64,000 bases of DNA. It comes from a virus (taxonomy: Duplodnaviria > Caudoviricetes). The position numbers were made by a program, and so were the translations under genes. A model generated the notes under the pieces. It saw only the letters and a program-made list of their open reading frames with translations. It did not search any database and was not told the origin of the DNA. How positions within the stretch are numbered: the first letter of the stretch is position 1; every line of letters begins with the position of its first letter. Location: the IMG/VR virus record IMGVR_UViG_3300020434_000055. One strand, 5' to 3'. This document shows, one piece after another, positions 1-64,000 of this stretch.

Positions 1-339
1 CAAGAACCAAAAGCTGATGAACCAGAAACTGGTGATGAAACATTAGATAAAATTTTAAGTCCTGAAGATGAACTAGCTTCAGAAGAAACTAAAGACGAAG
101 TACCTGGTCAAGCAAGTACTACACCTGATCCTAAATATCAAGATGCACAATATATGACAAAAGATATTGCAGGTGGTATTAATAAAGCTAAAAAAACATA
201 TCCTAAAGTATCAGATGGTGATAATCCAATGGCAGTCAAAGAAAGACTTATTTCGGAATACCAAATGTTTAAAAATAAAACAGAACCTCGTGGAACTGTA
301 GTTACTGACGATATGATTAATCAAAAATCAACGAAATAG
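1..339 (+). CDS. 3' part of an acidic hypothetical (probably virion/prohead) protein; 5' end lies outside the window
   Basis: Frame 1 is open from base 1 (QEPKADEPETG...) through the 154..339 ORF to TAG; directly upstream of terminase. Confidence 0.7.
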   Translation, partial: QEPKADEPETGDETLDKILSPEDELASEETKDEVPGQASTTPDPKYQDAQYMTKDIAGGINKAKKTYPKVSDGDNPMAVKERLISEYQMFKNKTEPRGTVVTDDMINQKSTK

Positions 340-376
340 ACCCCCGAATATAATATTTCCTCCCCATAATCCACAA

Positions 377-382
377 TAAATA
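377..382 (+). promoter_or_regulatory. T4-late-like promoter core TAAATA
   Basis: AATAAATA 5 nt before the terminase ATG; the same core precedes many other genes in the window. Confidence 0.65.
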
Positions 383-387
383 CTGTT

Positions 388-1980
388 ATGACAATGAGAA
401 GTTTGGACGGTGTGTTAACTAAAAAGGCACATTTAAAAGAAAAATATACAGAAGAACAATTAAATGATGTCACTAAATGTGCAGATCATGACTTAGGATA
501 TAAAGTTTTTGCTAACAATTTCTTTTATATTCAACATCCTGTAAGAGGTAAATTATTATTCCAGCCTTTTGAATATCAAGACAAACTATTACAAAGTTAT
601 CATTTACATAGATTTAATGTTAATATGTTACCTCGACAATGTGGAAAAACTACTTCAGCCGCTTGTTATCTATTGTGGTATGCAATGTTTCATCCTGATC
701 AAGTAATATTAATTGCCGCACATAAATTTGCAGGTGCTCAAGAAATTATGCAACGTATCCGTTATGCATATGAATTATGTCCAGATCATATTAGAGCAGG
801 GGTAATAAATTATAATAAAGGGTCAATGGAATTTGATAATGGTAGTAGAATAGTAAGCACAACTACAACTACAAACACTGGAAGAGGTATGGCAATTTCA
901 TTATTATATTGTGATGAGTTTGCTTTCGTAAATGCAGGAATAGCCAGAGAATTTTGGACTTCAATTTCTCCAACATTAGCAACAGGAGGTAAAGCAATAG
1001 TTACATCAACACCTAACTCTGATGAAGATGTATTTGCAACATTATGGAAACAATCTCAAGACAAATTCGATGAAAATGGTAATGAATCAGAATTAGGTTC
1101 TAATGGTTTTTATGGTTTTACTGCTGGATGGGATGAACATCCTGAACGAGATGAAGTTTGGAAACAACAAGAATTAAGTAGAATAGGTGAAGAAAGATTT
1201 AGACGAGAGTACGGTTGCGAATTTTTAGTTTATGAAGAAACTTTAATTAATAGTATTTTCTTATCAACGTTAGAAGGTAAACAGCCAATATTTAATATGG
1301 GGCAAACACGTTGGTATGAAAAAATTAATAAAGAAAGCACTTATGTAATAGCATTAGATCCTGCAATGGGTACTGGTGGAGATAATGCCGCCATTCAAGT
1401 TTTTGAATTACCATCCTATAACCAAGTTGCAGAATGGAAACATAATACAACTGCTATACCACAACAAATTAGAATTCTAAAAGACATAGCAAATTATATT
1501 AAAGATGAATCAGAAAATCCTAATGGTTCAAATATATATTGGAGTGTAGAAAATAATACAATAGGCGAGTCAGCATTATTAGTAATTCAAGACTTTGGTG
1601 AAGATTCTATACCAGGTATGCTTGTAAACGAACCTATTAGAAAAGGTCATATTAGAAGATTTAGAAAAGGATTTAATACAACTCATAAAACTAAAGTTGT
1701 TGCCTGTGCAAGATTAAAATCAATGATTGAAAGAGGTAAGATGAAAATTAATAGTAAGCCTCTAGTTAGTGAACTCAAATCATTTATAGCATCTGGTGTT
1801 ACTTACAGAGCTAAAACAGGTGAGCATGATGACCTAGTTAGTGCATCATTATTAGCTATGAGAGTTATTCAAGTACTAAAAGATTGGGATCCTAAAATAT
1901 ATACGTCTTTCAGTCAAGCAGATGAAGATACTACAGAGAGGGTTATACCACTACCAATTTTTGTTAGCCACGTTAATTGA
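388..1980 (+). CDS. 17: Terminase large subunit (T4 gp17-like)
   Basis: Walker A LPRQCGKTT, Walker B LYCDEFAF, STPN coupling motif, nuclease IALDPAMG and HDDLV. Confidence 0.96.
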   Translation: MTMRSLDGVLTKKAHLKEKYTEEQLNDVTKCADHDLGYKVFANNFFYIQHPVRGKLLFQPFEYQDKLLQSYHLHRFNVNMLPRQCGKTTSAACYLLWYAMFHPDQVILIAAHKFAGAQEIMQRIRYAYELCPDHIRAGVINYNKGSMEFDNGSRIVSTTTTTNTGRGMAISLLYCDEFAFVNAGIAREFWTSISPTLATGGKAIVTSTPNSDEDVFATLWKQSQDKFDENGNESELGSNGFYGFTAGWDEHPERDEVWKQQELSRIGEERFRREYGCEFLVYEETLINSIFLSTLEGKQPIFNMGQTRWYEKINKESTYVIALDPAMGTGGDNAAIQVFELPSYNQVAEWKHNTTAIPQQIRILKDIANYIKDESENPNGSNIYWSVENNTIGESALLVIQDFGEDSIPGMLVNEPIRKGHIRRFRKGFNTTHKTKVVACARLKSMIERGKMKINSKPLVSELKSFIASGVTYRAKTGEHDDLVSASLLAMRVIQVLKDWDPKIYTSFSQADEDTTERVIPLPIFVSHVN

Positions 1981-1992
1981 TAAATACTGCAT

Positions 1993-4056
1993 ATGAACAC
2001 AGAAGCAATAGCAAACGATTTATTCAACAAAGTTAGAGGTCGATTCCCTGCTGTTACGTTAGGGGATAAAGAAGGCAATGTGACTAATGAACCTACACAG
2101 GCCCGTTATTTTGACTTTGATTTTAAGGAGGCAGGAAAATCGTTAGGAAAGGTAAGTATTAGTATAGACGAGAAAGATGGTCTTGTAATACTACATAATA
2201 CGGATTTTATAGAAAATTCCGACGAGGTAGTAAAGCATAAATGGTTTGAATTTCTTAAAGAATTAAGAAATTTTGCTAAAGCTAGAATGCTTAATTTTGA
2301 TACAAGAGATATTACAAAAAGTAATCTAGAAAAAAGAGATTATGATTATTTGAGTAAATCTCGTAAAGAAGAAGGAGAAAGTGTGAGCGAATCTAATATA
2401 TACGGAACAACAAAAACTAGTTTTCAACCTATTGGAAAAGCACGTTTAGTTATTAAACATTCTGCCCCAGTAGACATGACAGTTGCTGGTGGAAGATCTC
2501 ACAGAATAGAATCTATATTCATAGAAAGCCCTACAGGAGAAAGATTTAGATATCCTCTTAAACATCTTAATGGTGCTAGAGCAATGGCACAACATATTTC
2601 CAATGGTGGAGTTCCTTATGATGACTTTGGAAAACATATTTCAGGATTAAGTGAAGAACTTAATCAACTTAAAAAATTTAAATCTTATATAAATCGTTCA
2701 GCTGTAATGGCAGAAGGACTTTCAGGCTATCTAAGTATTGTAGATGAAAGAATAGAAGAAGTTAAAAATTCCTGCCAAAAATTACAAAGAAGTTCTTATT
2801 ATAATAACGCTGTTAAAGACTTTGTAGCAAGACAATACGAAGAAGTACCAGAAGAACTTAAACAAAATTGGATAGACGAATTAACAATTAAAACTTTTAA
2901 AGAAGAATTAGAAGATGTATTTCCTTACATATACAAACTAATAGGTGAGAAAACAAAAACTCAAGAAGTTACAGCAGAAGATTTTGAAGAAGCAGGATAT
3001 CAAGGAGAAGTAGAACCACATATGCATCAATTTGATTTATCAGGTGACTTTGATCAAGAAAGAGGTGTATCAGATATTGACGCACAACAAATTCAAAAAC
3101 AATTAGCAGATTCAGGTATTACAGCAGAAGTTCATACAGACGAAATGAATTTTAAAGGTGTTCATATTCACACAATGTCATCTAGAGAAGAAGTAGAGAA
3201 AGCATTAGGTGACATAGTAGAACGTATTGGCGGTATAGAAGATTTTGAAAAAATAATGAGTACTATTGTAGGTGAAGCAGAAAATGGTTTATTTTCATCT
3301 GATCCAACAGAAGCCAAACAAGCATTAGTAAAATTAAACAATTTAATGGGACGACATTTTCCTGCAGGAGTAAATGGTGTTAATGGTGTAGAAAGTTTAC
3401 AAGGCGTTATAGATGACAAAGAACTAAACGACCAAATAGTTTCAATGGGTAGAGAAGATAGTGATGCCTGCATTAGAGGAACAATATTAAATTATATCAA
3501 AGACAAAAGACCAGACATGGCTAATAGTATTAATACAGGTGATATGGAACCAGAAGAAACATTGACTTGGGAAAATATTAAACCTTATGTATCTGTACAA
3601 AGAGATGATAAAAATAAAGTTCAATATCATGTATTAGACAAAGATGAAAAAGATATATTTGTAACACATGATTCTAAAGAAGCAACACAATTTTTAAGAA
3701 AAAATTGGAAAGATTTAAGACAAGGTACAGCAAAACCAGAAATGCCAGCGGGTTGGGAAGATGACGATAAAGGTGTTGCTGTTATGAAAGGCCCAGATGG
3801 CAAAATTAGTTTAGAACCAAAAACTGATGAACCAGAAGAAGAACCAAAAGAAGATCCAAAAAATTTAGATGAATATATAAAAAGCTTCTTTGATTATACA
3901 ACTAATAGTTTTCCAAAAGGAGAAACAGGTCTTTTGACATCAGTGCAAAAGAAATTTGGTGATGAACACGTAAGAAATGCTGAAGCTATAATCCAAAAAT
4001 TAATGTTGGGCAAAGATAAAGAAATTAATAGAATAAAAAAATTAGCCGGCGTATAA
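1993..4056 (+). CDS. Large hypothetical protein, probably virion structural
   Basis: 687-aa ORF after TAAATA (1981-1986); acidic; ends RIKKLAGV; between terminase and gp32. Confidence 0.6.
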   Translation: MNTEAIANDLFNKVRGRFPAVTLGDKEGNVTNEPTQARYFDFDFKEAGKSLGKVSISIDEKDGLVILHNTDFIENSDEVVKHKWFEFLKELRNFAKARMLNFDTRDITKSNLEKRDYDYLSKSRKEEGESVSESNIYGTTKTSFQPIGKARLVIKHSAPVDMTVAGGRSHRIESIFIESPTGERFRYPLKHLNGARAMAQHISNGGVPYDDFGKHISGLSEELNQLKKFKSYINRSAVMAEGLSGYLSIVDERIEEVKNSCQKLQRSSYYNNAVKDFVARQYEEVPEELKQNWIDELTIKTFKEELEDVFPYIYKLIGEKTKTQEVTAEDFEEAGYQGEVEPHMHQFDLSGDFDQERGVSDIDAQQIQKQLADSGITAEVHTDEMNFKGVHIHTMSSREEVEKALGDIVERIGGIEDFEKIMSTIVGEAENGLFSSDPTEAKQALVKLNNLMGRHFPAGVNGVNGVESLQGVIDDKELNDQIVSMGREDSDACIRGTILNYIKDKRPDMANSINTGDMEPEETLTWENIKPYVSVQRDDKNKVQYHVLDKDEKDIFVTHDSKEATQFLRKNWKDLRQGTAKPEMPAGWEDDDKGVAVMKGPDGKISLEPKTDEPEEEPKEDPKNLDEYIKSFFDYTTNSFPKGETGLLTSVQKKFGDEHVRNAEAIIQKLMLGKDKEINRIKKLAGV

Positions 4057-4111
4057 TCCTAAACAACTATCCAAAAAAAATACTTGACTAAATAAAAAAG
4101 TTAATATAGTA

Positions 4112-4140
4112 TTGACATTATGTTCGTCTTGTGCTACATT
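4112..4140 (+). promoter_or_regulatory. sigma70-type promoter for gp32
   Basis: TTGACA-17 nt-TACATT. Confidence 0.7.
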
Positions 4141-4186
4141 AACAATAAGGCACAATTAACAAAGGCTAAAAATAGGAGGCTTAATT

Positions 4187-5140
4187 ATGGCAACATTAGC
4201 AGACATTCGTGCTAAACTTAAAGAACAAGAAGCACGTTCAGGCGGAAGCCGATCAGGCGGGGACAACGCCATTTTTCCATTTTGGAATCTAAAAGAAGGA
4301 GAGCAGGCAACTGTTCGTTTCTTGCCGGATGGAAATAAAGAAAACACTTTTTTCTGGAAAGAGCGATTGATGATTAAATTGCCCTTTCAAGGAGTCAAAG
4401 GTGATACAGACTCAAAACCAGTACAGGTACAAGTACCATGCATGGAAATGTATGGAGAATCTTGTCCTATACTAGCTGAGGTTAGAGGTTGGTTTAAAGA
4501 TCCTAAATTAGAGGATATGGGAAGAAAATATTGGAAGAAAAGATCTTATATCTTTCAAGGTTTTGTCGGAACAAATCCTTTAAACGAGGAAACTACACCA
4601 GAAAATCCAATTAGAAGATTTATAATTGGACCACAAATTTTCCAAATTATCAAGGGTGCATTAATGGATCCTGATATGGAAGATTTGCCAACTGACTCAG
4701 TCAATGGTGTTGATTTTAGAATAATCAAAACTAGTAAAGGTGGTTACGCAGACTACTCAACTTCATCTTGGTCAAGAAAATCTAGACCGTTATCTGAAGA
4801 AGAAACTAAATCAATTGAACAAAACAATTTGTTTAATTTGAGTGATTTCCTTCCAAAGAAACCATCAGAAGTTGATGTTAAGGTAATCAAAGAGATGTTT
4901 GAAGCATCTGTGGATGGCGAAGCATATGACCAAGAAAAATATGGTCAATACTTTAGACCAGCAGGTATTGGTTCTAGAACAGGAGATCCTGTAGCAGTTC
5001 CAAAATCAAACACACCGGCTCCTGAGAGCAACAAAACTCAGGAAACATCTACGGCTAATACTAGTTCTACTAAATCATCACAGCAGAATAGTAAGGCTGA
5101 AGACATACTGGCAATGATAAGAGCAAGACAACAAAAGTAG
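4187..5140 (+). CDS. 32: Single-stranded DNA-binding protein (gp32-like)
   Basis: ATVRFLP, VPCMEMYG...CPI, RKYWKKRSY, GGYADYSTSSW motifs; low-complexity tail. Confidence 0.93.
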   Translation: MATLADIRAKLKEQEARSGGSRSGGDNAIFPFWNLKEGEQATVRFLPDGNKENTFFWKERLMIKLPFQGVKGDTDSKPVQVQVPCMEMYGESCPILAEVRGWFKDPKLEDMGRKYWKKRSYIFQGFVGTNPLNEETTPENPIRRFIIGPQIFQIIKGALMDPDMEDLPTDSVNGVDFRIIKTSKGGYADYSTSSWSRKSRPLSEEETKSIEQNNLFNLSDFLPKKPSEVDVKVIKEMFEASVDGEAYDQEKYGQYFRPAGIGSRTGDPVAVPKSNTPAPESNKTQETSTANTSSTKSSQQNSKAEDILAMIRARQQK

Positions 5141-5149
5141 TATGAAATT

Positions 5150-5177
5150 TATGGTGGGGATTTAATTCCCCACCGTA
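5150..5177 (+). terminator. Stem-loop between gp32 and uvsX
   Basis: GGTGGGGA-TTTAAT-TCCCCACC perfect 8-bp stem; no long U-run. Confidence 0.6.
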
Positions 5178-5191
5178 GTTAGGAATTAAAA

Positions 5192-6256
5192 ATGGCAAAC
5201 AAAGCATTTGACGTATCAAAGTTTAGAAAAAGTATAACAAAGAACATTCAAGGACTAGGCATAGGTTTTACCGATCCAACAGATTGGATATCTACAGGTA
5301 ACTTTGCATTAAATTATTTAATATCAGGAGATTTTAATAGAGGTATTCCATTAGGAAAAGTAACTGTATTAGCAGGTGAACCACAAGCAGGTAAATCTTA
5401 TATAGCATCAGGTAACATTGTTAAAGCGGCACAAGAACAAGGAATTTTTGTAATTTTAATAGATTCAGAAAACGCTTTAGATGAAAAATGGTTACAAGCA
5501 TTAGATGTAGATACAGATGATAAGAAACTTTTAAAATTAAGTTTATCTATGATTGATGATGTAGCAAAAACTATATCAACATTTATGAAAGATTACAAAG
5601 AACAATATTCAGAAAATAAAATAGATGCACCAAAAATTTTATTTGTAGTTGATAGTTTAGGTATGTTATTAACACCTACTGATGTTAAACAATTTGAAGA
5701 AGGCGATATGAAAGGTGATTTAGGACGAAAAGCAAAATCATTAACAGCACTTGTAAGAAATTGTGTTAATATGTTTGGTAGTTGGAATGTAGGACTTGTT
5801 GCAACAAATCATACTTATGCATCACAAGATATGTTTGATCCGGATGATAAAATATCAGGCGGACAAGGATTTATATATGCATCAAGTATTGTAATTGCAA
5901 TGAAAAAATTAAAATTAAAAGAAGATGAAGATGGTAATAAAATAACAGATGTACGTGGTATACGAGCATCTTGTAAAGTAATGAAAACAAGATTTGCTAA
6001 ACCATTTGAAGCAGTACAAGTTAAAATTCCATATGATACAGGAATGGATCCATATAGTGGATTAGTAGACTTATTTGAGAAAAAAGGCCTTTTAGTTAAA
6101 TCAGGTAATAGATTAAAGTACGTAGATTCTAAAGGAAAAGAGTACTTAGAGTATAGAAAAGCATGGTCCGGAGATAAATTAAAGATGTTAATGGATGATT
6201 TTGACGCTATGCAAGATAATCCAACAGCAAAAGAAATTGACGACGAAACGGAGTAA
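5192..6256 (+). CDS. uvsX: RecA-like recombinase UvsX
   Basis: ISTGNFALN, Walker A GEPQAGKS, IDSENAL, VVDSLG, SGGQGFIYASS. Confidence 0.95.
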   Translation: MANKAFDVSKFRKSITKNIQGLGIGFTDPTDWISTGNFALNYLISGDFNRGIPLGKVTVLAGEPQAGKSYIASGNIVKAAQEQGIFVILIDSENALDEKWLQALDVDTDDKKLLKLSLSMIDDVAKTISTFMKDYKEQYSENKIDAPKILFVVDSLGMLLTPTDVKQFEEGDMKGDLGRKAKSLTALVRNCVNMFGSWNVGLVATNHTYASQDMFDPDDKISGGQGFIYASSIVIAMKKLKLKEDEDGNKITDVRGIRASCKVMKTRFAKPFEAVQVKIPYDTGMDPYSGLVDLFEKKGLLVKSGNRLKYVDSKGKEYLEYRKAWSGDKLKMLMDDFDAMQDNPTAKEIDDETE

Positions 6257-6259
6257 ACT

Positions 6260-6493
6260 ATGCTAGACGCTAACAAAGTAATAGAACTATGGCAGTTCTT
6301 TAAAGAATATCTAGATCAAAAACAAATAAAAATAATTGCAGAAAAATACGTTGATTTATTAGCAGACTACGGAGTTTCAGATGTAGAATTACAAGATGCA
6401 ATAGGTCATGATGACGATTTAGATGAAGCTATAAATTATTATTTAGATGTAGATAATGAGGATAAACACGACGACGAATTAGAGGATTATTAA
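6260..6493 (+). CDS. Small acidic hypothetical protein
   Basis: ORF coupled between uvsX and uvsY. Confidence 0.75.
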   Translation: MLDANKVIELWQFFKEYLDQKQIKIIAEKYVDLLADYGVSDVELQDAIGHDDDLDEAINYYLDVDNEDKHDDELEDY

Positions 6494-6951
6494 TGTCAAA
6501 TTGGTACACAATAATATCTAGAGACGTTGGAAAAATACCAGAAGCTATTCAACATTTTGAAACTGAATTACAAAGTGCAAGATATGAAATAAAAATTAAA
6601 GGTAGTGTTGAAAAACAATCAGCAGAGTTACCTGGTGTAGTAGAAAATAGATTTCATCAATTACAAGAAATAGAAGCAATATTAGAATATTTAAACATAG
6701 AATTAAGAAGATTAAGAAGCAAATTTTTCAAAAAATATTTAGAAAATTATCAAAGAGCACTATCTAGTAGAGACGTAGAAAAATATGTAGATGGTGAGCC
6801 AGACGTTGTAGACTACGAAAAAATTATTAATGAATTCGCGTTATTACGCAATAAATGGTTAGCTGTTACTAAAGGTTTAGACCAAAAACAATGGCAATTA
6901 ACTAACATTGTCAAATTAAGAGTAGCAGGTATGGAAGACGCTACCATATAA
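6493..6951 (+). CDS. uvsY: Recombination mediator UvsY-like
   Basis: Helical 152 aa with YLENYQRALSSRDVEKYVDGE; position next to uvsX. Confidence 0.75.
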   Translation: MSNWYTIISRDVGKIPEAIQHFETELQSARYEIKIKGSVEKQSAELPGVVENRFHQLQEIEAILEYLNIELRRLRSKFFKKYLENYQRALSSRDVEKYVDGEPDVVDYEKIINEFALLRNKWLAVTKGLDQKQWQLTNIVKLRVAGMEDATI

Positions 6952-6995
6952 TAAATCCTCTCTAACATCCTTCAAATAAATATTACAAAATAGCC

Positions 6996-7874
6996 ATGAA
7001 TGAATTTAAATTACCAAAATTAGAAGGTAACAAACCTGTAGGACCAGATATAATCTATTTTAGTTGTGATCCTAAATATTGGCATGAGTATGGTTTTTAT
7101 CTAGCTAAAAGTACTATACATTTTAATCCTGATATTTTTTTACATATTCATATTTTATATAATAATAAAATTGAACCTATAACAAAAATTAATGGATATA
7201 AAATAACTTATTCGTATGAATGTGTAGATGATAATTTTGTAAATTCATTAATATTAACTCATGACAAAGGATTATTATCTCAAGGTTATAAAATACTTGA
7301 AACAATAAATGAAAAAGTAATTAAACGAAAAATATATTTTGCTAGTGCAAGATTTATTAGAATGAAAGAACTTTTTAAAGATAAACAACACGTATTACAA
7401 TTAGATGCCGATGGATTATGTCGTAAAAATTTTTCTATAGATGAATTTAGAGAAACTACTAAATTACCATCAGCAATGAGAAAACCAAAAGATCCTGATA
7501 CATTAATTGCAAGTGCTATAACTCCGGGAACAGGTATTGAAAGTGCTAAATTTAAAAAAGAATTAGCTAATAAAATGACTGAGATTTTTACTAAACCAAT
7601 TTATTGGTTTATAGATCAAACTGTATTAAGAGAAGTTTTTAGTAAAATTAAATTTGAATCTATTCCTTATAAATGGAATGCCTGGGGATTCAAAGACTTT
7701 GATATATTCAGTACTGCAAAAGGTCGAAAAAAAAATAATTGGCGATATCTTGATAGAAAAGTTAATTGGTTAACAATAAACGAACAAAAAGAATATATTA
7801 GGAATACGTCAGAAGAAAGAAAACAAAGATTTCTTCGTAAGAAACAAAAGAAATTGTTATGGCTTAAAAAATGA
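6996..7874 (+). CDS. Putative nucleotide-diphospho-sugar transferase
   Basis: DxD motif LQLDADGL, YFASARF, WFIDQ; first gene of the glycan island after TAAATA 6977-6982. Confidence 0.6.
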   Translation: MNEFKLPKLEGNKPVGPDIIYFSCDPKYWHEYGFYLAKSTIHFNPDIFLHIHILYNNKIEPITKINGYKITYSYECVDDNFVNSLILTHDKGLLSQGYKILETINEKVIKRKIYFASARFIRMKELFKDKQHVLQLDADGLCRKNFSIDEFRETTKLPSAMRKPKDPDTLIASAITPGTGIESAKFKKELANKMTEIFTKPIYWFIDQTVLREVFSKIKFESIPYKWNAWGFKDFDIFSTAKGRKKNNWRYLDRKVNWLTINEQKEYIRNTSEERKQRFLRKKQKKLLWLKK

Positions 7875-8446
7875 AAGTAACAGGTTATATAATTTATCTT
7901 CCAAACCATAAAAATAGTGTCCTATGGAGTGATGAAGCATTAAAATCTGGGAAAAAATATAATTGGAATTTACAATTATTTCCTGGCGTTGATGGCAAAA
8001 AAGAAACTCTTAAAGATTATGGTTTAACAATATATCAAAAAAATAAAAAATGTAAAAGATATATGTCTAGACCAGGCACAGCCGGTTGCTTTTTAAGTCA
8101 ATGGCAGTTATGGAATATGTGTTATAATACTAATAAAACTATAGCAATATATGAGCATGATGTAATTTTTAAAAAGCCAATGGAACAACAATATAAATTT
8201 AAAGATGTAATTAAATTAGAAGGATTTAAACCAAGTAAACCTGTTGTAGGTCAATGGTGGGAAGGTGCTAGAGCATATCTAATCACACCTAAAGGTGCTA
8301 AAAAAATAATTGATTGGACAAAACTTAATGGTGCTATGCCGGCAGATTGGATGTTAAACAATGGCATTGTTGATATAAAGTTTGATTCAAACGAAGCAGT
8401 TGTAATGAAACAAAGAGCTTTTAGTTTTACAAAGGATTTAAAATGA
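7871..8446 (+). CDS. Glycosyltransferase family 25-like
   Basis: FPGVDGK, GCFLSQWQLW, IYEHD, AYLITPKGAKK...PADW. Confidence 0.8.
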   Translation: MKVTGYIIYLPNHKNSVLWSDEALKSGKKYNWNLQLFPGVDGKKETLKDYGLTIYQKNKKCKRYMSRPGTAGCFLSQWQLWNMCYNTNKTIAIYEHDVIFKKPMEQQYKFKDVIKLEGFKPSKPVVGQWWEGARAYLITPKGAKKIIDWTKLNGAMPADWMLNNGIVDIKFDSNEAVVMKQRAFSFTKDLK

Positions 8447-9303
8447 ATCAAAATTGGACTATGGATGTTAATTTTAGACACGACCGTTTAAAGAAAAATC
8501 ATCCAGAAGTGTTTAAAATGAAACGATTAATTTTTCAAGTTGCTGTTGGTACACCAAATAAATTATATGAACTTTGTATTAAAAGTGTAGCGGAATATTG
8601 TAAAAAATATCAAATAGAACATATAGTATTAAGAGAACCTAAATTAAGAATTCGACCAGACATTAATAGAACAGGAAGAAGTAAACAAGCCGTATCAAGA
8701 CTAGGATACCTACCTATATATGAAAAAGAAAATGCATTTGAATACTTACGCACTCATGATCAAGTATGCATTGTTGATAGTGACATATACATTAAAGCAA
8801 TAGCACCAAACATATTTGATTTATTACCTTTTGATTGTTCATTTGGGGGAGTTATTGAAAGACAAATGCCTCTTACAAAAAAATATTTTAACAAAATAAG
8901 AAAATATTCTAGAAATGCATTTAAAAATTTAACAGATGTTAATTGGAAATGGAATACAAATGGAGCAGAATTTTTTAATATGGGTTTAATGTTAATGAAT
9001 AAAAACATATTATGGTATCTTAAAAATGAAACGCCAAAACAATTTTTATCACGTCCGGAGTTTAAAGATTTTGTAGATGGTGTGGGTTTTTATAAATGGT
9101 CTACGGATCAAATGTTATTAAATTGGTGGGTAAAAACAGAAAAAATGACTGTTAAACATTTAGATTGGAAATGGAATGCTTTATATACAGCCGTTGAAGA
9201 CAACAAATTAAAAGAAGCATACTTTGTACATTTCTTTTTAAAAGATTTATTACCTAACAAAGGTGAAGAAATAGAAAGTTTATTAAAAAAAATAAATGGT
9301 TAA
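8443..9303 (+). CDS. GT8-like glycosyltransferase
   Basis: IVDSDIYI, FFNMGLML, DQMLLN, WKWNALY, HF; start may be the ATG at 8518. Confidence 0.7.
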   Translation: MNQNWTMDVNFRHDRLKKNHPEVFKMKRLIFQVAVGTPNKLYELCIKSVAEYCKKYQIEHIVLREPKLRIRPDINRTGRSKQAVSRLGYLPIYEKENAFEYLRTHDQVCIVDSDIYIKAIAPNIFDLLPFDCSFGGVIERQMPLTKKYFNKIRKYSRNAFKNLTDVNWKWNTNGAEFFNMGLMLMNKNILWYLKNETPKQFLSRPEFKDFVDGVGFYKWSTDQMLLNWWVKTEKMTVKHLDWKWNALYTAVEDNKLKEAYFVHFFLKDLLPNKGEEIESLLKKING

Positions 9304-9760
9304 AACAAACGACTTATTATTGGGCTCCGATCATAGAGGAGTAATACTTAAAGAAGAAATATTAAGTTATGTTTCTCCTGAAAATGATGACGAGAATCCT
9401 ACAAAATTTAATCTAGCAATAATACAAAATTTAAAACCACACGATACTAAAAAATCTGTCGACTATCCAGATATAGTTAAAAGGTTTGCATTTTATTTTA
9501 ATGGTTATTCGCATGGTATATTAATATGTGGCTCAGGTTTTGGTGTATGTATGGCGGCTAATAGATTTAAACATATTAGAGCAGTAGTTTGTAGAGATGT
9601 TTATGATGTTGAGGCGGCACGTCAACACAATAATATGAATGTTATGTGTTTAGGCGCAGATTATACTGATCCTGATACAGCAAAATATATGGTAGAAGCA
9701 TTTTTCGAAACAAAATTTGAAGGGGGAAGACATAAACGTAGAGTAAACAAATTATCATGA
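9296..9760 (+). CDS. rpiB: Ribose-5-phosphate isomerase B
   Basis: GSDHRG, VDYPD, ICGSGFG..MAANR, ARQHNNMNV, FEGGRH.RR. Confidence 0.93.
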   Translation: MVKTNDLLLGSDHRGVILKEEILSYVSPENDDENPTKFNLAIIQNLKPHDTKKSVDYPDIVKRFAFYFNGYSHGILICGSGFGVCMAANRFKHIRAVVCRDVYDVEAARQHNNMNVMCLGADYTDPDTAKYMVEAFFETKFEGGRHKRRVNKLS

Positions 9761-10536
9761 TACACATAGTAAACAGAATAATGAGTACTAGAATTCCTAA
9801 TCTACGTTATACAATGCCAGGGTTTGGTGATGCAATACATACAATTCTTTTAGCTTACTTGTACGGTAAAGCACATAACGATCAAGTCACAATGCATTTA
9901 GACAAAGACAAATATAATAAAGATAAACCAGGAACCCTTGCTCAATGTATTTCTTTGTTTCCAAAAAATAAAATTTTTGTAGAAGGACACGACAAGTGGT
10001 TTAAAGGAGATAAAGAATTTGTAGATTATATTACACAACTAAAAGGAAAATGTATTGGACATTATTATAAAGATTTTCCTAATAGTCATAGAGTACAACA
10101 AGTAGTAGAACCTTTCTTTTGGGCTGACGATTATCTTAATGGCGGGGATCCATGTTTACCAGCAGATGATATGAGTCATGAAGTAAAAATACCTAAAAAA
10201 TTTATAACTGTACAATGGGACGCAGGTTCTAAAAACAGAATGCTATCTAGTCAACAAATTTCTGAAATACATGATTCTTTTAAAAAGAAAGGTTATGAAG
10301 TTCTTGTAGTTGGTGGACAAGCTCAAGGAAAATTAAGAAGATCATTAAAACATATAGGGTATGCAATGGCAAATGCAGACTTTCATGTAGGTGTAGATAG
10401 TGGCTATATGCATTTAGCTCAACTATATTTTAAACCAGAAAACATCTACATATATACTAATAAAAAAGGAAAATGGGAACATCATTTATTAAGATTTCAT
10501 AAAAACGGTTCCAAAGTTAACGAAAAATTTGTATGA
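9757..10536 (+). CDS. Putative GT-B glycosyltransferase (GT9-like)
   Basis: GFGDAI at N-terminus, HVGVDSGYMHLA. Confidence 0.6.
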   Translation: MIHIVNRIMSTRIPNLRYTMPGFGDAIHTILLAYLYGKAHNDQVTMHLDKDKYNKDKPGTLAQCISLFPKNKIFVEGHDKWFKGDKEFVDYITQLKGKCIGHYYKDFPNSHRVQQVVEPFFWADDYLNGGDPCLPADDMSHEVKIPKKFITVQWDAGSKNRMLSSQQISEIHDSFKKKGYEVLVVGGQAQGKLRRSLKHIGYAMANADFHVGVDSGYMHLAQLYFKPENIYIYTNKKGKWEHHLLRFHKNGSKVNEKFV

Positions 10537-11033
10537 GTATAGACACAATAAATCATAATAGTAATTCTTTTTACAGATTACAAGCCGAAGGTTTTGCTTC
10601 AAAATTTGCATTTTCATTTGCAAAAGAACTTTGTAAAGGCGAAGGATTAGACATTGGTTGTCATAAAAAGGAATGGGCTTTACCTGGAGCTACACCTATA
10701 GATAAAATATTTGGTGACGAATGGTATGCAGAAAATCTTCCAAACAAAAAATATGATTATATTTTTTCTTCACATTGTTTAGAACATTTAGATGATTGGG
10801 TAGGAGCATTAGATTATTGGACTGAACATTTAAAAACAGGTGGAGTTATGTTTTTATATTTGCCTCATTATGAACAAACATATTGGCGACCTTGGAATAA
10901 TAGAAAACATATTCATATACTAGATCCTAAATATTTAAGAGACTATTTCAAAGCAAGACCTTTTCATAACATATGTGTAACTGATGGATACGATTTAAAT
11001 TATTCTTTTTACGCTATAGCGGAGAAAAAATAA
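10533..11033 (+). CDS. Class I SAM-dependent methyltransferase
   Basis: GLDIGC, YDYIFSSHCLEH, LKTGG. Confidence 0.85.
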   Translation: MSIDTINHNSNSFYRLQAEGFASKFAFSFAKELCKGEGLDIGCHKKEWALPGATPIDKIFGDEWYAENLPNKKYDYIFSSHCLEHLDDWVGALDYWTEHLKTGGVMFLYLPHYEQTYWRPWNNRKHIHILDPKYLRDYFKARPFHNICVTDGYDLNYSFYAIAEKK

Positions 11034-11605
11034 TGATGTTCGGTAAAAATCCAGGTACAGATAAAACCTGGATAAGAATTCCTAAAGATAGCATTGGTGC
11101 AGAATTAGGTGTATGGCGAGGAGATAGTTCTGTAAAATTTCTAAACAATGCAAAACACATACATTTAGTAGATAGTTGGAGTACTATACCATATGAAAAC
11201 TCTGATGAATTTGGTAATTACCAAGCCTATCTTGATAGATATTCTATACTTGTAAAGTCTAATAATCCAGAAGATTTTCAAAAATACTATGACAAAATTT
11301 ATAATAGTGTTGTTAAAAGATTTAAAAATAGTCCTGTAACAATTTATCGTATGTCAACTAAAGAATGGTTTGAAAGTTTTAAAGAAAAATTAGATTGGAT
11401 ATATGTAGACGCTAGTCATAGCTTTGAAGGTTGTTATTATGATTTAATTAATGCTGTAAAATTTATTAAGCCAGGAGGAACTTTATTTGGTGATGATTAT
11501 GGAGATAAAAAACCAAATGTAAAAAAAGCCGTAGATAAGTTTATTGCTGATACAGGTTATGAATTTAATAATTTTCATTTAGATCAATTTGAGGTAAAGA
11601 TATAA
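11033..11605 (+). CDS. SAM-dependent methyltransferase (Methyltransf_24-like)
   Basis: AELGVWRG, DWIYVDASH, IKPGG..FGDDY. Confidence 0.85.
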   Translation: MMFGKNPGTDKTWIRIPKDSIGAELGVWRGDSSVKFLNNAKHIHLVDSWSTIPYENSDEFGNYQAYLDRYSILVKSNNPEDFQKYYDKIYNSVVKRFKNSPVTIYRMSTKEWFESFKEKLDWIYVDASHSFEGCYYDLINAVKFIKPGGTLFGDDYGDKKPNVKKAVDKFIADTGYEFNNFHLDQFEVKI

Positions 11606-12150
11606 TGCACCCTACGTCAATGGAAAATATGCGTTTAGCAAAAACAAAAATACCTGATCTAGGAAATAATATAACAATAGTAGATGTAGGTGGTAGAGGA
11701 ACAAAACAAATACCTGTTAGATCTTATCAAAAAGTTTTTAAAGACGTATACAAACATTATTACGTTGCTGACATCAATGAAGGTCCTGGTGTTACTCACA
11801 TTATGCCAGAACAATACAAATTACCATTTGCAGATAATTCAATAGATTTAGTAGTATCTGGGCAAACATTAGAACACGTAAGGAACCCTTTTAAAATGAT
11901 GACTGAAATAAAAAGAATTATAAAACCAAATAGATATATGATAATAATAGCACCAAGCACAGGACCAAATCATGATGATATAGATTGTTGGCGTTTCATG
12001 GCTAACAGTTTTGAATCAATAGCTCAGGAATGTAATATTAAATTTATTGAATCTTGGATAACAAATGATGCTGTTTGTGATAAAAAAAGTTATAGATTTG
12101 AAAGTAGACGAAATATTTGGTCAGATCATACATTCATAGGACAAAAATAA
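11605..12150 (+). CDS. Class I SAM-dependent methyltransferase
   Basis: IVDVGG, IDLVVSGQTLEHV, DCWRF. Confidence 0.85.
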   Translation: MHPTSMENMRLAKTKIPDLGNNITIVDVGGRGTKQIPVRSYQKVFKDVYKHYYVADINEGPGVTHIMPEQYKLPFADNSIDLVVSGQTLEHVRNPFKMMTEIKRIIKPNRYMIIIAPSTGPNHDDIDCWRFMANSFESIAQECNIKFIESWITNDAVCDKKSYRFESRRNIWSDHTFIGQK

Positions 12151-12851
12151 TGACAATGTCAAACAAAGATGCGGCGGAATGGCAAAAACAATTAGACAAA
12201 TTACAAATGTCTACTTTAAATGAATTGTTTTTAAAACATAAATGCCTTAAAGGTATAGACCTAAAATATGATGAAATTTATGAAGCTGACTTTAAAAAAT
12301 TAAGAAATGAACCAATTAATATATTAGAAATAGGTGTAGATCAAGGACGAAGTATAGCTGTTTGGTTAGATTATTTTCCTAATGCTAAAATTTATGCTAT
12401 AGATATTTTTACAAGAATGCATGAATCTCGTATTAAATCTCTTAAAGACAACAGAGTACAATATTTAAAAATAGACAGCACTCACCCAGATGTACACAAT
12501 CAAGTTGCACAATGGAAAACTGAATTTGATATTGTAATAGATGATGGTAGACATACTCCCGAAGCAAATGCATTAACATTTAAAAGCATTGCTCCTTTTT
12601 TAAAACCAAATGGCATATATTACATAGAAGATATTTGGCCTATAGATCAAATGACTAAATCAGATCTTAAAAATTTAGGATTTGATTTTAAAAAACAAAT
12701 AGCTTGGGCTCAAAAATATCGTAAAGGAGAATTTACAGAGAACAAATGGAAAATGTTTATTAATACACTTAAAGGATATAAAATAAAAAAGTTCGACAAT
12801 AGAAAAAAATGTAAACTATTAGATAGTTACATTTATAAAATTACAAAATGA
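12150..12851 (+). CDS. Sugar O-methyltransferase-like protein (MycE-like SAM MTase)
   Basis: ILEIGV, DIVIDDGRH, LKPNGIYYIED; start set at the TAATG overlap. Confidence 0.8.
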   Translation: MTMSNKDAAEWQKQLDKLQMSTLNELFLKHKCLKGIDLKYDEIYEADFKKLRNEPINILEIGVDQGRSIAVWLDYFPNAKIYAIDIFTRMHESRIKSLKDNRVQYLKIDSTHPDVHNQVAQWKTEFDIVIDDGRHTPEANALTFKSIAPFLKPNGIYYIEDIWPIDQMTKSDLKNLGFDFKKQIAWAQKYRKGEFTENKWKMFINTLKGYKIKKFDNRKKCKLLDSYIYKITK

Positions 12852-13516
12852 AAGCATTTATAATAACAATTTTTGACAATGAAGATAGTGTTGCTTATAG
12901 TAATAATGTTATTAAATCAATTAAAGAAACAAATTCTGATTTAGAACCTATTGTTTATCCAGCTGTCACTCCAGCAACAATGTGGAAAGTTGATTGGACA
13001 TGGCCCTGGCATAAAAAGAAAATTTGTGAAAAAACAAAATTATTATTAAAACCATATAAAACGTATGATATGTATAAAAGAATTGCCGCGGCAGGTAGCC
13101 ATTATGCTTTATGGAACAAATGTGTTAAATTAAATGAACCAATAGTAATTTGTGAACATGATGCATACTTTACTAGAAAATTTACACCATTTGATTTTGA
13201 AGGAGGTTGTTTAGGATTAAATGATCCTGCAAAAGCTACACCAAAAGCAGAACTTTTTCATGACACATTAAAAAATTTAGGTGAAGGAATACACGAAGCA
13301 CCTTGGGTAATGAAAAAAGAAATACCACAAGGAATGGCAGGTAATAGTACGTTTGTTATAAAACCATGGGCCGCAAAAGAAATAATTAAAGCACAAGACG
13401 AAATTGGTTGGTGGCCTAATGATGCCATAACTTGTAAACAACTTTTTCCATGGATTAAAGTCGCATATCCATATTATTCGAAAGTACAAAACATCAAATC
13501 AACTACATCATTATAA
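12848..13516 (+). CDS. Glycosyltransferase family 25-like
   Basis: SHYALWNKC, ICEHDA, ..IKPWAAK...WPND. Confidence 0.75.
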   Translation: MKAFIITIFDNEDSVAYSNNVIKSIKETNSDLEPIVYPAVTPATMWKVDWTWPWHKKKICEKTKLLLKPYKTYDMYKRIAAAGSHYALWNKCVKLNEPIVICEHDAYFTRKFTPFDFEGGCLGLNDPAKATPKAELFHDTLKNLGEGIHEAPWVMKKEIPQGMAGNSTFVIKPWAAKEIIKAQDEIGWWPNDAITCKQLFPWIKVAYPYYSKVQNIKSTTSL

Positions 13517-13543
13517 AACTGGTTAATAAATATTGGTAATCCA

Positions 13544-14266
13544 ATGAGAATATTATTAACAGGTCATAAAGGTTTTATAGGTTCAGCTCTTTATAAAAGA
13601 TTAGAAGAAAAAAATCATAAAATTTTTGGTATAGATACTAAAGCAAATTCAAACATTTTTACGGCAGAACTTCCGGAAGTTGATTTAGTTATTCATTTAG
13701 CCGCCATAGGTGGGGTAAGAGAATCATTGGCAGATCCTAAAAAATATTGGTCGGTTAATGTTGAAGGAACTAAAAGAATTATAGAACATTATCAAAATAC
13801 AAGAGTGTTATATGCTGGATCAAGTTCACAATATGAACCACATTTAAATCCTTATGCCGCTAGTAAAAATGCAATTGAATATATTCCTCATCCTAATTCT
13901 GTTGTAATGAGATTTCATACAGTTTATTCTGATACACCAAGATTTAATATGTTTTTTGACAAGTTATTAAATGGAAAATTAGAATATGTAACTAATCATA
14001 AAAGGGATTTCCTTCATATTGAAGACTTATGTGATGCAATACTAACTATTATTGACAATCCTTTTTTTAAAGGTCCCGTAGATATAGGCACAGGACAAAG
14101 TGTTAGGATACGAGATATAGCACCTAATTTACCAGTAAAAGAAATTACTTTAGGAGAAAGACTAGAAACATTAGCTGACATTAGTAAAATGAAACAATTA
14201 GGATGGTCACCTAAATGGACAGTACAAAAATTTTTAACACAACAGGGATTTGATGTAAAATTATGA
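13544..14266 (+). CDS. NAD-dependent epimerase/dehydratase
   Basis: TGHKGFIG, HLAA, SSS, YAASK, RFHTVY; TAAATA at 13527-13532. Confidence 0.92.
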   Translation: MRILLTGHKGFIGSALYKRLEEKNHKIFGIDTKANSNIFTAELPEVDLVIHLAAIGGVRESLADPKKYWSVNVEGTKRIIEHYQNTRVLYAGSSSQYEPHLNPYAASKNAIEYIPHPNSVVMRFHTVYSDTPRFNMFFDKLLNGKLEYVTNHKRDFLHIEDLCDAILTIIDNPFFKGPVDIGTGQSVRIRDIAPNLPVKEITLGERLETLADISKMKQLGWSPKWTVQKFLTQQGFDVKL

Positions 14267-14613
14267 AAGCAGGAAAAATTTGGGGACAAACAGAATTAAT
14301 ACACGCAAATGGTGTATTAGAATTTCATAGAATAGATTTTAAAGCAGGTGGAGTTTGTTCTAAACACAAACACAAATATAAATGGAATGGCTTTTATGTT
14401 GTTTCAGGCAAAATGATTGTAAGAGTTTGGAAAGATGATCAAGGACTAGTAGATGAAACATTATTAAATGCTGGTGACTGGACAAGAATTAAACCAGGAG
14501 AATATCATCAATTTGAAGGAGTAGAAGATGGTATTGCTTTTGAATTATACTGGGCACAATTTGATCATGATGATATAGAAAGAGAATATTCCGGGTCTAA
14601 AAAAAATGATTAA
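14263..14613 (+). CDS. Cupin, sugar-isomerase-like
   Basis: HKHKYK...F...G and PGEYHQF metal motifs. Confidence 0.75.
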   Translation: MKAGKIWGQTELIHANGVLEFHRIDFKAGGVCSKHKHKYKWNGFYVVSGKMIVRVWKDDQGLVDETLLNAGDWTRIKPGEYHQFEGVEDGIAFELYWAQFDHDDIEREYSGSKKND

Positions 14614-15283
14614 TGTTTTTATAGGATATGATAACAAAGAAAAAGTAGCGTTCAATGTACTATCGTATAGTATAATAAAAAATAGTACTAGACCTGTTGC
14701 TATTACTCCAGTTAATTTACAAAATATAAAAGATAACTTTACTAGAGAACGTAGTAATATAGAATCAACTGAATTTAGTTTTAGTAGATTTATAGTACCT
14801 CACCTTATGAATTATAAGGGGTGGGCATTGTTTATGGATTGTGACCAGTTAATGTTAACAGATATTGCTGAGTTATGGAGATTAAGAGATGAACGTTATG
14901 CTGTACAAGTATGTAAGCACGATTATGTACCTAGAAAAGAACAGAAATTTTTAGGACAAGTACAAACAAAATATGAAAAGAAAAATTGGTCAAGTTTTAT
15001 GTTAATGAATTGTGATAAATGTACAGCACTGACTCCTGATTATGTTAATAATGCAACAGGATTACAATTACATCAATTTAAATGGTTAGCAGATGAAAGT
15101 CTAATAGGTGATTTACCTTTAGAATGGAATTGGTTAGTTGGAGAATATGAAAAGAAAGATGATGTTAATAATGTTCATTTTACAGAAGGTGGACCTTGGT
15201 TTGTAGATTATTTGCATTGTGATTATGCAGACGAATGGCAAAAATTAAAACAAGAAACAACACAAACTAATTTAATAAAATAG
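14606..15283 (+). CDS. GT-A glycosyltransferase (GT8-like)
   Basis: FIGYD, TEFSFSRF, FMDCD, KNWSS, EWNWL, HFTEGGP. Confidence 0.85.
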   Translation: MINVFIGYDNKEKVAFNVLSYSIIKNSTRPVAITPVNLQNIKDNFTRERSNIESTEFSFSRFIVPHLMNYKGWALFMDCDQLMLTDIAELWRLRDERYAVQVCKHDYVPRKEQKFLGQVQTKYEKKNWSSFMLMNCDKCTALTPDYVNNATGLQLHQFKWLADESLIGDLPLEWNWLVGEYEKKDDVNNVHFTEGGPWFVDYLHCDYADEWQKLKQETTQTNLIK

Positions 15284-15290
15284 GAATCAA

Positions 15291-16109
15291 ATGGCAAGAT
15301 GGTACGCAGTTGATCATAAAGATGAAATCTTAAAAAATTGGATGGCGGGTATTAAACACGTTGTTGCAGAGCCATCTGAATATAATCATTGGGATCATAT
15401 AAAAGGTACCTCTATAGAAAATCCTGTATCCATTAGAGGAATGACCAATCATAAAATTATTCGTAATTGTTGGGCAACAAAAAGAGATTTTTATTACGTA
15501 GATACAGGATACATAGGTAATAATAAAAAAAGAAAAGAATGGCATAGAGTAGTTCTTAATAATGTTCAACATCGAAAAGTTATTGATGTTCCTTCTGACA
15601 GATTTGATTGGCTCTTTATGCATGATCCTGAACTTAAATTTCCCGGTTGGAGGAAGGACGGTCGAGCAATATTACTTGTAACGCCTAGTCCTAAACCGTG
15701 TAGATTCTATAATGTAGACCGAGATAAATGGGTAGAAGATACTGTGAATACATTAAAGAAATATACAGATAGAGAAATTATTATTAGAGAAAAAGTGGAA
15801 AGACGTTTAAGAGTAGGTACAGGTCACATATATACTCAAATAAGAAATGATGACATTTATGCTTTGGTCACTTATCAATCTATAGGAGCTATAGAAGGAA
15901 TAATAAGAGGCGTTCCAGCATTTACTAGTGCTCCTACAGCCGCTGATTCTGTAAGCAATAAAGATTTAACAAAAATAGAAACACCTTGGTATCCTGACGA
16001 AGAACAAATATATAAATGGCAAAAATGGTTAGCATATTGTCAATATACTTCTGCAGAATTATCAAATGGTAATGCATTAAGATTTATAAAAGACAAGGGA
16101 TTAAAATAA
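15291..16109 (+). CDS. Capsule-biosynthesis-like GT-B protein (KpsC/KpsS-like), paralog 1
   Basis: YVDTGY, IIIREK, LVTYQSIGAIEGIIRGVP. Confidence 0.6.
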   Translation: MARWYAVDHKDEILKNWMAGIKHVVAEPSEYNHWDHIKGTSIENPVSIRGMTNHKIIRNCWATKRDFYYVDTGYIGNNKKRKEWHRVVLNNVQHRKVIDVPSDRFDWLFMHDPELKFPGWRKDGRAILLVTPSPKPCRFYNVDRDKWVEDTVNTLKKYTDREIIIREKVERRLRVGTGHIYTQIRNDDIYALVTYQSIGAIEGIIRGVPAFTSAPTAADSVSNKDLTKIETPWYPDEEQIYKWQKWLAYCQYTSAELSNGNALRFIKDKGLK

Positions 16110-17062
16110 TGTTAAGAGTAGTTGCATATATGAGAGTAATACCGCCTGGAAATAAAAATCCACAAAAGCCTTTAATTATTAAAAATTTTATAGAAGGAGT
16201 AAACAGAGCAGGCGATCAAGGGCTAGTTATAAACTCATGGCAAATTGTAAATGCTGATGTATCAGTAATACAAGGTTTTGTACATAAAGATTCTAAACAA
16301 ACACGACATTTACTTTTAAGAAAAAATGTTTATGAAAATCAAATAAAATTAAAGAAAAAATGTTTAATTGTTGATAGTAGTTTATTTTTATGGGCAGATC
16401 CTAAACAAGAAAAAACATATTTAAGATATGGCTTTAATGGAATTTTTCCAAATACAGCAGAATATTGTAATGAAACTCCTGATCCTGCGAGGTGGGAAAA
16501 AATTAAAAAAGATCTTAATGTAGATCTTAAACCTTGGAGAATTAATAAAAATGCAGGAGATTGGATTTTAATTTGTTGCCAACGAGATGGTGGTTGGAGT
16601 ATGGATGGTACGCCAGTAATGCAATGGCTAACAGATGTTATTAGAAAAATTCGAAAATATTCTGGTAGAAGAATTAAAGTAAGATTTCACCCAGGGGACA
16701 AAAATACAGGACAACATCACCAACAAATAAGAAAATGGATAACGACAAATAGTAAAGATTATAGTAATGTTGGAATTAGTACTTCAAAAGATATAAGAGA
16801 TGAATATGCCGGTGCCTGTGCAGTTGTAGGTCATAACTCAAGTCCAACTGTATCTAGTGTTATAGAAGGAATACCTACTTTTGTAACTGATCCATTACGT
16901 GCTCAGTCATCTCCAGTTGCACATCATTCATTTGAATTTATAGAAAAACCTAAAGAATTTGATAGAACAGTATGGGTACAACGAATGGCACAAATACATT
17001 GGACTTTAAATGAATTAAGAGATGGTACTGCTTGGAGACATTTAAGGAAATGGGTTAAATGA
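16109..17062 (+). CDS. Capsule-biosynthesis-like GT-B protein, paralog 2
   Basis: ILICCQ, VRFHP, VVGHNSS....VIEGIP. Confidence 0.6.
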   Translation: MLRVVAYMRVIPPGNKNPQKPLIIKNFIEGVNRAGDQGLVINSWQIVNADVSVIQGFVHKDSKQTRHLLLRKNVYENQIKLKKKCLIVDSSLFLWADPKQEKTYLRYGFNGIFPNTAEYCNETPDPARWEKIKKDLNVDLKPWRINKNAGDWILICCQRDGGWSMDGTPVMQWLTDVIRKIRKYSGRRIKVRFHPGDKNTGQHHQQIRKWITTNSKDYSNVGISTSKDIRDEYAGACAVVGHNSSPTVSSVIEGIPTFVTDPLRAQSSPVAHHSFEFIEKPKEFDRTVWVQRMAQIHWTLNELRDGTAWRHLRKWVK

Positions 17063-17898
17063 AAAATTATACAGTAGTAACTACCTTTAATAAAAAAGGA
17101 ATGGATTTATATGGACAAAAATTTATAAATTCTTTTAATAAAAATGTGGATGAAAGTATACCTTTAATAGTATATGCAGAAAATTGTAATCCAACAGGAG
17201 ATAGTAGAACAACAATTTATAAGAGTGAAGTTATAACAGATTTAATGGCATTCAAAAATAAATGGAAAGATGTTCCTAAAGCAAATGGTATATGTCCTTT
17301 TCCTGAAAAGCGTCCACGAGATCATCATAAAAAATTTAAATGGGACGCTATAAGATTTTCAAATAAAGTTTATTCAGTACTTCATGCTACAGAAGATAAC
17401 ACCCGCGATTGGGTAATATGGATGGATGCTGATATTGTTGTACATAGTATTTGGCCTATACAAGACTTTCTAAAATTATTCCCTGATGACAAATGGTTAA
17501 CATATGTGGGTAGAGGACCAGGTTCACAAACTTGGCCTGAGTGTGGATTTTATGGAATGAATTTAAAACAACCTGCTTGTTTAGAATTTTTAAAAGAATT
17601 TAAACGTGTTTATGACGATCCTGAAAATGGTATTTTTTTATTATCAGAATGGCATGACTCTTTTGTTTTTGGAAAACTATTAAATGATGCAAAACAACGT
17701 AATGCTAATGTGCTAGATTATAGTAAAAACATATACAACAGGACCGCAAAGACGGGCGGAGGCGGGCATCCATTCATTAATTGCGTATTGGGTACATGGC
17801 TAGATCATTTAAAAGGTGATTCCAGAAAACAAAAAGGAACTAGTTTAAAAACAGATTTAATGAGACAAAGATCTGAAAATTATTGGAAAACAATATGA
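17059..17898 (+). CDS. Putative GT-A glycosyltransferase
   Basis: WDAIRFSNKV, WMDAD, ECGF, WHDSFVF, HLKG. Confidence 0.7.
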   Translation: MKNYTVVTTFNKKGMDLYGQKFINSFNKNVDESIPLIVYAENCNPTGDSRTTIYKSEVITDLMAFKNKWKDVPKANGICPFPEKRPRDHHKKFKWDAIRFSNKVYSVLHATEDNTRDWVIWMDADIVVHSIWPIQDFLKLFPDDKWLTYVGRGPGSQTWPECGFYGMNLKQPACLEFLKEFKRVYDDPENGIFLLSEWHDSFVFGKLLNDAKQRNANVLDYSKNIYNRTAKTGGGGHPFINCVLGTWLDHLKGDSRKQKGTSLKTDLMRQRSENYWKTI

Positions 17899-18734
17899 AA
17901 TTTGGCGTGTTTACAGAAAACGGATCTTTAAATAGTCTTCCCGTTTTTAACTCAGTTATAAATGGTTTATTAAAACAAGGACATGAAGTAGTTCAAAATT
18001 CTATGGACGTAGATGTACCTGTTATATGGTCATTACTCTGGCACGGTCGTATGGCTCCAAATAAAACAATATGGGAAACTTTTCATTCACAAAATAAAAA
18101 AGTATTAGTAATAGAAGTTGGAAACATTAAAAGAAATCATACATGGAAAGTTGGTATAGATGGAATAAATCGAAAAGCAGATTTTGGTCCAAAAAATAAT
18201 GGACCAGATAGAGTAAACAAATTTAATTTAAAATATCTTCCTTGGAGAGAAAAAGGTGAACATATAATATTATGTGTTCAACATGATAAAAGTGAACAAT
18301 GGAAAAATATGCCACCTTTAAATCAATACATACACGAAACTATATGGGAAATAAGAAAATATACAAAAAGAAAAATAATAATTAGGACCCATCCTAGATG
18401 TCCAGTTAAAATAAATTTAAGAGATGAAAAAGATGTAGGTATGCAGATGCCTAAATTAATTAAAGATAGTTATGATGATTTTGATTTAGATTTAAAAAAT
18501 TGTTGGGCCGTAGTTAGTTGGAGTAGTAACCCAGGTCCTACAGCAATTCTTAATGGAATACCAGCATTTGTAGGAGAGCAGAGTCTTGCATATGACGTAG
18601 GAAACACTGATCTCGCCCACATAGAAGACCCTAAAATGCCCGACAGGCAACAATGGCTACAAGATTACGCATATACAGAGTGGACAACCAACGAAATAGC
18701 AGAAGGATTACCGTTTGAACGATTGACTTTTTGA
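17895..18734 (+). CDS. Capsule-biosynthesis-like GT-B protein, paralog 3
   Basis: VIEVG, ILCVQ, IRTHP, VVSWSSN....ILNGIP; start set at the ATGA overlap. Confidence 0.6.
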   Translation: MKFGVFTENGSLNSLPVFNSVINGLLKQGHEVVQNSMDVDVPVIWSLLWHGRMAPNKTIWETFHSQNKKVLVIEVGNIKRNHTWKVGIDGINRKADFGPKNNGPDRVNKFNLKYLPWREKGEHIILCVQHDKSEQWKNMPPLNQYIHETIWEIRKYTKRKIIIRTHPRCPVKINLRDEKDVGMQMPKLIKDSYDDFDLDLKNCWAVVSWSSNPGPTAILNGIPAFVGEQSLAYDVGNTDLAHIEDPKMPDRQQWLQDYAYTEWTTNEIAEGLPFERLTF

Positions 18735-18751
18735 CAATACCAAAGTATAAT
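18723..18751 (+). promoter_or_regulatory. sigma70-type promoter
   Basis: TTGACT-17-TATAAT; implies the next gene starts at ATG 18758. Confidence 0.75.
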
Positions 18752-18757
18752 ATAGGT

Positions 18758-20041
18758 ATGCAAAAAATCACAATAGAAGAGTGTTTAGAGATGATCGTAG
18801 GGTTGGGCGAAGAAGCCATAAACCCACCTTTTATATTGTTAAACAAGGACAAAAAAATACTAACTGATATTGCTAAAAAGGTTTATCGAGGAACAGCATT
18901 AACTGATAGACAATATGCTGTAATAAAAAAGCTTCTAGTTAATAATTATTCTACCCAATTTAAAAACAGAAAAATTGACATTCACGTATCATCTACGATG
19001 TTGCGTAAAACATTACGACAAATAGATAGAAGTTCTTATATTAAAATTGGAAAATACAAAGACCATATATACAATCCTTTTGGATATGATACTTATAACG
19101 TAGATAAAGTTATTATAGTAAGATTTCCATTTAATATAGTTCTTAGTAAACTTATAGGAGAAATTAAAAAACTTTTTCCTTTACAAAGTTATTCTTCTAA
19201 AAGAAATGATAAAAACAAATATATATTTCCTTATACAGAACGCATAGCTTATAAAATAATTGATAGGTTTAAAAATAAAATAAAAGATATAGATCCTTTA
19301 TTATTAGAAATTCACAAACAATGTGAAGAAATAGATATTAATAAAGAAAAATATCTTCCTGGAATTTATGATTATAAAATAAAATATTGTTCACCTAAAA
19401 TATCTCAATTCTATACAGAAAAATTTGGTAACCCAGATTTAAGTAATCTTTATTTGTATAAAGATAGAAGTGAATATCTTGGATTAAAACATTTTAATAA
19501 TGCACATCTTGAAGAATCATTAAAGCCATTAGATGATTATACACAAAAAATTGTTATGCGTAAAACGTCAGTAATTACTTGTGATAAGAAAAAATGGAAC
19601 CCTTTCCAAATAATTAAGACAATGTTTACTTTAAAAAGACTTCCTTTATTAATTGTTTTACCTGTATTTCCTAAACAAAGTCCTATTAATAATTTAATTC
19701 AATCCTTTAATATTTTAAAGAATTTTGTCAATCCAAAAGACATTTCGGTTTTGTTTAGATTAGAAAACGTTAACGATGGTATCGCATTTAACGAATTTGT
19801 ACGAGATAATGGTCTCAATAATAAACTTGCAAATAATACAAAAATAGTGTACATTAATAATAAAAAGATTCCAAAACCTTTATTGAAATCTAGCTGGAGA
19901 CCTGAAGGAGTATTATGTCTAGATACTACAAGGAATTACAGCAAAGTAAATCAGTTTGAGGAAGAATTTGATTTGGTTATTCAATATAGTAGCGAGGAAC
20001 ATACTCCTTGGAATCCTTATTTTGTTGTAGAAAGCATATGA
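18758..20041 (+). CDS. Hypothetical protein upstream of uvsW
   Basis: Long ORF coupled to uvsW by ATGA. Confidence 0.75.
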   Translation: MQKITIEECLEMIVGLGEEAINPPFILLNKDKKILTDIAKKVYRGTALTDRQYAVIKKLLVNNYSTQFKNRKIDIHVSSTMLRKTLRQIDRSSYIKIGKYKDHIYNPFGYDTYNVDKVIIVRFPFNIVLSKLIGEIKKLFPLQSYSSKRNDKNKYIFPYTERIAYKIIDRFKNKIKDIDPLLLEIHKQCEEIDINKEKYLPGIYDYKIKYCSPKISQFYTEKFGNPDLSNLYLYKDRSEYLGLKHFNNAHLEESLKPLDDYTQKIVMRKTSVITCDKKKWNPFQIIKTMFTLKRLPLLIVLPVFPKQSPINNLIQSFNILKNFVNPKDISVLFRLENVNDGIAFNEFVRDNGLNNKLANNTKIVYINNKKIPKPLLKSSWRPEGVLCLDTTRNYSKVNQFEEEFDLVIQYSSEEHTPWNPYFVVESI

Positions 20042-21492
20042 GTTGCAGAATTATTATAAGTGATGAGGTAAACATAAAAATAGAAGGTTTACCTGTAGAC
20101 GTAAGAAGAAAAATAGCAAATACTTTAAAATGGGAAGTCCCATACGCAAGATATCTTCCACAATATAAATTAGGAAGATGGGATGGTAAAATTGGTTTCT
20201 TTGGTTTAGGGGGCAGTGGATATGTTAATCATATAGATAAAATTATCGATTTACTTCAAAAACAAGGAGTACAAGTAGACGAAATTGACGACAAAAGAAA
20301 GAAATATGATTTAAAATTTGCACCAATAGATAAAAATTATTTTGGAAATAAGACTTGGCCTAAAGGTCATATTTGTGAAGGACAAAAAATTGTACTTCGC
20401 GACTATCAAGTAGAGGTTGTTAATAATTTTATAAAAGTACCTCAATCACTTCAAGAAGTTGCCACTGGTGCAGGTAAAACAATTGTTACTGCTTGTTTAT
20501 CTAGTTTATGTGAAAGGCTTGGACGAACTGTAGTAATAGTACCTAACAAAAGTTTAGTTACACAAACTGAAGAAGATTATATTAATGTAGGTCTAGACGT
20601 AGGCGTATACTTTGGTGATCGTAAAGAATTAAACAAAACTCATACTATATGTACTTGGCAATCTTTAAATGTATTAGATAAAAAAGCAAAAGAAGGAACA
20701 TCAGTTCTTACACTTTCACAATTTTTAAGTGGTGTACAAACATTAATAATAGATGAAGTACATCAAGCAAAAGCGGATGTTTTAAAAAAATTATTGACAC
20801 ATCATTTAAAAAATTCTCCAGTAAGATGGGGATTAACAGGAACAATTCCAAAAGAACAATTTGAATTTCAAAGTTTATTAGTTGCTATAGGTCCTGTTAT
20901 TAATCAAATATCTGCAAAAGAATTACAGGATAAAGGCATACTTTCTAAATGTCATGTTAATGTAGTACAATTAATTGATACTGAAGTGCATAGAACATAT
21001 CAAGAAGAATTAAAATATTTGGTTACAACTCCTGGCAGATTAAAATATATAGCAAAACTTATAAGCAAAATTAAAGACACAGGGAATACACTTATATTAA
21101 TAGATAGATTAATTGCTGGAGAAAAATTATCAAAATTAATTCCTGATAGTGTTTTTATTAAAGGAGAAACAAAATTACAAGATAGAAAAGATCAATATGA
21201 TGAAATTTCTAGTGCAAACAATAAAGTAATAGTTGCAACATATGGCGTTGCATCTATTGGTATTAACATACCTAGAATATTTAATTTAGTATTAATAGAA
21301 GCAGGTAAATCATTTATAAGAGTTATACAATCAATTGGCAGAGGCATACGAAAGGCACAAGACAAAAATTTTGTACAAATATGGGATATAACATCATCTT
21401 GTAAGTTTGCTAAAAGACATCTTACACGAAGAAAGAAATTTTATAAAGAAGCAGAGTATCCTTTCACAGTAGAAAAAGTACAATGGAATTAG
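20038..21492 (+). CDS. uvsW: UvsW-like superfamily 2 helicase
   Basis: LRDYQ, ATGAGKT, IDEVH, GLTGT, GVASIGINIP, QSIGRGIR. Confidence 0.93.
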   Translation: MSCRIIISDEVNIKIEGLPVDVRRKIANTLKWEVPYARYLPQYKLGRWDGKIGFFGLGGSGYVNHIDKIIDLLQKQGVQVDEIDDKRKKYDLKFAPIDKNYFGNKTWPKGHICEGQKIVLRDYQVEVVNNFIKVPQSLQEVATGAGKTIVTACLSSLCERLGRTVVIVPNKSLVTQTEEDYINVGLDVGVYFGDRKELNKTHTICTWQSLNVLDKKAKEGTSVLTLSQFLSGVQTLIIDEVHQAKADVLKKLLTHHLKNSPVRWGLTGTIPKEQFEFQSLLVAIGPVINQISAKELQDKGILSKCHVNVVQLIDTEVHRTYQEELKYLVTTPGRLKYIAKLISKIKDTGNTLILIDRLIAGEKLSKLIPDSVFIKGETKLQDRKDQYDEISSANNKVIVATYGVASIGINIPRIFNLVLIEAGKSFIRVIQSIGRGIRKAQDKNFVQIWDITSSCKFAKRHLTRRKKFYKEAEYPFTVEKVQWN

Positions 21493-21502
21493 CACAGAAA
21501 GA

Positions 21503-21697
21503 ATGGAACTTTGTAATTATAAATGTACAGTAACAAAAGGTAAAAAGGAAGTAGTATGGCATTATAGTTTGCCATATAAAATGATAGAGGAAGAAGTTGA
21601 TCAACATTATAAAGAAGGTGCTGACGCAGTAGAATTAGAAATGATTACACAAAAAGAGTTTGATGATTTATTACCAAAGGAAAAAAATTTAAAATGA
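21503..21697 (+). CDS. Hypothetical protein
   Basis: Coupled ORF. Confidence 0.65.
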   Translation: MELCNYKCTVTKGKKEVVWHYSLPYKMIEEEVDQHYKEGADAVELEMITQKEFDDLLPKEKNLK

Positions 21698-22200
21698 GAA
21701 TATTAACATTAGAAAACGAAACGTTTTTATTAAACAAATTACCAGAACACGTCTCTGATGATATGTGTTTTTCTGTTTTAGATAATAGTAACCCTAAAGA
21801 ACCTGACTTCTTTTTTATTCCATTAATTTATATAGAAAGTTTTAGTAGTCCTGCTATTGTTTTAGATATAGGTGGTAATGAATTAATAATGCCTTTAGAT
21901 TGGAGTATAGGTGTAGGTGATAAAGAGGATAGTACTTCTGTAGAAGTAGTACCACTAACAAGTATAGCTGATCGAGGTTTTCAAACATTTTTATTCAATC
22001 CTTTAAATGGATTTAAAGCGGAATTTATGGATGTTAAAGTATTAAATTTCTATAATGATATTAAATGGTATTTCCCTAAAGTAAAAAATAATCAATTAAT
22101 ATCTACACCAATCACAGTAGGGAAAGAACCCTTATGTGCATTTTTTGTTAAAGATATATCAAGACAATGTGAAACTATTGAATATGGATTATTATTGTGA
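21694..22200 (+). CDS. Hypothetical protein, beta-rich
   Basis: Coupled ORF in the replication module. Confidence 0.75.
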   Translation: MRILTLENETFLLNKLPEHVSDDMCFSVLDNSNPKEPDFFFIPLIYIESFSSPAIVLDIGGNELIMPLDWSIGVGDKEDSTSVEVVPLTSIADRGFQTFLFNPLNGFKAEFMDVKVLNFYNDIKWYFPKVKNNQLISTPITVGKEPLCAFFVKDISRQCETIEYGLLL

Positions 22201-22463
22201 GGAAGAGAAAAAAAGTAAAAAAACATAAAGATAGTATTACAATTAAGGCACCTTTTTTAATGTTACCGTCAAATAAAGGAAGCAAAAAAGAACCAGTATG
22301 GCTAACACATGATTACTTACCACAACTTATAGAGTTAATTAAATCAAAAGATTTATCTTTGAAAGAAATACAAACATTACCAAAAGGTCAAATTAAAATT
22401 TCTTTTCATGATCCCAGACATACAACTTTATTTGGATTACATTATGACAAAAATAAACACTAA
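22197..22463 (+). CDS. Hypothetical protein
   Basis: GTGA-coupled ORF. Confidence 0.55.
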   Translation: MRKRKKVKKHKDSITIKAPFLMLPSNKGSKKEPVWLTHDYLPQLIELIKSKDLSLKEIQTLPKGQIKISFHDPRHTTLFGLHYDKNKH

Positions 22464-22737
22464 AAAAGAAATAGTAGCTGAAAAATTAGGAATAAAATAT
22501 ATTTACGAATCACCAGATGGTGGCGAAACTGTATATGCTCGTGAAGTAGGCAATTATACAGACGAAAGAGTTATGGTATCTAAAAGTTCGAAGGCGCATA
22601 TAGACGAAGAATTCAGAAGACGTCATCGTTACATTACACCAGAAGCAGTTAAATTATGTTGGAAACATAAAGGATTGCAAAAAGCCTGGGAAAAGTATAT
22701 AATGTTATTGGAGTTATATGGTCATTCAGAAGAATAA
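22444..22737 (+). CDS. Hypothetical protein
   Basis: YIYESPDGGETVYAR motif; start set at ATG 22444. Confidence 0.7.
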   Translation: MTKINTKKEIVAEKLGIKYIYESPDGGETVYAREVGNYTDERVMVSKSSKAHIDEEFRRRHRYITPEAVKLCWKHKGLQKAWEKYIMLLELYGHSEE

Positions 22738-23197
22738 ATTGCCGTTAAAGGATATTCTTGCGGCTATAGATATGAAAGCCAAAAATATTTGGGACGAGTT
22801 TTCTGATGTAGAACAAAAACAAATAGGTTTTTATATATTGAATAGGTATGCAAGTTCAGTAGTAGGCAAAAAAGAAGATAAAGAATTAGTCCTTTTAAAA
22901 ACAAATGAATATTATAATAAAAACTTTTTTGCTTTATCTAGACATAAAAAATTATTATGGTACTTACTTTGTATGACTGCAAGTAGTAAGAAAAAGATTA
23001 CATTTCATCCATGGATAGGATATAAACATAAAGATCATGGAAGTAAATCAAAAGTAGTTAAGTTTTTAAAAAATTTATATCCTACTAAAAAGGAAGATGA
23101 AATAGAATTATTGGCAAAAATAAATTCAATTAGTGACGTAAAAACATTAGCAATGGATTTTGGTATGTCAAAGGAAGATATTCGAAAAGTTTTATGA
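22718..23197 (+). CDS. Putative clamp-loader small subunit (gp62-like)
   Basis: YILNRYAS, LLWYLL, FHPWI pattern; size and context. Confidence 0.5.
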   Translation: MVIQKNKLPLKDILAAIDMKAKNIWDEFSDVEQKQIGFYILNRYASSVVGKKEDKELVLLKTNEYYNKNFFALSRHKKLLWYLLCMTASSKKKITFHPWIGYKHKDHGSKSKVVKFLKNLYPTKKEDEIELLAKINSISDVKTLAMDFGMSKEDIRKVL

Positions 23198-23877
23198 TAG
23201 ATAGATTACATTCATGCAAATATTGTAGTGCAAAATTTACTAAAGAAAAAACATTAGCAGTACATATGTGTGAACAAAAAAGAAGATTTTTACAAAAAGA
23301 TGAAAGAAGAGTGCAACTAGGTTATCAAACTTTTATTAGATTTTATCAACTATGTCAAAAAATGAAAAACATAAAAACATATGAAGAGTTTTGTAAAAGT
23401 CCTTACTATACAGCATTTGTTAAATTTGGTAGTTTTTTAAGTAATGTTAAACCTTTATATCCAGACAAGTATATTGATTATGTTGTTACTAGTGGAGTAA
23501 AACTTGATCATTGGTGTAGAGAAGAATTATATGACAAATATTCTACAAATTTAATTTTAAAAGAAAAAATGGAAACTGCTGTTGAACGTTCTATTAAAAC
23601 TATGATGGATTGGGGAGAAGAAAAAGAAGCACAATGGCAAGATTATTTTAGATATGCAAGTTTGAATAGAGCAACACAAGATATTAGAGATGGAAAAATA
23701 TCACCTTGGTTAGTATTAAATTGTAAAACAGGTAAAACTATGATGAATAACTTTAACGATGAACAACTAACAATAGTTAGTCATATAATGGATCCTAAAC
23801 ATTGGATCGTAAGATTTAAAAGACTTCCAGCAGATATTGAAATGGTTAAAGAAGTTTCAAAGAAAGCAAATTTATAA
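23194..23877 (+). CDS. Hypothetical protein with an N-terminal zinc finger
   Basis: CKYC...HMC motif. Confidence 0.7.
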   Translation: MIDRLHSCKYCSAKFTKEKTLAVHMCEQKRRFLQKDERRVQLGYQTFIRFYQLCQKMKNIKTYEEFCKSPYYTAFVKFGSFLSNVKPLYPDKYIDYVVTSGVKLDHWCREELYDKYSTNLILKEKMETAVERSIKTMMDWGEEKEAQWQDYFRYASLNRATQDIRDGKISPWLVLNCKTGKTMMNNFNDEQLTIVSHIMDPKHWIVRFKRLPADIEMVKEVSKKANL

Positions 23878-24005
23878 TGACAACAAATACTACTAAAACA
23901 TATGCCAAAGGAAGATATCGTATAAAACAATATTATACTGATCAGAATTTATGGAAAACAACAAAAACTCTTATTAAAAAGAAGAAACCTAAAAAGAAAA
24001 AATGA
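23877..24005 (+). CDS. 42-aa basic microprotein
   Basis: TAATG and ATGA coupled on both sides; ends KKKKPKKKK. Confidence 0.5.
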   Translation: MTTNTTKTYAKGRYRIKQYYTDQNLWKTTKTLIKKKKPKKKK

Positions 24006-24295
24006 AAAATATTAAAGTAAAAATTGAAGTATTTCGAAGCATGGATTTAGATTTCATGCAAGTTAAAGAATGGATTATTAGTTTATATCCTAATACTTTA
24101 ACAATAAAAGATAGAACTTGTGAATCTATTGCTGACGAATTGTTTATGGAAATACAAAAGAAATATCCAAAAAGAGATGTTCTAATAGAGGTTACTGATG
24201 AAAGTGATTGTGGTTCATCAGCATTATATCCTAAAGATCCAATTAATATTTTTAATCCAAATCAAAAAACCATAGTTATAAAATGCCAGATATAG
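24002..24295 (+). CDS. Degenerate QueD/PTPS-like (T-fold) protein
   Basis: KIEVF...DF...KEW...TCESIADELF...YP.R...IEV; resemblance from memory only. Confidence 0.4.
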   Translation: MKNIKVKIEVFRSMDLDFMQVKEWIISLYPNTLTIKDRTCESIADELFMEIQKKYPKRDVLIEVTDESDCGSSALYPKDPINIFNPNQKTIVIKCQI

Positions 24296-24861
24296 ATATA
24301 GACTTTGCAGATAGATCTATTTTATTAGATAAAGTTAAACACAGAATTGCTAAATTAGATTCTGGTAAGAAACATAATACTGGTGTATACTTTACAGAAG
24401 TACCACACGATCCAGTAAACAATTTATGTACACTTGATTATGAACAAGCAGAAAAAAGAGGATATTTTAAAATAGATTGTCTGAACGTTAGCATTTATAA
24501 AGATATTAAAGATGAAAAACATCTTAATAAATTAATGAATACAGAACCATTGTGGGAATTATTAGAAGCAAAAGAGTTTGTAGATCAAATTTTTCATATT
24601 AATGGACACGTAGAAATATTAAAAAAACTTAAACCTACAAACATAGAACAATTAGCGGCAGTTTTAGCAATTATACGACCAGCAAAAAGACATTTGATTA
24701 AACAAAATTGGGATGAAATAGATGAACAAGTATGGAAAAAACCTACAGACGGAAGTTACTTTTTTAAAAAATCTCACGCAACTTCATATGCAATGGCAGT
24801 AGTAGTGCATATGAATCTTATATGCGAACAATTAAAAGGAAATAATGACCAAAAGTCATAA
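24283..24861 (+). CDS. Minimal DNA polymerase III alpha (DnaE)-like protein
   Basis: PDIDIDF, KHNTGVY, GYFKIDCL, LAAVLAIIRP, FKKSHA.SYA in only 192 aa. Confidence 0.85.
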   Translation: MPDIDIDFADRSILLDKVKHRIAKLDSGKKHNTGVYFTEVPHDPVNNLCTLDYEQAEKRGYFKIDCLNVSIYKDIKDEKHLNKLMNTEPLWELLEAKEFVDQIFHINGHVEILKKLKPTNIEQLAAVLAIIRPAKRHLIKQNWDEIDEQVWKKPTDGSYFFKKSHATSYAMAVVVHMNLICEQLKGNNDQKS

Positions 24862-25135
24862 AAAAAGAAGTCTAGTTAAAACTCTTACATGGAGAATTTT
24901 GGCAACTACAGATACATTTTTAATAAGTTGGCTTATTACAGGTGCAATAACTTTAGCAGGTGCTATTGCAGGTATAGAAGTCGTAACTAAAATGGTTTTA
25001 TATTACCTACACGAAAGAGGATGGAATAAAATTAAATGGGCAAAAGAACCTGGACCTGAAGAACATACAACTATATTTCCTTATTTTGATTTTCCACATG
25101 AACTTCCAAGTTCAAAACATGATAAGAAAGATTAA
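24845..25135 (+). CDS. DUF2061-like membrane protein
   Basis: RSLVKTLTWR...YYLHERGWNKI. Confidence 0.8.
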   Translation: MTKSHKKRSLVKTLTWRILATTDTFLISWLITGAITLAGAIAGIEVVTKMVLYYLHERGWNKIKWAKEPGPEEHTTIFPYFDFPHELPSSKHDKKD

Positions 25136-25545
25136 TTTTCTTTTTCTTTTGCTTTTGCAATATGTCGTTCAATAAAATCTCTAGGTTTTCTAACTAATTG
25201 AACTGATCTTCTTTTTGTTCTTTTTACAGCAAGGTTGTTTAAATTAGTAATGTGCCCCATTTTTACTGTAACATCTTTAGTATTCATTATCATTAAAATT
25301 TCCCTATAGGATGACATTTCTTTTCTTAAAAATATACCAATAGGAATCATTCTATTAGACTCCCACCACCATGTTTTGCACAAAGCAACAAAGTCTGCTT
25401 TTTGTGTATCAGTTTTAAGGTCTTGATATATGTACATACTGGTGATTGCGTGGTCCTGATTGTTGATTACGCCGACATATTCTTTGCCGCCGTACTCTAC
25501 TACGCTGATGAATGGAAAGTCTTTCTTTATGTCCTCTTTAATCAT
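25132..25545 (-). CDS. Hypothetical protein
   Basis: FPFISVVEYGGKEYVG..., WWWESNRMIPI. Confidence 0.75.
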   Translation of the reverse strand: MIKEDIKKDFPFISVVEYGGKEYVGVINNQDHAITSMYIYQDLKTDTQKADFVALCKTWWWESNRMIPIGIFLRKEMSSYREILMIMNTKDVTVKMGHITNLNNLAVKRTKRRSVQLVRKPRDFIERHIAKAKEKEN

Positions 25546-25583
25546 TCTAATTTCTAATAAATACGTTATATTGATGGTGTATT

Positions 25584-26369
25584 ATGCAACTTATACGAAG
25601 ATATTTATTAAATAATAGAATAGTGCTTACTGCGAATTTGGCAGGAGAGGTAACGAGGTATAGATCCGTGTATCAAAGAAATGTAAATGTTTATAGAAAT
25701 ATCGACAATGTCCTTCAATTTGAAGTTAAAAATGCTGACGAAAAGGCTGTAAGTATCCTTAATACCTACACACCTAAGTTTAAAATGTGGGATGAAAACA
25801 GCACTCTTGTTGTTGAAAAAGATGGAACAGTTATAGAAACATCTACCCCTAACAAAGTAGGTCAATTTACTGTAAATGTAAGCGAAAATGATCTATTAAA
25901 TCTTAAATCACAATACCTACGTTATAGTATCTACTTGTATAATACAAGTACTACTGAAAACGTTTTAACTTATCCTAATACACATTTTGCAAGTCAAGGA
26001 ACAGTATTTCTTGATACAAAAGAATTCCCAGGACCAAAAGATTCACATTCAGTTGCAACGTTTGTTCAAGCACAAAATGACCCTGCTATATGGAATTCAT
26101 CTACTGTTAATGCAGAACCAACTATAAATGGAAATTCAGCTCTTCATACAGTAGCATACTATACTACAGATGCTGAAGGCACACTAACAGTTCAAGGTAC
26201 TTTAGACAATCAAGTTGGTGCTGGAACAAATTGGACAGATATAAATGTAACCAATTTAGTTGCCGCAGACACACTTCAATATGTAAATTTTAATGGCGTG
26301 TTTAGTCATCTAAGATTTAGCCATGAAATAACTGCTGGTACAATAGACAAAATATTAGTTCGAAATTAA
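25584..26369 (+). CDS. Beta-rich hypothetical protein, probably structural
   Basis: TAAATA at 25558-25563; Thr/Asn/Val-rich. Confidence 0.6.
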   Translation: MQLIRRYLLNNRIVLTANLAGEVTRYRSVYQRNVNVYRNIDNVLQFEVKNADEKAVSILNTYTPKFKMWDENSTLVVEKDGTVIETSTPNKVGQFTVNVSENDLLNLKSQYLRYSIYLYNTSTTENVLTYPNTHFASQGTVFLDTKEFPGPKDSHSVATFVQAQNDPAIWNSSTVNAEPTINGNSALHTVAYYTTDAEGTLTVQGTLDNQVGAGTNWTDINVTNLVAADTLQYVNFNGVFSHLRFSHEITAGTIDKILVRN

Positions 26370-26398
26370 TTGACTTTTCATTAAAATAGTTTTATAAT
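26370..26398 (+). promoter_or_regulatory. sigma70-type promoter of primase
   Basis: TTGACT-17-TATAAT. Confidence 0.75.
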
Positions 26399-26404
26399 AT
26401 ATGC

Positions 26405-27388
26405 ATGAATATCGTTTATGATGCATTATTAATTCACTTACCCCAAAAAAGAAAACAAACACCTAGCGGATGGCTATCTTTTAATGCTCCATGTTGTCAA
26501 CATATGGGAACGACAGCTGATACAAGACAACGAGGAGGCTTAATTGGTAGTGCAGATGAAGGTATAAGCTACCATTGTTTTAATTGTGGCTTTACAGCAA
26601 GTTGGAGAGTTGGTAGAAATTTATCATATAAAATGAAAAAGTTCATGAGATGGCTTAATATGCCAGATGAACAAATTACTAAATTGGCATTAGCAGTTTT
26701 ACAAATCAAAACAGATACAGTAGGATATCAAGCAATAACCCAATTACCAAAATTTAAGAACAAAGAACTTCCTGACGGAGCAAAACCATTACACGAATGG
26801 ACAGAGCAAGACAAATACTTTTATAAAGTTTTAGAATATGTGGACAAAAGAAGTTTAAAGTTAGTTGATTATGAGTTTTATTGGTCTAATAATAGTGGTT
26901 ACAGAGATAGATTAATCATTCCTTTTTATTATCAATCACGTATAGTAGGGTATACTGCTAGAAGAGTTACCCACACAGATAAAGTAAAATATCTATCTGA
27001 ACAACAGCCAGGATACGTTTTTAACATTGATGCCCAAGATGATGATAGAAAATATGTAATAGCAGTAGAAGGACCTATAGATGCAATTACTATAGATAGT
27101 GTTGCACTATTAGGAAGTGAAGTTAAAGATCAACAATCTGTATTATTAAACAGTTTAGGTAAGCACGTTATAGTAGTACCTGATAGAGATGACGCTGGAC
27201 AAAAGCTAGTTCAAGATGCTCTGAACTTGGGATGGAGCGTGAGTATGCCTGATTGGGATCATGATATTAAAGATATTTCTGACGCTGTTGGTAAATACGG
27301 TCGACTACATACGTTGTATGCAATTATAAAAAACGCACAGGACTCACAATTAAAGATAAAGTTAAGGATGAAAAAATGGTTTATATAA
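26405..27388 (+). CDS. 61: DNA primase (gp61-like)
   Basis: Zn ribbon (PCC...YHCFNC), IIPF, Toprim VEGPIDA and PDRDDAG. Confidence 0.9.
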   Translation: MNIVYDALLIHLPQKRKQTPSGWLSFNAPCCQHMGTTADTRQRGGLIGSADEGISYHCFNCGFTASWRVGRNLSYKMKKFMRWLNMPDEQITKLALAVLQIKTDTVGYQAITQLPKFKNKELPDGAKPLHEWTEQDKYFYKVLEYVDKRSLKLVDYEFYWSNNSGYRDRLIIPFYYQSRIVGYTARRVTHTDKVKYLSEQQPGYVFNIDAQDDDRKYVIAVEGPIDAITIDSVALLGSEVKDQQSVLLNSLGKHVIVVPDRDDAGQKLVQDALNLGWSVSMPDWDHDIKDISDAVGKYGRLHTLYAIIKNAQDSQLKIKLRMKKWFI

Positions 27389-27498
27389 GAAAGTTTTTTT
27401 TGTTCTTATTCTCTCCTATAACTAAATTTCTAGAACGCAGAAATCATAAGAAGAAGATTAAAGAACTACAAAAACGAGATCCTTTTATATACAAGTAG
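27376..27498 (+). CDS. 40-aa hypothetical protein
   Basis: MVYIRKFF...KELQKRDPFIYK; missed by the ORF track. Confidence 0.6.
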   Translation: MVYIRKFFLFLFSPITKFLERRNHKKKIKELQKRDPFIYK

Positions 27499-27502
27499 GA
27501 CA

Positions 27503-28531
27503 ATGATAATTTGGGGAATAACAGGTAACAGTCACGATGCCAGTCTAGCAGTAATGAAGTGGAGTCCTAATGGTTTAACAGATCATTATACACTTAAACT
27601 TCTTTGGGCAGGACTCTCTAGAGATTTTAGTGGTAAACCTGGAGATCCTACTTTAAGCAATAGGATGTTAGCTCATGTAAGATCAAATGCATTATGGGCC
27701 CACCCAGCAAAAATTATTTGGTATGAAAAACCATTTTTAAAAAGTTTACGACAACTATGGGCAGGTCAAGGATTCACATTTACAGAAAATAATATTAAAG
27801 AATTTTTACGAACAAAAGGAATATTTCAACCTGTTGAATATGCAAAACATCATCATAGTCATGCGGCATACGGATATTTTACTTCACCTTTTTCTGAAAA
27901 AAATGCCGCAATAGTTGTACTAGACAGTATAGGAGAGTTTCAAACATTTACTATTTGGCATGGCAAAGGGGATCATTTAAAACAAGTATACTCACAAAGT
28001 TATCCGCATAGTGTTGGATTATTTTATAGTGCTATGACACAACGAATAGGATTTAAAGCTAACGCAGAAGAACATAAAACAGAACGACTTGCTAAAAAAG
28101 GCAACTGGAGAGTTCACTATAGAAAATTTATGGAAGAAATAGTTTTATCAAAATTGCCTTTTAAATTAAGAGAAAATTTACATAGAGGAGCTAATTGGTG
28201 GAGACCTGAATTAAATTCAGAAGAAGATTTAGCCAACATAGCGGCAACTACTCAAAAGATTTTTGAACAAACATTAGTTTGTATTAGTAGCTGGTGTCAA
28301 ATGCATATTAAGGCGAGCAATATAGTTTTTGTAGGTGGGTGTGCATTAAACAAAAGTGCAATAAAACATTTGGAACACATATGGGATGATATTTGGATTC
28401 CACCAAATCCTGGAGATCCAGGCTCTTGTGTGGGTGCAGTTTTGACAAAATATCCACATCATGTTGACTTTAGTGCAGACTTATGGTATAATAAGAGACA
28501 TAAAAATGGACGACAAATCGAAACAAAATAA
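27503..28531 (+). CDS. Carbamoyltransferase, N-terminal Kae1-like domain only (NodU/CmcH family)
   Basis: SHDAS, HHHSHAAYGY, VLDSIGE, VGLFYS, GGCALN, PGD.G...GA. Confidence 0.85.
   Translation: MIIWGITGNSHDASLAVMKWSPNGLTDHYTLKLLWAGLSRDFSGKPGDPTLSNRMLAHVRSNALWAHPAKIIWYEKPFLKSLRQLWAGQGFTFTENNIKEFLRTKGIFQPVEYAKHHHSHAAYGYFTSPFSEKNAAIVVLDSIGEFQTFTIWHGKGDHLKQVYSQSYPHSVGLFYSAMTQRIGFKANAEEHKTERLAKKGNWRVHYRKFMEEIVLSKLPFKLRENLHRGANWWRPELNSEEDLANIAATTQKIFEQTLVCISSWCQMHIKASNIVFVGGCALNKSAIKHLEHIWDDIWIPPNPGDPGSCVGAVLTKYPHHVDFSADLWYNKRHKNGRQIETK
28464..28492 (+). promoter_or_regulatory. sigma70-type promoter of helicase
   Basis: TTGACT-17-TATAAT inside the end of the upstream gene. Confidence 0.7.
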
Positions 28532-29936
28532 AGACTACGGATATGATATACAAAAAGTATATCTAGAAATGATGCTAGGCAACGCAGAAACGTTTGTCAG
28601 ATGTCAATCAATATTTGATCATACTTTATTTGATAGAAAATTACAAAGTGCGGCGGATTTTCTTAACAAGTATGTTGTTGATCATAACGCTCTTCCTACA
28701 CCAGATATGGTTAATGCAAACTGTAAAACAACTTTAAAAGCAACCGAAGGTCTACGAGAAGAACATTATGATTGGTTACTAGAAGACTTTGAAACATTTA
28801 TTAGACACAAAAGTCTTGAACGAGCAATATTAAAATCTGCAGATATGTTAGAAAAAGGTGACTATGGTCCAGTAGAAGACTTGGTCAAGAAGGCAGTACG
28901 AATAGGATTACATAAAGATTTAGGAACAGATTATTTTGAAGATCCAAAAGCAAGATTAATGAAATTAAAAAATCAGGCTGGTCAAGTTAGTACAGGCTGG
29001 AGTACATTAGATAGAAAGTTATTTGGAGGATTTAATAGGGGAGAACTTAATATATTTGCTGGGGGTTCTGGTGCAGGTAAATCATTATTTCTTACAAATT
29101 TAGGTTGCAATTGGGCGTTAGCTGGATTAAATGTTTGCTTTCTTAGTTTTGAGTTAAGTGAAGAATTAATATCCATGAGAATAGATAGTATGCTTACTGA
29201 TATTCCAACAAAGAAAATTTTTAAAGAATTAGACGGCGTTGAAATGAAAGTAAAAATATTAGGTAAAAAAGCAGGAAAATTTCAAATCAAATATTTGCCA
29301 AGTGGTAAAAACACAAATGATATTAGATCATTTGTTAAAGAATATGAAATAAAATCACAAAATAAAATAGATGTGCTCATAATAGATTACCTTGATTTAA
29401 TGATGCCTATGTCCAAAAAGGTCTCTCCAAGTGACTTATTTGTTAAAGATAAGTTTGTATCAGAAGAATTAAGAAATTTAGCAATGGAATTACAGGTTAT
29501 ATTTGTTACAGCATCACAATTGAATAGAGGTGCAGTTGAAGAAATAGAATTTGATCATTCACATATAGCAGGTGGATTGAGTAAAATTCAAACTGCTGAT
29601 AATGTATTTGGTATATTCACTAGTAGAGCAATGAGAGAACGAGGTAGATATCAAATACAATTAATGAAAACTAGGTCATCAAGTGGGATTGGTAGTAAAA
29701 TAGATTTAGAATTTGATGTGGATTCTTTAAGAATAAGAGACCTTATTGAAGATGAAGAAGCCCAAAAATATGATAAACGAATAAGTCAAGTTTACAATAC
29801 ATTAAAGAAAACATCTGATGCACCAGCAGAATCGGTACCAGCTGATCCAAGTAAAGGTACTAGAGTAACTCAATCTAAAACAGAAACCGATTCAAGTAAA
29901 TTACGAGAATTCCTAACCGACATCAATAAAGAGTAA
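28506..29936 (+). CDS. 41: Replicative DNA helicase (gp41/DnaB-like)
   Basis: STGW..LD, GGSGAGKS, SFELSEE, IIDYLDL, TASQLNR, QLMKTR. Confidence 0.95.
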   Translation: MDDKSKQNKDYGYDIQKVYLEMMLGNAETFVRCQSIFDHTLFDRKLQSAADFLNKYVVDHNALPTPDMVNANCKTTLKATEGLREEHYDWLLEDFETFIRHKSLERAILKSADMLEKGDYGPVEDLVKKAVRIGLHKDLGTDYFEDPKARLMKLKNQAGQVSTGWSTLDRKLFGGFNRGELNIFAGGSGAGKSLFLTNLGCNWALAGLNVCFLSFELSEELISMRIDSMLTDIPTKKIFKELDGVEMKVKILGKKAGKFQIKYLPSGKNTNDIRSFVKEYEIKSQNKIDVLIIDYLDLMMPMSKKVSPSDLFVKDKFVSEELRNLAMELQVIFVTASQLNRGAVEEIEFDHSHIAGGLSKIQTADNVFGIFTSRAMRERGRYQIQLMKTRSSSGIGSKIDLEFDVDSLRIRDLIEDEEAQKYDKRISQVYNTLKKTSDAPAESVPADPSKGTRVTQSKTETDSSKLREFLTDINKE

Positions 29937-29938
29937 TA

Positions 29939-30427
29939 ATGAAATTATATAAGACCAGAAGGTCCAACATACATAGAAATGGCTTGTCTGCCTCTACTAA
30001 TATTAAAAGAGGTCAAAGAATTATCCAGTATAAAGGAAAGAAAATTAGTCACAATAAAGCAGAAACAGATCCAAAGTATGATAACGATAAAGAGATTTAC
30101 TTGTTTAATTTAAACGAACAGTACGATCTTGATGGTGATTTTAAATTTAATACTGCTCGATTAATAAATCATTCCTGCAATCCTAACTGTGAAGTTTTTG
30201 ATTATAACAGACAATTATGGATTTTTGCTATAAAGAATATTAAAAAAGACGAAGAGTTAACTTATGATTATGGGTTTAGTTTTGATAAAGCAGACTACAA
30301 ACAATACCCTTGTAAGTGTGGATCATCTAATTGCGTAGGTTATATTGTGCGAGAGGGATCTAGATGGCGTATAAGCCGCGAAAGCGGTCGCCCGCCAGAA
30401 GTAAGCAGTCGCGAAGCGACGCGGTAG
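29939..30427 (+). CDS. SET-domain protein (lysine methyltransferase-like)
   Basis: GL.A...I..G..I..Y.G, ARLINHSC.PN, EELTYDY, post-SET CKCGSSNC. Confidence 0.92.
   Translation: MKLYKTRRSNIHRNGLSASTNIKRGQRIIQYKGKKISHNKAETDPKYDNDKEIYLFNLNEQYDLDGDFKFNTARLINHSCNPNCEVFDYNRQLWIFAIKNIKKDEELTYDYGFSFDKADYKQYPCKCGSSNCVGYIVREGSRWRISRESGRPPEVSSREATR
30376..30420. other. Pair of GC-rich mini-hairpins at a convergence point
   Basis: CCGC-GAAA-GCGG (30376-30387) and GTCGC-GAA-GCGAC (30408-30420). Confidence 0.7.
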
Positions 30428-30443
30428 CTTTTCGCCACAGATT

Positions 30444-31508
30444 TTAAATGATTTTTCTTTTGACGCCTCTACGCTTGACATCTAACGTACTGCAATGTAT
30501 TCCACCATCCCAATACAAATAATGGCGCTGTTCCACTACGTGGCAATCAATTCCTAAGGACTTTAGTTTTTGAAACAGTTTAGGTATGTGTCTTGCAAAC
30601 ACAATATTATTTCTATCTAATATTAATACATTTAAATCAAAACACACTTCTTGACTGTACCCTCTCCAGTTCTCTAAATACTTGTCTAACCAGGCTATAT
30701 CCATTTTATTTCGTACTTTAGCATAGTCTTGAACGTACCTATCCATTTTTAATTCGGGCAAACAGTCACTAACATCTATTAACTTTTTATTATGTAAACA
30801 CTTAGGTACCCAGTTTATTCCAGCGTGGATTACTGTTTCATCGTCTATCATAATAAAACCATGATCAATATGTCCAAACTCTTTAACCCGGGTACCTTCG
30901 TTGCTAACGAATCTATATTCTGATAGCTCACGCTTACACCACTCTAATCCCGTTTGACTTCCGGGACCTCGTGTATTAACAATAAAGGCATCGCCCGCCT
31001 TAAACATTGTAGCCATATGCCACAATACTCTATCAGATAATTTTTCTACATACGTCCTATCATTCATAAACCATTCATCCGTAGTGTTTAAATCTATAAG
31101 CATAGGGGCAGGTTGACTTACCCAACGGTAGCCTTCACGGAATAATTTTTCAAATATCTTGTAATAGTTAATAGCATCAAAGTATCTGTCTGTATAGCTT
31201 GTATAGGCTTGAATAATAGTTTTTCCCATAACCATATACTGGTCTCTTGGTACGATTGGTGCAATTGGTACATCTACGTTAAACCGTGGCATTTTTATGG
31301 CATCATACTTGTATACAGTAGGACGAGTTACTTCAACACCGCCTTTTGTAAGGAAGTCTGCTAACGTATCTAAATCTTGTTTAGTTTCTTCTAGGATATG
31401 ATTAAATTGATTAATGTTGCCTTTAGTCAACAAATGATCCACGTCGCCAGGAGCATACGTGTCTCCTACGATTACAGATTCTAATGGATCATATTCTGTG
31501 TATATCAT
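30444..31508 (-). CDS. Amidinotransferase (pentein superfamily)
   Basis: YDPLESVIVG, PRD, GHIDHG, GGIHCSTLD catalytic Cys. Confidence 0.9.
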   Translation of the reverse strand: MIYTEYDPLESVIVGDTYAPGDVDHLLTKGNINQFNHILEETKQDLDTLADFLTKGGVEVTRPTVYKYDAIKMPRFNVDVPIAPIVPRDQYMVMGKTIIQAYTSYTDRYFDAINYYKIFEKLFREGYRWVSQPAPMLIDLNTTDEWFMNDRTYVEKLSDRVLWHMATMFKAGDAFIVNTRGPGSQTGLEWCKRELSEYRFVSNEGTRVKEFGHIDHGFIMIDDETVIHAGINWVPKCLHNKKLIDVSDCLPELKMDRYVQDYAKVRNKMDIAWLDKYLENWRGYSQEVCFDLNVLILDRNNIVFARHIPKLFQKLKSLGIDCHVVEQRHYLYWDGGIHCSTLDVKRRGVKRKII

Positions 31509-32611
31509 ATTAAATTTTGTTTCAATACTTCATAATATTCATCTGTAGCATTAATTGGAATAACAAAGAATTTGTTTTCTTTACCTCTGGTCACATCAAA
31601 CAACGTACCAAATTGTTTTTTAATTTTCCAACCTGCCTTCTCAAATGTTTCTTTTGCAGTCAATACAATCCTACTATGTTCTTCCGTAGGCATTTCGGCG
31701 TGTAGAATATCTATGTATTTCAAACAACTTAATATGCCTGGGAGGCTGTAATTGTAAGTAAATCCGTGTTCCCAATCAAACTCTGTGGGCAACACTTTAT
31801 CAATTTTAGAATTGTACATTGTAATACTCAACGGATAATAGCCGCCTGTGATTGCTTTACCCATAGTGAATATATCAGGCTTAACAGGTAAATTATACCA
31901 TCCGACAAAACTACCTGTCTTGCCGCCTCCTATGAATATATCATCTAGGATTACTACAACTCCTTGTTGTTGGATCTGTTCTATTTTACTCCAAAACTCT
32001 TTACTGTTGGGAGCCAATCCTTGTCCGTAGGAACAAGTCTCAACCATTACACACATAACTTCGTCCCAGTTAGTATGGTTTACGTCGAAATCTCTTTTTA
32101 GTCTAATTACTTGATCATATTTTTTAAGTGTGTAAAAAGGATCGTTAAACAAACTGTCACCCATATTGTAATTCAAAAACGTAGATCCATGATAACTGTT
32201 TTCAAATGTTACAATTTTTGTGCGTTGCATTTGACCTAATTGCTTTTGATAAGCACTAGCAAGTTTAATTGCTCCTTCGTTTGCATCACTACCACTCAAT
32301 GCAAAAATACTTTTATATCCACACATACTATACAGTTGTTCTGCAAGTTGCCAGGCTACATCATTTAATCTCAAAAAGTTATACTGCTTGTCTACTGTTA
32401 TAAAATTTTCTGCTACTTCAGGTTTCCTCTTCATATTTTCATTGACATAATCTATAATATCCCAACGTTCAAATCCCAATACAAAGCAACCAAGGTGCAA
32501 TACAGGATCAATGTATTTCCTACCATTAACAAAATTACCATACTGCCAATAAGGACTTTCATGCCATATTAAACTTTGCGGTCCTGGTATTAGTCCTGGA
32601 TATGTTCTCAT
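31505..32611 (-). CDS. Class III PLP-dependent aminotransferase
   Basis: SGSDANEGAIK, SYHGST, LDDI..G.GKTG, MGKAIT; start set at the ATGA overlap. Confidence 0.9.
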   Translation of the reverse strand: MRTYPGLIPGPQSLIWHESPYWQYGNFVNGRKYIDPVLHLGCFVLGFERWDIIDYVNENMKRKPEVAENFITVDKQYNFLRLNDVAWQLAEQLYSMCGYKSIFALSGSDANEGAIKLASAYQKQLGQMQRTKIVTFENSYHGSTFLNYNMGDSLFNDPFYTLKKYDQVIRLKRDFDVNHTNWDEVMCVMVETCSYGQGLAPNSKEFWSKIEQIQQQGVVVILDDIFIGGGKTGSFVGWYNLPVKPDIFTMGKAITGGYYPLSITMYNSKIDKVLPTEFDWEHGFTYNYSLPGILSCLKYIDILHAEMPTEEHSRIVLTAKETFEKAGWKIKKQFGTLFDVTRGKENKFFVIPINATDEYYEVLKQNLI

Positions 32612-33159
32612 AATTTCCAACACTTTCTTTCTGTAGTTATGTACAATGTTACTCTCCAATCTTTTGAAAAGTTCCAACTGCCATGAGGTTCCTCTGGCAT
32701 AAAACTTAAAATATCTCCTTGTGCTAGATACATTTTTTCTTCATCTACTTGAAAGCCAACAGTTTCCATATCGTCACTAGGAATATTAATGCCTATAATA
32801 GTTGGAATTAATTCCACAATTTCTTTATCTATACGATCAATTTTGTCTTTGTGTATGGGTATTGTGCAACCAGGTTTTGTAAAATTTACAGCCACGTGAA
32901 TAATACCGGGTATATCTTTTGTGGCTTTATAAGTGTTAGGCCACTGTTCACTCCATTTAGTTTTCTTATAAAAATGGACAACTGGTACTCCCCACCAACC
33001 ACATTTGTCGTCCAATGTTTCTGCTCTATAAACTTTTCCTGCATTTACTGATTCACTTTCAATATCGTGCTGTTGATTCCATTGTTCCCAATCTTTCCTA
33101 CACAAATCATAAAGACTATTAAACAAATTATAATGCTGACAATTTTGTATTGCTATCAT
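32608..33159 (-). CDS. 2OG-Fe(II) oxygenase (Asp/Asn beta-hydroxylase-like)
   Basis: PGC.IP.HKD...PHGSWN...WRVTL. Confidence 0.75.
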   Translation of the reverse strand: MIAIQNCQHYNLFNSLYDLCRKDWEQWNQQHDIESESVNAGKVYRAETLDDKCGWWGVPVVHFYKKTKWSEQWPNTYKATKDIPGIIHVAVNFTKPGCTIPIHKDKIDRIDKEIVELIPTIIGINIPSDDMETVGFQVDEEKMYLAQGDILSFMPEEPHGSWNFSKDWRVTLYITTERKCWKL

Positions 33160-33737
33160 AAAATTGTTGATAGTGCTGTTCGATCTACAAACACTTGTAC
33201 ACTATATCTATTCTTTGCTCCATTTGAAACCGCAGATACTCCGTGAACATCATAACCATCGTTTATAATTGCTCTGTTGTAAAGAGGTTCAAAAAACTTT
33301 CCTTGTGTATCTTCTTTTTTATCTTTTAAAAGAAAAAATCCTCCCCAATTGGGTTCCCATTCTTTGTTAAGATAGATTGAAATTCCTGCAATTTCTTTAC
33401 AACCTACACAGTCTTCCCCACCGTGTTCATACTCATCATGTTTGTCAGTGTGCCAACCTACTGAACTCAAAGGGTATGTATTGTATATTAACATAAGGAA
33501 ATCACTAGGCTCTTTACATAATATTTCTTTATCTAACAAATATTTTTTAAGTTTTTCTTTAATGTCACCTTCGACAGTTGCAATATAAGGAGCCATAGAT
33601 TCTACAATATAATTTTTTAATTCTTGTTTATAAAATTGATGTCCATGCACCCAGACAGGTTTGTCTAATTGACTTTTCACATATGCTTCTAACTCTTCTA
33701 GCATTTCTTTTTCTAAAAAATTATCAATTATTTTCAT
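33156..33737 (-). CDS. 2OG-Fe(II) oxygenase (prolyl hydroxylase-like)
   Basis: WHTD, IYLN.EW...WGG, HGVSAV...RYS. Confidence 0.85.
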   Translation of the reverse strand: MKIIDNFLEKEMLEELEAYVKSQLDKPVWVHGHQFYKQELKNYIVESMAPYIATVEGDIKEKLKKYLLDKEILCKEPSDFLMLIYNTYPLSSVGWHTDKHDEYEHGGEDCVGCKEIAGISIYLNKEWEPNWGGFFLLKDKKEDTQGKFFEPLYNRAIINDGYDVHGVSAVSNGAKNRYSVQVFVDRTALSTIL

Positions 33738-34294
33738 AAATCAAAACTGCTTTCTAATACAGAAATACACAAAGTTATTCTGGTCTCATCAGTATAATTG
33801 TAAACTCCATGAAGAGTTCTTCCACCATCCAAACATAGCACAGAATCTTCTGGTAGATACAATTTTTTGTCTTGCCATTTCATTCCACAATGTTCAACTG
33901 TAGTTTTTGGTTGTTTCAAATAATACATTATTGTATATGTTTTATCAACATCATTTTCATCCATACCTTCTATATGACTCCAGTCCGTATGTGATACCAT
34001 TTCACTTTGAGGATTCACTACTATAATAGCAGAATAACTTATACCTTTTAAATTTTTAATTTTATTAACTACCGATTCATATCTTTTGGGTGGAGTCCTT
34101 TTGACAAACCTATTATAGATATCATAACTGTGAGTTGCAACTTTTTCATCGTGTTTACCAGAATCCCAATTGTCATTCCAGTCCTCTACACGAAACTCTT
34201 TGACGTCTTTTTCAACATCATAAAGTTTTTTGATCTCCTGAAAAATGTCATTTAATTTATTAAAGTCTTGGTATTTGGTATAATCTATTAGCAT
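33734..34294 (-). CDS. 2OG-Fe(II) oxygenase/cupin hydroxylase-like
   Basis: SHTD...LHGVYN.T...RITL. Confidence 0.7.
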   Translation of the reverse strand: MLIDYTKYQDFNKLNDIFQEIKKLYDVEKDVKEFRVEDWNDNWDSGKHDEKVATHSYDIYNRFVKRTPPKRYESVVNKIKNLKGISYSAIIVVNPQSEMVSHTDWSHIEGMDENDVDKTYTIMYYLKQPKTTVEHCGMKWQDKKLYLPEDSVLCLDGGRTLHGVYNYTDETRITLCISVLESSFDL

Positions 34295-34300
34295 GAAAAA

Positions 34301-34308
34301 TATTTATA
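34301..34308 (-). promoter_or_regulatory. T4 late promoter consensus TATAAATA
   Basis: Exact match 6 nt upstream of the ATG at 34294. Confidence 0.75.
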
Positions 34309-34416
34309 AATTGAAAGAAAATCTTATTTTAGGCTTGGTTTTGGTGATGGTAGACACGTATATTAAAACACAGACAAGACCCTTGTAGCGACGTGTATGA
34401 GCTTATAAAGTGCTAA

Positions 34417-34454
34417 TATAATGGGACTTTAGAGTTTTACTAAAGCCCATTATA
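34417..34454. terminator. Long stem-loop
   Basis: TATAATGGG-A-CTTTAG / CTAAAG-CCCATTATA with a 7-nt loop. Confidence 0.6.
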
Positions 34455-34494
34455 ATTTGTTTTTGATTGTAGGAAATTTGGTTTGGAAATTCTT

Positions 34495-34596
34495 TTAGCC
34501 GAAAATGGCCCACAGTACTACTACTGCTACAACGACAATTCCTATCTTCTGTACGTTACTTCCTTTAGTCCAAAGTCCTGTAACTTTACTAATCAT
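34495..34596 (-). CDS. 33-aa membrane microprotein
   Basis: MISKVTGLWTKGSNVQKIGIVVVAVVVLWAIFG. Confidence 0.55.
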   Translation of the reverse strand: MISKVTGLWTKGSNVQKIGIVVVAVVVLWAIFG

Positions 34597-34656
34597 ATCA
34601 TTCATAATTGTCTCCTTATGCGTTAGACTATATTTATCTAACTTTAACAGTATATA

Positions 34657-34860
34657 CTATGACCCGACAGATTGCCAAGGTAAAGGTTTGCCATTTTCAT
34701 CGCATACCATATCGCCCGTAGCTTCTATTACGGCACACATACGTTTTTTACCACCAAAATTTACGAATAAACAGGGCTTGACTTTTTGACCTTTATGAGT
34801 TCTGACGTGTTGTTCTTGTTTTTCATGACCGAATCTGGCGTGAACTTTAGGACGTCCCAT
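34657..34860 (-). CDS. Hypothetical protein
   Basis: ORF track; basic N-terminus. Confidence 0.65.
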   Translation of the reverse strand: MGRPKVHARFGHEKQEQHVRTHKGQKVKPCLFVNFGGKKRMCAVIEATGDMVCDENGKPLPWQSVGS

Positions 34861-34864
34861 GACA

Positions 34865-35083
34865 CTACTTGTCTACTTTTTTACCGCGTCCTAACGGAAG
34901 TTTTTGAATTTTCAAAGATTCGTTTCCTGCTTTACTAGTCCAAGCAACTTCTACTTCAGGGGACTTGGAGCTAATCTGATAAGACTTTACTGCTTTCTTG
35001 TAACCCAAAGAATCTATTTCTTTAATTTGTTGTCCTTCAGGTAAAGATTTATCTGTAAATGTAAACTTTCTCATTTTTACCAT
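34865..35083 (-). CDS. Hypothetical protein
   Basis: ORF track; TATAAATA upstream on the minus strand. Confidence 0.65.
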   Translation of the reverse strand: MVKMRKFTFTDKSLPEGQQIKEIDSLGYKKAVKSYQISSKSPEVEVAWTSKAGNESLKIQKLPLGRGKKVDK

Positions 35084-35105
35084 AAACGCACCTTCCCTTC
35101 TAGGG

Positions 35106-35130
35106 TATTTATATTTTGGTACTATAAATA
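35106..35130. promoter_or_regulatory. Back-to-back divergent TATAAATA late promoters
   Basis: TATTTATA 35106-35113 and TATAAATA 35123-35130. Confidence 0.7.
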
Positions 35131-35137
35131 GAGTTAT

Positions 35138-35299
35138 ATGGAAACCCTATTTTTTACTGGAACACTTATAGCGTCAGGAATAAATCATATTTTGTGGCAC
35201 TCACAACCATCTCCTGAACAACTAGAACGAGAAGCCTACTGGGCTCGACAAATAAGAATCTGGAAAAATCAAAGGGAACAAGAACAAAAGCACCTTTAA
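35138..35299 (+). CDS. 53-aa hypothetical protein
   Basis: ATG 7 nt after TATAAATA. Confidence 0.5.
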   Translation: METLFFTGTLIASGINHILWHSQPSPEQLEREAYWARQIRIWKNQREQEQKHL

Positions 35300-35335
35300 T
35301 TTTATCTCCCAACATTTAGGTTAAATACATTTATA

Positions 35336-35416
35336 ATGAGTGTATTAGCAATATTTTTTACGCTAGTCGTACTAGCAGTTGTCGGCGCACTTATTGTAGT
35401 GATGCTGGAGAAATAA
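35336..35416 (+). CDS. 26-aa membrane microprotein
   Basis: After TAAATA 35322-35327; TAATG-coupled to htrA. Confidence 0.55.
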   Translation: MSVLAIFFTLVVLAVVGALIVVMLEK

Positions 35417-36630
35417 TGTTAATCAGATTAATTTGTATAGTAAGTTTAGTCCTAATTTCACTCAATTCACCTGCTCGAAGTGAGGATTCAAAAGAATGGA
35501 AATGGAAAAATGCGTTTAGTGCCGTTGTAGTAATTACGGGTCAACGCCAAGCTTCTACTGAAAGATTTGTAGTACCAGATGATGACCTTTCGCCCGATCC
35601 TTACAAAGATTTTTTTAAAGAATTTGATGAAACACCTGAAGTAATAATTCCCCCTAAGAACTCTTTGGGAACAGGGTTCTTTATTAGTGAAATCCATGTA
35701 GTAACAAATTATCACGTTGTTAAAGGTATGGATAGTTTAGTTCTATACGCATACGATTATCCATTTAAAATTACAGATGTAGAATTAATAGGGTTTGATG
35801 AAACGGCAGATATTGCCATATTAGAAGTTGGTCAAGATATAAATCATACAATTCTTGAATGGGCAGATGAAGTTCCTTTAATGGGAGATGATGTTTATGC
35901 TTTAGGTCATGGTATGAATTTAATATGGACATTGTCAAAAGGAATATTAAGTTATGATTATAGACCTAATCCTGGAAATAGTTTTGTTCATTACTATCAA
36001 GTAGATGCTGTTATAAATCCTGGAAACTCTGGAGGACCTTTACTTAATGAAGAAGGAAAAATTATTGGTGTTAATACTCTTTTAATCTCTCCTATTGAAT
36101 ATTTTATAGGATATGGATATGTAATCCCATTTCAATTAGCAGAAAGAGTAGCAGGTCAAATTATTCAAACAGGAGTTCATGTTAAGCCTTCTATAGGAAT
36201 AATGATGGGAATAATTGATGTACAAGAAGAATACGATAAGATAATAGCGGCAGGTTTAAATCAATTTTTAGAAATTAAAGAAGTTAGTAAAGGGTCTTCA
36301 GCTGAACGCTTTGGACTAAAAGCAAAAGATCTTATTTTAAAAATAGATGGTTATTATATTGAAGTTGTCCCCAATGTAATTGAAGTGTTATGGCAAAGAA
36401 ATCCTGGAGACGAAATCATTTTTGAAATTTATAGGGATGGTGAAATTATAGAAGTTCCTGTAATATTAGGTCGAGATCCTACAATTGAAATTATTGAAGT
36501 TGAAGTAATAGATGAAGAAGAATTAGAAGAAGAAGAACTTTTGCCATCAGAAGACATTCCTTATGATGACGAAGTAGAAGATGAAATAATAGAAACTATC
36601 GACGAAACAGATACAACACAGGCTTGGTAA
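35416..36630 (+). CDS. htrA: HtrA/DegP-like serine protease with PDZ domain and acidic tail
   Basis: Signal peptide, GTGF, VTNYHVV, DIAIL, GNSGGPL. Confidence 0.93.
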   Translation: MLIRLICIVSLVLISLNSPARSEDSKEWKWKNAFSAVVVITGQRQASTERFVVPDDDLSPDPYKDFFKEFDETPEVIIPPKNSLGTGFFISEIHVVTNYHVVKGMDSLVLYAYDYPFKITDVELIGFDETADIAILEVGQDINHTILEWADEVPLMGDDVYALGHGMNLIWTLSKGILSYDYRPNPGNSFVHYYQVDAVINPGNSGGPLLNEEGKIIGVNTLLISPIEYFIGYGYVIPFQLAERVAGQIIQTGVHVKPSIGIMMGIIDVQEEYDKIIAAGLNQFLEIKEVSKGSSAERFGLKAKDLILKIDGYYIEVVPNVIEVLWQRNPGDEIIFEIYRDGEIIEVPVILGRDPTIEIIEVEVIDEEELEEEELLPSEDIPYDDEVEDEIIETIDETDTTQAW

Positions 36631-36931
36631 TGGAATGGTTGTTTGTTGTCTATTATAGTATTGCATTTACATTTCTTATATGGATGATATGGTTTAGAAA
36701 ATGACAGGACTAATAACAATGTTTAAAGTATTGTTTGGTTTCTTTGCAATATGTTTTGGGTGCGGAGTAATACTTTGGTTAATGTTGGATGAAAAACCTT
36801 GGAGGAAAAATTCTAAGTTTCGAGCTTGGCTAAAAAAGAAAGAAAACAAATAAATGGATTTGATATTCCTGCTAATTGTTATTGTTATGATATTAATAAG
36901 ATTAGGCAGAAACGATAAAGATAAAAAATGA
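36630..36931 (+). CDS. Three consecutive membrane microproteins (36630-36704, 36701-36853, 36854-36931)
   Basis: 24, 50 and 25 aa hydrophobic ORFs with overlapping or abutting start/stop codons. Confidence 0.55.
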
Positions 36932-37317
36932 AAAAACTATTATTAACAATTATTTTTATGTTTTTTATGTTGCCAGCACAGGCATCATTAAAATTATTAA
37001 TGGCACACAATCCTGCTTGTGGCATATGTCAAAAATTTATAAAAGAAGTAGCAGTAGACTACAATGATTCTAAAATAGCTGAAAAACTACCATTAGTAAT
37101 CATTAGTGTAAGTGAACAGCCTGAATGGTTTAAACAAGCATATAGAGAAAACAGAATTAAAGTTATTAGAGGAACACCAACTTTTATTATTTGGAATGGT
37201 CGAAAAGAATTGGGTAGAATAATAGGTTATCATAGTAAAGATAGATTTTATGATAGACTTTTATCATTTTTTCCTAGGGACTACTTAGAAAGTTCATTGA
37301 TCCTAGAGGAACAATAA
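36928..37317 (+). CDS. Exported thioredoxin-fold protein (SoxS-like)
   Basis: Signal peptide, CGIC, GTPTF..W..RKELGRI.GY. Confidence 0.8.
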   Translation: MKKLLLTIIFMFFMLPAQASLKLLMAHNPACGICQKFIKEVAVDYNDSKIAEKLPLVIISVSEQPEWFKQAYRENRIKVIRGTPTFIIWNGRKELGRIIGYHSKDRFYDRLLSFFPRDYLESSLILEEQ

Positions 37318-37665
37318 TGGACTTTTTGTTTGGCGTTTTAATATCAATTTATTGTGGTTGGATCCTAGCACAAATTATTATAGGATATTTAGAAGAGGGT
37401 ATGAAGTAATGTGGAAAAAACTTTGGAACTGGAAAATAAAAATAATTCGTAAGTACCCGGTTTGGTGTGCCTATGCGGCATGGCTAGAAGGAATAATAAT
37501 TGGAATCTTAATTTATCATTTCTGGATGATGGATGTATTAAGTTGTTGTAAGGAATATTAAATATGTGGTGGTGGTGGACATTTTTTAAAGAATTATTAA
37601 TAGACTTTGCACCTTGGATCTTGACTATATTAGCAATTTTGTTTATAATAGCAATAATGATATGA
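37317..37665 (+). CDS. Three consecutive membrane microproteins (37317-37409, 37409-37561, 37564-37665)
   Basis: 30, 50 and 33 aa hydrophobic ORFs, coupled or abutting. Confidence 0.55.
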
Positions 37666-37871
37666 CCAAAGAAGGTGTGACAGAACAAAATTTTAGTATG
37701 AGTAGCCACGAGATCTACAGATTTCCATGTATTGGTGTTTGTAGTATAGATCTCAATAGCGGATATTGTTTAGGTTGTAGTCGTACTTTAGAAGAAATAT
37801 TTAAATGGGAAGACCCAAATACTTCTATGGATTGGAAGTCAAAAAACGAAGAAGAACTCAAAACTAGATGA
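37662..37871 (+). CDS. DUF1289-like Cys-rich (putative Fe-S) protein
   Basis: PCIGVCSID...YCLGCSRTLEEI..W. Confidence 0.85.
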   Translation: MTKEGVTEQNFSMSSHEIYRFPCIGVCSIDLNSGYCLGCSRTLEEIFKWEDPNTSMDWKSKNEEELKTR

Positions 37872-37978
37872 TAGATCCAAAAATTCAAAAAGAAATCAAC
37901 AGACAAAAATATTTTACCTTCGCTGGCATTATTCTTATGCTAATAGTAATTGGTCTTACATATTGGATGGTTGCATAA
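37868..37978 (+). CDS. 36-aa membrane microprotein
   Basis: ATGA-coupled; one TM segment. Confidence 0.55.
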   Translation: MIDPKIQKEINRQKYFTFAGIILMLIVIGLTYWMVA

Positions 37979-37984
37979 TCTAAC

Positions 37985-38013
37985 TTGACAAGTGCCCAAT
38001 TTTGTAATATACT
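37985..38013 (+). promoter_or_regulatory. sigma70-type promoter
   Basis: TTGACA-17-TATACT. Confidence 0.75.
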
Positions 38014-38019
38014 TTGAAT

Positions 38020-38202
38020 ATGGCATTAAAAGTTCTTACTAAAAACGTACAACTAGTAGGGCGCCAAGAGAGAAATCAGAAAGAATTAGAAGAATTCGCG
38101 GCAAAAATAGCACAACAACAAGACACAGGAGTAATAAACTATGGCAAAGAAAAAAGTAAAAGTAAAAGAACATTACGTAAAAAAACTATTAAAAACTTTT
38201 AG
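38020..38202 (+). CDS. Hypothetical protein
   Basis: ATG just after the promoter. Confidence 0.5.
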   Translation: MALKVLTKNVQLVGRQERNQKELEEFAAKIAQQQDTGVINYGKEKSKSKRTLRKKTIKNF

Positions 38203-38404
38203 TCTTACACGTAAAAGAAAAGCAAAACATAAAGTTATTAATATTAATAACTATGAACGATATTGGGATCAATCAACTCCAACTGGACACCAAATAAGAA
38301 TAGTATGTCAAGATGATTCAACATTACATATTAATCTGAATTGGCCAAAAGGATACAATCCAAGAATTCATAACGTAGATTCTAAAAGATGGCAAATACG
38401 TTGA
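38141..38404 (+). CDS. Hypothetical basic protein
   Basis: GGAG SD then ATG. Confidence 0.65.
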   Translation: MAKKKVKVKEHYVKKLLKTFSLTRKRKAKHKVININNYERYWDQSTPTGHQIRIVCQDDSTLHINLNWPKGYNPRIHNVDSKRWQIR

Positions 38405-38411
38405 AGACTAA

Positions 38412-39419
38412 ATGCAAAAAACTAAACTAGAATACGTATGGCTAGACGGTTATAAGCCTGAACCTACATTACGATCTAAAATAAAAATAGTAGACAGATA
38501 TTGTAGTCACGTTGAAGAAGTTCCATTATGGGGCTTCGATGGTTCTAGTACACAACAAGCAAAAGGTTCAAGTTCAGATTGTATATTAAAACCTATACGA
38601 TTATACAATAGTCCTTTTGCATCTGATCAATTAGTATTATGTGAAGTTTTCAATGCAGACGGAACACCACACGAAACAAACTCAAGAAATAAAATTGAAA
38701 GTTTAAATCAAAAAGAATATTGGTTTGGCTTTGAACAAGAATATACATTAATGTTGTCCGGACGTCCATTAGGTTGGAATCCGGACCCATTAATTTTTCC
38801 AAAGGAACAAGGAGATTATTATTGTGGAGTAGGAGGAACTAATATAGGTTCCTTAGGAAGAAAAATAATGCACGAGCATATTAAAAAATGTTTAGTTGCA
38901 GGAGTTTCAATACACGGAACTAACGCAGAAGTTATGTTAGGACAATGGGAATATCAAGTGTTTGGTCGAGGTGCTAAAAAATCGGCGGACAATGCTTGGA
39001 TGGCACGTTATATACTTTACAGAATAGCAGAAAAATATGAGGTTGATGTTAATATAGATCCCAAACCAATCAAAGGAGATTGGAACGGAAACGGTATGCA
39101 TACTAACTTTTCAAATAATAAAATGCGAGACGAAGGTGGAGAAGATTACATTAAAAGTATTTGTGAGAAATTTAAACCTGCACACAAAGAACATATTATA
39201 GAGTATGGTAGCAAAAACGAAGAACGTTTAACAGGACTACACGAAACACAACACATTGATACATTTAGTTACGGTGTTAGTGATAGAGGGGCAAGTATTA
39301 GAATTCCTTTAGCACTTACACAAAAAAATTGGAAAGGTTATTTAGAAGACAGACGTCCTTCCGGAAATGCTGATCCTTATAGAGTTACTAATCGTATATT
39401 AACAACAATGGAACAATAA
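38412..39419 (+). CDS. glnII: Glutamine synthetase type II
   Basis: WGFDGSST, FGFEQEY, NAEVMLGQWEYQ, DWNGNGMH, RLTGLHET, RGASIRIP, LEDRRP. Confidence 0.96.
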   Translation: MQKTKLEYVWLDGYKPEPTLRSKIKIVDRYCSHVEEVPLWGFDGSSTQQAKGSSSDCILKPIRLYNSPFASDQLVLCEVFNADGTPHETNSRNKIESLNQKEYWFGFEQEYTLMLSGRPLGWNPDPLIFPKEQGDYYCGVGGTNIGSLGRKIMHEHIKKCLVAGVSIHGTNAEVMLGQWEYQVFGRGAKKSADNAWMARYILYRIAEKYEVDVNIDPKPIKGDWNGNGMHTNFSNNKMRDEGGEDYIKSICEKFKPAHKEHIIEYGSKNEERLTGLHETQHIDTFSYGVSDRGASIRIPLALTQKNWKGYLEDRRPSGNADPYRVTNRILTTMEQ

Positions 39420-40687
39420 TGGATTCGATAATGAGAAATGTTCTCCCTTTAATGGATTGGAATTCTAATAGATGGGATGGCATCATCAGACCTTACTCTC
39501 AGAAAAGCGTAGAAAAATTACGTGGTACTGCTGACATTCAATATACTCTTGCTGAAAGAGGATCAAGAAAACTTTGGTACAAGTTAAAAGAATTACCTTA
39601 CGTAAGTTCCTTAGGTGCTCTTACAGGTAACCAAGCACTACAACAAGCCAAAGCAGGATTAGATGCTGTATACTTGTCAGGGTGGCAAGTGGCGGCAGAT
39701 GCAAATACAACAGACGAAATGTATCCAGACCAGTCATTATATAATACTGAAAGTGTTCCTCGCATACTTAAAAAAATTAATAATACATTTATTCGTGCAG
39801 ATCAAATTCAACATATGGAAGGTAAAGAGAACATAGATTATTTTTTACCTATTGTTGCAGATGCTGAATCAGGATTTGGTGGTGTATTGAATACGCACGA
39901 AGTATTCAAACATATGATTAGAGAAGGTGCATCAGGAGTACACTTAGAAGATCAATTGTCTTCAGCAAAAAAATGTGGACACATGGGTGGAAAAGTTTTA
40001 GTACCTACTAGCGAAATGATTGAAAAACTTGTAGCGGCTAGACTTGCCGCGGACATTATGAAAGTTCCATTAATAATAATTGCAAGAACAGATTCACTTG
40101 CTGGTGCTTTAATTAGAAGTGATCACGACGAAGTAGACCAAAAATTTATAACAGGTGAACGAACTGCTGAAGGATTCTTTAGAACAAAAGCAGGAATGGA
40201 TCAAGCAGTTGCTCGTGGACTTGCATATGCTCCATATAGTGATTTAGTATGGATGGAAACTAGTAACCCAGACATCGGAGAAGCTAAAGAATTTTGTATA
40301 GAAGTACGTAAAAAATTTCCAAATAAGATGTTTGCATACAATTGTTCTCCGTCATTTAATTGGAAAGCTAAACTAAATGACAAACAAATAAGAAACTTTA
40401 AAGACGAATTAGGAGAGATTGGTTGTAAATTTCAATTTATTACACTTGCAGGATTTCACGCATTGAATCATAGTATGTTTGATTTAGCTAGTAAATATAA
40501 AGAAACAGGCATGACTGCTTTCGTTGAACTGCAACAAAAAGAGTTTGCGGCACAGGCCCAAGGATTTACAGCAGTTAAACATCAAAGAGAAGTAGGTGCA
40601 GGATATTTTGATGAAGTATCAAAACTAGTTACAGGCAGTAGTACGTTAAGTGCTTTACAAGGATCAACAGAAGAGGAACAATTTTAA
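39419..40687 (+). CDS. aceA: Isocitrate lyase
   Basis: YLSGWQVA, YPDQSLY, ADAESGFGG, HLEDQ...KKCGHM, AYNCSPSFNW, HQREVG.GY. Confidence 0.97.
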   Translation: MDSIMRNVLPLMDWNSNRWDGIIRPYSQKSVEKLRGTADIQYTLAERGSRKLWYKLKELPYVSSLGALTGNQALQQAKAGLDAVYLSGWQVAADANTTDEMYPDQSLYNTESVPRILKKINNTFIRADQIQHMEGKENIDYFLPIVADAESGFGGVLNTHEVFKHMIREGASGVHLEDQLSSAKKCGHMGGKVLVPTSEMIEKLVAARLAADIMKVPLIIIARTDSLAGALIRSDHDEVDQKFITGERTAEGFFRTKAGMDQAVARGLAYAPYSDLVWMETSNPDIGEAKEFCIEVRKKFPNKMFAYNCSPSFNWKAKLNDKQIRNFKDELGEIGCKFQFITLAGFHALNHSMFDLASKYKETGMTAFVELQQKEFAAQAQGFTAVKHQREVGAGYFDEVSKLVTGSSTLSALQGSTEEEQF

Positions 40688-40905
40688 TGGCTCACGCAGA
40701 TAAACCAAAAACAAAACGACCTTATACTAAAGTAAGAATGGTACCTGAAGATTCTAAAATGAAGGATCACGCATTTTATTATTATGCATTTAAACCTGGT
40801 AAGGGTGAAAAGAAAAATATGAAATTAAGAATGCGAAAATATGATCCAATTACCAGAAAACATATTTGGTGGGTAGAGAAAAAATTACCACCTCACGCTC
40901 CTTAA
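40687..40905 (+). CDS. rpmG: Ribosomal protein bL33-like
   Basis: KVRMV...FYY...K...KLRMRKYDP..RKH....EKK. Confidence 0.78.
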   Translation: MAHADKPKTKRPYTKVRMVPEDSKMKDHAFYYYAFKPGKGEKKNMKLRMRKYDPITRKHIWWVEKKLPPHAP

Positions 40906-40928
40906 TTCTATTTTGGTAGAATTTCTAC

Positions 40929-40951
40929 TTGCGAATAGTACGCATTCGCAA
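40929..40951. other. Inverted repeat after rpmG
   Basis: TTGCGAAT-7 nt-ATTCGCAA. Confidence 0.55.
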
Positions 40952-40979
40952 TATACTAAATACTTTAAAGGAGAAATAT

Positions 40980-41126
40980 ATGTCATTTTTATTACATGAA
41001 CTAATGGAACTTGCCTTGTTAATTTCTGCAATAGCAGTAACATGGGCAGTACCTAGACCGGCTTGGATATCACGACTTTATAATCGTATTGGAAGAGCAT
41101 TCGGTTACAATCCACAATACAAATAA
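40980..41126 (+). CDS. Small membrane protein
   Basis: TAAATA 40957-40962, AAGGAG SD, ATG 40980. Confidence 0.6.
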   Translation: MSFLLHELMELALLISAIAVTWAVPRPAWISRLYNRIGRAFGYNPQYK

Positions 41127-41213
41127 TTTTTGTAGCTTTTATCAAAAGTATAATATATCTTAAAACATATTATAACTTTTATCAATACTAGTGTAAATAC
41201 AAGTAAATTTAAT

Positions 41214-41268
41214 AGGCACATAGGCACTTTACTAGACAACTAGGCAAAACCAGGCATAAACGGAGGCA
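41214..41268 (+). repeat. Five AGGCA motifs in a 5' leader
   Basis: 41214, 41222, 41242, 41252, 41264. Confidence 0.75.
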
Positions 41269-41274
41269 ATAATT

Positions 41275-41361
41275 ATGGCTACAATACCGCTCTTGATAAT
41301 CATTTTGGGGGTGTCTTGTTTACTTTTTTTACTTGTATTATGGATAACGTTATTCCTTTAA
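41275..41361 (+). CDS. 28-aa membrane microprotein
   Basis: GGAGG SD; MATIPLLIIILGVSCLLFLLVLWITLFL. Confidence 0.6.
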   Translation: MATIPLLIIILGVSCLLFLLVLWITLFL

Positions 41362-41407
41362 TAGACATTGTTTATTAAAGTAAAATAGGTCAAGAATAAA
41401 TACGTAT

Positions 41408-42868
41408 ATGCGATACGTAGAGTTCAAAAAAATAGCTGAAGCACAAACACTAGGTAGGTCTACATCTACAAGTGTCCCTGGTTATATCACTGCTGTAAAC
41501 AATTTATTAGCCACAAATCAACCAATAGCAGTTGGTCCAGAAGGTATACCAGTTGTTCCTAAACCAAATCAAAGACTACGAATTCCTACTACAAATCCAA
41601 CAGATTTAAAAAATTTTTTTGATACTCAAAAAATTACAACAACAGATAATAAAGAAGTATTAGTAAAAAATATTACAAAAACTGATAAAATAAAAGGTCA
41701 AAGCACAGCCGCGGCGGCTGGTGGTAGTGGTGAACAAATACCTAATAAACCTAATAGAGGAAATGTAGCAGAAGGTTTATTTGCAATTGCATTATACGAT
41801 ACAATTAAAAATGGTTCAACTAGTGGAGCTACTATAGTTTCCACAGCAACTAGAGGCTTACCTAGTGCATTATCAGGAGAAACAGAACTTCCGCATAGTC
41901 CTGTAGACAAATTAACTTTAAAAATAAATTTAGCGCCAGAAGACTTTGCTGGTTTAAAAAATGAAAAATTTTTAAAGAGTGATAAAGAAATACAAGGTTA
42001 CATGACACAAATGGCAAATTTTTGTAATAAAGAAATAAAAGATGTTAAACAGACTTTACAAACAAATCAACAAATTGACTCTGTTAACGTTATTGCAGAT
42101 GGTATATCTGATCAAAAAGGATCCAAAGTAGATGTTTTAATGAATATACTTTCAGGTGGAAAGAAAGAAACAGTAAAATATGAATATAGTGTAAAAGCTG
42201 GAGACATAAAACAGTTTGGACAAAGTTCAATCTTAGGTGGAAATACATCACAAAAGTTTTCGGCTGAACAAAGATTTCAAGCACAAATAGACTTTTGGGA
42301 ACAATTTGGTATTGAATTAGATGACGATAATAGACTAGAAGATGACTTTGTTAATACTGCTATGGCTAATCAACAAAACGATAAAAATGGTATACCAGGA
42401 GAAATAGTAAAAACTAAAGCAACAAAAACTAAAAAAGGTAAAGAGAAACGAATTACAGATCCAAATGCTTCAAATCCTTTTGATTATACATATGACAAAG
42501 CGGCTAAACAACTAAATGCAAATTTACAAAGATTTGAAGAAGATACTGTTAGAAGTATAATACAAGCAGTACAAAATCATGCTAGAGGAAATAATCCTAA
42601 TGCAAAAGTTTTAAATTTTGATGTAAACAAATATGAACAATTAGACTTTGAAAAACTTACACCTTTATTGCAATCAATAGAATTTAAAGCTCAAGGACCT
42701 AGACCTGGAGCTAAAATAAAAGCAACTCCGGAAATTAAAATATATTCAAAAACAGGAGCAAAGTGGAAAGAATTTCTAACAGTAAGACTTTATGTTACTC
42801 ATAAAAAAATTACTAACATGATAGAAAAAGAAGATGGTTTAACAGAGCTTGTTAACATGATTGATTAA
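41408..42868 (+). CDS. Late hypothetical protein, possible PD-(D/E)XK-fold domain
   Basis: TAAATA 41397-41402; GNVAEG...KVD...EYSVK. Confidence 0.5.
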   Translation: MRYVEFKKIAEAQTLGRSTSTSVPGYITAVNNLLATNQPIAVGPEGIPVVPKPNQRLRIPTTNPTDLKNFFDTQKITTTDNKEVLVKNITKTDKIKGQSTAAAAGGSGEQIPNKPNRGNVAEGLFAIALYDTIKNGSTSGATIVSTATRGLPSALSGETELPHSPVDKLTLKINLAPEDFAGLKNEKFLKSDKEIQGYMTQMANFCNKEIKDVKQTLQTNQQIDSVNVIADGISDQKGSKVDVLMNILSGGKKETVKYEYSVKAGDIKQFGQSSILGGNTSQKFSAEQRFQAQIDFWEQFGIELDDDNRLEDDFVNTAMANQQNDKNGIPGEIVKTKATKTKKGKEKRITDPNASNPFDYTYDKAAKQLNANLQRFEEDTVRSIIQAVQNHARGNNPNAKVLNFDVNKYEQLDFEKLTPLLQSIEFKAQGPRPGAKIKATPEIKIYSKTGAKWKEFLTVRLYVTHKKITNMIEKEDGLTELVNMID

Positions 42869-42882
42869 AGGTAAATATTAGT

Positions 42883-43152
42883 ATGTCAGCGAACGGTATA
42901 TCACATCATCCATTAAAAAGAACAAGACAACAGAACAAACTTGATATGACTATCGGCAAACGTGAAGGTAGAACTGTAGCACTTGATGGTACTATTAGCG
43001 GTGCTATTAATAGTAGTGCACCTGCTTTTAGAACAAAAAATGCTCTTGACATTCAACGACTTCCTACATTATATCATTCATCTTCCAATACAGGTGCATT
43101 AACAGATAACCCAAATCCAGCTGGTTTAGTCTTAAGTCGTCCTTGGGTGTAA
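42883..43152 (+). CDS. Late hypothetical protein
   Basis: TAAATA 42872-42877. Confidence 0.7.
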   Translation: MSANGISHHPLKRTRQQNKLDMTIGKREGRTVALDGTISGAINSSAPAFRTKNALDIQRLPTLYHSSSNTGALTDNPNPAGLVLSRPWV

Positions 43153-43160
43153 TAATCTAA

Positions 43161-43220
43161 TAATTCTTAATAATTCTTAATAAATACTCATATAATGAAA
43201 GAAATACTCATATAATGAAA
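43161..43220 (+). repeat. Two adjacent tandem duplications
   Basis: TAATTCTTAA x2, then AAATACTCATATAATGAAA x2. Confidence 0.8.
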
Positions 43221-43658
43221 CGATTAGATATCAGCGATCAAACGGCAGTTTCAATGCCGATGAAAAATTTAATAGCAATCGTTATAGCTGTAGCTGTAGG
43301 AGTTTGGGCGTATTTTGGTGTTATTGAAAGACTTAATAAGTTAGAAACTGTAACACAACTAGCAGAGAAAGATTTGACCCAAGCAGAAGAAAGACTTGGT
43401 GGCGATATTGAAAAGAATAACGAATTCCGTATTAAATGGCCACGTGGAGAACTAGGTTCCCCTCCAGCAGATGCAGAACAATTCATGCTTATTGAACATA
43501 TAGCGGGCCAATTAGAAAAAATTCAAGACCGTATGGAAGAGATGTTAAACAATGGCGTTAACATTAAACGACTACAAGAAGACGTTAAAGACCTTAGAGC
43601 AGATGTTGAGAAACTAAAAGACGGGCAAAGAGGCTTACAACACCAAAACGGAAATTAA
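43215..43658 (+). CDS. Membrane-anchored coiled-coil protein
   Basis: TM segment then heptads. Confidence 0.75.
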   Translation: MKRLDISDQTAVSMPMKNLIAIVIAVAVGVWAYFGVIERLNKLETVTQLAEKDLTQAEERLGGDIEKNNEFRIKWPRGELGSPPADAEQFMLIEHIAGQLEKIQDRMEEMLNNGVNIKRLQEDVKDLRADVEKLKDGQRGLQHQNGN

Positions 43659-43691
43659 TTAAATTCGCCAAATAAAATAAATACTACTATA

Positions 43692-44027
43692 ATGAAAAAG
43701 TGTTTACTAATATTACTGGCTATACTATTTTTATCTACCCAAACTATGGCGTTAGAATATAAGCCGGGTAAGAAACATCTAAACAAAGAAGGTGTTGTTG
43801 GTTTATTATTAATTCTTAATGGAAAAATGATAGAACACGTTTTCAAACCAAACATATCTGCTTGTATGAAATCCAAAAGAATAGCACAAAGAGAAATGGA
43901 TTCGAGCAACGAATCAAAAGGAGCAAGAGTAATTTTTACTTGTAAAATACTCGTAGCAGATTTAGAAGAAGATTCTCAAACCAAATATGGTTTAAGAATT
44001 ATAAAAGTACACTCAGGAGTAAATTAA
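43692..44027 (+). CDS. Exported protein with a two-Cys domain
   Basis: Signal peptide; CMKSKRIAQR...FTC; TAAATA 43678-43683. Confidence 0.75.
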   Translation: MKKCLLILLAILFLSTQTMALEYKPGKKHLNKEGVVGLLLILNGKMIEHVFKPNISACMKSKRIAQREMDSSNESKGARVIFTCKILVADLEEDSQTKYGLRIIKVHSGVN

Positions 44028-44031
44028 TAAT

Positions 44032-44256
44032 ATGGAAAGTAGAAAATTAAAAGGAACGATTTTCTTAGCAGTAGTTTTAATTGCTATTGTATGGATTTTG
44101 GCTACTAAACCAACGCCAACTCAAGCGGCTTGTACAGGTTGCGGAGATGGTGGACATGGTACTTGTATTGAGAAGCCAGGACATACACATGATGACGAAC
44201 AAGGTCATGAGCATGAAGAAGGTACTTGGTTGGATCATAAACACGACCCAAAGTAG
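44032..44256 (+). CDS. Membrane-anchored Cys/His-rich protein; N-terminal part of a candidate frameshift gene
   Basis: TM, CTGC...C, HTHDDEQGHEHEE; ends C CCA AAG TAG. Confidence 0.7.
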   Translation: MESRKLKGTIFLAVVLIAIVWILATKPTPTQAACTGCGDGGHGTCIEKPGHTHDDEQGHEHEEGTWLDHKHDPK

Positions 44257-44600
44257 AAAAGATTCTAATTGAAGAACACGCACAATCAGAATCTACACCG
44301 GAAGATGGCGTTGTATTTGCAGTATGCATTTTTGCTATTGCTGAAGATGGGACTAGAGTACTAGTCGATCATAGAGCATCTGATGACTTAATGCACTGCT
44401 TAAAAAATAAAAGAGAAGCAGAAAGAGATTATAGAGATCCTGAGAAAAGAAATAAAATGTATCCTGGCTCTACTGTATTCACTATGACTTGTGATAAAGT
44501 AGACGCTAAAATTAGAATCAAAGAAGACGGCAGTTGGGAAATACTTGATATACTAGGCAGACATGAAGAAGCATACAGAGAAAAGAAATCCTGGGAATAA
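44241..44600 (+). CDS. Open -1 frame encoding a paralog of the 43692 domain; no in-frame ATG until 44391
   Basis: DGVVFAVCIF...HCLKNKREAER...MTC. Confidence 0.65.
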   Translation, partial: TRPKVEKILIEEHAQSESTPEDGVVFAVCIFAIAEDGTRVLVDHRASDDLMHCLKNKREAERDYRDPEKRNKMYPGSTVFTMTCDKVDAKIRIKEDGSWEILDILGRHEEAYREKKSWE

Positions 44601-44604
44601 AAGA

Positions 44605-44633
44605 TTGACATAACTACCCAAATATGTTATAGT
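44605..44633 (+). promoter_or_regulatory. sigma70-type promoter
   Basis: TTGACA-17-TATAGT. Confidence 0.75.
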
Positions 44634-44651
44634 AGTATAAATATAGAAAAG

Positions 44652-44679
44652 AATTTTGCCGTCATGGCAAAATTTTTTT
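44652..44679 (+). terminator. Rho-independent terminator-like hairpin
   Basis: AATTTTGCC-GTCAT-GGCAAAATT followed by a T-run. Confidence 0.65.
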
Positions 44680-44721
44680 GAGTAAAATTTTTTTTTGAAT
44701 GATTGAAAAGGGAAAAAGAAA

Positions 44722-45531
44722 ATGACACAACTAATAAATCCTACAAAATATACTGATATAAATGGCCGTTTACGGTCATTTTTTTTGAATAAAGGATTCC
44801 TAGAAGTTCATACGCAAAATAGATTAAGCATATTAGCGGCGTGTGAAGATCCTACTACAATATCAACATACAATTATGCCGGGAAAGTTTGGCCCTTACC
44901 CCAAACCGGGCAGATGTGGCTCGAATATGAATTACTTAATGACCCAGCTGTGCCTGGGTTTTTTTGTATTAGCACGTCCTATCGACAAGAACCGAATCCT
45001 GTAAAAGGGAGGCATGACTTAATATTTCCAATGTTTGAATTTGAATTTCCAGGAACATTTGAAGATTTAAGAAGTATGGAAATAGAACTATGTGAACACT
45101 TAGGCTTTGGTCCTGTAATGGAAAAAAGTTATAAAGAATGGTCTAACATATACAACGTAAAAGAACTAGAAGCAATACATGAAGATCAAATGTGTAAAAC
45201 ACATGGTACTTGTATGATACAGAACTTTCCTAATACTACTTCTCCTTTTTGGAATATGAAACAAAATGGGGATGGTACTGCATCAAAAATAGATGTTATT
45301 ATAAAAGGAATAGAAACAATTGGTTCTGCAGAAAGATCAAGTGATCCGGATGAAATGCGAAAACAATTTCATACAATTTCAGAAGGTATGTATGCTGAAT
45401 TATTATACGGACGATTTGGAAAAGAACGAGTAGAAGAAGAACTTGAAGAATTTCTAGCACACGACTTTATTCCACGAGTAGGTGGTGGAATAGGTTTAAC
45501 TAGAATGATTAGAGCAATTGATCTAATATAA
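44722..45531 (+). CDS. Class IIb aaRS-like catalytic domain (AsnRS-related/asparagine synthetase-like) lacking an anticodon-binding domain
   Basis: Motif 1 R.FF...GFLEV, LPQTGQ, motif 2 SYRQE...RH...F.M.EFE, ETIGSAER, motif 3 GGGIGLTR. Confidence 0.85.
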   Translation: MTQLINPTKYTDINGRLRSFFLNKGFLEVHTQNRLSILAACEDPTTISTYNYAGKVWPLPQTGQMWLEYELLNDPAVPGFFCISTSYRQEPNPVKGRHDLIFPMFEFEFPGTFEDLRSMEIELCEHLGFGPVMEKSYKEWSNIYNVKELEAIHEDQMCKTHGTCMIQNFPNTTSPFWNMKQNGDGTASKIDVIIKGIETIGSAERSSDPDEMRKQFHTISEGMYAELLYGRFGKERVEEELEEFLAHDFIPRVGGGIGLTRMIRAIDLI

Positions 45532-45536
45532 TTTAC

Positions 45537-45627
45537 TCTGCGGTGGCGGAATTGGTAGACGCAATTAACTGTTCATTAATGGAGTAATTATTTACTCGTG
45601 TAGGTTCGAATCCTACCCGCAGAGCCA
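45537..45627 (+). tRNA. tRNA with GTT (Asn) anticodon and a long variable arm
   Basis: Acceptor TCTGCGG/CCGCAGA, G73, encoded CCA; T-arm GTAGG-TTCGAAT-CCTAC; anticodon arm ATTAA-CTGTTCA-TTAAT; variable stem GAGTAA/TTACTC. Confidence 0.88.
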
Positions 45628-45628
45628 A

Positions 45629-45946
45629 TTAGATAATATCTAATCTCTCATCTGTAAAATCTAAACCTTCTAACTCTTTAGGTTTACCTAATGGATATGA
45701 TGGTTCTAATCTAAACTCTTCACCAGTTGCATCGTTCTTACAACCAGCAACTAACCAATCCCATTTAAACTGACCATCAATAACAAATTCCCACATAACA
45801 TCATAGGTTCCGTTATCTCTCGTTTGTAAGGTAAGTTCTTTTTTACAGGCTTCCATTGTATCAAATGTTTGTTGCATTTGAAACGTTTGTTGTGTTGCTA
45901 TTGGATCTTGTGTTATAAGATAAGCAAGTATTAAAATTTTATACAT
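45629..45946 (-). CDS. Hypothetical exported protein
   Basis: ORF track; hydrophobic N-terminus. Confidence 0.7.
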   Translation of the reverse strand: MYKILILAYLITQDPIATQQTFQMQQTFDTMEACKKELTLQTRDNGTYDVMWEFVIDGQFKWDWLVAGCKNDATGEEFRLEPSYPLGKPKELEGLDFTDERLDII

Positions 45947-46045
45947 TTATTTGACAAGCATAGGTACAATAATTATGAAGCCTAACATTACGGCAACATA
46001 ATAAATCAACCAATGCGTGATATTCTCTGATGGTTTAAATTTCAT
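45947..46045 (-). CDS. 32-aa membrane microprotein
   Basis: MKFKPSENITHWLIYYVAVMLGFIIIVPMLVK. Confidence 0.5.
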   Translation of the reverse strand: MKFKPSENITHWLIYYVAVMLGFIIIVPMLVK

Positions 46046-46054
46046 TATTATTAT

Positions 46055-46501
46055 TTAATTTTTTGGATTATCGTTGAAGCTAGGAAATGGACTAAAAAGA
46101 GCTCTGTAATTTAAGCCTTCTGTTTTTTCTGATATGGTTGTAAAAGTAGATTTAACTATTTTGACTGGACTTTTGGAGTATATTGAATTTCTTACATTAA
46201 CTGGTAAGCCCTTCCAATAACCATCTATACTTAAATCTTTATCAGGAAAATTGTTTTCCAAAGTTTTTTTGGTATATTTGTTAGATGCAAGAACGTATAA
46301 ATGTTGGCCTACAGTTTTGCCAGTTGACTTATGAGACGCCATATTAATTACAGCACTTGCCGCCTGGTGTTCATATTTTCCTGTTACACCTGCGATTGCA
46401 CCATTAACTGATAGCGTTCCTTCAAGAGTTGAGACTAACGGAAGTTGAGCACAACCGTTTAGTAAAACTATAGATACTATTAAACCTACTAAATGTTTCA
46501 T
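46055..46501 (-). CDS. Putative lipoprotein
   Basis: MKHLVGLIVSIVLLNG-C lipobox; start reset to 46501. Confidence 0.7.
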   Translation of the reverse strand: MKHLVGLIVSIVLLNGCAQLPLVSTLEGTLSVNGAIAGVTGKYEHQAASAVINMASHKSTGKTVGQHLYVLASNKYTKKTLENNFPDKDLSIDGYWKGLPVNVRNSIYSKSPVKIVKSTFTTISEKTEGLNYRALFSPFPSFNDNPKN

Positions 46502-46618
46502 AACATTATTATTTAAATCTTGCCATTTAACTGTTAACGTAGTATTTATCTTATTATGTATATACTTTATAGAAAATATAGCATATAATATGGGCAAAAA
46601 CAACCTTAAATAACACAT

Positions 46619-46810
46619 ATGAACAAAGAAAAAGAAATTAAAGAATTTTTGAAACAGGCTCATAAGGCGTGTGAGGATAACCGAAGGAATGAAAAACGTA
46701 TGAAACATAGAAAAACCCCAACCATAAAGTCAGAATTGTTAAAGGAATTTAACCAATTCAAAAAAAAATTACGTAAAATTTTTAGAACTCTATTTAGATT
46801 TGGAAAATAA
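46619..46810 (+). CDS. Basic hypothetical protein
   Basis: ORF track. Confidence 0.55.
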   Translation: MNKEKEIKEFLKQAHKACEDNRRNEKRMKHRKTPTIKSELLKEFNQFKKKLRKIFRTLFRFGK

Positions 46811-47104
46811 TTAAGAAGTAATATCTACTCTTACGATATGTTTTCGTAGGTCTCGAACTCTTTCTTCTGTTCTTTCTACGACTTGGTTTAATCTAGCATC
46901 TTGGATACGCATTTTAATCATTGCTCTTACCAATTCTTCTATTTTATCTATAATAGCAATACAATCTTTATCTTGTATAGTTTTTTGGCGTTCTTTTAAA
47001 GCTTCATATTCACGTAATGGTATAGTTACTGTTCTAGTAAGTTGTGTTTCGTTTTCATACGTGGCTTGATGAGCGGCGTCTTGAAAGTCTTCTCGTTCGT
47101 CCAT
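46811..47104 (-). CDS. Coiled-coil hypothetical protein
   Basis: ORF track; TTGACA/TATAAT upstream on the minus strand. Confidence 0.65.
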   Translation of the reverse strand: MDEREDFQDAAHQATYENETQLTRTVTIPLREYEALKERQKTIQDKDCIAIIDKIEELVRAMIKMRIQDARLNQVVERTEERVRDLRKHIVRVDITS

Positions 47105-47157
47105 AGTTAGATTATATTAAAAATAATTGAAATTGTCAACGGTTTATTTTGGTACTA

Positions 47158-47256
47158 TTATGAACAATCACAGTTTTCGCATTCACAACCTTCGTGATCT
47201 GCTTCAATACAATGGCATAAATGTCCACAATCTGTACAAGTTTTATCTTGTTCCAT
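47158..47256 (-). CDS. 32-aa metallothionein-like peptide
   Basis: MEQDKTCTDCGHLCHCIEADHEGCECENCDCS; TAAATA at 47263-47268 (minus strand). Confidence 0.65.
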   Translation of the reverse strand: MEQDKTCTDCGHLCHCIEADHEGCECENCDCS

Positions 47257-47359
47257 ATACTATATTTACCTTATTCTATGCACACTAAACCATAATATTA
47301 TTTTAACCAAAACCATAATCCTACTTGACACTTCATAAACAAAAATATATACTACTATT

Positions 47360-47770
47360 ATGATAGACAAAATAAAAAATGGATTAGGAAAACCTGCTGG
47401 TTGGATGTATTTCATTCTTGTTGTTGCTTTGTTAATTATTATATCAAACAACTCGAAAGAAAAAACAAACTTAACAGCATCGTTGGATAGTGCTAATGCA
47501 GAAATCTCTACGTTAGAAGCTCTGAACGAAACTACTTTAGAAGCTATGTCAAATGAAATAGCAGTTCGTGATGATGCAATTGTAGGTTTGAATAATGCAA
47601 TAGCAGGATGGGAATCAGATTCAGCAGACGTTAATGCTAGATTAAATGACTCTGATACTTTAAGAGCAGAACTAGAACTTACAATTGTTGATTTAGAATC
47701 ACAATTGAATGATAGTGCTTCAGCTTTAGAAGACGCAATTGCTAATCCAAACTGTCCAGCTACTCAGTAA
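47360..47770 (+). CDS. Membrane-anchored coiled-coil protein
   Basis: TM then long acidic heptads. Confidence 0.75.
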   Translation: MIDKIKNGLGKPAGWMYFILVVALLIIISNNSKEKTNLTASLDSANAEISTLEALNETTLEAMSNEIAVRDDAIVGLNNAIAGWESDSADVNARLNDSDTLRAELELTIVDLESQLNDSASALEDAIANPNCPATQ

Positions 47771-47809
47771 TATAATAGCTGAAAAAATAGAAGAACAAGA
47801 GGGAACTCT

Positions 47810-48712
47810 ATGAGATTCGCTGGTGCACAGATACCTGTAACTCGTGACCTTGACCAAAATGTCGAAACAATTAAAACTAGCATTGATTGGGCCACAAAAA
47901 ATAAATGTGACTATCTAATAACTCCTGAAGGATCATTAAGCGGGTATATGCCTGACTTTGATACCTATAGTGGAGCCTCTTATTATCTAGAAGACGATAT
48001 TCGTAATCCTGACTTTAATCCTAAAAAAGTAGAACCCAAAGAAAAAAGAAAATTTGATGACGTTGAAAATGCATTAATGACTATAGAAAATTATGCAGGC
48101 AAAAATGGTGTAGGTCTTGTTCTTGGAACATTGTATATAGAAAATGAAAGTCAAGGTAAAATTAAAAGAAATCAACAACGTTACTACAGTCCAGATGGAA
48201 TGTTATTAGGTACAGTTAATAAACGATTCCTTATTAGATGGGACAATGTAATTGCTGGACACTATTCACCTTTAATTAGTATGCCTAATCGTAAAAAAAC
48301 AGAAGTTGTTAAAGCTGTAGGTATGTTATGTAATGACCTTTGGGGAGGTTGGTGGACAGGAGAAGAAAACATTGGACGTGAAGCTAAACGATTAGGAGCA
48401 GATATATTAATACACTCATCAAATGGTGCAAGAGGATTAGATCCAATAGAAGATAAAATTCATGATGACTTTCATACAGGTTGTTTAGCAATGATAACTT
48501 ATTCTGCAGATATGCCAATTATAAGTGTAGACAATAGTATTCATATGGATGGAAATGAATATCATGGAGAAACATCAAGTCCTTCTGGTGCATGGTATAA
48601 AGAAAAATTAATAGACGTTCCTAGAACTGGTACACAACATTTTCACTTTGACTTTACTCCAAAACCACAACAAACACAATTTATAGATCCTGCTATTTCT
48701 TTTGGATCCTAA
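47810..48712 (+). CDS. Carbon-nitrogen hydrolase (nitrilase superfamily)
   Basis: AGAQI, TPEGSLSGY, NK, LCNDLW (E-K-C triad). Confidence 0.88.
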   Translation: MRFAGAQIPVTRDLDQNVETIKTSIDWATKNKCDYLITPEGSLSGYMPDFDTYSGASYYLEDDIRNPDFNPKKVEPKEKRKFDDVENALMTIENYAGKNGVGLVLGTLYIENESQGKIKRNQQRYYSPDGMLLGTVNKRFLIRWDNVIAGHYSPLISMPNRKKTEVVKAVGMLCNDLWGGWWTGEENIGREAKRLGADILIHSSNGARGLDPIEDKIHDDFHTGCLAMITYSADMPIISVDNSIHMDGNEYHGETSSPSGAWYKEKLIDVPRTGTQHFHFDFTPKPQQTQFIDPAISFGS

Positions 48713-49025
48713 TATGCCCAAATACGATAAAAAAATGCAAGAGTGGATTGACAGACAAGAAGGATACCGTGAATGGAATAAGACCCACGATAGTTATAAG
48801 ATTTTATATTCCCCAACTGGTACTGATGAACACGGAAAGCCACTTAAAGAAAAAAAGAAAAAAGGCACTTGTGGTTGTGGAAGATCACCTACAGGACTTT
48901 GTATTGGTTGGCACTCTTTAACAGAAGAAAAATATAAAGAAAAGAAAAAGAAGTATGAAGAATTACAAGAAGAAGAAAAGAAAACTGCATTTCATCCAAG
49001 AGCAATTGATGGGTTTGGAGATTAA
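48702..49025 (+). CDS. CDGSH-like Fe-S/zinc-finger protein
   Basis: CGCGRSPTGLCIGWH. Confidence 0.6.
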   Translation: MDPNMPKYDKKMQEWIDRQEGYREWNKTHDSYKILYSPTGTDEHGKPLKEKKKKGTCGCGRSPTGLCIGWHSLTEEKYKEKKKKYEELQEEEKKTAFHPRAIDGFGD

Positions 49026-49562
49026 ATGAAGGGTAAAAGAATGTTCAAAAGAGTTCAAGTTAAAGCAAGTCGAATGGTAGCAGACTTTTTTGATTGGTTA
49101 AAGAAATCAGAATTAATAGAATTAGATAAGATTGATCCACTTGATGATCCAGTAAGACCCGAACTAACTAATCAATTTAGAACAACTATTGGTCGTAAGA
49201 TATATGGCCTTAAAGATGAAAAAGGTGATATAGCGGCGGTTATGTGTTTTGCATTTACAAATGAAATACCAACAACTGTAGAAGAACTAGAGTTAATGAG
49301 TATAGATGCACACAATCAAGGTATTCATAGAGCAGGCGTTGGTGGTAATATTGCAATAGCATATACAGTATGGTCAACTAAAAGAGGTGGCGGTAAACGT
49401 ATTGTTAAAGAAGTATTTAAAATGATTAAAAAATCAAACCACTTAATTCGTTTAGTTACGCTATCACCATTAACACAAATGGCACGAGACTTTCATATAA
49501 GGAATGGTGCTAAAGAACTTCAAGTTAATAAAGAAACACAAAATTTTGAATACTTAATATGA
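49026..49562 (+). CDS. Hypothetical protein, possible GNAT fold
   Basis: AYTVWS..RGGGK, A..FH.RNGA. Confidence 0.45.
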   Translation: MKGKRMFKRVQVKASRMVADFFDWLKKSELIELDKIDPLDDPVRPELTNQFRTTIGRKIYGLKDEKGDIAAVMCFAFTNEIPTTVEELELMSIDAHNQGIHRAGVGGNIAIAYTVWSTKRGGGKRIVKEVFKMIKKSNHLIRLVTLSPLTQMARDFHIRNGAKELQVNKETQNFEYLI

Positions 49563-49812
49563 TAAAAAAGCTACTAGTTTTTATAGGAATCCTTTTTATA
49601 ATAACACTGGTTGTATTATCTTTCTACGGCAATGCTTGAGCTATTAGTATTTGCAACCTGTTTTACCCTACTAGTTTTGCTAATTGGTAACCCTTTTCGT
49701 TAGGTATGTTAGGTTTACTTGGTTTCTTCGGTTTTAAGGAAATTTGGTTACAACCACCTTATTGTTGTATTTTTGCAACACCTACTTGGTCATCTTTTCA
49801 ACACAATTGAAA

Positions 49813-50325
49813 TTACTTTGTGAATAACAAGTATATTGTTATGTCCTTTTTACGCCTGAATTTTAGCGTATCATTATCGATTTGATATACATTAAGTGGA
49901 CCGCCTAGCTTTTGAATTAGTTCTTCTGTATCAACCATAGCGTGTGCTGATGCTCTAAGCCTGACCATTGGATCATCGTGCCAATGCTTCATTTTGATTT
50001 TTGTTCCCCACACTAACGGCCACCAGTGTAATGGGTTTCGTCCAAACAGTTCTGCAAGAGCTAACCACCCTACTAAAGGAAACGCTGTTAAAGGTTCTAT
50101 CCACCATGGCATAAAATTGAAAGTAAACTTATCAATTATGTGAACTATGCCCCAATACGTTCCCCACACTGCGGCAAACAATGCCAAGACAAACCATGTT
50201 TCATCACGGTCAAAGTCACCATTATAGTCATCACGAGGTGCTCCGTAGTAAGGTGTTACACGTCTAACAGAGGGATGAAAGTTTGATCCTTTCTTCTTCC
50301 TTTTAGCCATTATATACAATCGCAA
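49813..50325 (-). CDS. Membrane protein
   Basis: Two hydrophobic segments. Confidence 0.7.
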   Translation of the reverse strand: MRLYIMAKRKKKGSNFHPSVRRVTPYYGAPRDDYNGDFDRDETWFVLALFAAVWGTYWGIVHIIDKFTFNFMPWWIEPLTAFPLVGWLALAELFGRNPLHWWPLVWGTKIKMKHWHDDPMVRLRASAHAMVDTEELIQKLGGPLNVYQIDNDTLKFRRKKDITIYLLFTK

Positions 50326-50410
50326 ATAGTATTAGCTATCATTAAAATTATAACATAACCCATATAACCAACACAACAATATAAAACTATTTTTTCCCAA
50401 ATATTAAACA

Positions 50411-50605
50411 TTATACACTAGTGCCTGCTCTTTTATCCTTTATAGCATTCACAATTTCTTTAAACATTGTATCAATCTCAGTGATCATATCCCATAGTGT
50501 AGCCATATCTCCATACTGCTTTGCTAATATGAATAATATTAAAATTAAGCATATTGAATTAAGGAGTGTAGCTATTTTAAAGATCATACTACTATTTAAA
50601 AGCAT
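50411..50605 (-). CDS. Small membrane protein
   Basis: ORF track. Confidence 0.5.
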   Translation of the reverse strand: MLLNSSMIFKIATLLNSICLILILFILAKQYGDMATLWDMITEIDTMFKEIVNAIKDKRAGTSV

Positions 50606-50641
50606 TAGGTAGGTTTGAATTTTAGAAGTGACTATGCAACC

Positions 50642-50767
50642 TTAGGATATTAATTTGTCTATATGCCCTGTTACTACTAGATAAACAAGAACTATTCCTA
50701 CAGCTATAATAAAGCGTAAAGACCAAACACTGACCTTTTCCCAGTACTGTATATCCTTATTGTCCAT
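50642..50767 (-). CDS. 41-aa membrane microprotein
   Basis: MDNKDIQYWEKVSVWSLRFIIAVGIVLVYLVVTGHIDKLIS; TAAATA upstream. Confidence 0.5.
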   Translation of the reverse strand: MDNKDIQYWEKVSVWSLRFIIAVGIVLVYLVVTGHIDKLIS

Positions 50768-51575
50768 GTGTATGATTATTTAAGTGAAAAGGGTATTTGT
50801 AGCCAGAAAAAACTGCTATAAAAAAATTTGAAATGCAGAAATGGTTCTGTAGTGGAGTTTTTTGAATTACGAAAAATTTATATAAGCTACTTTTTCTTTT
50901 CTAGGTGGTGATTTTGCACCGGTACAGCTTGTAGTTTGCACTTTAGAAAATTTTTTTATACGCCCCACCACCTCAACAAAAAAAATAAAAAAAATATTTT
51001 GTCAAGTGTAATGTCAAGCTATTCATTACACTGTACTCCAACTCCACCCACGTATATAATATTAGTATGCAAAAATATAAACTAATATGTTACACAAAGT
51101 TCAACCCGTATACTGTAGTACCTATCCCCTACACACTCCCTAACACTAACACGCCTGCCCACTACACATACAAGCAAGCCAACACCACAGCCCAGTCGCT
51201 ACACAATACACAACATCCATCCTGCGTACAAAAAGCCATCATTCAATGTGTGGGGCTAGAAGAAGTATAGTGTTTACACAGTGTAATTGAGACGCACACA
51301 TTACACTTAATTTAAACACAATTATATTATATAATAGTTGTATATGCAAAACAATATATATAAAGGCTTAAACATTATGACAATGCTTAATATATTTGGG
51401 GAACATATAAACAAGTTGTTGTTAGGGTTTGTGTGTACGGATGAGCTTACAACGTTAAGGGTGACACTACTTATTAGACTGCAAACAGTTACATTGATTT
51501 ATACTGTAAACAATGTTTAGTGAATGACTTACACAAGCAACAACAACAAAACAATAACAATAGAAAGGGCACAAT

Positions 51576-51731
51576 ATGAATGAACACTTACAACAATATA
51601 AAAGAGAGCTGTATGACGGACTTAGAGAAGAAGGACATACACATAAAGAAGCAATAAGACTTGTACTACAAATGACAAGCAATGAGAGAGCGTTAAACGA
51701 TTACGTAAAAGAGGAGGCTGAGAATGCTTAA
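51576..51731 (+). CDS. 51-aa hypothetical protein
   Basis: Preceded by GAAAGGGCAC; overlaps the next start. Confidence 0.6.
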   Translation: MNEHLQQYKRELYDGLREEGHTHKEAIRLVLQMTSNERALNDYVKEEAENA

Positions 51732-52008
51732 TACAAAACAAACGTTGAAGGTGCTAAAGTTTTTTGCACAACAAATAAATGATTGGACGTTGCTAAACGT
51801 TGCAAACTATAAGGACGAGGGCGTTGTAGATATTAGAAGTTATGACGTTGCTTGTTTATGTAAAGAGTATGCAAAGTTATTAAACAAAAGCAAATGCGAT
51901 GAACAGTTTAAAATTACTGTACAGGATGTTGCTACTGCATTTGATAACTTAGATACAGAGTTTAGGGAGTGTGTTGAAGAAGAATTTTATAAGCTAAAAA
52001 TATTTTAG
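51724..52008 (+). CDS. Hypothetical protein
   Basis: GAGGAGG SD. Confidence 0.75.
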   Translation: MLNTKQTLKVLKFFAQQINDWTLLNVANYKDEGVVDIRSYDVACLCKEYAKLLNKSKCDEQFKITVQDVATAFDNLDTEFRECVEEEFYKLKIF

Positions 52009-52263
52009 TTTAGTTTGCTTTTAACGTAAGCAATTATCTCGCCCCTGTAAGCTATTACGCCTCCTATTAACGGGGGGCCTAACAATACTAGCACCATTAA
52101 GTCTACCATATAAACATACTCCAATTGATTGTGCATACGCCACACAATGTTAAGAAGCCTACACTACTCACCGTAACAATTACGCCAAGCATCATCGCTT
52201 CAATTATATTCTTTCCTACTGCTTTTACTTTACTCACTTCTTTCCTTTCATGTTGTTTAGGTC

Positions 52264-52295
52264 GGGGAAGGTGCGAGGGCACGCGAACCCTCCCC
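52264..52295 (-). other. GC-rich hairpin with a UGCCCU loop
   Basis: GGGGAGGGT-TC-GCG-TGCCCT-CGC-ACCTTCCCC on the minus strand. Confidence 0.6.
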
Positions 52296-52325
52296 AATGA
52301 TCCTGTATGCCTTTTAATGTAAACA

Positions 52326-53363
52326 TTAATGTGGCTTAAGGACCGTTTGTTCAGCCATGGATTCCCAAATGTCTGGAAATGCCTTAGCCAAGTCAGCTAT
52401 CTTGAGGACGGTTCTTAAAGAGATCTCTCTCAAGCGTCTCTTATGATCCCATACCCAGTCAACGACTTTCTTTTCCGTGCCCTGTGGTAGATCGTATGGT
52501 TTTAGCATACCATCTCGCACAATCTGATTAATTCTTAATAGCTTCTCTCGTATAGTGTCAATAGTCAAGTCAATGTAATGACATCTACTTTCTAATGCTT
52601 GTAAATGATCTCGTAACTTCTTGCTACGGACATTGTCAAATTTTATATTCGTTATAAAGATAACAGAGCCTTTGAACTCAAATGCTCCAGGCACTCCTTC
52701 TCGTCTTAACATATGAGAGTCAGTGTTCCAACATATTCTTCGTACCTTTTTACTATCCAACGCGGCTTTCAAGATGTTTAAACTCAAGTCATCCAATAGC
52801 ACACTATCACAGTCATCGAATACAAGGATATTGTCTTTCTCTTTCAACTCATGCAATTTACAATATAGTCCTATGGCACTCATAGCGCCTTTAACAACTT
52901 CTGATTTAGGTTTCGTATCCGCTAGGGTGTTGACTACTTCATATTTCTCTAGTACAGTCTCTACTCCATATGATTTTCCTACCCCAGGCGGACCGCTTAC
53001 TATCATAGCTCGGACATCTCCTTTTTTAGTTGCCTTAGTCATTCGTTCTAATATTTCAAACCTTTTACGCATTCGTTCAATTGTTTCCTCATCAGACTCC
53101 ATTGCTTTCACTTCAGGAGTTTTATCTCGTAGCTGATTTTCGTCCGTAACTGATAAACGGATTATACCATTGTCAGGAACTTTAGGGAATCTTTCTGTTG
53201 CAACTTTAACAGTCACAAATCCTCCATCCTTGTGTGGATAAGGTTGATAGGCTTTAACTAAAGCGAAGGTTTCATTTTCTACATGATGTCCGCGATAGTC
53301 TCCCTCTAAAACATATATGCTCTTTGGAATTGGTCTGGATTTAACTTCTAAATTTTTTGGCAT
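52326..53363 (-). CDS. AAA+ ATPase
   Basis: GPPGVGKS, LVFDDCD, IFITN, ALESR. Confidence 0.9.
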   Translation of the reverse strand: MPKNLEVKSRPIPKSIYVLEGDYRGHHVENETFALVKAYQPYPHKDGGFVTVKVATERFPKVPDNGIIRLSVTDENQLRDKTPEVKAMESDEETIERMRKRFEILERMTKATKKGDVRAMIVSGPPGVGKSYGVETVLEKYEVVNTLADTKPKSEVVKGAMSAIGLYCKLHELKEKDNILVFDDCDSVLLDDLSLNILKAALDSKKVRRICWNTDSHMLRREGVPGAFEFKGSVIFITNIKFDNVRSKKLRDHLQALESRCHYIDLTIDTIREKLLRINQIVRDGMLKPYDLPQGTEKKVVDWVWDHKRRLREISLRTVLKIADLAKAFPDIWESMAEQTVLKPH

Positions 53364-53386
53364 TGCCCTCTTTTTTATTATTCATT

Positions 53387-53415
53387 AGTATAACACCACT
53401 CGTGCCAAAAGTCAA
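53387..53415 (-). promoter_or_regulatory. Early sigma70-type promoter (family member)
   Basis: TTGACT-17-TATACT, TTTGGCA in the spacer. Confidence 0.8.
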
Positions 53416-53591
53416 GGTTTAATGATATTCTTTAGGACTTGAATTTCATATTGAATCTCTTGGACCTTGCTTATAGCTTCGTCTCGAATGTCTGCTTCAT
53501 ATGACTTGAGTACTAAAGCCTCTGCTTCATTAGCCAAGTCGGTCAAATACTCTACCTGAACATTTACTTTTGTCTTTGTTATGTCTATCAT
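53412..53591 (-). CDS. 59-aa hypothetical protein
   Basis: Open frame MIDITKTKVNVQVEY..., below the track cutoff. Confidence 0.55.
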   Translation of the reverse strand: MIDITKTKVNVQVEYLTDLANEAEALVLKSYEADIRDEAISKVQEIQYEIQVLKNIIKP

Positions 53592-53667
53592 ATAATCGTT
53601 GCTATTGCCCGTCCTAATTCAAGTGCAACAGGTCCTATAATGTACATTACTTCTAATAAGAATTCCA

Positions 53668-54261
53668 TTACTCAGACACCATAAATCTGTGGTTACCTAT
53701 AATAGCTGTTTCCACATAAGTGCCACCCCAAGCCGGGTTAGCAATGTTGGGGTTATAATAAAATGTAGCACCATCTGTAGGATCGATTTCCCACACATGA
53801 TTCATCACTAACAGTGCAACAGTAACAGAGTCTCTCCATGCTGTCATATTCTCTGGAATAACTGTTCCATCCATGTACGTAACCCATATCATATCACGAT
53901 CTCCATCGCAATACCAACTAAACTGACATCTATCTCTTCGTGGCCAATACACACGCTCTTCTTTAGGTAACGTAGGATCCTTACGTGTTTTCCACGATTC
54001 TCTCATAGGACCATCCTTTACTACCTTACAAACAGTACTAGGCCAACGTTTGTCGTCAACTCTGTTCATTGTTACGTGTGCAACGCCTATCTTTCCTAGT
54101 GTGCTTTCATGGCGTGCTTCAAAGTATACGTTCTGTGCCATACAGTATACTTCATTCATATCTTGATTAATACCACTGTCTATTTCGTAGTTAAGTGCAA
54201 GAGAAGCCATTACCGCTCTTGCTGTAGCCATTACTGTTTCTAGTGTGCCTACTGTAGCCAT
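53668..54261 (-). CDS. SleB-like cell wall hydrolase (Hydrolase_2)
   Basis: CMAQNVYFEAR, VA.V..NRV, CQFSWYCDG, GATFYY, IGNHRF. Confidence 0.92.
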   Translation of the reverse strand: MATVGTLETVMATARAVMASLALNYEIDSGINQDMNEVYCMAQNVYFEARHESTLGKIGVAHVTMNRVDDKRWPSTVCKVVKDGPMRESWKTRKDPTLPKEERVYWPRRDRCQFSWYCDGDRDMIWVTYMDGTVIPENMTAWRDSVTVALLVMNHVWEIDPTDGATFYYNPNIANPAWGGTYVETAIIGNHRFMVSE

Positions 54262-54686
54262 TCACCTTCTCCATTTTTGCAATAGTATGCACCAACGTCA
54301 ACGCCTTTATATTGCACTCTGTCCATAGTTGCATCAACTTCGTTGTTGAACACTTCCATGCAATCTAAACTAGTACTAGATACCGGAAGCACAATTGCTT
54401 CTCCATTAGTCAAGTGCATATGTAATTTAAATACGTAAGGACCTGCATAACTTTTGTTAGACAATCCTATTCCCATACCAATTATAAACGTAGTAGCGAC
54501 AATCATAAACCATACAAAGCTATCAATCTTTCTAAACTTAGAATAGATACTCGTACTAAAGTTGCCTAATCCTCTAAAAGGATCTCTCTTAGCAGGTCTA
54601 CGTTTTGCCTTAGGCTTTTTCATTCGTAACTTATGTTTCTTCGTTAACTTTCTTAGTTCTTTATTTGATTTCATTAGTAAGGCCAT
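54249..54686 (-). CDS. Membrane-anchored hypothetical protein
   Basis: Basic N-terminus, TM segment. Confidence 0.65.
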   Translation of the reverse strand: MALLMKSNKELRKLTKKHKLRMKKPKAKRRPAKRDPFRGLGNFSTSIYSKFRKIDSFVWFMIVATTFIIGMGIGLSNKSYAGPYVFKLHMHLTNGEAIVLPVSSTSLDCMEVFNNEVDATMDRVQYKGVDVGAYYCKNGEGEWLQ

Positions 54687-54869
54687 CCCATCATCATATG
54701 TAATGTGTCAGTCACCCAAAGGATATACCATATGCATACTACCCCTAGGACCATTTGAATTAACTTCTCTGTCCAATAGTTCATTAAAGTTGTCCCCATA
54801 TGTTAATGTAATGATTAAGAATTAGCATTACAATTATACCTGTGATACAAATTGTATTAATTTTCCACA

Positions 54870-55199
54870 TTATATTGCTTCTCCTTCATTACATCTAATG
54901 AATTTTCCATTAGGTAATTGTTTAAGACAAATGTCATGTCCTTCTTTTTCATGATCTTCTATCTTCTGATTTAATCTCTGTTCTATAAGAGTGTTAAAGA
55001 ATTGTAGGAAGTATGTTTCCTGTTCAGTCTGTGTCATATCACATATCTCTGATTTAAGAAACATCTTGCAAACTTCTTTGTCAGATACTATAGGAAGTTC
55101 TTCTGCCTTTGCATTCACGGCGTTAAAAATACTATAACACCAGATATAGATTACAAAGAATAAAAAGACTCCTAATTTTTTACTTGGTTTCTTGTCCAT
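54870..55199 (-). CDS. Exported hypothetical protein
   Basis: ATG follows AGGGCAC; signal-like segment. Confidence 0.7.
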   Translation of the reverse strand: MDKKPSKKLGVFLFFVIYIWCYSIFNAVNAKAEELPIVSDKEVCKMFLKSEICDMTQTEQETYFLQFFNTLIEQRLNQKIEDHEKEGHDICLKQLPNGKFIRCNEGEAI

Positions 55200-55214
55200 G
55201 TGCCCTTTCAATTG

Positions 55215-55450
55215 TTATCGTTGAAATGATCCACCGTTCTTAATTGAACGGAGAACATTTTTTGTTTCAGTTATTATTTCTTCTTTAACACCTTCGTTGG
55301 TTAATAGCTTCGCATTCTTTACCGCATTAGCCATCTTAATGTAATCATTCCCAGTAAAAGTTGCTCCAGAAAGTCCTATATTAAACGCAGAACAATTCGT
55401 TAGCATTACTGCCAAAAACGATATTAAAAATAACTTCTTCAACATATTCA
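55215..55450 (-). CDS. Putative lipoprotein
   Basis: MLTN-C lipobox; ATG follows the promoter. Confidence 0.65.
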
Positions 55451-55457
55451 TACTATT

Positions 55458-55486
55458 ATAATACATCCATCCTGTTTTGGTGTCAA
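55458..55486 (-). promoter_or_regulatory. sigma70-type promoter
   Basis: TTGACA-17-TATTAT. Confidence 0.7.
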
Positions 55487-55513
55487 TTACCAAAGAAGCC
55501 GCATAAATGCTGG

Positions 55514-55957
55514 CTAAAATGGTATTTCGTCCTTAGTAGATTGGACTTTTTCGGTACTTTCCGTCTTTTCTTCTTTAGTCCATCTATATTCATCACCAGT
55601 CCATTCAGGATCTTCGTAATTGTCAATCCATTCATTAGTGTCAATGTCTTGTTCTTCTAACGGAACACACTCTTCAACTTTTTTAACACAAGGTTCTCTA
55701 TATTTTTCATAGTCGCTATCACCTTGCGAGTCGTGTTGCCAATCCGAACAATACACTTCAACAGGATCATCTTTATAATATCCTTCAGTCCATTCAACTC
55801 TTTCTAGACCTCCGTGTTCACTAACTGCATCAACTGCCTCGTCTTTGCTATTAGCAATCACATCATATTCAACCCATGTTGTATAATGTTGTCTTACTCT
55901 GTATTTTGATTTTCCAATGTCTCTGTGTGGATTATCTTTGCTTATTGGTTTATTCAT
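55514..55957 (-). CDS. Acidic early hypothetical protein
   Basis: AGGGCAC leader; Y.V...A.S.DEA motif. Confidence 0.75.
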   Translation of the reverse strand: MNKPISKDNPHRDIGKSKYRVRQHYTTWVEYDVIANSKDEAVDAVSEHGGLERVEWTEGYYKDDPVEVYCSDWQHDSQGDSDYEKYREPCVKKVEECVPLEEQDIDTNEWIDNYEDPEWTGDEYRWTKEEKTESTEKVQSTKDEIPF

Positions 55958-56020
55958 TGTGCCCTTTCTTTATTGTTAATACTATTATAAATCCTAATTG
56001 TGTTGAAATTATGTTCCAAT

Positions 56021-56284
56021 TTAAGCAATTCTATGACCTTTAATTGGTAATATAGTTTCCCTTGCATCTATAATATTCTCGTTTTCTAATGCTTTTAATA
56101 CATCAGCTTCACTTGAATTCGTGTATATCTCTGCCATGCCTGCATTCCATTCACATACATCTACATCTGCTTCAATGTTGTGATCCTTTAATGCTGACTT
56201 GATTGATGGAGCAATACTTCTATCTTCATCTAAATCCCAGTCACCAATGTCTGCTACGGCAATCGTTATTTTGTTAGTCTTCAT
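56021..56284 (-). CDS. Early hypothetical protein resembling an internal domain of the 1993-4056 protein
   Basis: GDWD...I...L.D..I.A.V...E.N....I.T.SS...V.KAL. Confidence 0.65.
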   Translation of the reverse strand: MKTNKITIAVADIGDWDLDEDRSIAPSIKSALKDHNIEADVDVCEWNAGMAEIYTNSSEADVLKALENENIIDARETILPIKGHRIA

Positions 56285-56525
56285 ATGTGTCCTTTTCCCT
56301 TGCGTCTTCCATTGGATGATTTAGTAATTCAACATAATCTCCAAAGTGCTTAATGAAAGTTTCGCATAGACTATAATAGTCTGATCCTTTCATTTCGTCT
56401 AAAATTTCTTTTTCTTTAAATGCAGGCAAACTTAATTCCTTACATAGTTTCGAGGCAACGCCTAATATATAAAAGGCGTTACCTTCTGGTCCTGAAATAT
56501 CAATAATGTGTTTATGCTGACTCAT
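56274..56525 (-). CDS. Hypothetical protein
   Basis: IDISGPEGNAFYILG motif. Confidence 0.75.
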   Translation of the reverse strand: MSQHKHIIDISGPEGNAFYILGVASKLCKELSLPAFKEKEILDEMKGSDYYSLCETFIKHFGDYVELLNHPMEDAREKDTYED

Positions 56526-56943
56526 ATGTTTGATAATTGTCGTACCCTGTTCTAATTAAATAACAAGCACCAGTCCATGCTACTTTATAATTCTCGTCAA
56601 GTATATTTCCTCTAGGCTTGTTAAGTGTTGGAGCATTCCAACCTGCGGGTTTAAGAATGTCACCTTTTCTCCAGCTCTTCCCGTTAGCTGTGCAATCGTT
56701 CTTAACAATGAATGAATGTACTGATCTATGTTGACCATTACTATCTGAAGTGACGATTCTAATCCATTTTCTTTTAGGAGAATCTTCAATGTACAATCCT
56801 TCTTTGAACTCTTTAAACATTTTGTCTTTAACCGTATAGTCTACTCCCGGAGTCTTACCAAATGTTCCGTCTTTTCTGTGGTAAGTCCATCTACTATAAT
56901 CTTCGGCAATGTTCTCTAAGTATTTTTTCAATTGTTCTTGCAT
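56512..56943 (-). CDS. Phage early hypothetical protein
   Basis: SVHSFI...KGDILKPAGWNAP. Confidence 0.8.
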   Translation of the reverse strand: MQEQLKKYLENIAEDYSRWTYHRKDGTFGKTPGVDYTVKDKMFKEFKEGLYIEDSPKRKWIRIVTSDSNGQHRSVHSFIVKNDCTANGKSWRKGDILKPAGWNAPTLNKPRGNILDENYKVAWTGACYLIRTGYDNYQTYESA

Positions 56944-56950
56944 AGTGCTA

Positions 56951-57289
56951 CTATTTTCCTTCCTTTGCTTCTGCTTGTAGATTTAACATAACATCAACAT
57001 CGTGTGGGATTTCTTCTCCGCCACCTGATGCTGGGAGGTTGTATTCGACAATGTCGAAAGCATATACATCCTTTTTATTTGCTTGCCATAGTTTGTATAT
57101 GTTGACTCTTGTTGGCAAATCGCTTTTGTACGCATCATTCATAAAATATTCTAATGCTGATCTGTACCAAGCGGCGTCTTGTGCATTTTTAAAATTTGCA
57201 TAAACACTTCCATGGTCGACTGAAAAGTCTGTTCCGTAGCCAGTGCTGTTTGAAAAAATTAAAATGTCTTTTTCTATTTGTTTTTGCAT
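56951..57289 (-). CDS. Hypothetical protein
   Basis: GGAGGGCAC leader. Confidence 0.75.
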   Translation of the reverse strand: MQKQIEKDILIFSNSTGYGTDFSVDHGSVYANFKNAQDAAWYRSALEYFMNDAYKSDLPTRVNIYKLWQANKKDVYAFDIVEYNLPASGGGEEIPHDVDVMLNLQAEAKEGK

Positions 57290-57310
57290 AAGTGCCCTCC
57301 TTATTCTTTA

Positions 57311-57339
57311 ATAATAAAGCCTGATACCAAAAAAGTCAA
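57311..57339 (-). promoter_or_regulatory. Early sigma70-type promoter (family member)
   Basis: TTGACT-17-TATTAT, TTTTGGTA in the spacer. Confidence 0.75.
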
Positions 57340-57464
57340 TACACAAAGAAACCGCTATCTATGGGCCTTATTTGCATGGTAATTGGTTTAGAAGGACACA
57401 TTATTGGTGAAATCCAATGTTTACCTTCCACAAGTGATGCATCATGTTCGAATAATGTATCCAT

Positions 57465-59089
57465 CTAAGCCTCTTGCCATACTATCGGCACTTCTTTACT
57501 GAATATTAGGGAGGCAGTTAAGGGAGTAAAGCCCTTTGACAAGCAATCTCTCTTAAACTCCTCCCGGGCACTACGCAATGCGAGATCGTAATCGAATCCC
57601 ACATGGTAATAAATGTTCCGGAAATTACCGGATTGAAATGTGAATTGAAACTGCCTTTTGCTGTTAGGTCTTATCATGTCGCAAGTTCACCTTTCTCTAA
57701 TTTGTTTAATGGATCTTCTTCATAAAGATACCAAGGTAACTCTTCATCATCATAGATGTTATAAAATTGATTCTCTATTTCCTTATAGTCGTGTATTAAC
57801 TTTTCAGGTTCAACATCGTGCCAGCCTTTCATACCACCTGATAGAATATGTGTAAGAGTCTCACTATGTCCATCGCAACCATGTTCTTTCATTATGTTAT
57901 GATATTCAACTTGCATACATCTTTCAGCCATGACATAGTGCGTCAGCTGTAAAGCTCTTTCATCATGATGGATAACAGTCTCTAAAGGATCTATTAATGT
58001 AGCTCCTATATAAAATGTATTATTCATAATCCCAGTCTCCTACATGACATTCATCCCAGTGATAGTCGGCATGATGTTCGTCTGCTTTCTTTAATGCTTC
58101 TTCGTATGAACTTGCTGTTATAGTTGCTTCATGATGTATAGATTGTATTCCATATATTGTATATTCTTTTTGATTTAAATGTCGTTCAACATCCATACCC
58201 ATCTTCTTCTCATACTCAGCCTTCTGCAAAAGTTTGTCTTTATTTGTCAATGCCTACCTCCTCAGCAATTTGTTCCTCAACTTCTCCACCTTCAGGGTTG
58301 CCCCATTCACATTGATTACAAGCCTTCTCCACAGCTAAATCCTTTGTCTCTGATTCGTCATACCAACCATCAACATAAACTTCAGGCACCTCTACATATT
58401 GTTCGTACCATACCTTTTCATATGATGTGACCTTAAACTCTTTAGTCCTTGTCTTATGATGTCGTACTCCTGGCGCATACTTCATACCAAGGAACTCCTT
58501 TGATTGTGCTTTGTTTAATCTTACCATCCTAATCCAGCTCCAAATAAAATTAATATAATCATCGTTGGCACAACTATTGTCAGTGGCCAAAAGTCTAATA
58601 TTTCTAATATCAATTTTTTAGTTTTCTTCATGCCAGTCCTCCTCTACTTCATCTACATTATAATATGGTCCACCGAACATACCATCTTTAACTATTTTGT
58701 CTGCTTTGTCTAATGCTTCGTCTTCATCATCAGCTTCGATGACTATTGTTTCTAAATACTCAGCTTCTTCTCTGGAAGCATCTAGGTCAACATGAATCTT
58801 AAATTTAGCCATATACTTTATCCTCCATCTCCTTCATTCGTTCTATAAACTTTGCTTTCACTTCAGGCGTTGCAACAGCCATCAACTCTAAAAACAAATC
58901 CCAAGGTTGGATACGGTCAGTCTTATCAACATTCCATACACCTCGTTGAATTATATCATAAGCAATATCCAACGCATCATCGTCACCGTCGGCAAAGCCT
59001 TTGATAAATCTTTCTTCGTCTTGTTGATTCCAAGCCATTATATTATTGCCACCAATGTCGCGAATACAAACAAACCAACCATCGTCCAT
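57465..59089 (-). CDS. Run of six small acidic early ORFs (57465-57677, 57674-58027, 58020-58250, 58240-58590, 58618-58812, 58805-59089)
   Basis: ORF track; overlapping start/stop codons. Confidence 0.75.
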
Positions 59090-59126
59090 ATAGTCAGCTT
59101 CGTTAGGTATCTATATACTTCGTCCA

Positions 59127-59774
59127 TTATGCTCCTTCCATGTTTTGTGCTTTTTTATCTACAACTAATTCCTTAACCTTAATAGCATCTTCATCTCTCT
59201 TCTGTGCTTCATACTCAGCTTGATATTCTGTTATGCCATATAGGTCATCAAGTTCTTTTCCATCGTCTGTGTTCCAAAACTTATCTTGAGAACCTTTAGG
59301 AGCAATAGTTGATATCTCATAACATACATCATCACCATTGTTCCATATACCCATAAAGTCACATCCAGGTTCATGGTAAGTTGCTCTTATACTAATATTA
59401 GAGTTCTCATCAATAAACTTCTCATATGCTCCAATGGGAGGTGCCCATGCTGAATCAAATCCCAAAAGCAATTCTGATTCATCTATACCTATTTCATTTC
59501 TTTGAACACCATAGAATTCATGTATATCCCATTTGGTACTCCAGTTTTCAACAGCCCAGCCATACCAGTCATCGTGTCCATACTTCTTCTGTAAAGCCTT
59601 TCTTTTAGAACCATCTGCCACCGTATCTCTTAACTCCTTAGGCATTGGATAAAAGTATTCCAATAAACCATCAGAAGCCTTTTCATATTTTTCGTTTGTA
59701 GCAATCTTTTCAATCTTATCGATTACCTTGTTAGGTCCTGTGATTTTAATATTATTATTACACCAATTTGGCAT
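59127..59774 (-). CDS. DUF1281/YubB-type ferredoxin-like protein
   Basis: MPNWC.N.I.I.G, DWY.W...NW.TKWD, FDSAWAPP, Y.EPG. Confidence 0.8.
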   Translation of the reverse strand: MPNWCNNNIKITGPNKVIDKIEKIATNEKYEKASDGLLEYFYPMPKELRDTVADGSKRKALQKKYGHDDWYGWAVENWSTKWDIHEFYGVQRNEIGIDESELLLGFDSAWAPPIGAYEKFIDENSNISIRATYHEPGCDFMGIWNNGDDVCYEISTIAPKGSQDKFWNTDDGKELDDLYGITEYQAEYEAQKRDEDAIKVKELVVDKKAQNMEGA

Positions 59775-60273
59775 TAAACCTCCGTCGCTTTATGTTTAAG
59801 GAAACTTGGATGCACATTCCACTTCATACCTGTGCTTGGAATATTAACCAAGATATATTTTTGTTTGATTCTTTCAATTTTGCCTTCCATTAGCATACCT
59901 CTTCTACCTTTAAAGAAACAAGTTTCACCAGGCTTAAAACTCATCTTCGTTTGTTGCGCCAAGCTATCTTGTCTACATCTAATGTGAGCCTTAAGGTTTT
60001 TCAAATCCTTTTCACTCATTTTGTATATTGCGTCTATTACTTTATCGTTCATGTGCCCTCCTATAACGGCATTGGCCAACCTGTGCTGTCATACATAGGT
60101 GACCTTGTTGTTGGATTTACTCTTATGATTGTAGCATATTCTCCAAATTTTTCTTTAGCCTTTAAAGCTTCTTTCAATGTATCAAAGTATCCGCCATTCT
60201 TATTTGTTCTAAGAAGTCGAACTTCGTACATTCTTTTGGAGTTATATTTTTCTATGTCTTTCTTTGTGCCCAT
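59774..60273 (-). CDS. Two small early ORFs (59774-60052, 60061-60273)
   Basis: ORF track; the first has a GGAGGGCAC leader. Confidence 0.7.
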
Positions 60274-60282
60274 TGTTCTTTA

Positions 60283-60311
60283 ATATTAATGTCTGCTACC
60301 AAAATAGTCAA
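60283..60311 (-). promoter_or_regulatory. Early sigma70-type promoter (family member)
   Basis: TTGACT-17-TAATAT, TTTTGGTA in the spacer. Confidence 0.75.
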
Positions 60312-60342
60312 TCGCTTAGAATGAGTCAATAGTGCGGCTCAT

Positions 60343-60864
60343 TTAAGCAAGAATCTTTTTATATGACTCCTTTAGCATATCAAGATACTCTTTTACTGCC
60401 ACTGGCTCTAATAATTTCATTTCCCCAGCTAGGTATTTTCCGCTTTCACTATATCTCATTTCATTGAAGTACCAAGTTCCAATCGGTCTGCCTAAGTAAT
60501 CCTTTTCATCTTCTAACTTCATAAGATAAATGAATTGCTCACCACTATTAAATCCGTTCTTAATGTAGTCAGCTTCGTTTTTATATACTTTGTAGCCACA
60601 GTCTTTTTCGCCTCTGTCTCTACCGTAATATACATTCTGCACATCATACATCTCATTCTTACGGTCATCAAAATCAATTGAATCACCTATAATGTAATGC
60701 CACTTAGAACTATCACCAAGACTAATTCCTTTTAATACTTTACTTGGATCAGTCCAATGCTCAATTAATGTATAGCCTAGTCCAGCAGGGTACCCGTCCC
60801 AATGTTGATATGAACCTATTATTCTATTCTTTTGTTGTATGCCTACTCTTGCCCTTGTACTCAT
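60343..60864 (-). CDS. Phage hypothetical protein
   Basis: MSTRA.VG, YQHWDGYP...G, YYGRDRGE. Confidence 0.8.
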   Translation of the reverse strand: MSTRARVGIQQKNRIIGSYQHWDGYPAGLGYTLIEHWTDPSKVLKGISLGDSSKWHYIIGDSIDFDDRKNEMYDVQNVYYGRDRGEKDCGYKVYKNEADYIKNGFNSGEQFIYLMKLEDEKDYLGRPIGTWYFNEMRYSESGKYLAGEMKLLEPVAVKEYLDMLKESYKKILA

Positions 60865-60873
60865 TATACCTCC

Positions 60874-61868
60874 CTAGTATAGTTTGTCTGACGGTTGGTC
60901 TTCAAGTTCCTCTCCAGAGTAATCGTCAGTTTCATTACTCGGATAATCTTCATTCCAAGGTGTTTTACATCTCGGACATTTATCGTCTGTTTCATTTAAT
61001 GGTCCATACTCACAATTTCTGCAATACCAATCGTCAGCATATTCCAATAGGTCTTCTTGTTCAGCTTGTTCTAAATACATTATGTCTCTGTCTATCATTA
61101 TGGAAATACCCTTTTTGGTTTAATGCCTTCAGCTTCTTGTGACTTGCTTGGTTCTTCCCATATCTCTCCATATGGATTAACTTCAGTCTGTAAGTCTTTT
61201 AAAATACCTTCAACTTCAGCTTTAAACAATAACGGCTCCTCTACCTTGACCGCGTGTTCAAGTCTTGCTTTTAATTCGTATAAGAAGTGATTAGCCATGT
61301 GTCAGCCATTTCCCCATATAGTCGTCTAGTCTCTCACCCTGTTTGTCTTTAGTGTGTCCCATATAATTGTATCCTTCTCCTACCACTTGGGCTCCATGAT
61401 CGCAATCCAACACCCAACCTGCAGGTCCGTATAGTGTAGCAACACCTCTATGGATTTGGCCCTGCTTGTTTTTGTAATACACTTTGTCACCCTTACGGAT
61501 TTCATCATAACACTCGTCTTCCCAACTTAACATTTCAGCAAATTCAGCCATTACCATAATCTCCCATTACCAATTGACATACCATTTTCGTCAACGGTCT
61601 CCATTGCTTTTTTATCCATATGCTCTGCCCAAGTAGATGTTATGCCATAGCCCTTTGCTTCATGACATCCTTCCACAGGGTAATACTTGTAAAATAGTTC
61701 TTCAACTTTTTTACCCATGCCGTGTTCTTGTAAGTTTAAAACGATAGCTCTGATCAAGCTTCTTTGATTTGTGCCACTTGTCCAATATGAATGATCGTCA
61801 CTCATTTCATATGTCCAATCGTGTTCTTTTAGTTCCTTCTCTAATGTGCCTAAGTCTTTTCTTTTCAT
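60874..61868 (-). CDS. Four small early ORFs (60874-61098 Zn-ribbon, 61098-61298, 61291-61557, 61551-61868)
   Basis: ORF track; CRNC...CPRC in the first. Confidence 0.7.
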
Positions 61869-61891
61869 GCCTTTAATGCCTTTCACTTATT

Positions 61892-61920
61892 ATAATAAGG
61901 CCTTGTACCAAAATAGTCAA
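61892..61920 (-). promoter_or_regulatory. Early sigma70-type promoter (family member)
   Basis: TTGACT-17-TATTAT, TTTTGGTA in the spacer. Confidence 0.8.
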
Positions 61921-61939
61921 GGCCTTAATTTCATTCTTT

Positions 61940-62572
61940 TTAGTCAAGCAATACCATGTATTCTTTGGCGTAATGCTTTCTGAACCAATCAAGCCCATCT
62001 CTAACTAACTGCCAATTTGGGTGATCCCCATTGTTTGGATCAGCTGTTATTTCAGCGCCTTTGATTAAATCATATACCGCTACAGCATTAGGTTGTAACC
62101 AAACCTTTTCTCCGCTATATGGATTTTTGATTAGTTCCGGGTCTACACCAATGTCTAGTGGTAACAGCTTCTTTGGGATAGCCGGTTGATGGTCAGATAC
62201 TTTAGGTGCTTCTTCTCCATTTATCATCTAGTCTGCCCTCGATTGCATATAAGCCTTCAACCCGTACTTTTCAAGAGTGTCTGCGAATGCATCGCAACCT
62301 ACTTCTTTTATGTCCATTGATTGAGTGTGTGATGCATCGTGTCCTTCGCTTATTTTATGCCAAGGTATTCTATATCCACCATATGTACCACTACCGCCTA
62401 TATCGTTTGATTTCAGCCAAGCCACGAATGGGCCTCTAGCTGGTCGGATTAAAACATTAGCGAAACCACAATACATTGGTTCACCATGCTTTTCTACAAA
62501 TTCATCAACAGCCGAATCTGATGATGCCTTCGCTTCTGCGAAGATGTCTTTAGGTGCTTTTATATTATTCAT
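61940..62572 (-). CDS. Two early ORFs (61940-62227, 62228-62572)
   Basis: ORF track; the second has a GAAAGGGCAC leader. Confidence 0.75.
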
Positions 62573-62594
62573 GTGCCCTTTCATTTATACTATT

Positions 62595-62623
62595 ATAATA
62601 AGGCCTGAGTGCCAAAACGTCAA
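62595..62623 (-). promoter_or_regulatory. Early sigma70-type promoter (family member)
   Basis: TTGACG-17-TATTAT, TTTTGGCA in the spacer. Confidence 0.75.
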
Positions 62624-62703
62624 CCGCTAAGAAGTCACGTTCTATGCGGGTCATTTAAGGGGGCGGCAATAAAAGCCTGACTATCTGGTAGCTTAACCCC
62701 CGA

Positions 62704-62891
62704 AAAAGCGAATAGGTAGACTAATAAAAGCCTACCTACTCTCTATTCATATTTGGACTATGTCCGATCGCCGAATATTGTGAGCTGTACAACGGTGTCA
62801 CTCCCGCCTCACCCATACCCGTCTAAATTCTGGTTTAGACAGTCGCCCAACTCCTCTACTATATTAAAGTAGCCAGCTTGGGCGGCTTGGT
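62704..62891 (-). ncRNA. Candidate structured non-coding RNA ending in a terminator
   Basis: At least five stems in a GC-rich gap; mismatches resolve to G-U pairs on the minus strand. Confidence 0.55.
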
Positions 62892-63140
62892 CTATTTGGT
62901 GAATAGATTCAATATCTTATTCTTTGTTGCCTGTAGTTGTTCTTGACCTTCTAGCCATTTATCTTTTTGAAATGCAATAGTCTTCAACTTCTCGCTTTCA
63001 ATAAAGTAAGCCACCTTCTCCGGAACAAGTTTAACCTGATATATAATCTGATCAACTTTTTCTGAAACAGGTTCAGCCATTGCTTTAAATGACACAAACG
63101 TCAAAATCAAGATGCCTAAAATGATGCCTAATATTTTCAT
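62892..63140 (-). CDS. Exported hypothetical protein
   Basis: Signal peptide. Confidence 0.75.
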   Translation of the reverse strand: MKILGIILGILILTFVSFKAMAEPVSEKVDQIIYQVKLVPEKVAYFIESEKLKTIAFQKDKWLEGQEQLQATKNKILNLFTK

Positions 63141-63473
63141 CTAGTCCGCCTTCACTTCTGATGGTATTGGTGCAGACGCAGAAACCGTTGCCGGTTCAAT
63201 GTCAACTTCCAATTTAACTTTACCAACATTCCGCTTAACATATTGAGTAATAGCCGTTTGACTAATCTCACTTTGAAAGTCAGAATGTTTCATCAAGAAT
63301 GAACATATATCAGCTTTCGACATAGGCTTCTCTAGTTCCACCAATTTAACTTCAGTATGACGTCTCATGTTGAGAGTCTTGATTCTGCCAACATAGTCGT
63401 TCGCGAATCTTACTTTCGTTAAACCTGATGGACTTGTAGATATACCTGCTACTTTAAATGTTCTTGAGTCCAT
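63141..63473 (-). CDS. Hypothetical protein
   Basis: AAGGAG SD; KVRFAND..RIK.L. Confidence 0.8.
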   Translation of the reverse strand: MDSRTFKVAGISTSPSGLTKVRFANDYVGRIKTLNMRRHTEVKLVELEKPMSKADICSFLMKHSDFQSEISQTAITQYVKRNVGKVKLEVDIEPATVSASAPIPSEVKAD

Positions 63474-63574
63474 GATTGATTCTCCTTATTTGATTAATTA
63501 GATAGCTGTTCAATTGATAATTAAAATGGTTAATCCATAAAATATAAGAATTGAAAACTACCATATATACAACC

Positions 63575-63603
63575 ATTATAATGCCAAACACCAAAAAAGT
63601 CAA
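63575..63603 (-). promoter_or_regulatory. Early sigma70-type promoter (family member)
   Basis: TTGACT-17-TATAAT, TTTTGG in the spacer. Confidence 0.8.
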
Positions 63604-63686
63604 GTAAATTGGGCCTTAAATGACCCGCTATTTTATTGGTTTTTCTGCCAAAAATCTGCCAAAAATTTCAAACAAACCAATTTTTC

Positions 63687-63862
63687 AGCAAATTCTGGAG
63701 CAAATGGTTGACAGCAAACCGGTGGAGCAAACAGGAAGCAAACCCCGATTGAGCAAACGTCAGCAAACCTCAACAAAGAGCAAACATCAAATTGGAGCAA
63801 AGCTGAGTTTAAGCTAGTAGTCAGCAAAGCGTAAGCAAAGGCTTTATAGTCAGCAAAGCGTA
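63687..63862 (+). repeat. Iteron-like array of 12 AGCAAA hexamers
   Basis: Counted by eye; includes the 16-bp direct repeat TAGTCAGCAAAGCGTA at 63818 and 63847. Confidence 0.85.
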
Positions 63863-63866
63863 TCAA

Positions 63867-63930
63867 TAGGGGACCATAGGGGTACGGTAGGGGCATGGTC
63901 TGACACCATAGAGAGCCGGCCCAATAGGGG
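63867..63930 (+). repeat. Four TAGGGG motifs
   Basis: 63867, 63877, 63888, 63925. Confidence 0.75.
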
Positions 63931-64000
63931 CTAGTTTCCAAAAAAATACTTCAAATTAGAAAATGGTTGAGGATGGTGACGATAGGCATAGTTAAAATAC

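Follow-up and report, generated by a model that had tools for sequence, protein, structure and literature searches.

An exchangeable chain of coupled genes for predicted single-helix microproteins, HtrA and a thioredoxin-fold protein in an uncultured marine phage

Small envelope proteins of phage T4 such as Imm, Sp, RI and RIII (82-97 aa, scattered in the genome) alter the handling of superinfection or lysis. T4-like phages also have hyperplastic regions, in which small, lineage-variable accessory genes lie between core genes, and their shuffling has been linked to intergenic promoter/stem-loop cassettes, PeSLs (Comeau, Arbiol and Krisch 2014, PMC4122927; Arbiol et al. 2010, PMC2839356). In the lysis cassettes of actinophages, several genes for small, holin-like membrane proteins can form a cluster (Pollenz et al. 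2022, PMC9671378), and in bacteria AcrZ, MgrB, MgtS, KdpF, CydX and YohP are single-pass regulatory microproteins (reviewed in PMC12648545).

The locus described here lies in a 64,000-nt stretch of DNA (the window), and we consider it probable that it is a hyperplastic, exchangeable island of envelope-directed accessory genes in an uncultured marine T4-like giant phage, with peptides that act independently. As in T4-like hyperplastic regions, whole genes have been inserted, deleted or replaced between close relatives; here, however, there is no intergenic DNA, exchange falls exactly at overlapping start/stop junctions, and single-helix peptides dominate the content. Like Imm, Sp, RI and RIII, the peptides are small, phage-encoded and predicted to reside in the envelope, but they measure only 24-50 aa and are arrayed, and PHROGs and Pfam gave no sequence similarity to small T4 membrane proteins. 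They share with the bacterial microproteins a length of 25-50 aa, one membrane helix and short charged flanks, whereas those are chromosomal, singly encoded and in named families, and these are phage-borne, arrayed and without a described family. With the actinophage clusters they have in common the tight rows of tiny membrane-helix genes; unlike these, they are of other families, occur in a marine giant phage of lytic type at a distance from any lysis gene, and are interleaved with enzymes predicted to be secreted.

Between 35336 and 37978 on the plus strand, 11 consecutive ATG-started ORFs follow one another without a break, forming the longest coupled chain in the window:

35336-35416, plus strand: m26, 26-aa single-helix peptide
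35416-36630, plus strand: HtrA, 404 aa, HtrA/DegS-type serine protease
36630-36704, plus strand: m24 (MEWLF...), 24-aa single-helix peptide
36701-36853, plus strand: m50a, 50 aa, N-terminal helix, then basic tail (...LDxKPWRK...)
36854-36931, plus strand: m25, 25 aa, helix then basic tail; probable gene
36928-37317, plus strand: thioredoxin-fold protein, SoxS-like, 129 aa, CGIC, predicted signal peptide ...PAQA/S
37317-37409, plus strand: m30, 30-aa single-helix peptide, acidic C-terminus
37409-37561, plus strand: m50b, 50 aa, basic amphipathic helix, Pro kink, membrane helix, ...SCC near the end
37564-37665, plus strand: m33 (MWWWW...), 33 aa, C-terminal helix; probable gene
37662-37871, plus strand: DUF1289 protein, 69 aa counted from the ATG conserved among relatives
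37868-37978, plus strand: m36, 36 aa, basic N-terminus, C-terminal helix; last gene of the unit

The order that a sequence-only reading had given (26 aa, HtrA, 24, 50, 25, CxxC protein, 30, 50, 33, DUF1289, 36 aa) is seen on this strand, and the tight junctions that it described (ATGA, TAATG or within 2 nt) recur at all ten boundaries, with four TAATG, four ATGA, one 0-nt gap and one 2-nt gap, a range of -4 to +2 nt. In 500 first-order Markov simulations of the region the chain had a mean length of 1.3 and a maximum of 3, against the 11 observed. Runs of at least three coupled helix ORFs never arose in simulations. The single hydrophobic segment ascribed to each micro-ORF was likewise recovered, all eight having exactly one such window (Kyte-Doolittle 17-residue mean 1.84-3.16). 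A terminator-like site was looked for on the plus strand from 35300 to 38000 and none was found. With a single strand, every stop and start overlapping or abutting, and no internal terminator, the unit has the make-up of a coupled operon and would be co-transcribed. Public gene calls on related contigs miss most of the micro-ORFs.

Related contigs allowed the region to be compared among four lineages, namely that of the window (W, with L001 and L129), the L002 group, L134 with L006, and the L009 group, which share the synteny aminotransferase/2OG oxygenases, HtrA ... DUF1289, m36, then GS and ICL. On the conservation check proposed with the sequence-only reading, the micro-ORFs keep their ATGs, stops and frames in all four lineages and show purifying selection. 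The pooled pN/pS values of 0.12, 0.41, 0.31 and 0.32 (Fisher p 1e-5, 6e-8, 2e-11 and 1e-6) are at least as low as those of HtrA (0.29-0.55), and changes are distributed 81/52/132 over the codon positions (chi-square p 9e-9), although these p-values overstate independence, since the lineage pairs have common ancestry and the distances are uncorrected. Parts of the region, with a DNA identity of ~85-95%, are also far more alike than HtrA (~71%), so that recent recombination inflates the apparent conservation. Between W and L002, m26, m24, m50b and m36 had their lowest pN/pS in the proposed frame, the other two frames of the micro-ORFs lying mostly between 0.6 and 3. For m24 the proposed frame gave 0.25 and the two others 1.17 and 0.63; the values for m36, present in all four lineages (changes 9/7/19), were 0.34-0.44 in frame against ~1 out of frame. 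Similarly, m26 is found in all four lineages, always TAATG-coupled to HtrA (changes 4/5/11); its pN/pS is 0.18-0.40 against W and 1.07 for L002/L009, the latter on 4 differences only, and its other two frames carry no consistent signal. The changes were 4/1/9 for m30, again present in all four lineages, and 10/8/25 for m50b. The frames of m25 and m33 are kept, but their variation is too small for an individual test: m25 is confined to the window lineage (L001, L129) with one synonymous and two conservative changes, and m33 has 3 nt changes among the 3 lineages where it is intact. Because frames are conserved and under purifying selection, most micro-ORFs should be real protein genes, and for at least six of the eight (m26, m24, m50a, m30, m50b and m36) coding constraint is evident.

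The region upstream and downstream of the chain carries several further features:

35123-35130, plus strand: T4-type late-promoter motif TATAAATA, 7 nt 5' of the up53 ATG
35138-35299, plus strand: up53, 53-aa ORF that may open the unit; coding status uncertain
35321-35328, plus strand: late-motif variant TTAAATAC, one mismatch to ATAAATAY, 7 nt 5' of the m26 ATG
37985-38013, plus strand: sigma-70-like promoter, TTGACA, 17 nt, TATACT, 11/12 matches; opens the next unit

The late motif of TATAAATA occurs four times in the window, where 15 occurrences would be expected, and each time between genes; one copy lies opposite on the minus strand (35106-35113), and the motif is kept in the three lineages that have up53. 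There the ATG, the stop and in-frame indels of up53 are conserved, while its changes by codon position (22/18/23) have no third-position bias and its pN/pS is 0.44-0.69; the ORF is missing from the L002 lineage. The consensus ATAAATAY stands 4-27 nt 5' of 11 gene starts, those of the terminase and a virion protein among them. The TAAATA that had been noted ahead of the unit is there, in GGTTAAATACA, 7 nt 5' of the first ATG, and the block AGGTTAAATACAYTTATA-ATG is identical across all lineages, while the DNA 5' of it diverges. Late timing of the unit is suggested by this motif, with its one mismatch. The sigma-70-like promoter precedes 62-aa and 87-aa ORFs, GS and ICL, and in the L002 and L009 lineages its place is taken by TTGACT, 17 nt, TACAAT. 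Since internal sigma-70-like sites (e.g. 37621-37649) are no commoner than in shuffles (24 against 21.4), we do not claim internal promoters. The neighbours of the unit are genes for 2OG oxygenases, an aminotransferase, GS and ICL.

Within this constant frame, the micro-ORFs behave as separate cassettes that are gained, lost, swapped and replaced as whole genes. The mutual order of m24 and m50a is swapped between lineages; m24 is intact in three of them and split by insertion of a DUF454 gene in L009, where half of m50a is replaced by a 73-aa ORF and m33 is absent. In L129 an unrelated 23-aa helix ORF, which has a relative in L010, fills the m33 slot exactly, L134 has an additional 31-aa helix ORF, and three lineages carry an additional 56-aa lipoprotein gene that the window itself does not have. 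After each swap, insertion or replacement the tight junctions are re-formed. The thioredoxin gene and m25 are confined to one of the four lineages, and in all four m30, m50b and m36 co-occur with HtrA. Both 50-aa families are represented in marine metagenomes, that of m50a by 40 database clusters (profile search) and that of m50b by 19 representatives at 50% clustering, in which P17 and G28 are invariant; the AF2 model of m50b is a helix-kink-helix (pLDDT 86.7). Genes like m50a or m50b lie beside SoxS-like thioredoxin genes in four other contig groups (L153, L160, L159 and L162), those in L153 and L160 being m50a relatives; a further m50a relative sits in a micro-ORF array of L010, the same peptide families recur in coupled arrays (L010, L159), distant m50b members occupy other genomic contexts, and some relatives of either are far from any HtrA gene. 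Some m50a relatives carry permease-like JGI names.

Database searches gave little more. No micro-ORF had a significant match in PHROGs or Pfam, and TciB-like (E 0.033) and Rz-like (E 0.031) matches there were set aside as noise-level. ESM Atlas feature searches with m50a and m50b returned unnamed clusters only, at 0.79-0.83, values that shuffled controls also reached; a word-based search whose sole query was m50a matched nothing but an 83-aa gene call, 96% identical, on a short metagenome contig, and a blastn comparison of the region with 50,697 phage records gave no match. A metagenome scan based on K-rich patterns found at least six loci.

Pfam bears out the identities proposed from the sequence for HtrA (Trypsin_2, 2.6e-24; PDZ_2, 2.9e-9, 37.5 bits, cut-off 27) and the DUF1289 protein (PF06945, 54.1 bits, cut-off 27). 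The catalytic triad of HtrA, H100, D132 and S205 (GNSGG), is invariant in 18 aligned relatives, and its one PDZ domain spans residues 268-350. The closest solved relatives are DegP, DegQ and DegS (PDB 4A8A, 3GCN, 1KY9; E 6.3e-32 to 2.3e-27), and its NCBIfam scores are 200.9, 144.7 and 115.1 bits against DegP/DegQ/DegS equivalog cut-offs of 416, 423 and 756; judged by its sequence, it is a member of the HtrA/DegP-DegQ-DegS (MEROPS S1C) family and no equivalog of a named enzyme. A helix at residues 2-16 followed by NSPA/RSE (by eye and from the AF2 model) should be a cleavable Sec-type signal peptide leading to periplasmic export. The phage protein shares with DegS, DegQ and DegP the trypsin-fold protease, the His-Asp-Ser triad and a PDZ domain, and like them it would be exported to the periplasm, but its PDZ domain is the only one and, in place of the DegS anchor, it has a signal peptide predicted to be cleavable. 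The D/E-rich tail that had been described is also there, with 24 D/E and no K/R among the last 51 residues and a terminal W. This acidic extension, predicted to be disordered, is absent from the solved relatives and the wider phage HtrA group; it is confined to one clade of HtrA genes, all tail-bearing members of which keep the terminal W. In the AF2 model the core has pLDDT >90, whereas residues 358-404, at ~32, are predicted to be disordered, and the model is therefore uninformative on docking of the tail to the PDZ domain. Relatives among viral contigs were found by an alignment-based scan and none by a single-sequence scan; those at 39-50% identity have none of these peptides beside them. 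By tblastn against the 50,697 phage records, matches had 25-31% identity and were mostly DegQ, DegS or protease Do on filed bacterial contigs. Our literature searches found no paper on a phage HtrA with an acidic tail.

The SoxS-likeness that the sequence-only reading saw in the CxxC protein is supported by Pfam Thioredoxin_2 (31.2 bits, cut-off 27) and by PDB 3D4T/3DML (E 3.4e-5, residues 18-112, PACGIC aligned to PGCLYC of 3D4T), which we take to be the SoxS periplasmic thioredoxin of Paracoccus pantotrophus, the PDB title reading 'putative uncharacterized protein'. Its N-terminal h-region ends in AQA/S and relatives keep AxA-type sites, so that it should have a Sec-type signal peptide and be exported. 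Like SoxS, it is a small, here predicted to be exported, thioredoxin fold with a P-x-C-x-x-C site; unlike SoxS, it is encoded by a phage and widely distributed among marine viral contigs (23 with relatives, in varied contexts), and no sox genes were found in the window or in the 23 related thioredoxin loci. A role in the Sox sulfur-oxidation system thus appears unsupported, the resemblance being limited to the fold and the predicted location. The DUF1289 protein has a pN/pS of 0.11-0.18 and four Cys (CIGVC...CLGC) that are invariant in relatives, and it has neither signal peptide nor membrane helix; such genes are common on marine viral contigs without micro-ORFs alongside, and our literature searches gave a single paper that names DUF1289 alongside phage.

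Of the envelope module that the sequence-only reading had proposed, the part that stands is the compact coupled unit, most of whose products should reach the envelope, with predicted signal peptides on HtrA and the thioredoxin and one membrane helix per peptide; DUF1289 has neither. The functions that it named (superinfection exclusion, lysis timing, inhibition of transporters or proteases) can count only as guesses. Its picture of a module built around HtrA, the thioredoxin and DUF1289 did not hold up, given the single lineage with thioredoxin and m25, the swapped or disrupted m24 and m50a, the replaced or missing m33, the m50a and m50b relatives in unrelated contexts, and the more distant HtrA and DUF1289 genes without adjoining peptides. 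According to the reading that we favour, the unit would be transcribed as one late polycistronic mRNA and its ORFs translated through tight start/stop coupling. Eight unrelated single-pass microproteins (24-50 aa) would enter the host inner membrane, where each alone may act on inner-membrane or periplasmic machinery of the host, by analogy with bacterial membrane regulators of 25-50 aa and with the small membrane proteins of T4, and would form no fixed complex with HtrA. The bacterial microproteins are the best available model for this possible action, which would consist in binding to larger membrane proteins. HtrA and the SoxS-like thiol-disulfide oxidoreductase would be exported by Sec, and the four-Cys DUF1289 protein would be cytoplasmic. 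The coupling of m26 to HtrA in every lineage could point to a functional link, which a reading as independent cassettes downplays.

Contigs from RNA libraries of three studies cover parts of HtrA and 36589-36826 (HtrA end, m24, m50a), as well as m24-m30-m50b of one relative, at depth 2-5. We did not accept this coverage as evidence of expression, as it consists of fragments at low depth, oligo-dT libraries make up two of the four, and the contigs may stem from carried-over DNA. Very high RNA depth at 36412-36659 comes from GAA low-complexity sequence of other organisms.

Could the micro-ORFs be untranslated, being chance hydrophobic frames, conserved at the RNA or DNA level, or a by-product of a 106-aa antisense ORF (37389-37709) as the real gene? 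Hydrophobic frames readily arise from T-rich codons in DNA of 31% GC, the DNA of m30 and m33 is almost identical between lineages, and most of the ORFs are shorter than the cut-offs of gene callers. However, the codon-position and pN/pS signals are confined to the proposed frames, starts and stops persist, the reshuffling of gene order leaves boundaries untouched, m50a and m50b belong to broad protein families, simulations gave no comparable chains, and in L002 the antisense ORF is broken into pieces of 50 aa and 27 aa. For six of the eight micro-ORFs such an origin is already largely refuted, which we hold to be extremely improbable. That the peptides are frameshifted remnants of a decayed gene for a multi-pass membrane protein seems to us barely credible: although ATGA and TAATG overlaps can come from frameshifts, and permease-like names occur among m50a relatives, no relative has a fused long ORF, the boundaries are constant in all lineages while the order is permuted, single families stand alone elsewhere, and no Pfam membrane-protein family was matched.

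The remaining alternatives accept the peptides and give them a joint task. In an HtrA-centred machine, which we regard as unlikely, they would be anchors, adaptors, inhibitors or substrates of HtrA or the thioredoxin, for instance in lysis timing or in the clearance of host envelope proteins, with the acidic, W-ended tail as a PDZ ligand. DegS-type PDZ domains bind aromatic C-termini, and the conserved terminal W would fit this, as would the coupling of m26 to HtrA, the constant presence of m30, m50b and m36 alongside it, and the m50a/m50b-like genes that adjoin SoxS-like thioredoxins elsewhere. A precedent exists in T4, whose antiholin RI is degraded by host DegP (Tran et al. 2007, as cited in PMC8385771), but according to the same paper deletion of degP leaves T4 lysis inhibition unchanged. 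The existence of m50a and m50b relatives without HtrA, of HtrA relatives without the peptides, and of L009 with its intact HtrA but disrupted m24 and m50a also argues against such a machine; moreover, m26 is nearly all membrane helix, with flanks of 4-5 residues, and can therefore hardly reach a periplasmic protease. One could also speculate, with still less confidence, that marine giant phages share an exchangeable toolkit of at least 12 single-helix families, encoded in coupled arrays that are expressed late alongside secreted HtrA and thiol oxidoreductases, in which the peptides mark or gate specific inner-membrane proteins of the host, or lysis factors of the phage itself, for processing by HtrA and the acidic Trp-ending tail is a built-in PDZ ligand; if true, this would be a phage-encoded, programmable system of envelope proteolysis. 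Very unlikely, in our judgement, is a late-expressed lysis-control cassette, with the helix peptides acting as holin-like proteins or antiholins and the relatives' 56-aa lipoprotein serving as an outer-membrane spanin. Single-helix peptides of 24-36 aa are smaller than characterised holins, an endolysin is absent from the unit and its flanks, neither PHROG nor Pfam searches produced a significant match to a holin, a spanin or any other family, and the window itself has no such lipoprotein. In its favour are the late-promoter-like motifs, the clusters of small membrane-protein genes known from actinophages (PMC9671378), and the lipobox LTSC of the relatives' lipoprotein together with its weak Rz-like spanin PHROG match (E 0.03).

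Genes of less than ~50 codons are mostly invisible to annotation. In these abundant, uncultured ocean phages at least six such genes are under clear selection, and m50a and m50b represent families of tens of database clusters without a Pfam or PHROGs entry. Since the peptides of these families are short, direct synthesis and testing are feasible. Their cassette-like turnover beside a protease and a redox enzyme, both predicted to be secreted, suggests fast-evolving tools against the host envelope, where the outcome of superinfection, nutrient uptake and lysis is decided.

From 35336 to 37978 on the plus strand lies an unbroken chain of 11 ATG-started ORFs, the longest coupled chain in the window, whose ten junctions comprise four TAATG, four ATGA, one 0-nt gap and one 2-nt gap. 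When the region was simulated (500 first-order Markov runs), the longest chain had a mean of 1.3 and a maximum of 3, and no simulation produced coupled runs of at least three helix ORFs. The ORF order and tight junctions claimed by the sequence-only reading are thus borne out, as is its claim of a single hydrophobic segment per micro-ORF: all eight (m26, m24, m50a, m25, m30, m50b, m33 and m36, named by length in amino acids) have one hydrophobic stretch, bordered by short charged segments. The three larger members that it had named, HtrA, a CxxC thioredoxin and a DUF1289 protein, score above the curated Pfam cut-offs (Trypsin_2 and PDZ, Thioredoxin_2, DUF1289). The locus holds seven of the window's 21 micro-ORFs above the hydrophobicity cut-off, m50b scoring just under it; other single-helix ORFs (23-64 aa) are found where larger genes leave a gap, in some cases as coupled pairs or triplets:

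49559-49703 and 41275-41361, plus strand, extra helix micro-ORFs
50310-50767, 45947-46045, 52005-52195 and 58521-58631, minus strand, extra helix micro-ORFs

For comparison we used syntenic contigs reached via HtrA relatives, whose flanks match those of the locus, namely an aminotransferase and 2OG oxygenases (minus strand) and DUF1289, GS and ICL (plus strand). These form four lineages: the window with contigs L001 and L129, the L002 group, L134 with L006, and the L009 group. The window is about 95% identical to L001 and L129 at the DNA level, HtrA identity between lineages is just 54-59%, and pairwise nucleotide identity is uneven along the region. The frame, ATG and stop of every micro-ORF present are kept across the four lineages, and pooled micro-ORF pN/pS is low, at 0.12, 0.41, 0.31 and 0.32 for the window against L129, L002, L134 and L009 (Fisher p 1e-5 to 2e-11), compared with 0.29-0.55 for HtrA and mostly 0.6 to 3 in the two alternative frames; in these statistics lineage pairs share ancestry, no correction was applied to the distances, and some stretches appear to have been exchanged recently. 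For at least six of the eight, the conservation expected of genuine genes is present. Minimum changes at the three codon positions, summed over the micro-ORFs and up53 (a 53-aa ORF at 35138-35299, plus strand, upstream of m26), are 81/52/132 (chi-square p 9e-9); up53 itself has no codon-position bias. Individually, the selection signal is clear in m26, m24, m50a, m50b and m36 and fair in m30, and when the window is compared with L002, the proposed frame gives a lower ratio than either alternative frame in m26, m24, m50b and m36. Too few changes for a separate test are found in m33 (three nucleotides in total), and m25, confined to the window lineage, varies too little for one. Non-coding and pseudogene readings of the micro-ORFs are largely excluded. 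A 106-aa antisense ORF overlapping m50b and m33 (37389-37709, minus strand) was rejected as a gene because in L002 it is interrupted, leaving fragments of 50 and 27 aa.

The HtrA protein (35416-36630, plus strand) has an N-terminal helix followed by SPA/R, an invariant triad (H100/D132/S205), one PDZ domain and a confident predicted fold; its nearest relatives are DegP, DegQ and DegS, with scores under the equivalog cut-offs. Its proposed D/E-rich tail is confirmed, the last 51 residues containing 24 D/E and no K/R; this tail is predicted to be disordered, and all tail-bearing relatives end in a C-terminal Trp. The thioredoxin combines a signal peptide (...PAQA/S) with a CGIC site. Among solved structures its best match is 3D4T/3DML, a periplasmic SoxS. 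The DUF1289 protein has four Cys and lacks an export signal; a search of solved structures found no relative of it.

How the chain might be expressed is suggested by several signals. The motif TATAAATA is rarer in the window than expected (4 copies versus 15) and solely intergenic, and ATAAATAY stands 4-27 nt upstream of 11 gene starts, including those of the terminase and a virion protein:

35106-35130, both strands, divergent TATAAATA pair in front of up53
376-388, 1980-1993, 6976, 13526, 25557, 41396-41408, 43180 and 43677-43692, plus strand, ATAAATAY sites
34307, 34637 and 35112, minus strand, ATAAATAY sites

The distance from ATAAATAY to ATG is often just 4-7 nt (terminase, virion protein, 486-aa ORF at 41408); if the motif is the -10 element of a late promoter, many of the phage's late mRNAs would have little or no leader. 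Upstream of m26 the variant TTAAATAC lies within a block, AGGTTAAATACAYTTATA-ATG, that does not vary among the lineages, in contrast to the diverging sequence further upstream. Since these late motifs are accompanied by a strong sigma-70-like promoter that opens the next unit after m36, and no plus-strand terminator was found inside the unit, we infer that the ORF chain is probably one late transcript, possibly nearly without a leader. At 38020-38404, behind the sigma-70-like promoter, the next unit begins with two conserved basic ORFs, of about 60 and 87 aa, which share 79-84% identity with their counterparts in relatives, have about 60 nt in common and precede GS and ICL. RNA-library contigs covered only fragments of the locus, at very low depth, and were not counted as expression; a thousands-fold depth at 36412-36659 was dismissed as a mapping artefact, the GAA-rich DNA of the acidic tail drawing unrelated low-complexity contigs from oligo-dT RNA libraries.

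The lineages differ in what the chain contains.

Gene order in three of the lineages
Window: m26, HtrA, m24, m50a, m25, Trx (thioredoxin), m30, m50b, m33, DUF1289, m36
L002: m26, HtrA, m50a, m24, m30, m50b, 56-aa lipoprotein, m33, DUF1289, m36
L134: as L002, with one additional 31-aa helix ORF

Gene-sized differences
L002:7652-7822, L134:3143-3313 and L009:6254-6424, 56-aa lipoprotein between m50b and m33 or DUF1289
L009:5188-6106 region, gene for a DUF454/YbaN inner-membrane protein (138 aa, NCBIfam 5e-19) inserted in m24

Common to all four lineages is a core of m26-HtrA, m30-m50b and DUF1289-m36, and among them the thioredoxin and m25 are restricted to the window lineage. L129 is 95% identical to the window, with exactly the m33 slot taken by an unrelated helix ORF of 23 aa, a relative of which lies in L010. 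In the L009 lineage, which lacks m33, m24 is split by the DUF454/YbaN gene, and m50a has lost its 3' half to a 73-aa ORF. Each rearrangement leaves the tight junctions rebuilt. The same DUF454/YbaN arrangement occurs in L014, L089, L090, L130 and L131; the 73-aa ORF is basic, and its relatives in L139 and L140 adjoin an m50b-like gene. The lipoprotein, present in three lineages and not in the window, has an LTSC or LISC lipobox and three more Cys.

No peptide of the eight had a match in Pfam or PHROGs. When m50b was searched exhaustively with HMMER, 19 representatives emerged (50% clustering; 39-73% identical in the alignment), with the motif IRKYPVxCAYxAWLEGxIIGxLIYH and invariant P17 and G28; the AF2 model from that alignment predicts a helix joined through a Pro kink to a long helix (pLDDT 86.7). 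A six-sequence m50a profile expanded to 40 clusters. The marine viral contigs L010 and L159 have coupled rows of helix micro-ORFs of their own, with families common to both and to the window locus:

L010:346-1459, minus strand, and L159:855-1773, rows of 4-8 helix micro-ORFs

The two rows have two peptides in common, 'SVYIL' (21 aa) and 'NGNK' (46/55 aa), and match the window locus in m50a-like and m50b-like families and the 23-aa ORF of L129.

The window derives from an uncultured marine giant T4-like phage, in which helix micro-ORFs may be a genome-wide habit. Its GC content is 28-40%, its genes include a T4-type large terminase (sharing 53% identity with the terminase of Pseudomonas jumbo phage PA5oct), gp32, UvsX/RecA and UvsW-like and DnaB-like helicases, and a relative of the locus sits on a 205-kb metagenome contig (L134). 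Each of 14 marine DNA runs, drawn from six or more studies, contains at least half of the window's sampled words.

One could envisage a dedicated HtrA machine, given that the m26-HtrA coupling is constant and that the SoxS-like thioredoxin, found on 23 viral contigs, repeatedly adjoins m50a-like (L153, L160) or m50b-like (L159, L162) genes. Most parts of the locus, however, come and go without HtrA, and because of this independent gain and loss we regard such a machine as less likely. Distant m50b members lie downstream of an SNase or a DegT-like gene, away from HtrA; tail-less HtrA genes (about 360 aa) are common on marine viral contigs, followed by ClpP, glutaredoxin or other genes; and DUF1289 is widespread in marine phages, cyanomyophage-like contigs among them, where no helix ORFs lie beside it. 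The distant HtrAs near glutaredoxin-like or ClpP-like genes are 39-50% identical and have no acidic tail, and the pairing of protease and thiol-redox genes recurs:

L015:5026-5244 and L016:5080-5310, glutaredoxin-like gene directly after HtrA
L010:5458-6060 and L013:5721-6341, ClpP-like gene a few hundred bases after HtrA

According to PMC8385771, the T4 protein RI is a substrate of DegP, yet lysis inhibition is unaffected when degP is lost. A lysis cassette is unlikely here, as the unit and its flanks contain no endolysin and no family match was found.

The data instead fit a late-expressed hyperplastic island, in the sense used for phage genomes (PMC4122927), of independently exchangeable, mostly envelope-directed accessory genes. 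The peptides may find their best models in bacterial membrane regulators of 25-50 aa and in the small membrane proteins of T4. Precedents exist for hyperplastic regions, for small membrane proteins of phages and for arrays of holin-like genes (PMC9671378); what is new is the phage group carrying such an array, at least eight undescribed peptide families, the interleaving of peptide genes with genes for a tailed HtrA and for a SoxS-like thioredoxin, and cassette exchange precisely at overlapping junctions.

Follow-up and report, generated by a model that had tools for sequence, protein, structure and literature searches.

A gene on the plus strand of the window (the whole 64,000-nt stretch of viral DNA analysed here), spanning positions 44032 to 44600, very probably undergoes genuine programmed -1 ribosomal frameshifting, by which proteins of 74 aa and 189 aa would be made. 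The upstream ORF is closed by a heptamer of the X XXY YYZ type, the ORF in the -1 frame has no conserved start of its own, a 3' structure lies within 5-9 nt, and the signal is conserved together with a -1 ORF that is under purifying selection. That slippage occurs we infer from the anatomy of the signal, its conservation, the selection on the -1 ORF and a split that is real. The gene family is undescribed and new, whilst the mechanism is classical.

The zero-frame ORF (44032..44256) encodes the short product of 74 aa, which ends in ...HKHDPK, and its 3' end reads GAC CCA AAG TAG. Within this sequence the slippery heptamer C CCA AAG (44247..44253) stands in the X XXY YYZ register of the zero frame, and the stop codon TAG (44254..44256) abuts its 3' end; the heptamer had been placed at this position and in this register, at the end of ORF 44032, by the original prediction. 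The -1 frame is open from 44241 to a TAA at 44598-44600, and the part that encodes the C-terminal domain (44253..44600) comprises 115 codons and the TAA. Its first in-frame ATG, GTG or TTG is the ATG at 44391, 150 nt in, which agrees with the earlier claim of a frame open over 44241-44600 and without an ATG for 150 nt; ILIEEHAQSESTPEDGVVFAVCIFAIAEDGTR is an example of a peptide encoded by the -1 ORF upstream of the Met at 44391. Heptamers of the forms C_CC.A_AA.G, G_GG.A_AA.G and A_AA.A_AA.G are the most efficient in E. coli, with 54% frameshifting for C_CC.A_AA.G combined with a pseudoknot (Sharma et al., PMC4066793), a ranking with which Atkins et al. agree for the same organism (PMC5009743). 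Within the window, C CCA AAG occurs at chance level (8 copies against 5.8 expected), and the weight of the argument therefore rests on comparative evidence. No Shine-Dalgarno-like stimulator was seen upstream of the heptamer, GGAGG, AGGA and GAGG being absent, by eye, from TTGGATCATAAACACGA, 10-20 nt upstream, and an Rfam search over 44000-44700 matched neither a frameshift element nor any other family.

A candidate stimulatory hairpin (44260..44294) begins 6 nt after the heptamer. Positions 44260-44266 pair with 44288-44294 and 44268-44271 with 44283-44286, giving 11 bp with one 1x1 mismatch and an 11-nt loop, and folding bore out the proposed one-mismatch stem (44260-44271 with 44283-44294) with a minimum free energy of -8.2 kcal/mol (z = -4.8), a fold that none of 200 shuffled sequences equalled. 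Standard pairs occupy 99.2% of the hairpin cells across 11 distinct frameshift alleles, the variation consisting of a change from U-A to U-G in two alleles and the loss of one closing pair in one allele. No pair changed on both sides among these 11 alleles; the support for the hairpin is one of conservation and not of covariation, and its stability is modest (-8.2 kcal/mol). Among codons with a never-varying amino acid, to which the test was confined, synonymous variation was found at 2 of 12 codons in the first 14 after the slip site, as against 46 of 68 elsewhere (Fisher p = 0.0025), and the same 14 codons form the nucleotide diversity minimum of the ORF (0.06, versus 0.1-0.3 elsewhere).

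Over the homologous 47 nt, folding energies ranged from -7.0 to -8.3 kcal/mol in the frameshift alleles (-8.2 or -8.3 in the four distinct window-type sequences), compared with -3.5, -0.4 and -5.4 kcal/mol in the single-ORF relatives L001, L002 and L003, respectively, and the stem is absent from these single-ORF relatives. The codons ATT CTA ATT GAA (KILIEEH) of the frameshift alleles form the 5' arm of the hairpin, whereas the single-ORF relatives carry ATT ATG AT(A/T) GAG (KIMIEEH) at the same place.

Publicly available sequencing runs were searched for the window, and 20 runs from 8 studies contained at least 59% of its sampled words; contigs from four of these runs were aligned over the site. 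Contigs from three studies besides the probable source (X2 record 8, X3 record 16 and X5 record 24) crossed positions 44247-44256 with no gaps, which excludes an assembly error. These independent contigs depart from the window at four bases in three codons: position 44172, positions 44230 and 44232 (a Leu codon, TTG to CTA) and, in X3 and X5, position 44351. Read in frame 0 before the site and in frame -1 after it, every one of these differences is synonymous.

The complete signal was found in 22 sequences, these being the window and 21 further metagenome loci, which bears out the expectation that split, heptamer and hairpin would be conserved together in homologues. A search of public metagenomes with the 74-aa product retrieved 29 clusters of ORFs of 52-74 aa, all of them ending at one codon, mostly as ...HKHEKK and in some cases as ...HKHDPK, ...HKHNPK or ...HKHVKK. 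The DNA of the HEKK type is CAC GAA AAA AAG TAG, containing the heptamer A AAA AAG. This form is present in 15 loci, whilst the window and 6 loci have C CCA AAG. Between the two forms only the three X positions change, from AAA to CCC, and the X = X = X rule therefore survives a triple change. A stop codon abuts the heptamer in 22 of 22 sequences (TAG in 21, TAA in L059), and the hairpin is common to all 21 of the further split loci; the site in L061 reads AAC CCA AAG.

Scanning metagenome contigs with a 17-mer across the junction returned 35 matches, 6 of them homologous (L053, L044, L024, L051, L043 and L030) and the remainder chance matches in unrelated DNA. The six homologous loci have quite different signal peptides, yet share the ...HKHDPK stop, the hairpin and the open -1 frame. 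An exact 20-mer of the junction had no matches in IMG/VR, where one contig (L009) carries the A AAA AAG form. The proteins P0149 and P0150 appeared to read through the stop (HEKKQKRF); this was rejected as a gene-caller artefact in which TAG was read as Gln, the DNA of P0149 (L063:195-365, on a 556-nt contig) having TAG at the site and that of P0150 presumably likewise. Recoding of TAG to Gln was rejected as well, given that read-through meets a TAA three codons on and that the site in L059 is itself TAA.

A search with the joined protein, the query for which had one X at the break such that alignment numbering is shifted by +1 after residue 74, retrieved 1,158 proteins, nearly all of which are single ORFs of 156-186 aa spanning both halves. 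More than 1,100 homologues carry the same domain behind a signal peptide in one ORF, from which it follows that the domain needs an upstream export signal. The nearest relatives, P0002 and P0003, are continuous ORFs 81-82% identical to the trans-frame protein, and their DNA reads CAC GCA AAA GTA GAA where the window reads CAC GAC CCA AAG TAG AA; relative to its nearest single-ORF relatives (L001, L002 and L003) the window has two extra bases. The predicted junction peptide, HKHDPK-VEKILIEEH, matches the single-ORF sequence HKHAK-VEKIMIEEH residue for residue, and the residues flanking the junction on both sides align with the single-ORF homologues. The original prediction held that one continuous ORF in close relatives would count against it, and P0002 and P0003 are formally of that kind; the idea is nevertheless not refuted, because both are without the heptamer-plus-stop and the hairpin, and because the larger set of relatives keeps the whole signal.

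The Met of the K-x-M-x-E-E-H motif is conserved in all single-ORF homologues (for instance L001, L004, L010 and L011) and is replaced by Leu (CTA) in the frameshift alleles. Since the family as a whole carries Met here, it is the frameshift cassette that is derived. This conserved Met may serve to bind metal or to start translation internally. Another member, P0090 (120 aa), is a single ORF of the P0003 type that has lost, by an internal deletion, the greater part of the first half of its C-terminal domain.

Purifying selection acts on the -1 ORF. Pairwise dN/dS in the -1 frame ranged from 0 to 0.35 among seven distinct complete frameshift alleles; the window and L044 differ in the -1 ORF by 15 synonymous and 0 non-synonymous changes, and the comparison of the window with L058 gave a dS of 1.0 and a dN of 0.14. 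The frame is open at 115-116 codons in all 8 distinct complete alleles, which are the seven of the dN/dS test and L065. The one exception is L057, a 3x long-read contig with a second break further downstream, which is probably a sequencing error. The -1 ORF has no conserved start codon: where gene callers begin L054 and L058 at a GTG, the window, L057 and L059 read GTT GTA, and the ATG at 44391 lies within the conserved fold, such that starting there removes two strands of the AlphaFold model. In a tree built on the C-terminal domain, frameshift alleles are mixed with single-ORF ones, and the state must have changed at least twice; recombination has therefore brought the cassette together with different domain variants and different signal peptides. 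Some of what looks like purifying selection could thus have been imported from intact genes by recombination.

The predicted protein begins with an N-terminal export signal (residues 1-32; 44032..44127), in which a hydrophobic helix is followed by T-Q-A before the first Cys; AlphaFold, with 63 aligned sequences, placed the helix at residues 3-25. An A-x-A directly before the first Cys and the CxGCG motif is conserved in all members of the family. The segment is probably a cleavable Sec signal peptide, and the protein hence extracytoplasmic, whilst a signal anchor is a possible reading of the same residues. Comparative evidence supports the proposal that the shift joins the N-terminal segment and linker to the domain, although what had been called a TM anchor is, in view of the A-x-A, more likely to be a cleavable signal peptide.

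The linker that follows (residues 33-74; 44128..44253) is rich in Cys, His and acidic residues (ACTGCGDGGHGTC...HTH...HEH...WLDHKH), with three Cys and seven His in 42 residues, and AlphaFold predicts it to be disordered (pLDDT below 50 at residues 29-80). Among 14 frameshift alleles its Cys and His positions are invariant but for one change, H to A in L061, and its pN/pS in the same alleles is 0.23. The sequence suggests that the linker may bind metal.

AlphaFold modelled the C-terminal domain at residues 82-185 (pLDDT 80-91) with the order strand-strand-helix-helix-strand-strand. Neither the fused protein nor its relatives nor the paralogue at 43692 matched Pfam above noise, and Foldseek found no match in the PDB at E <= 0.001. 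AlphaFold DB clusters yielded only unnamed proteins of 66-73 aa (best TM by hit 0.74), and the best Z in a wide VIA-align search was 3.3. As modelled, the domain is without a recognisable fold, and the searches support neither a fold assignment nor a function.

The neighbour directly upstream (43692..44027, plus strand) encodes a 111-aa protein with a signal peptide and a remote paralogue of the domain, as judged from hhalign and synteny. The paralogy that had been proposed for this ORF is real but remote: BLASTP gave E = 0.001 over 23 residues, and hhalign 88% probability and E = 2.7e-6 over 28 columns. A homologue of ORF 43692, of which 503 were found, lies directly upstream of the gene in those of the retrieved relatives that reach that far. 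Two of these homologues, the 109-aa exported proteins P0208 and P0234, are labelled 'lysyl-tRNA synthetase class I' by JGI, which looks like a mis-annotation, the label being suspect for a 109-aa signal-peptide protein with no Pfam match.

If the gene is decoded as we propose, a ribosome that has translated from 44032 as far as C CCA AAG would hold tRNA-Pro in its P site (CCA) and tRNA-Lys in its A site (AAG), whilst the hairpin, 6 nt downstream, would sit at the mRNA entrance and resist unwinding. In a fraction of ribosomes both tRNAs would move back by one base onto CCC AAA, the next codon being GUA (Val) in the -1 frame. Slipped ribosomes would produce the 189-aa protein, composed of the export signal, the Cys/His-rich linker and an alpha/beta domain of about 105 residues. 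Those that did not slip would stop at TAG and release a 74-aa precursor, from which signal cleavage would leave a peptide of about 42 residues, rich in Cys, His, Asp and Glu.

It is doubtful that the frameshift is a regulated switch instead of setting a fixed ratio, though one regularity can be read in that way. The slip site lies a constant 42 residues past the signal-peptide cleavage motif in every allele, and with the ribosome on the heptamer the export signal would just have emerged from the tunnel, competent for Sec, as the Cys/His segment filled the tunnel. The pull of co-translational export, or metal on the nascent linker, might then set the share of ribosomes that slip. Nascent-chain effects on -1 frameshifting have been reported (PMC12776465). 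With a switch of this kind, export or the supply of metal would govern how much free metal-binding peptide is made relative to the domain-tethered form.

Other explanations of the split were weighed against frameshifting. An indel introduced into the window contig by sequencing or assembly would account for close relatives such as P0002 and P0003 being one ORF, but with an identical, gap-free site in the assemblies of three other studies and the split in 21 other loci, its probability is negligible. The domain might instead be translated separately, either by termination-reinitiation, from ATT codons at 44262 or 44268, or from the ATG at 44391, with no trans-frame fusion being made. ATT codons do lie within a few bases of the stop, and gene callers call downstream ORFs of 69-97 aa; however, a conserved ATG, GTG or TTG is lacking (where some alleles have GTG, the window and others read GTT GTA), and initiation at 44391, inside the conserved fold, would forfeit two strands. 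A free cytoplasmic copy would be mislocalised, the domain being fused to a signal peptide in more than 1,100 homologues, and reinitiation needs no canonical heptamer kept through the triple change from AAA to CCC. Amino-acid homology with the single-ORF relatives moreover reaches the slip site, and separate translation is accordingly very unlikely.

A tolerated broken gene, in which a 2-nt insertion has killed the long form and the downstream ORF appears conserved through imports by recombination, is comparably improbable. The nearest single-ORF relatives do differ by exactly 2 nt at the site, and the interleaving of both states in the domain tree points to recombination. Yet 8 of 8 distinct complete alleles keep a -1 frame of 115-116 codons open in DNA of 33% G+C, comparisons restricted to alleles with the split still give dN/dS values of 0-0.35, and the allele is present in runs of 8 studies dating from 2014 to 2025. 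Nor, in our view, does recombination rescue the idea of a dead gene, because such a gene has no need of a heptamer and hairpin that are the most conserved nucleotides of the locus. Transcriptional slippage, whereby RNA polymerase would add or delete an A within an A-run and so restore the frame, could draw on the seven-A run (G AAAAAAA G) at the site in most alleles, but efficient slippage of this type in bacteria takes a homopolymer run of nine or more, and seven A are shorter than that. Slippage is known to occur at A-runs (PMC5009743); only AAA (CCCAAAG) is present, however, in the window and in six other loci of the same architecture, and a hairpin at 6 nt with an adjacent stop are features of ribosomal frameshifting, which leaves this the less probable still of the biological alternatives. 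Programmed -1 ribosomal frameshifting remains our strongly preferred reading.

The G+C content of the window is 30-38%. It encodes a DnaB-like helicase and a large terminase 53% identical to that of the Pseudomonas jumbo phage PA5oct. Neither blastn with the locus nor tblastn with the domain matched isolate phages, and the source is therefore taken to be an uncultured marine large phage. The frameshift gene is neighboured by genes for a coiled-coil membrane protein (phrog_20984), the exported paralogue and an AsnRS-like protein. The last of these is a 269-aa AsnRS-core-like ORF (44722-45531; phrog_29758, E 3e-121), and 5 nt after it lies a tRNA-Asn(GTT) gene (45537-45627) of 91 nt, which is long for a tRNA. 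Directly past the frameshift gene, at 44605-44674, there is a near-consensus sigma-70-like promoter (11/12) consisting of TTGACA, a 17-nt spacing and TATAGT with an upstream TG. After the promoter, a 9-bp G+C-poor hairpin with a T-run (44652-44680) could terminate the upstream operon. In relatives, a 72-aa ORF about 1 kb downstream of the frameshift gene (L054:2884-3102, L065:2283-2501 and L066:2283-2501) has a weak Pfam match to ribosomal protein L33; that a phage bL33 affects frame maintenance is speculation.

Annotated phage frameshifts are almost all in tail chaperones, with tail assembly chaperones accounting for 2,397 of 2,476 joined genes in the SEA-PHAGES set (PMC10885494), and the present case stands out as belonging to an unrelated and widespread family of ocean phage proteins. 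It represents a well-supported frameshift in a non-chaperone phage gene. In the gene tables examined, gene callers split the frameshift gene into an ORF of 72-74 aa and a truncated ORF of 69-97 aa, so that those catalogues do not contain the full protein. Single-ORF, A AAA AAG and C CCA AAG alleles of a single gene coexist, and the hairpin is confined to those that would need the shift, which makes the family a natural experiment. Both the evolution of the cassette and the roles of a free Cys/His-rich peptide versus a tethered form are directly testable through these coexisting alleles. Our understanding of the frameshift mechanism is unchanged, as the signal is a textbook one, resembling those of dnaX and IS911 without the upstream Shine-Dalgarno.

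Close counterparts include the single-ORF members of the same family (P0002, P0003, L003 and over 1,100 others), in which signal peptide, CxGCG...H...C linker and C-terminal domain are all as in the frameshift protein; a His-rich insertion is further common to that protein and to P0002 and P0003. These members differ in having 2 nt fewer at the site (CAC GCA AAA GTA), with neither the adjacent stop nor the hairpin. The tail-assembly chaperones, exemplified by lambda G/GT (G GGA AAG), are likewise phage genes with a conserved -1 shift at a heptamer of the X XXA AAG type, and G/GT similarly comprises a short form and a C-terminally extended form. Tail chaperones, however, are encoded in the tail module, between the major tail or tube gene and that for the tape measure, whereas the frameshift gene described here lies among genes for small exported or membrane proteins, next to the AsnRS-like gene, and unlike the chaperones has a signal peptide. 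Its protein has no sequence match or clear fold match to the chaperones, a fold for which the fold searches nonetheless leave room. There is a clear hairpin here, whilst to our knowledge no strong structure is needed in lambda G/GT.

In the make-up of the signal, there is a likeness to E. coli dnaX (tau/gamma) and to IS911/IS3, which likewise use an X XXA AAG heptamer, the form in most alleles here being A AAA AAG; the window heptamer, C CCA AAG, is a point of difference. They also share a 3' stem-loop a few nt on, a nearby zero-frame stop and products with a common N-terminus. The upstream Shine-Dalgarno-like stimulator of the dnaX type, 10-14 nt upstream of the heptamer, was not seen here, and the shifted product would be the longer of the two, whereas in dnaX it is the shorter (gamma). 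Furthermore, dnaX and IS911/IS3 encode enzymes of replication or transposition, whilst the gene described here encodes a small, probably exported protein.

Follow-up and report, generated by a model that had tools for sequence, protein, structure and literature searches.

A stand-alone asparaginyl-tRNA synthetase-like enzyme of marine phages, its partner tRNA, and a possible role in dihydroorotate supply

Marine phages carry a conserved two-gene unit that consists of a stand-alone catalytic core resembling asparaginyl-tRNA synthetase (AsnRS) and an atypical tRNA, and the enzyme of this unit is probably a new metabolic enzyme rather than a tRNA charger. Our best explanation, to which we give about an even chance, is that it is an AsnRS-derived ligase that would make dihydroorotate without aspartate carbamoyltransferase (PyrB) and dihydroorotase (PyrC) and would serve phages as a nucleotide-supply gene. 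We infer this chemistry from the observed fold, ATP-binding motifs, Asn-type pocket, association with pyr genes, gene fusions, and absence of PyrB and PyrC. The unit described here lies in a 64,000-nucleotide stretch of viral DNA (the window; IMG/VR record IMGVR_UViG_3300020434_000055), which is phage DNA with 32.7% G+C that encodes a terminase, helicases, and a DnaB-like helicase (Table 1). Near-identical DNA is contained in marine metagenomes from at least 11 studies.

Table 1. Elements of the enzyme-tRNA unit, with positions counted from the first nucleotide of the window
Feature	Position	Strand	Description
Sigma-70-type promoter-like site	44605..44633	+	TTGACA-17-TATAGT with TG extension; consensus match only
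Leader hairpin and T run, terminator-like or attenuator-like	44652..44681	+	Hairpin at 44652-44674, between promoter and start codon
AsnRS-like ORF	44722..45531	+	269 aa; stand-alone class IIb core; PHROG 29758; T4-GC 194 "tRNA ligase" in cyanophages
tRNA, 91 nt, GUU anticodon	45537..45627	+	ARAGORN; Rfam, 50.5 bits; covariance model, 92.8 bits

The sole Pfam domain of the enzyme is tRNA-synt_2 (class II D/K/N), which spans residues 13 to 264 (E value, 7e-14) and leaves no space for an N-terminal OB fold, and the AlphaFold model (mean pLDDT, 95.3) is a complete class IIb catalytic domain. Both agree with the first-pass annotation of this DNA, which had described a class IIb core without the OB anticodon domain. 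The best PDB matches of the model are AsnRS catalytic domains (Thermus thermophilus 9SH8, Pyrococcus horikoshii 1X54, and human 8H53), with Z scores of 27.0 to 27.6 and rmsd values of 2.1 to 2.5 over ~245 residues, and further matches are archaeal AspRS (Z, 26.5), archaeal asparagine synthetase A (24.3 to 24.8), and EpmA (24.2). The enzyme shares with AsnRS the motif 2 and motif 3 arginines (R88 and R261) and the Leu/Glu/Arg set at the sites separating AsnRS from AspRS, whereas it lacks the OB-fold anticodon domain and the hinge, is 21 to 23% identical, and has a conserved AACED loop of its own. Motif 1, reported together with motifs 2 and 3 in the earlier annotation, is present but altered, since Gln32 replaces a Pro that is invariant in all known relatives, and Gln is the residue of the enzyme family at this site. 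In an NCBIfam search, all models of AsnRS, nondiscriminating AspRS, LysRS, and EpmA scored below 30 bits against cutoffs of 264 to 468; the AsnRS family models TIGR00457 and PRK03932 reached 26 to 27 bits (cutoffs, 342.6 and 414) and the EpmA model 28 bits (cutoff, 264), and the AsnA model gave no match. PHROG 29758, a family with no assigned function, matches the enzyme from end to end (E value, 3e-121).

Alignment to the Escherichia coli enzymes places L67, E106, and R205 at the sites of AspRS K198, D233, and R489, respectively, whose roles are taken from the structural literature. At the first two sites the enzyme follows E. coli AsnRS, which has Glu at the E106 site, and not AspRS, and Arg stands where LysRS and EpmA carry Glu. 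Judged by this alignment, the side-chain pocket is of the AsnRS type rather than the Asp or Lys type. An Asp-charging enzyme that feeds GatCAB is unlikely, given that there is no Lys at the K198 site and Glu occupies the D233 site. We also rejected a split AsnRS with its OB fold encoded by a separate gene: the small open reading frames upstream are not the same from phage to phage and match no Pfam family.

In species genomes we found 256 relatives of the phage protein. Many of these are 58 to 65% identical to it, with their genes on large chromosomal contigs from Patescibacteria, Bacteroidota (Aureispira, Chitinophagales, and Weeksellaceae), and Rickettsiales. The gene is sporadic, being present in 2 of 201 sampled Patescibacteria and 3 of 121 sampled Chitinophagales, and the NCBI names of its products are "amino acid--tRNA ligase-related protein" or, by misannotation, "transposase" (P0024 and P0276). 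Conservation across phage and cellular enzymes reaches at least 95% at about 100 of the 269 positions, including R88, E90, E106, E198, R205, and R261, and the two groups differ in their conserved residue at only three core positions. The same catalysis is therefore to be expected in phages, and by this sequence comparison the phage enzyme very probably does what the cellular enzymes do. In some Patescibacteria the gene clusters with argH (called at equivalog score) and a cytosine-deaminase-related amidohydrolase gene (PRK06886), as at L114:634-3837, L128, and L177, and this cluster may point to another use of the enzyme. At nine other Patescibacteria loci a tRNA-Gln gene lies 0.1 to 3 kb away (L105, L107, L108, L115, L119, L123, L134, L145, and L154); bacterial tRNA-Gln has U1-A72, like tRNA-Asn.

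The genomic context of the cellular genes points to pyrimidine synthesis. Two metagenomic proteins are predicted fusions, one with an N-terminal DHO_dh domain followed by the core (P0123) and the other with the core followed by a C-terminal OMP decarboxylase domain (P0155). At six Bacteroidota loci the gene order is pyrE/F, pyrD, and the core gene, with a pyrD that encodes a class 1A dihydroorotate oxidase equivalog. None of 13 Bacteroidota carriers yielded PyrB, which was found in 36 of 38 sampled Chitinophagales without the core gene (Fisher P = 2e-10); PyrC above the cutoff was found in 0/6 carriers versus 34/38 noncarriers (P = 3e-5). These P values overstate independence because the 13 carriers fall into few clades; many carrier genomes are metagenome-assembled genomes. 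PyrD and PyrE are retained in all seven carriers tested. Thus, among the cellular homologs, as distinct from the phage genes, the core and PyrB/PyrC exclude each other while PyrD, PyrE, and PyrF are kept. Carriers that possess the late pathway without the steps that make dihydroorotate, and that hold the core gene beside pyrD, argue for a pyrimidine role of the cellular enzymes. The association has its bounds: no pyr genes were found near the core gene in the window, at the viral loci, or in most Patescibacteria. PyrD is missing in three Patescibacteria carriers and one Rickettsiales carrier (G004, G006, G007, and G008), where dihydroorotate would be a dead end. In one 6-Mb Chitinophagales genome (G223), searches for PyrB, PyrC, and the core all came back empty; this bacterium may be an auxotroph, its genome may be incomplete, or it may use another route.

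In cellular members the enzyme would most likely bypass PyrB and PyrC and supply PyrD with its substrate, dihydroorotate. It would bind an Asn-shaped substrate and ATP, form an adenylate, and close the dihydroorotate ring. The simplest scheme for an Asn-shaped pocket would be L-asparagine + bicarbonate + ATP -> dihydroorotate + AMP + PPi, because dihydroorotate equals asparagine plus one carbonyl that bridges its two nitrogens; the reaction might pass through an activated N-carboxy intermediate, with the side-chain amide closing the ring. Aspartate together with a carbamoyl or urea donor would be alternative substrates. The phage copy would act as a nucleotide-supply gene that feeds the late pyrimidine pathway of the host, carrying pyrimidine supply beyond the reversible step of dihydroorotase. 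The likeness to PyrB plus PyrC is one of function only, in that the enzyme is predicted to provide the PyrD substrate as they do; the proteins are not homologous, and the phage family has a class II aminoacyl-tRNA synthetase (aaRS) fold instead of an amidohydrolase or transcarbamoylase fold, would depend on ATP, and would take two steps with one protein. The archaeal asparagine synthetase AS-AR (3P8T/3REU) and bacterial AsnA are likewise truncated aaRS-type cores of similar size (~290 aa), which form an adenylate of an aspartate-family substrate and need no tRNA to do so.

In marine phages the core gene is tied to a tRNA gene. Among 80 IMG/VR loci, the tRNA lies directly downstream of the enzyme gene in 66 of the 79 that could be assessed, with a median gap of 7 nt and with 50 of 56 gaps between -5 and +11. 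The reverse search, in which the viral collection was scanned with a pattern for the tRNA only, found the enzyme gene just upstream in 69 of 72 assessable loci; two of the three exceptions are tRNAs outside the family, so that 69 of 70 family tRNAs accompany the enzyme and one stands without it. The Prochlorococcus phages P-SSM2, P-SSM5, and P-SSM7 each encode a "tRNA ligase" homolog with the tRNA within ~10 nt. The enzyme also occurs alone: 77 of 80 cellular loci, 13 viral loci, and two huge phages lack the tRNA. The protein tree gathers the marine-phage proteins into a single derived group, within which phage copies lacking the tRNA occur at dispersed positions and represent losses. The first-pass annotation had proposed that enzyme and tRNA form a self-contained module, to be checked by their co-occurrence across phage genomes, and had named homologs mostly without the tRNA as part of what would speak against it; that pattern is what we see in cellular genomes and not in marine phages, where the conserved unit bears out the pairing from both the enzyme side and the tRNA side. 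Near the enzyme gene of some marine phage contigs, ARAGORN also calls tmRNAs (L040:993-1375, L064:2583-2917, L065, and L067).

The window tRNA combines the GUU anticodon, U1-A72, G73, and an encoded CCA with a tRNA-Leu-like body, a long variable arm, and C37, as the earlier description of an atypical tRNA with an Asn anticodon had it. We collected 56 distinct partner sequences with a covariance model, and their cloverleaf shows compensatory changes at 21 of 23 pairs. U1, G73, and the G34-U35 dinucleotide are invariant in all 56, A72 is present in 55, and U36, and with it the GUU anticodon, in 54; CCA is encoded in 51. The family thus has the anticodon, G73, and U1-A72 of bacterial tRNA-Asn and lacks its short variable loop, consistent U33, and purine 37, and its D arm is Leu-like: position 33 is U in just 35/56 (replaced in 37%), and position 37 is U in 52/56 (93%). 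Pair 2-71 alternates between C-G and G-C. We know of no precedent for an Asn-identity tRNA on a long-arm body. In huge phages and cellular carriers no long-arm tRNA-Asn was found, the top matches of the covariance model there being tRNA-Leu.

Two lines of evidence bear on what the enzyme could read in this tRNA. At two loci that are not mutual closest relatives (L033:3859-3958 and L035:3868-3966) the anticodon is GUC (Asp) in place of GUU, accompanied by U33 and G37, and the conserved residues of the neighboring enzymes are unaltered. Since the enzyme has no anticodon domain, and since its pockets do not change where the tRNA has turned to GUC, it cannot read the anticodon, and the earlier label of an anticodon-blind enzyme is upheld. 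The further idea that the variable arm provides the recognition surface, as it does for SerRS, is not supported. The arm varies from 6 to 38 nt across the family, and a family tRNA of 78 nt with a variable region of 6 nt (L059:3800-3877) implies that at least one phage can do without the long arm. Moreover, with only three core positions that differ from the cellular enzymes, the phage enzyme shows no new surface for a long-arm tRNA.

The tightness of this pairing counts against dihydroorotate supply as the function and is explained by it loosely. The tRNA is a real evolutionary partner of the gene, and if the enzyme makes dihydroorotate, the tRNA is probably not its substrate. One coupling might be an "asparagine economy," in which an extra tRNA-Asn sustains decoding of AAY codons while asparagine is diverted, and this is the weakest step of the proposal; alternatively, the tRNA may simply depend on the promoter of the gene, or it may have a direct role of the kinds considered next.

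Enzyme and tRNA might instead be a private charging pair, the main idea of the first-pass annotation, in which a minimal AsnRS reads just the acceptor end (U1-A72, G73, and CCA) and charges its partner for AAU and AAC codons, while the Leu-like body repels host enzymes or anticodon nucleases. The link is asymmetric as such a pair would have it, with the tRNA almost never found without the enzyme and the enzyme found without the tRNA, and the invariant U1, G73, and G34-U35, the encoded CCA, the AsnRS-like pocket, the rank of AsnRS among the structural matches, and an enzyme left unaltered where the anticodon became GUC all fit. Canonical AsnRS is also missing in four of six small-genome carriers. 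However, full-length AsnRS is present in all five Bacteroidota carriers tested, where a second one would be redundant, and charging leaves the pyrD/pyrE/pyrF synteny, the fusions, and the loss of PyrB and PyrC in carriers unexplained. The phage proteins are strongly acidic (median net charge, -19; median pI, 4.7) and show no phage-specific surface change, the swaps at pair 2-71 leave little for recognition by the acceptor end, and the replacements of U33 and the prevalence of U37 make the tRNA poor for decoding. To our knowledge, none of the truncated class IIb paralogs (AsnA, archaeal AS-AR, and EpmA) charges tRNA. We therefore consider charging rather unlikely. The related idea that the enzyme replaces an essential AsnRS in Patescibacteria is unsupported: with 2 carriers among 201 genomes, most of which have no AsnRS anyway, no contrast can be drawn in this group.

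In two other readings the host charges or loads the tRNA. In one, which the earlier annotation had called the simpler, the enzyme is a tRNA-independent asparagine synthetase like AS-AR or AsnA that converts aspartate, ammonia, and ATP to asparagine beside the phage glutamine synthetase, and the host charges the tRNA. The two truncated AsnRS-type paralogs known so far are both asparagine synthetases, AS-AR has the same architecture, glutamine synthetase-like and isocitrate lyase genes lie in tandem 4 to 6 kb upstream of the enzyme gene (38412-40687), and the conserved GUU and G73 form the identity set read by host AsnRS. Yet the family profile is closer to AsnRS (E value, 1e-13) than to AS-AR 3P8T (8e-5), in line with the Z scores, and the genome pattern is unlike that of asparagine synthesis. 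AsnB is already present in five of seven Bacteroidota carriers, against a background of 109/121 (P = 0.16), so that no complementarity with AsnA or AsnB emerges; in several carriers free asparagine would find no AsnRS to use it, and the pyrimidine context again goes unexplained. This reading is quite unlikely. In the other, the tRNA is a nontranslational scaffold or substrate: host enzymes load it, with nondiscriminating AspRS reading G73 and GUU and GatCAB reading U1-A72, and the phage enzyme works on the residue they have attached or, like GluQRS with tRNA-Asp, modifies the tRNA itself. The positions conserved in the family are exactly those that AspRS/AsnRS and GatCAB read, those that serve ribosomal decoding (U33 and purine 37) are not kept, and in gene order the tRNA depends on the enzyme; but the cellular homologs function without any such tRNA, and the ATP-binding motifs point to ordinary adenylate chemistry, which makes this reading, too, quite improbable. 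A combination, in which the enzyme is a new entry to pyrimidines and draws on asparagine that host nondiscriminating AspRS and GatCAB build on the phage tRNA as a nondecoding scaffold, is very unlikely; if true, it would tie tRNA-dependent amino acid synthesis to nucleotide supply.

If dihydroorotate supply is the correct reading, some bacteria have exchanged two textbook steps of de novo pyrimidine synthesis for a ligase derived from an aaRS. Metabolic models, which would now call the carrier Bacteroidota pyrimidine auxotrophs, would gain a route, and the labels "tRNA ligase" and "aspartyl/asparaginyl-tRNA synthetase" would need correcting in many records. Of the unexplained genes in marine T4-like phages, this is one of the commonest, with thousands of sequence clusters and cultured examples in P-SSM2, P-SSM5, and P-SSM7. 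Our literature search found no publication on the function of the enzyme family, and the sole mention was a table entry, "tRNA ligase" (T4-GC 194; PMC3037559).

Under any explanation, the near-obligate attachment of an Asn-identity long-arm tRNA to an enzyme gene is a tractable puzzle of tRNA biology. Known tRNAs in nature that combine the body of one identity class with the anticodon of another include allo-tRNAs (PMC5389517), and Streptomyces ProRSx is reported to be paired with tRNA-Pro variants bearing Ala or Asn anticodons. The phage tRNAs resemble these in mixing identity classes, and the Streptomyces case also has a dedicated synthetase isoform. In the phages, in contrast, acceptor end and anticodon agree on Asn and only the Leu-like body is foreign, and the neighboring enzyme lacks an anticodon domain and is possibly no synthetase.

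At the locus itself, the stop codon of the enzyme gene (45529-45531) is followed by 5 nt before the tRNA starts, as had been noted, and the tRNA is the last element of the unit, since the next downstream gene is on the opposite strand. If the two are cotranscribed, 5' cleavage by RNase P would cut the mRNA a few bases past the stop codon. The first-pass annotation had given them a shared sigma-70 promoter. A near-consensus site does lie upstream, matching 11 of 12 positions and scoring best between 44200 and 46000 in a consensus scan. Matches from scans of this kind are not functional evidence, and the total number of sites equals that in shuffled sequence. Between this site and the start codon stands a hairpin with a 9-bp stem, called on the minus strand, with the same palindrome followed by TTTTTTT on the plus strand; it may end the upstream gene or attenuate the enzyme-tRNA unit. 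Cotranscription from the promoter-like site is thus plausible but may be attenuated, because the hairpin and T run precede the start codon. In RNA libraries the region is represented by few short, low-depth contigs in which transcript ends are not visible and DNA carryover is possible. Farther downstream in the window, a carbon-nitrogen hydrolase gene occupies 47810-48712.

Follow-up and report, generated by a model that had tools for sequence, protein, structure and literature searches.

A tRNA gene that combines an asparagine anticodon and asparagine acceptor identity with a leucine-type class II body was found, in the phage DNA analysed here (a stretch of 64,000 nucleotides, from here on the window), directly behind the gene for an enzyme with an AsnRS-like fold and a conserved active site. 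In hundreds of ocean phages the two genes are strictly linked, and enzyme and tRNA probably work as one unit. The reading we prefer, tentatively, is that they form a dedicated synthetase-tRNA pair, a two-gene module that makes Asn-tRNA. The window belongs to a T4-like marine myovirus (terminase, gp32, UvsX), and a megablast comparison of 20 kb of it with known phages returned no match. At least 98% of its sampled words are present in 17 DNA runs from at least eight studies, and the sequence is therefore reproducible. The features referred to below are the following.

44605..44633, + strand: sigma-70-like promoter match, TTGACA, 17 nt, TATAGT, with TG (consensus scan, 11/12)
44722..45531, + strand: predicted 269-aa class IIb aminoacyl-tRNA-synthetase catalytic core (P0001), no anticodon-binding domain (PF00152, phrog_29758, AF2 model)
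45537..45627, + strand: class II-shaped tRNA(GUU), 91 nt, encoded CCA (ARAGORN; Rfam RF00005; covariance model R1; covariation in five helices)
45569..45575, + strand: anticodon loop C32 U33 G34 U35 U36 C37 A38 (sequence)
45571-45573, + strand: anticodon GUU (sequence)
45574, + strand: pyrimidine at position 37, C37 (sequence)
45582..45597, + strand: variable arm, 6-bp stem GAGUAA/UUACUC with loop UUAU (ARAGORN structure; the stem covaries in the family)

An asparagine tRNA on a leucine-type body

ARAGORN reports the gene as tRNA-Asn (gtt), 91 nt, on the + strand at 45537-45627, the sole tRNA of the 64-kb window, and Rfam RF00005 matches the same interval with 50.5 bits (gathering score 29). 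Its acceptor stem, UCUGCGG/CCGCAGA, yields U1-A72 and a C-G pair at 2-71, and the 3' end consists of G73 and an encoded CCA. It has U8 G9, a 3-bp D-stem (GCG/CGC) with the D-loop GAAUUGGUAGA, an anticodon stem that is A/U throughout (AUUAA/UUAAU), 19 nt between the anticodon and T stems, including the 6-bp stem, and a T-arm reading GUAGG-UUCGAAU-CCUAC. The acceptor and T stems are 7/5, and not the 8/4 or 9/3 of allo-tRNA or tRNA-Sec-like molecules. ARAGORN, Rfam and the sequence itself bear out every item of the first-pass annotation of this gene, which had listed a 91-nt cloverleaf with GUU in its loop, U1-A72, G73, CCA, a Leu-like D-arm, the various arms and C37, and its description of the molecule as a chimera of Asn anticodon and Asn acceptor identity with a Leu-type class II body was right as well.

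The window tRNA is one of a large family of marine-phage tRNAs, which includes the gene already annotated as tRNA-Asn in the Prochlorococcus phages P-SSM2, P-SSM5 and P-SSM7. Compensatory changes back all five helices in the family alignment (33 members), where pairing holds in 99.6% of cells and such changes occur in 20 of 24 pairs; in the variable stem, 3 of the 4 scored pairs are changed on both sides, and the acceptor pairs other than 1-72 covary freely. Together with these changes, the 89.2 bits that the window tRNA scores with R1, a covariance model built from 33 homologues, place it far beyond chance. The phage tRNA is, in fact, genuine, and its structure is under selection. The anticodon is GUU in all 112 pooled family sequences, to which two diverged members with a GUC anticodon and G37 have to be added, and neither the 112 nor the two variants include a Leu, Ser or Tyr anticodon, which the first-pass annotation would have taken as evidence against its claim. 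That annotation also proposed searching related phages for GUU conserved together with a variable arm, and this combination is what the family displays, even though the arm ranges from 6 to ~38 nt and is lost in one member. U1-A72 was seen in 90 of 90 sequences of one family set and in 32 of 33 in the covariance alignment, G73 in 90 of 90, and C2-G71 in 28 of 33 members, the window tRNA among them. The elbow is standard throughout the family (G18 G19, T-loop UUCGA).

Of the 112 family sequences, 111 have a pyrimidine at position 37: U37 occurs in 110, C37 in the window only, and A37 once. The C37 pointed out earlier is hence present, but as a minority variant confined to the window, the family rule being U37. 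The four bases G34-U35-U36-U37 are conserved as a block, positions 32 and 38 are mostly C-A (74) or U-C (27), and position 33 is something other than U in 25/112 sequences (~22%), although the window tRNA keeps U33. Among 97 other tRNAs of the same loci, used as a control, a purine occupies position 37 in all 97 and U33 is found in 96. Pyrimidine 37 and non-U33 are, to our knowledge, almost absent from working tRNAs; U37 and non-U33 would be expected to weaken the decoding of codons that start with A, and this counts against a pair that serves the ribosome. U37 cannot become t6A, and tRNA-guanine transglycosylase requires U33-G34-U35, a site that a non-U33 base would abolish. A pyrimidine at 37 and a free position 33 may mean independence of t6A37 and queuosine, or a block to anticodon-loop nucleases.

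Compared with canonical class I tRNA-Asn(GUU) of bacteria and phages, for which Saccharibacteria tRNA-Asn and phage class I tRNA-Asn genes were used, the family shares GUU, G73, U1-A72, the U-C-C/U acceptor start and a normal T-loop and elbow. It differs in being class II, with a Leu-type 3-bp instead of a 4-bp D-stem and a long variable arm of 13-38 nt instead of 4-5 nt, in having U37 (C37 in the window) where the canonical molecule has A or t6A, in the ~22% of members with non-U33, and in lying always behind one particular enzyme gene. GUU and G73 make up the AsnRS identity set and U1-A72 is a GatCAB determinant (PMC9976931). The likeness to tRNA-Leu is in the body: the D-arm of phage tRNA-Leu(UAA) matches that of the window tRNA almost base for base, the layout of the variable arm (U-G...C-G-U) is common to both, and R1 gives tRNA-Leu 59-75 bits, above the 44-46 bits of tRNA-Ser. 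The phage tRNA departs from tRNA-Leu in G73 instead of A73, U1-A72 instead of G1-C72, and its Asn anticodon; with tRNA-Ser it shares the long arm and G73, but C2-G71 and the GUU anticodon set it apart.

The neighbouring enzyme and its linkage to the tRNA

P0001, which ends with its stop codon 5 nt short of the tRNA, matches PF00152 (E 7e-14) and phrog_29758 (E 3e-121), and its AF2 model has a pLDDT of 95.6. AsnRS provides both the closest solved structures to this model (Z 26.6-28.0, 22-24% identity) and the top profile match among PDB chains (E 6e-14). No chain of AsnA or archaeal asparagine synthetase A was found among the best 60 of 62 PDB profile matches, with E up to 1, nor did P0001 match TIGR00669 or PF03590 in the Pfam and NCBIfam searches; by structure, enzymes of the asparagine synthetase A type reach Z 24.4-24.8, under AsnRS at 28. 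The best NCBIfam match is EpmA (E 1e-6; GenX structure Z 24.2), and with TIGR00457 (AsnRS) the protein scores 26.3 bits, below the cut-off of 342.6. It is without the N-terminal OB-fold, as residues 4-269 of the model align with 132-416 of Pyrococcus AsnRS. Class II motifs 1-3 and an Asn-type pocket can be seen in the alignment to Brugia AsnRS, where QxxQxxLE, ExE and GSxER of the enzyme family stand opposite QSSQLYLE, EAE and GGSMR. Across the family, the arginines of motifs 2 and 3 are kept, as are the residues of the pocket (R88, R261, E106, L67 and R205 are conserved), and the positions that match AsnRS are 85-95% conserved at an overall identity of 33-58%. Assignment of the pocket to Asn and not Asp depends partly on the roles that we take three pocket positions to play in AspRS and AsnRS. 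The enzymes beside the GUC-variant tRNAs have an unchanged pocket, and co-variation of pocket and anticodon was accordingly rejected; this speaks against a strictly Asn-specific pair. The partner protein, which in P-SSM2 is PSSM2_198, comprises at least 8,000 clusters at 90% identity.

A scan that used the tRNA alone as seed gave 120 loci; in 112 of them the enzyme gene comes immediately before the tRNA and in the same orientation, with a median gap of 16 nt between the two. The other eight loci have less than 850 nt upstream, too short to judge, and in each of the 112 informative loci the tRNA was accompanied by the enzyme. Seeding with the protein instead placed the tRNA just 3' of the enzyme gene in 67 of 80 loci, so that conserved adjacency and co-inheritance, as in dedicated synthetase-tRNA gene pairs, were found from both sides. 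Phages with the enzyme and no class II tRNA have an ordinary tRNA-Asn elsewhere in the genome. The huge phages LR756501 and LR756508 encode the enzyme at 43-50% identity, and neither record has a class II tRNA(GUU) anywhere, the best R1 matches being ordinary tRNA-Leu genes. There is no third conserved neighbour, as each of seven neighbouring window ORFs matches at most 5 of 295 other loci, and the genomic context of the pair differs between P-SSM2 and P-SSM7; the pair therefore moves as a unit. Because of this strict linkage, the proposal that the tRNA is the private substrate of the adjacent aaRS-like protein is, at the level of sequence, the best supported of the three functions suggested in the first-pass annotation.

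The promoter match lies 89 nt upstream of the P0001 ATG and is a possible shared promoter of enzyme and tRNA, in a region where such sites are no more numerous than in shuffles. Three RNA libraries hold short contigs, 100% identical, inside the P0001 ORF, for which DNA carry-over is possible, and none of the contigs covers the tRNA.

Cells encode homologues of the enzyme as well (CPR bacteria and others; 58-64% identity), and no class II tRNA was found in these cells, which indicates that the enzyme does not need one. Five cellular carriers, including a complete 716-kb Saccharibacteria chromosome, have GatB and no AsnRS, so that free Asn would be useless to them for translation. Mutual exclusion with AsnRS, however, was not seen: AsnRS scored above cut-off in 9 of 41 carriers, compared with 19 of 151 Patescibacteria sampled, and the enzyme is thus not a simple AsnRS replacement. 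Membership in a defence system was also rejected, as PADLOC gave no match and a TIR-domain gene beside the Aureispira homologue looks incidental. Full-text searching of the literature brought up no work on the tRNA or on the enzyme; Sullivan et al. 2010 give only a "tRNA ligase" (T4-GC 194), listed as a sporadic gene.

What the pair may do

If enzyme and tRNA are a dedicated pair, the enzyme would be the catalytic core of an AsnRS that has lost its anticodon-binding domain. It might recognise the acceptor end of the tRNA (U1-A72, G73 and the U-C-C/U start of bacterial tRNA-Asn), given that this is the only invariant part besides the anticodon, and it would attach asparagine, as suggested by the three alignable pocket positions that match AsnRS. 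A phage tRNA-Leu gene in which the anticodon loop, the 1-72 pair and base 73 were altered could be the origin of the tRNA, which would have retained its long arm because this arm folds together with the Leu-type D-arm. After charging, the tRNA would read AAU and AAC, and the phage would gain a direct route to Asn-tRNA, independent of host AsnRS or of the two-step ND-AspRS/GatCAB pathway. We infer three steps here: charging of the neighbouring tRNA by the enzyme, Asn as the amino acid attached, and use of the product by the ribosome.

Alternatively, the two genes could both serve asparagine supply with no direct contact between their products. The enzyme would then make asparagine from Asp, ATP and NH3 without a tRNA, as a functional counterpart of archaeal asparagine synthetase A, the tRNA would be an extra tRNA-Asn charged by host AsnRS, or by ND-AspRS and then GatCAB, and the genes would travel together only because both ease an asparagine bottleneck in an A+T-rich phage. 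We consider this somewhat unlikely, in spite of several observations that favour it and at the same time count against a dedicated pair, namely the core-only architecture shared with archaeal asparagine synthetase A (Z 24.8), the cellular homologues that do without a special tRNA, and the absence of AsnA and AsnB above cut-off from six of the nine AsnRS-positive carriers, which are MAGs, so that genes may escape assembly; the last would fit the role of a free-asparagine synthetase. The tRNA, moreover, has the full host identity set, with GUU and G73 for AsnRS or ND-AspRS and U1-A72 for GatCAB, and is without t6A37, reported as an antideterminant against AspRS in yeast tRNA-Asn (PMC9976931), and AAU and AAC together make up 5.6% of the codons of the window phage. 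Such an account, however, leaves unexplained why none of the 112 informative loci has the tRNA alone, though phages often carry a lone ordinary tRNA-Asn, and why its body and loop are abnormal; the enzyme is also nearer to AsnRS than to either type of asparagine synthetase A, and in the many carriers without AsnRS, which are CPR genomes, free Asn could not enter proteins. In a further reading, which we hold to be improbable, host non-discriminating AspRS would load the tRNA with Asp, given GUU, G73 and no t6A37 as a block, and the phage core, binding the acceptor end, would amidate the tRNA-bound Asp with ATP and ammonia as a one-subunit replacement for GatCAB; equally improbable is that the tRNA, with its U37 and variable position 33, is a "shifty" or non-ribosomal aminoacyl carrier. 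Either of these, if true, would amount to a new type of tRNA-dependent pathway in very abundant ocean phages.

It is also conceivable, if unlikely, that the tRNA, charged or uncharged, has a non-ribosomal purpose altogether, be it as aminoacyl donor for some other transferase, as substrate of the enzyme (e.g. in ATP-dependent amidation of tRNA-bound Asp), as a decoy, or as a 3' processing and stability element of the enzyme mRNA. Pyrimidine 37 in 111/112 and non-U33 in 25/112 sequences, as opposed to 0/97 and 1/97 in the controls, would agree with this, the G34-U35-U36-U37 block resembles protein recognition, and 5-20 nt separate the end of the enzyme gene from the tRNA, so that RNase P cleavage would set the mRNA 3' end. 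The pair has no third conserved gene beside it, however, and the 32-38 combinations, elbow, 7/5 stems and CCA are those of an ordinary elongator tRNA; the anticodon matches exactly the nearest aaRS relative of the enzyme, and a purely structural element would not retain GUU, U1-A72 and G73. Quite doubtful, in our opinion, is that the N33/Y37 loop and foreign body harden a tRNA-Asn against anticodon nucleases of the host or of rival phages, or free it from dependence on host modification enzymes, the phage enzyme being required since host synthetases reject the altered tRNA. Nuclease escape, another of the three functions suggested earlier, could explain the abnormal positions 33 and 37, with loss of the transglycosylase site and of t6A as described above, but it leaves the obligatory enzyme unaccounted for, and likewise the class II body, since a change in the loop alone would be sufficient. 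We know of no nuclease targeting tRNA-Asn in the hosts of these phages, no such system was seen, and 78% of members keep U33; hardening overlaps, besides, with the dedicated-pair reading and does not replace it. In its favour, anticodon-loop changes are documented that make phage tRNAs resistant to defences directed at tRNAs (PMC10264068, PMC11464382), and loss of tRNA supply is a known route of resistance in marine Synechococcus (PMC11726456).

The remaining function suggested in the first-pass annotation, charging with Ser or Leu on account of the class II body and insertion at AAY codons, is very hard to credit. A long variable arm with G73 does resemble tRNA-Ser, and the change of A73 to G alone is reported to turn human tRNA-Leu into a serine acceptor in vitro. 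G73, however, counts among the antideterminants listed for LeuRS and TyrRS, and C2-G71, which the window tRNA shares with most of the family, among those for E. coli SerRS (PMC9976931). Length and orientation of the arm are unconserved, the partner enzyme is of AsnRS type, and swapping 5.6% of residues would be highly deleterious.

Relation to known systems and significance

A dedicated pair would have precedents in PylS/PylT and in the ProRSx and tRNA-ProX pair that Vargas-Rodriguez et al. 2021 reportedly described in Streptomyces. In both, an atypical tRNA lies beside a specialised enzyme of a synthetase family whose action does not depend on normal anticodon recognition, and the two are inherited as a unit. 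In contrast to these systems, the phage anticodon matches the apparent amino acid of the enzyme and hence implies no recoding, the enzyme consists of the catalytic core alone, with putative aminoacylation activity, and the pair is phage-borne and, in the ocean, extremely abundant. Archaeal asparagine synthetase A ("AsnRS2", PDB 3P8T, 1NNH) and bacterial AsnA have the same fold, a class IIb core of ~270-330 aa and no anticodon-binding domain; the phage enzyme, unlike them, is nearer to true AsnRS by structure and profile, is obligatorily linked to a tRNA, and has homologues in genomes that could not put free Asn into proteins. Truncated aaRS cores redirected to new acceptors offer a further likeness, as in EpmA/GenX, a LysRS paralogue that modifies EF-P, and in Glu-Q-RS/YadB, a truncated GluRS that glutamylates queuosine-34 of tRNA-Asp. 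The phage pocket, however, is of Asn/Asp and not of Lys type, with no link to EF-P, and for the enzyme to modify the anticodon loop is no more than formally possible.

Textbook teaching limits long variable arms to the Leu, Ser, bacterial Tyr and Sec tRNAs, and purine 37 and U33 are close to universal. All three rules are broken by the phage family, a natural exception that is strongly conserved and very abundant, and it is tied to a synthetase without an anticodon reader. Should the two genes indeed encode a working, anticodon-blind AsnRS-tRNA system, it would show how the body of another isoacceptor can be made into a new tRNA identity, the pair would be a compact and naturally orthogonal tool for genetic-code engineering, and asparagine charging would emerge as a step that limits the infection of ocean bacteria by phages. 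The window copy itself was found in seawater metagenomes of at least eight studies. P-SSM2 and P-SSM7 are in culture together with their Prochlorococcus hosts, NATL1A and NATL2A, which makes the system directly testable.

The window tRNA and its family

In the 64 kb window ARAGORN calls a single tRNA overall, which directly follows the gene of the synthetase-like protein P0001:

44722-45531, P0001, an ORF of 269 aa that ends 5 nt upstream of the tRNA
45537-45627, plus strand, tRNA-Asn(gtt), 91 nt (ARAGORN)

The Rfam tRNA model also matches 45537-45627, scoring 50.5 bits where the gathering score is 29. Sequence and ARAGORN structure bear out the first-pass annotation, which had described an Asn anticodon on a long-variable-arm body, in all its structural items. 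The acceptor stem is UCUGCGG/CCGCAGA, giving U1-A72, with G73 and an encoded CCA after it; U8 and G9 precede a 3-bp D-stem with loop GAAUUGGUAGA; the anticodon stem, AUUAA/UUAAU, consists of A/U pairs throughout and carries the loop C-U-G-U-U-C-A (G34, U35, U36, then C37); and a variable arm with a UUAU loop on a 6-bp stem is followed by a normal T-arm. The D-arm and the way the variable arm is laid out are of the tRNA-Leu type, and the D-arm is nearly identical to that of a phage tRNA-Leu(UAA) found on a related contig.

This tRNA belongs to a family and is not an accident. The combination of GUU with a variable arm, which the first-pass annotation had proposed to seek in related phages, recurs in Prochlorococcus phages P-SSM2, P-SSM5 and P-SSM7 and in IMG/VR homologues. 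P0001 shares 62-65% protein identity with the "tRNA ligase" of these three phages, and within ~10 nt after that gene each has an 85-88-nt tRNA, annotated tRNA-Asn, that matches the window tRNA in its class II shape, in U1-A72 and G73 and in having pyrimidine 37. P0001-type proteins are encoded at >590 IMG/VR loci and form at least 8,000 clusters at 90% identity in the protein database. When 33 of the tRNAs were aligned, 99.6% of cells were paired, with changes on both sides in 20 of 24 pairs, against only 44-51% paired in slid-register controls, and the variable stem was supported like the other helices. In the P-SSM2 record (AY939844.2), GenBank places tRNA-Asn PSSM2_199 at 164094-164179, within CDS PSSM2_205, and ARAGORN locates it at 162082-162169, directly after PSSM2_198; the GenBank coordinates seem to come from the numbering of another version (GU071092).

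Anticodon loops, counts among 112 distinct family sequences
CUGUUUA, 48
UUGUUUC, 27
CAGUUUA, 14
CCGUUUA, 7
CUGUUUC, 6
UUGUUUA, 5
CGGUUUA, 3
CAGUUAA, 1
CUGUUCA, 1 (the window tRNA)

GUU is therefore fixed. It is followed by U37 in 110 of these 112 sequences and in 52/56 of an unbiased protein-seeded sample, and preceded by a position 33 other than U (A, C or G) in 25 of the 112; the 97 other tRNAs of the same loci, taken as controls, all have a purine 37, 96 of them have U33, and their class I tRNA-Asn genes carry the loop CUGUUAA. U1-A72 and G73 are each present in 90/90 members, and CCA is gene-encoded in 51/90. Because pair 2-71 is C-G in 28/33 members and pair 3-70 is C-G or U-A, the acceptor stem begins U-C-C/U, as does that of ordinary bacterial tRNA-Asn. 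The variable region ranges from 6 to ~38 nt, so that the arm is not a sequence- or length-specific handle; a 78-nt member (L057, 3300-3377) has lost the arm for a 6-nt variable loop and retains a D-arm of Leu type, the loop GUU-U37 and the upstream enzyme gene. Two diverged members have the loop CUGUCGA, that is GUC (an Asp anticodon) followed by G37:

L031/L032, 3359-3458, GUC-type tRNA
L033, 3368-3466, GUC-type tRNA

Both keep U1-A72 and G73, with variable arms of ~27 nt, and the active site and pocket of the adjoining enzyme are unchanged.

The enzyme and the identity of the neighbouring tRNA

In Pfam, P0001 matches PF00152 (the class II D/K/N core) and nothing else; in PHROGs it falls in phrog_29758, listed as of unknown function, and every NCBIfam model stayed far below its cut-off. 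The AF2 model is confident (pLDDT 95.6), and its closest solved structures are AsnRS (Z 26.6-28.0, 22-24% identity), followed by archaeal AspRS (27.0), archaeal asparagine synthetase A (24.4-24.8), GenX (24.2) and then LysRS. The enzyme-family profile ranks AsnRS (E 6e-14) before AspRS (E ~4e-10) and GenX (E 3e-6), with no chain of AsnA or archaeal asparagine synthetase A among the best 60 of 62 matches, at E up to 1. In the profile alignment, Q61-x-x-Q64-x-x-L67-E68 falls on QSSQLYLE of Brugia AsnRS, and E106-x-E108 and G-S-A-E-R205 on its EAE and GGSMR; AspRS presumably has Lys and Asp at the positions of Leu and Glu in the enzyme family and in AsnRS. In a 41-member alignment with identity down to 33%, 85-95% of the sequences keep the pocket residues and the arginines of motifs 2 and 3. 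Based on these structure matches, profile matches and conserved residues, P0001 is a putatively active, AsnRS-derived amino-acid-activating core without an anticodon reader. A separate observation concerns AlphaFold DB cluster A0A832ZXA5, a 931-aa protein named GatB that ends in 280 residues with the fold of a class IIb synthetase core. This is apparently a single-chain transamidosome in which GatB is fused to AspRS/AsnRS.

Bacterial Asn identity resides in the anticodon and G73, U1-A72 is the determinant for GatCAB amidation of Asp-tRNA-Asn, G73 is an antideterminant for LeuRS and TyrRS and C2-G71 for SerRS, and in yeast tRNA-Asn t6A37 keeps AspRS off (PMC9976931). Judged by its sequence, the class II tRNA(GUU) would thus have a full Asn/Asp-type identity with the t6A37 block missing, and G73 and C2-G71 would shield it from the three synthetases of class II bodies. 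The earlier idea that it is charged with Leu or Ser and recodes AAY codons is therefore unlikely.

Annotations from 2005-2010 onward call the pair "tRNA ligase" and "tRNA-Asn", and the enzyme's UniProt cluster representative bears the name "Transposase"; full-text searches turned up no paper that remarks on the class II body, on the abnormal loop, on the lack of an anticodon domain or on the obligatory pairing.

Linkage in phages and cellular relatives

With R1, a covariance model built from the 33 homologues, the tRNA was found just 3' of the enzyme gene in 67/80 protein-seeded loci. Conversely, an IMG/VR scan based on tRNA sequence only (D-arm 3' half, loop Y-N-G-U-U-U-M and T-arm) returned 120 loci, in 112 of which the enzyme gene immediately precedes the tRNA in the same orientation, with a median of 16 nt between them; none of the 120 had the tRNA without the enzyme gene, 8 having too little upstream sequence to judge. 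As none of the seven ORFs flanking the window pair is kept beside it at other loci, and its context differs between P-SSM2 and P-SSM7, the pair is a mobile two-gene module.

In species-representative genomes, 381 stretches encode an enzyme homologue (56-72% identity), mainly in CPR/Patescibacteria, Dependentiae, Aureispira, Chitinophagales, Weeksellaceae and some Proteobacteria; contigs of 0.5-1.4 Mb carry several of them. The class II tRNA is missing from every one of these cellular loci. Within the genome collection it occurs only at L099-L103, short marine contigs with the look of phage DNA that was binned into MAGs. A FastTree tree splits 77 marine phage-type enzymes from 72 cellular ones by one branch (support 87). 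The gene is sporadic (2/151 Patescibacteria sampled), and a complete Saccharibacteria chromosome that carries it has an ordinary tRNA-Asn and GatB and no AsnRS. AsnRS scored above cut-off in 9/41 enzyme carriers versus 19/151 of the Patescibacteria sample, and no mutual exclusion of the two was seen in this comparison. At 8/21 cellular loci checked, all in CPR genomes (L105, L108, L117, L121, L125, L138, L149, L158), the stand-alone core gene is followed after 0.1-2.5 kb by a tRNA-Gln gene, with anticodon UUG in seven and CUG in one (L138, opposite strand). U1-A72 and G73 are common to tRNA-Gln and tRNA-Asn; the proximity may be mere synteny of related CPR genomes. In an Aureispira MAG (L140, 1234-2148) a TIR-domain protein (ThsB-like, PDC-S66) divergently adjoins the homologue, and PADLOC gave no match for the enzyme itself.

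Proposed mechanism, rival readings and surroundings

The strict two-way linkage inside phages, the fit of the enzyme's nearest relative, AsnRS, to the tRNA's anticodon and acceptor identity, and the fact that phages with the enzyme and no class II tRNA carry an ordinary tRNA-Asn all argue that enzyme and tRNA act together. In the simplest mechanism, which we regard as quite possible and hold tentatively, an anticodon-blind mini-AsnRS would recognise the U1-A72/G73 acceptor end and produce Asn-tRNA from the class II tRNA(GUU), which would then decode AAU and AAC (4.3% and 1.4% of the window phage's codons). This mechanism does not account for the obligatory pyrimidine 37 or the free position 33, nor for the shift of a sub-lineage to GUC and G37 with an unchanged pocket. 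These same features leave room for a non-ribosomal role of the tRNA, for amidation of a tRNA-bound amino acid, and for evasion of a nuclease or a modification. That the enzyme is instead a tRNA-independent synthetase of free asparagine stays alive because of the cellular carriers: 6/9 of those positive for AsnRS show neither AsnA nor AsnB, although carriers without AsnRS count against it.

The surroundings of this asparagine-related pair have a nitrogen and carbon metabolism theme; near it in the window are isocitrate lyase (PF00463, E 1e-102) and a carbon-nitrogen hydrolase family protein (38412-40905, 47810-48712). On several related phage contigs a tmRNA gene lies 1-2 kb or less from the pair (L038/L039, 493-875; L062, L063 and L065, minus strand, a short way upstream of the enzyme gene), with tags AVNEDFALAA, ANDNYQAEMSLAA and similar.
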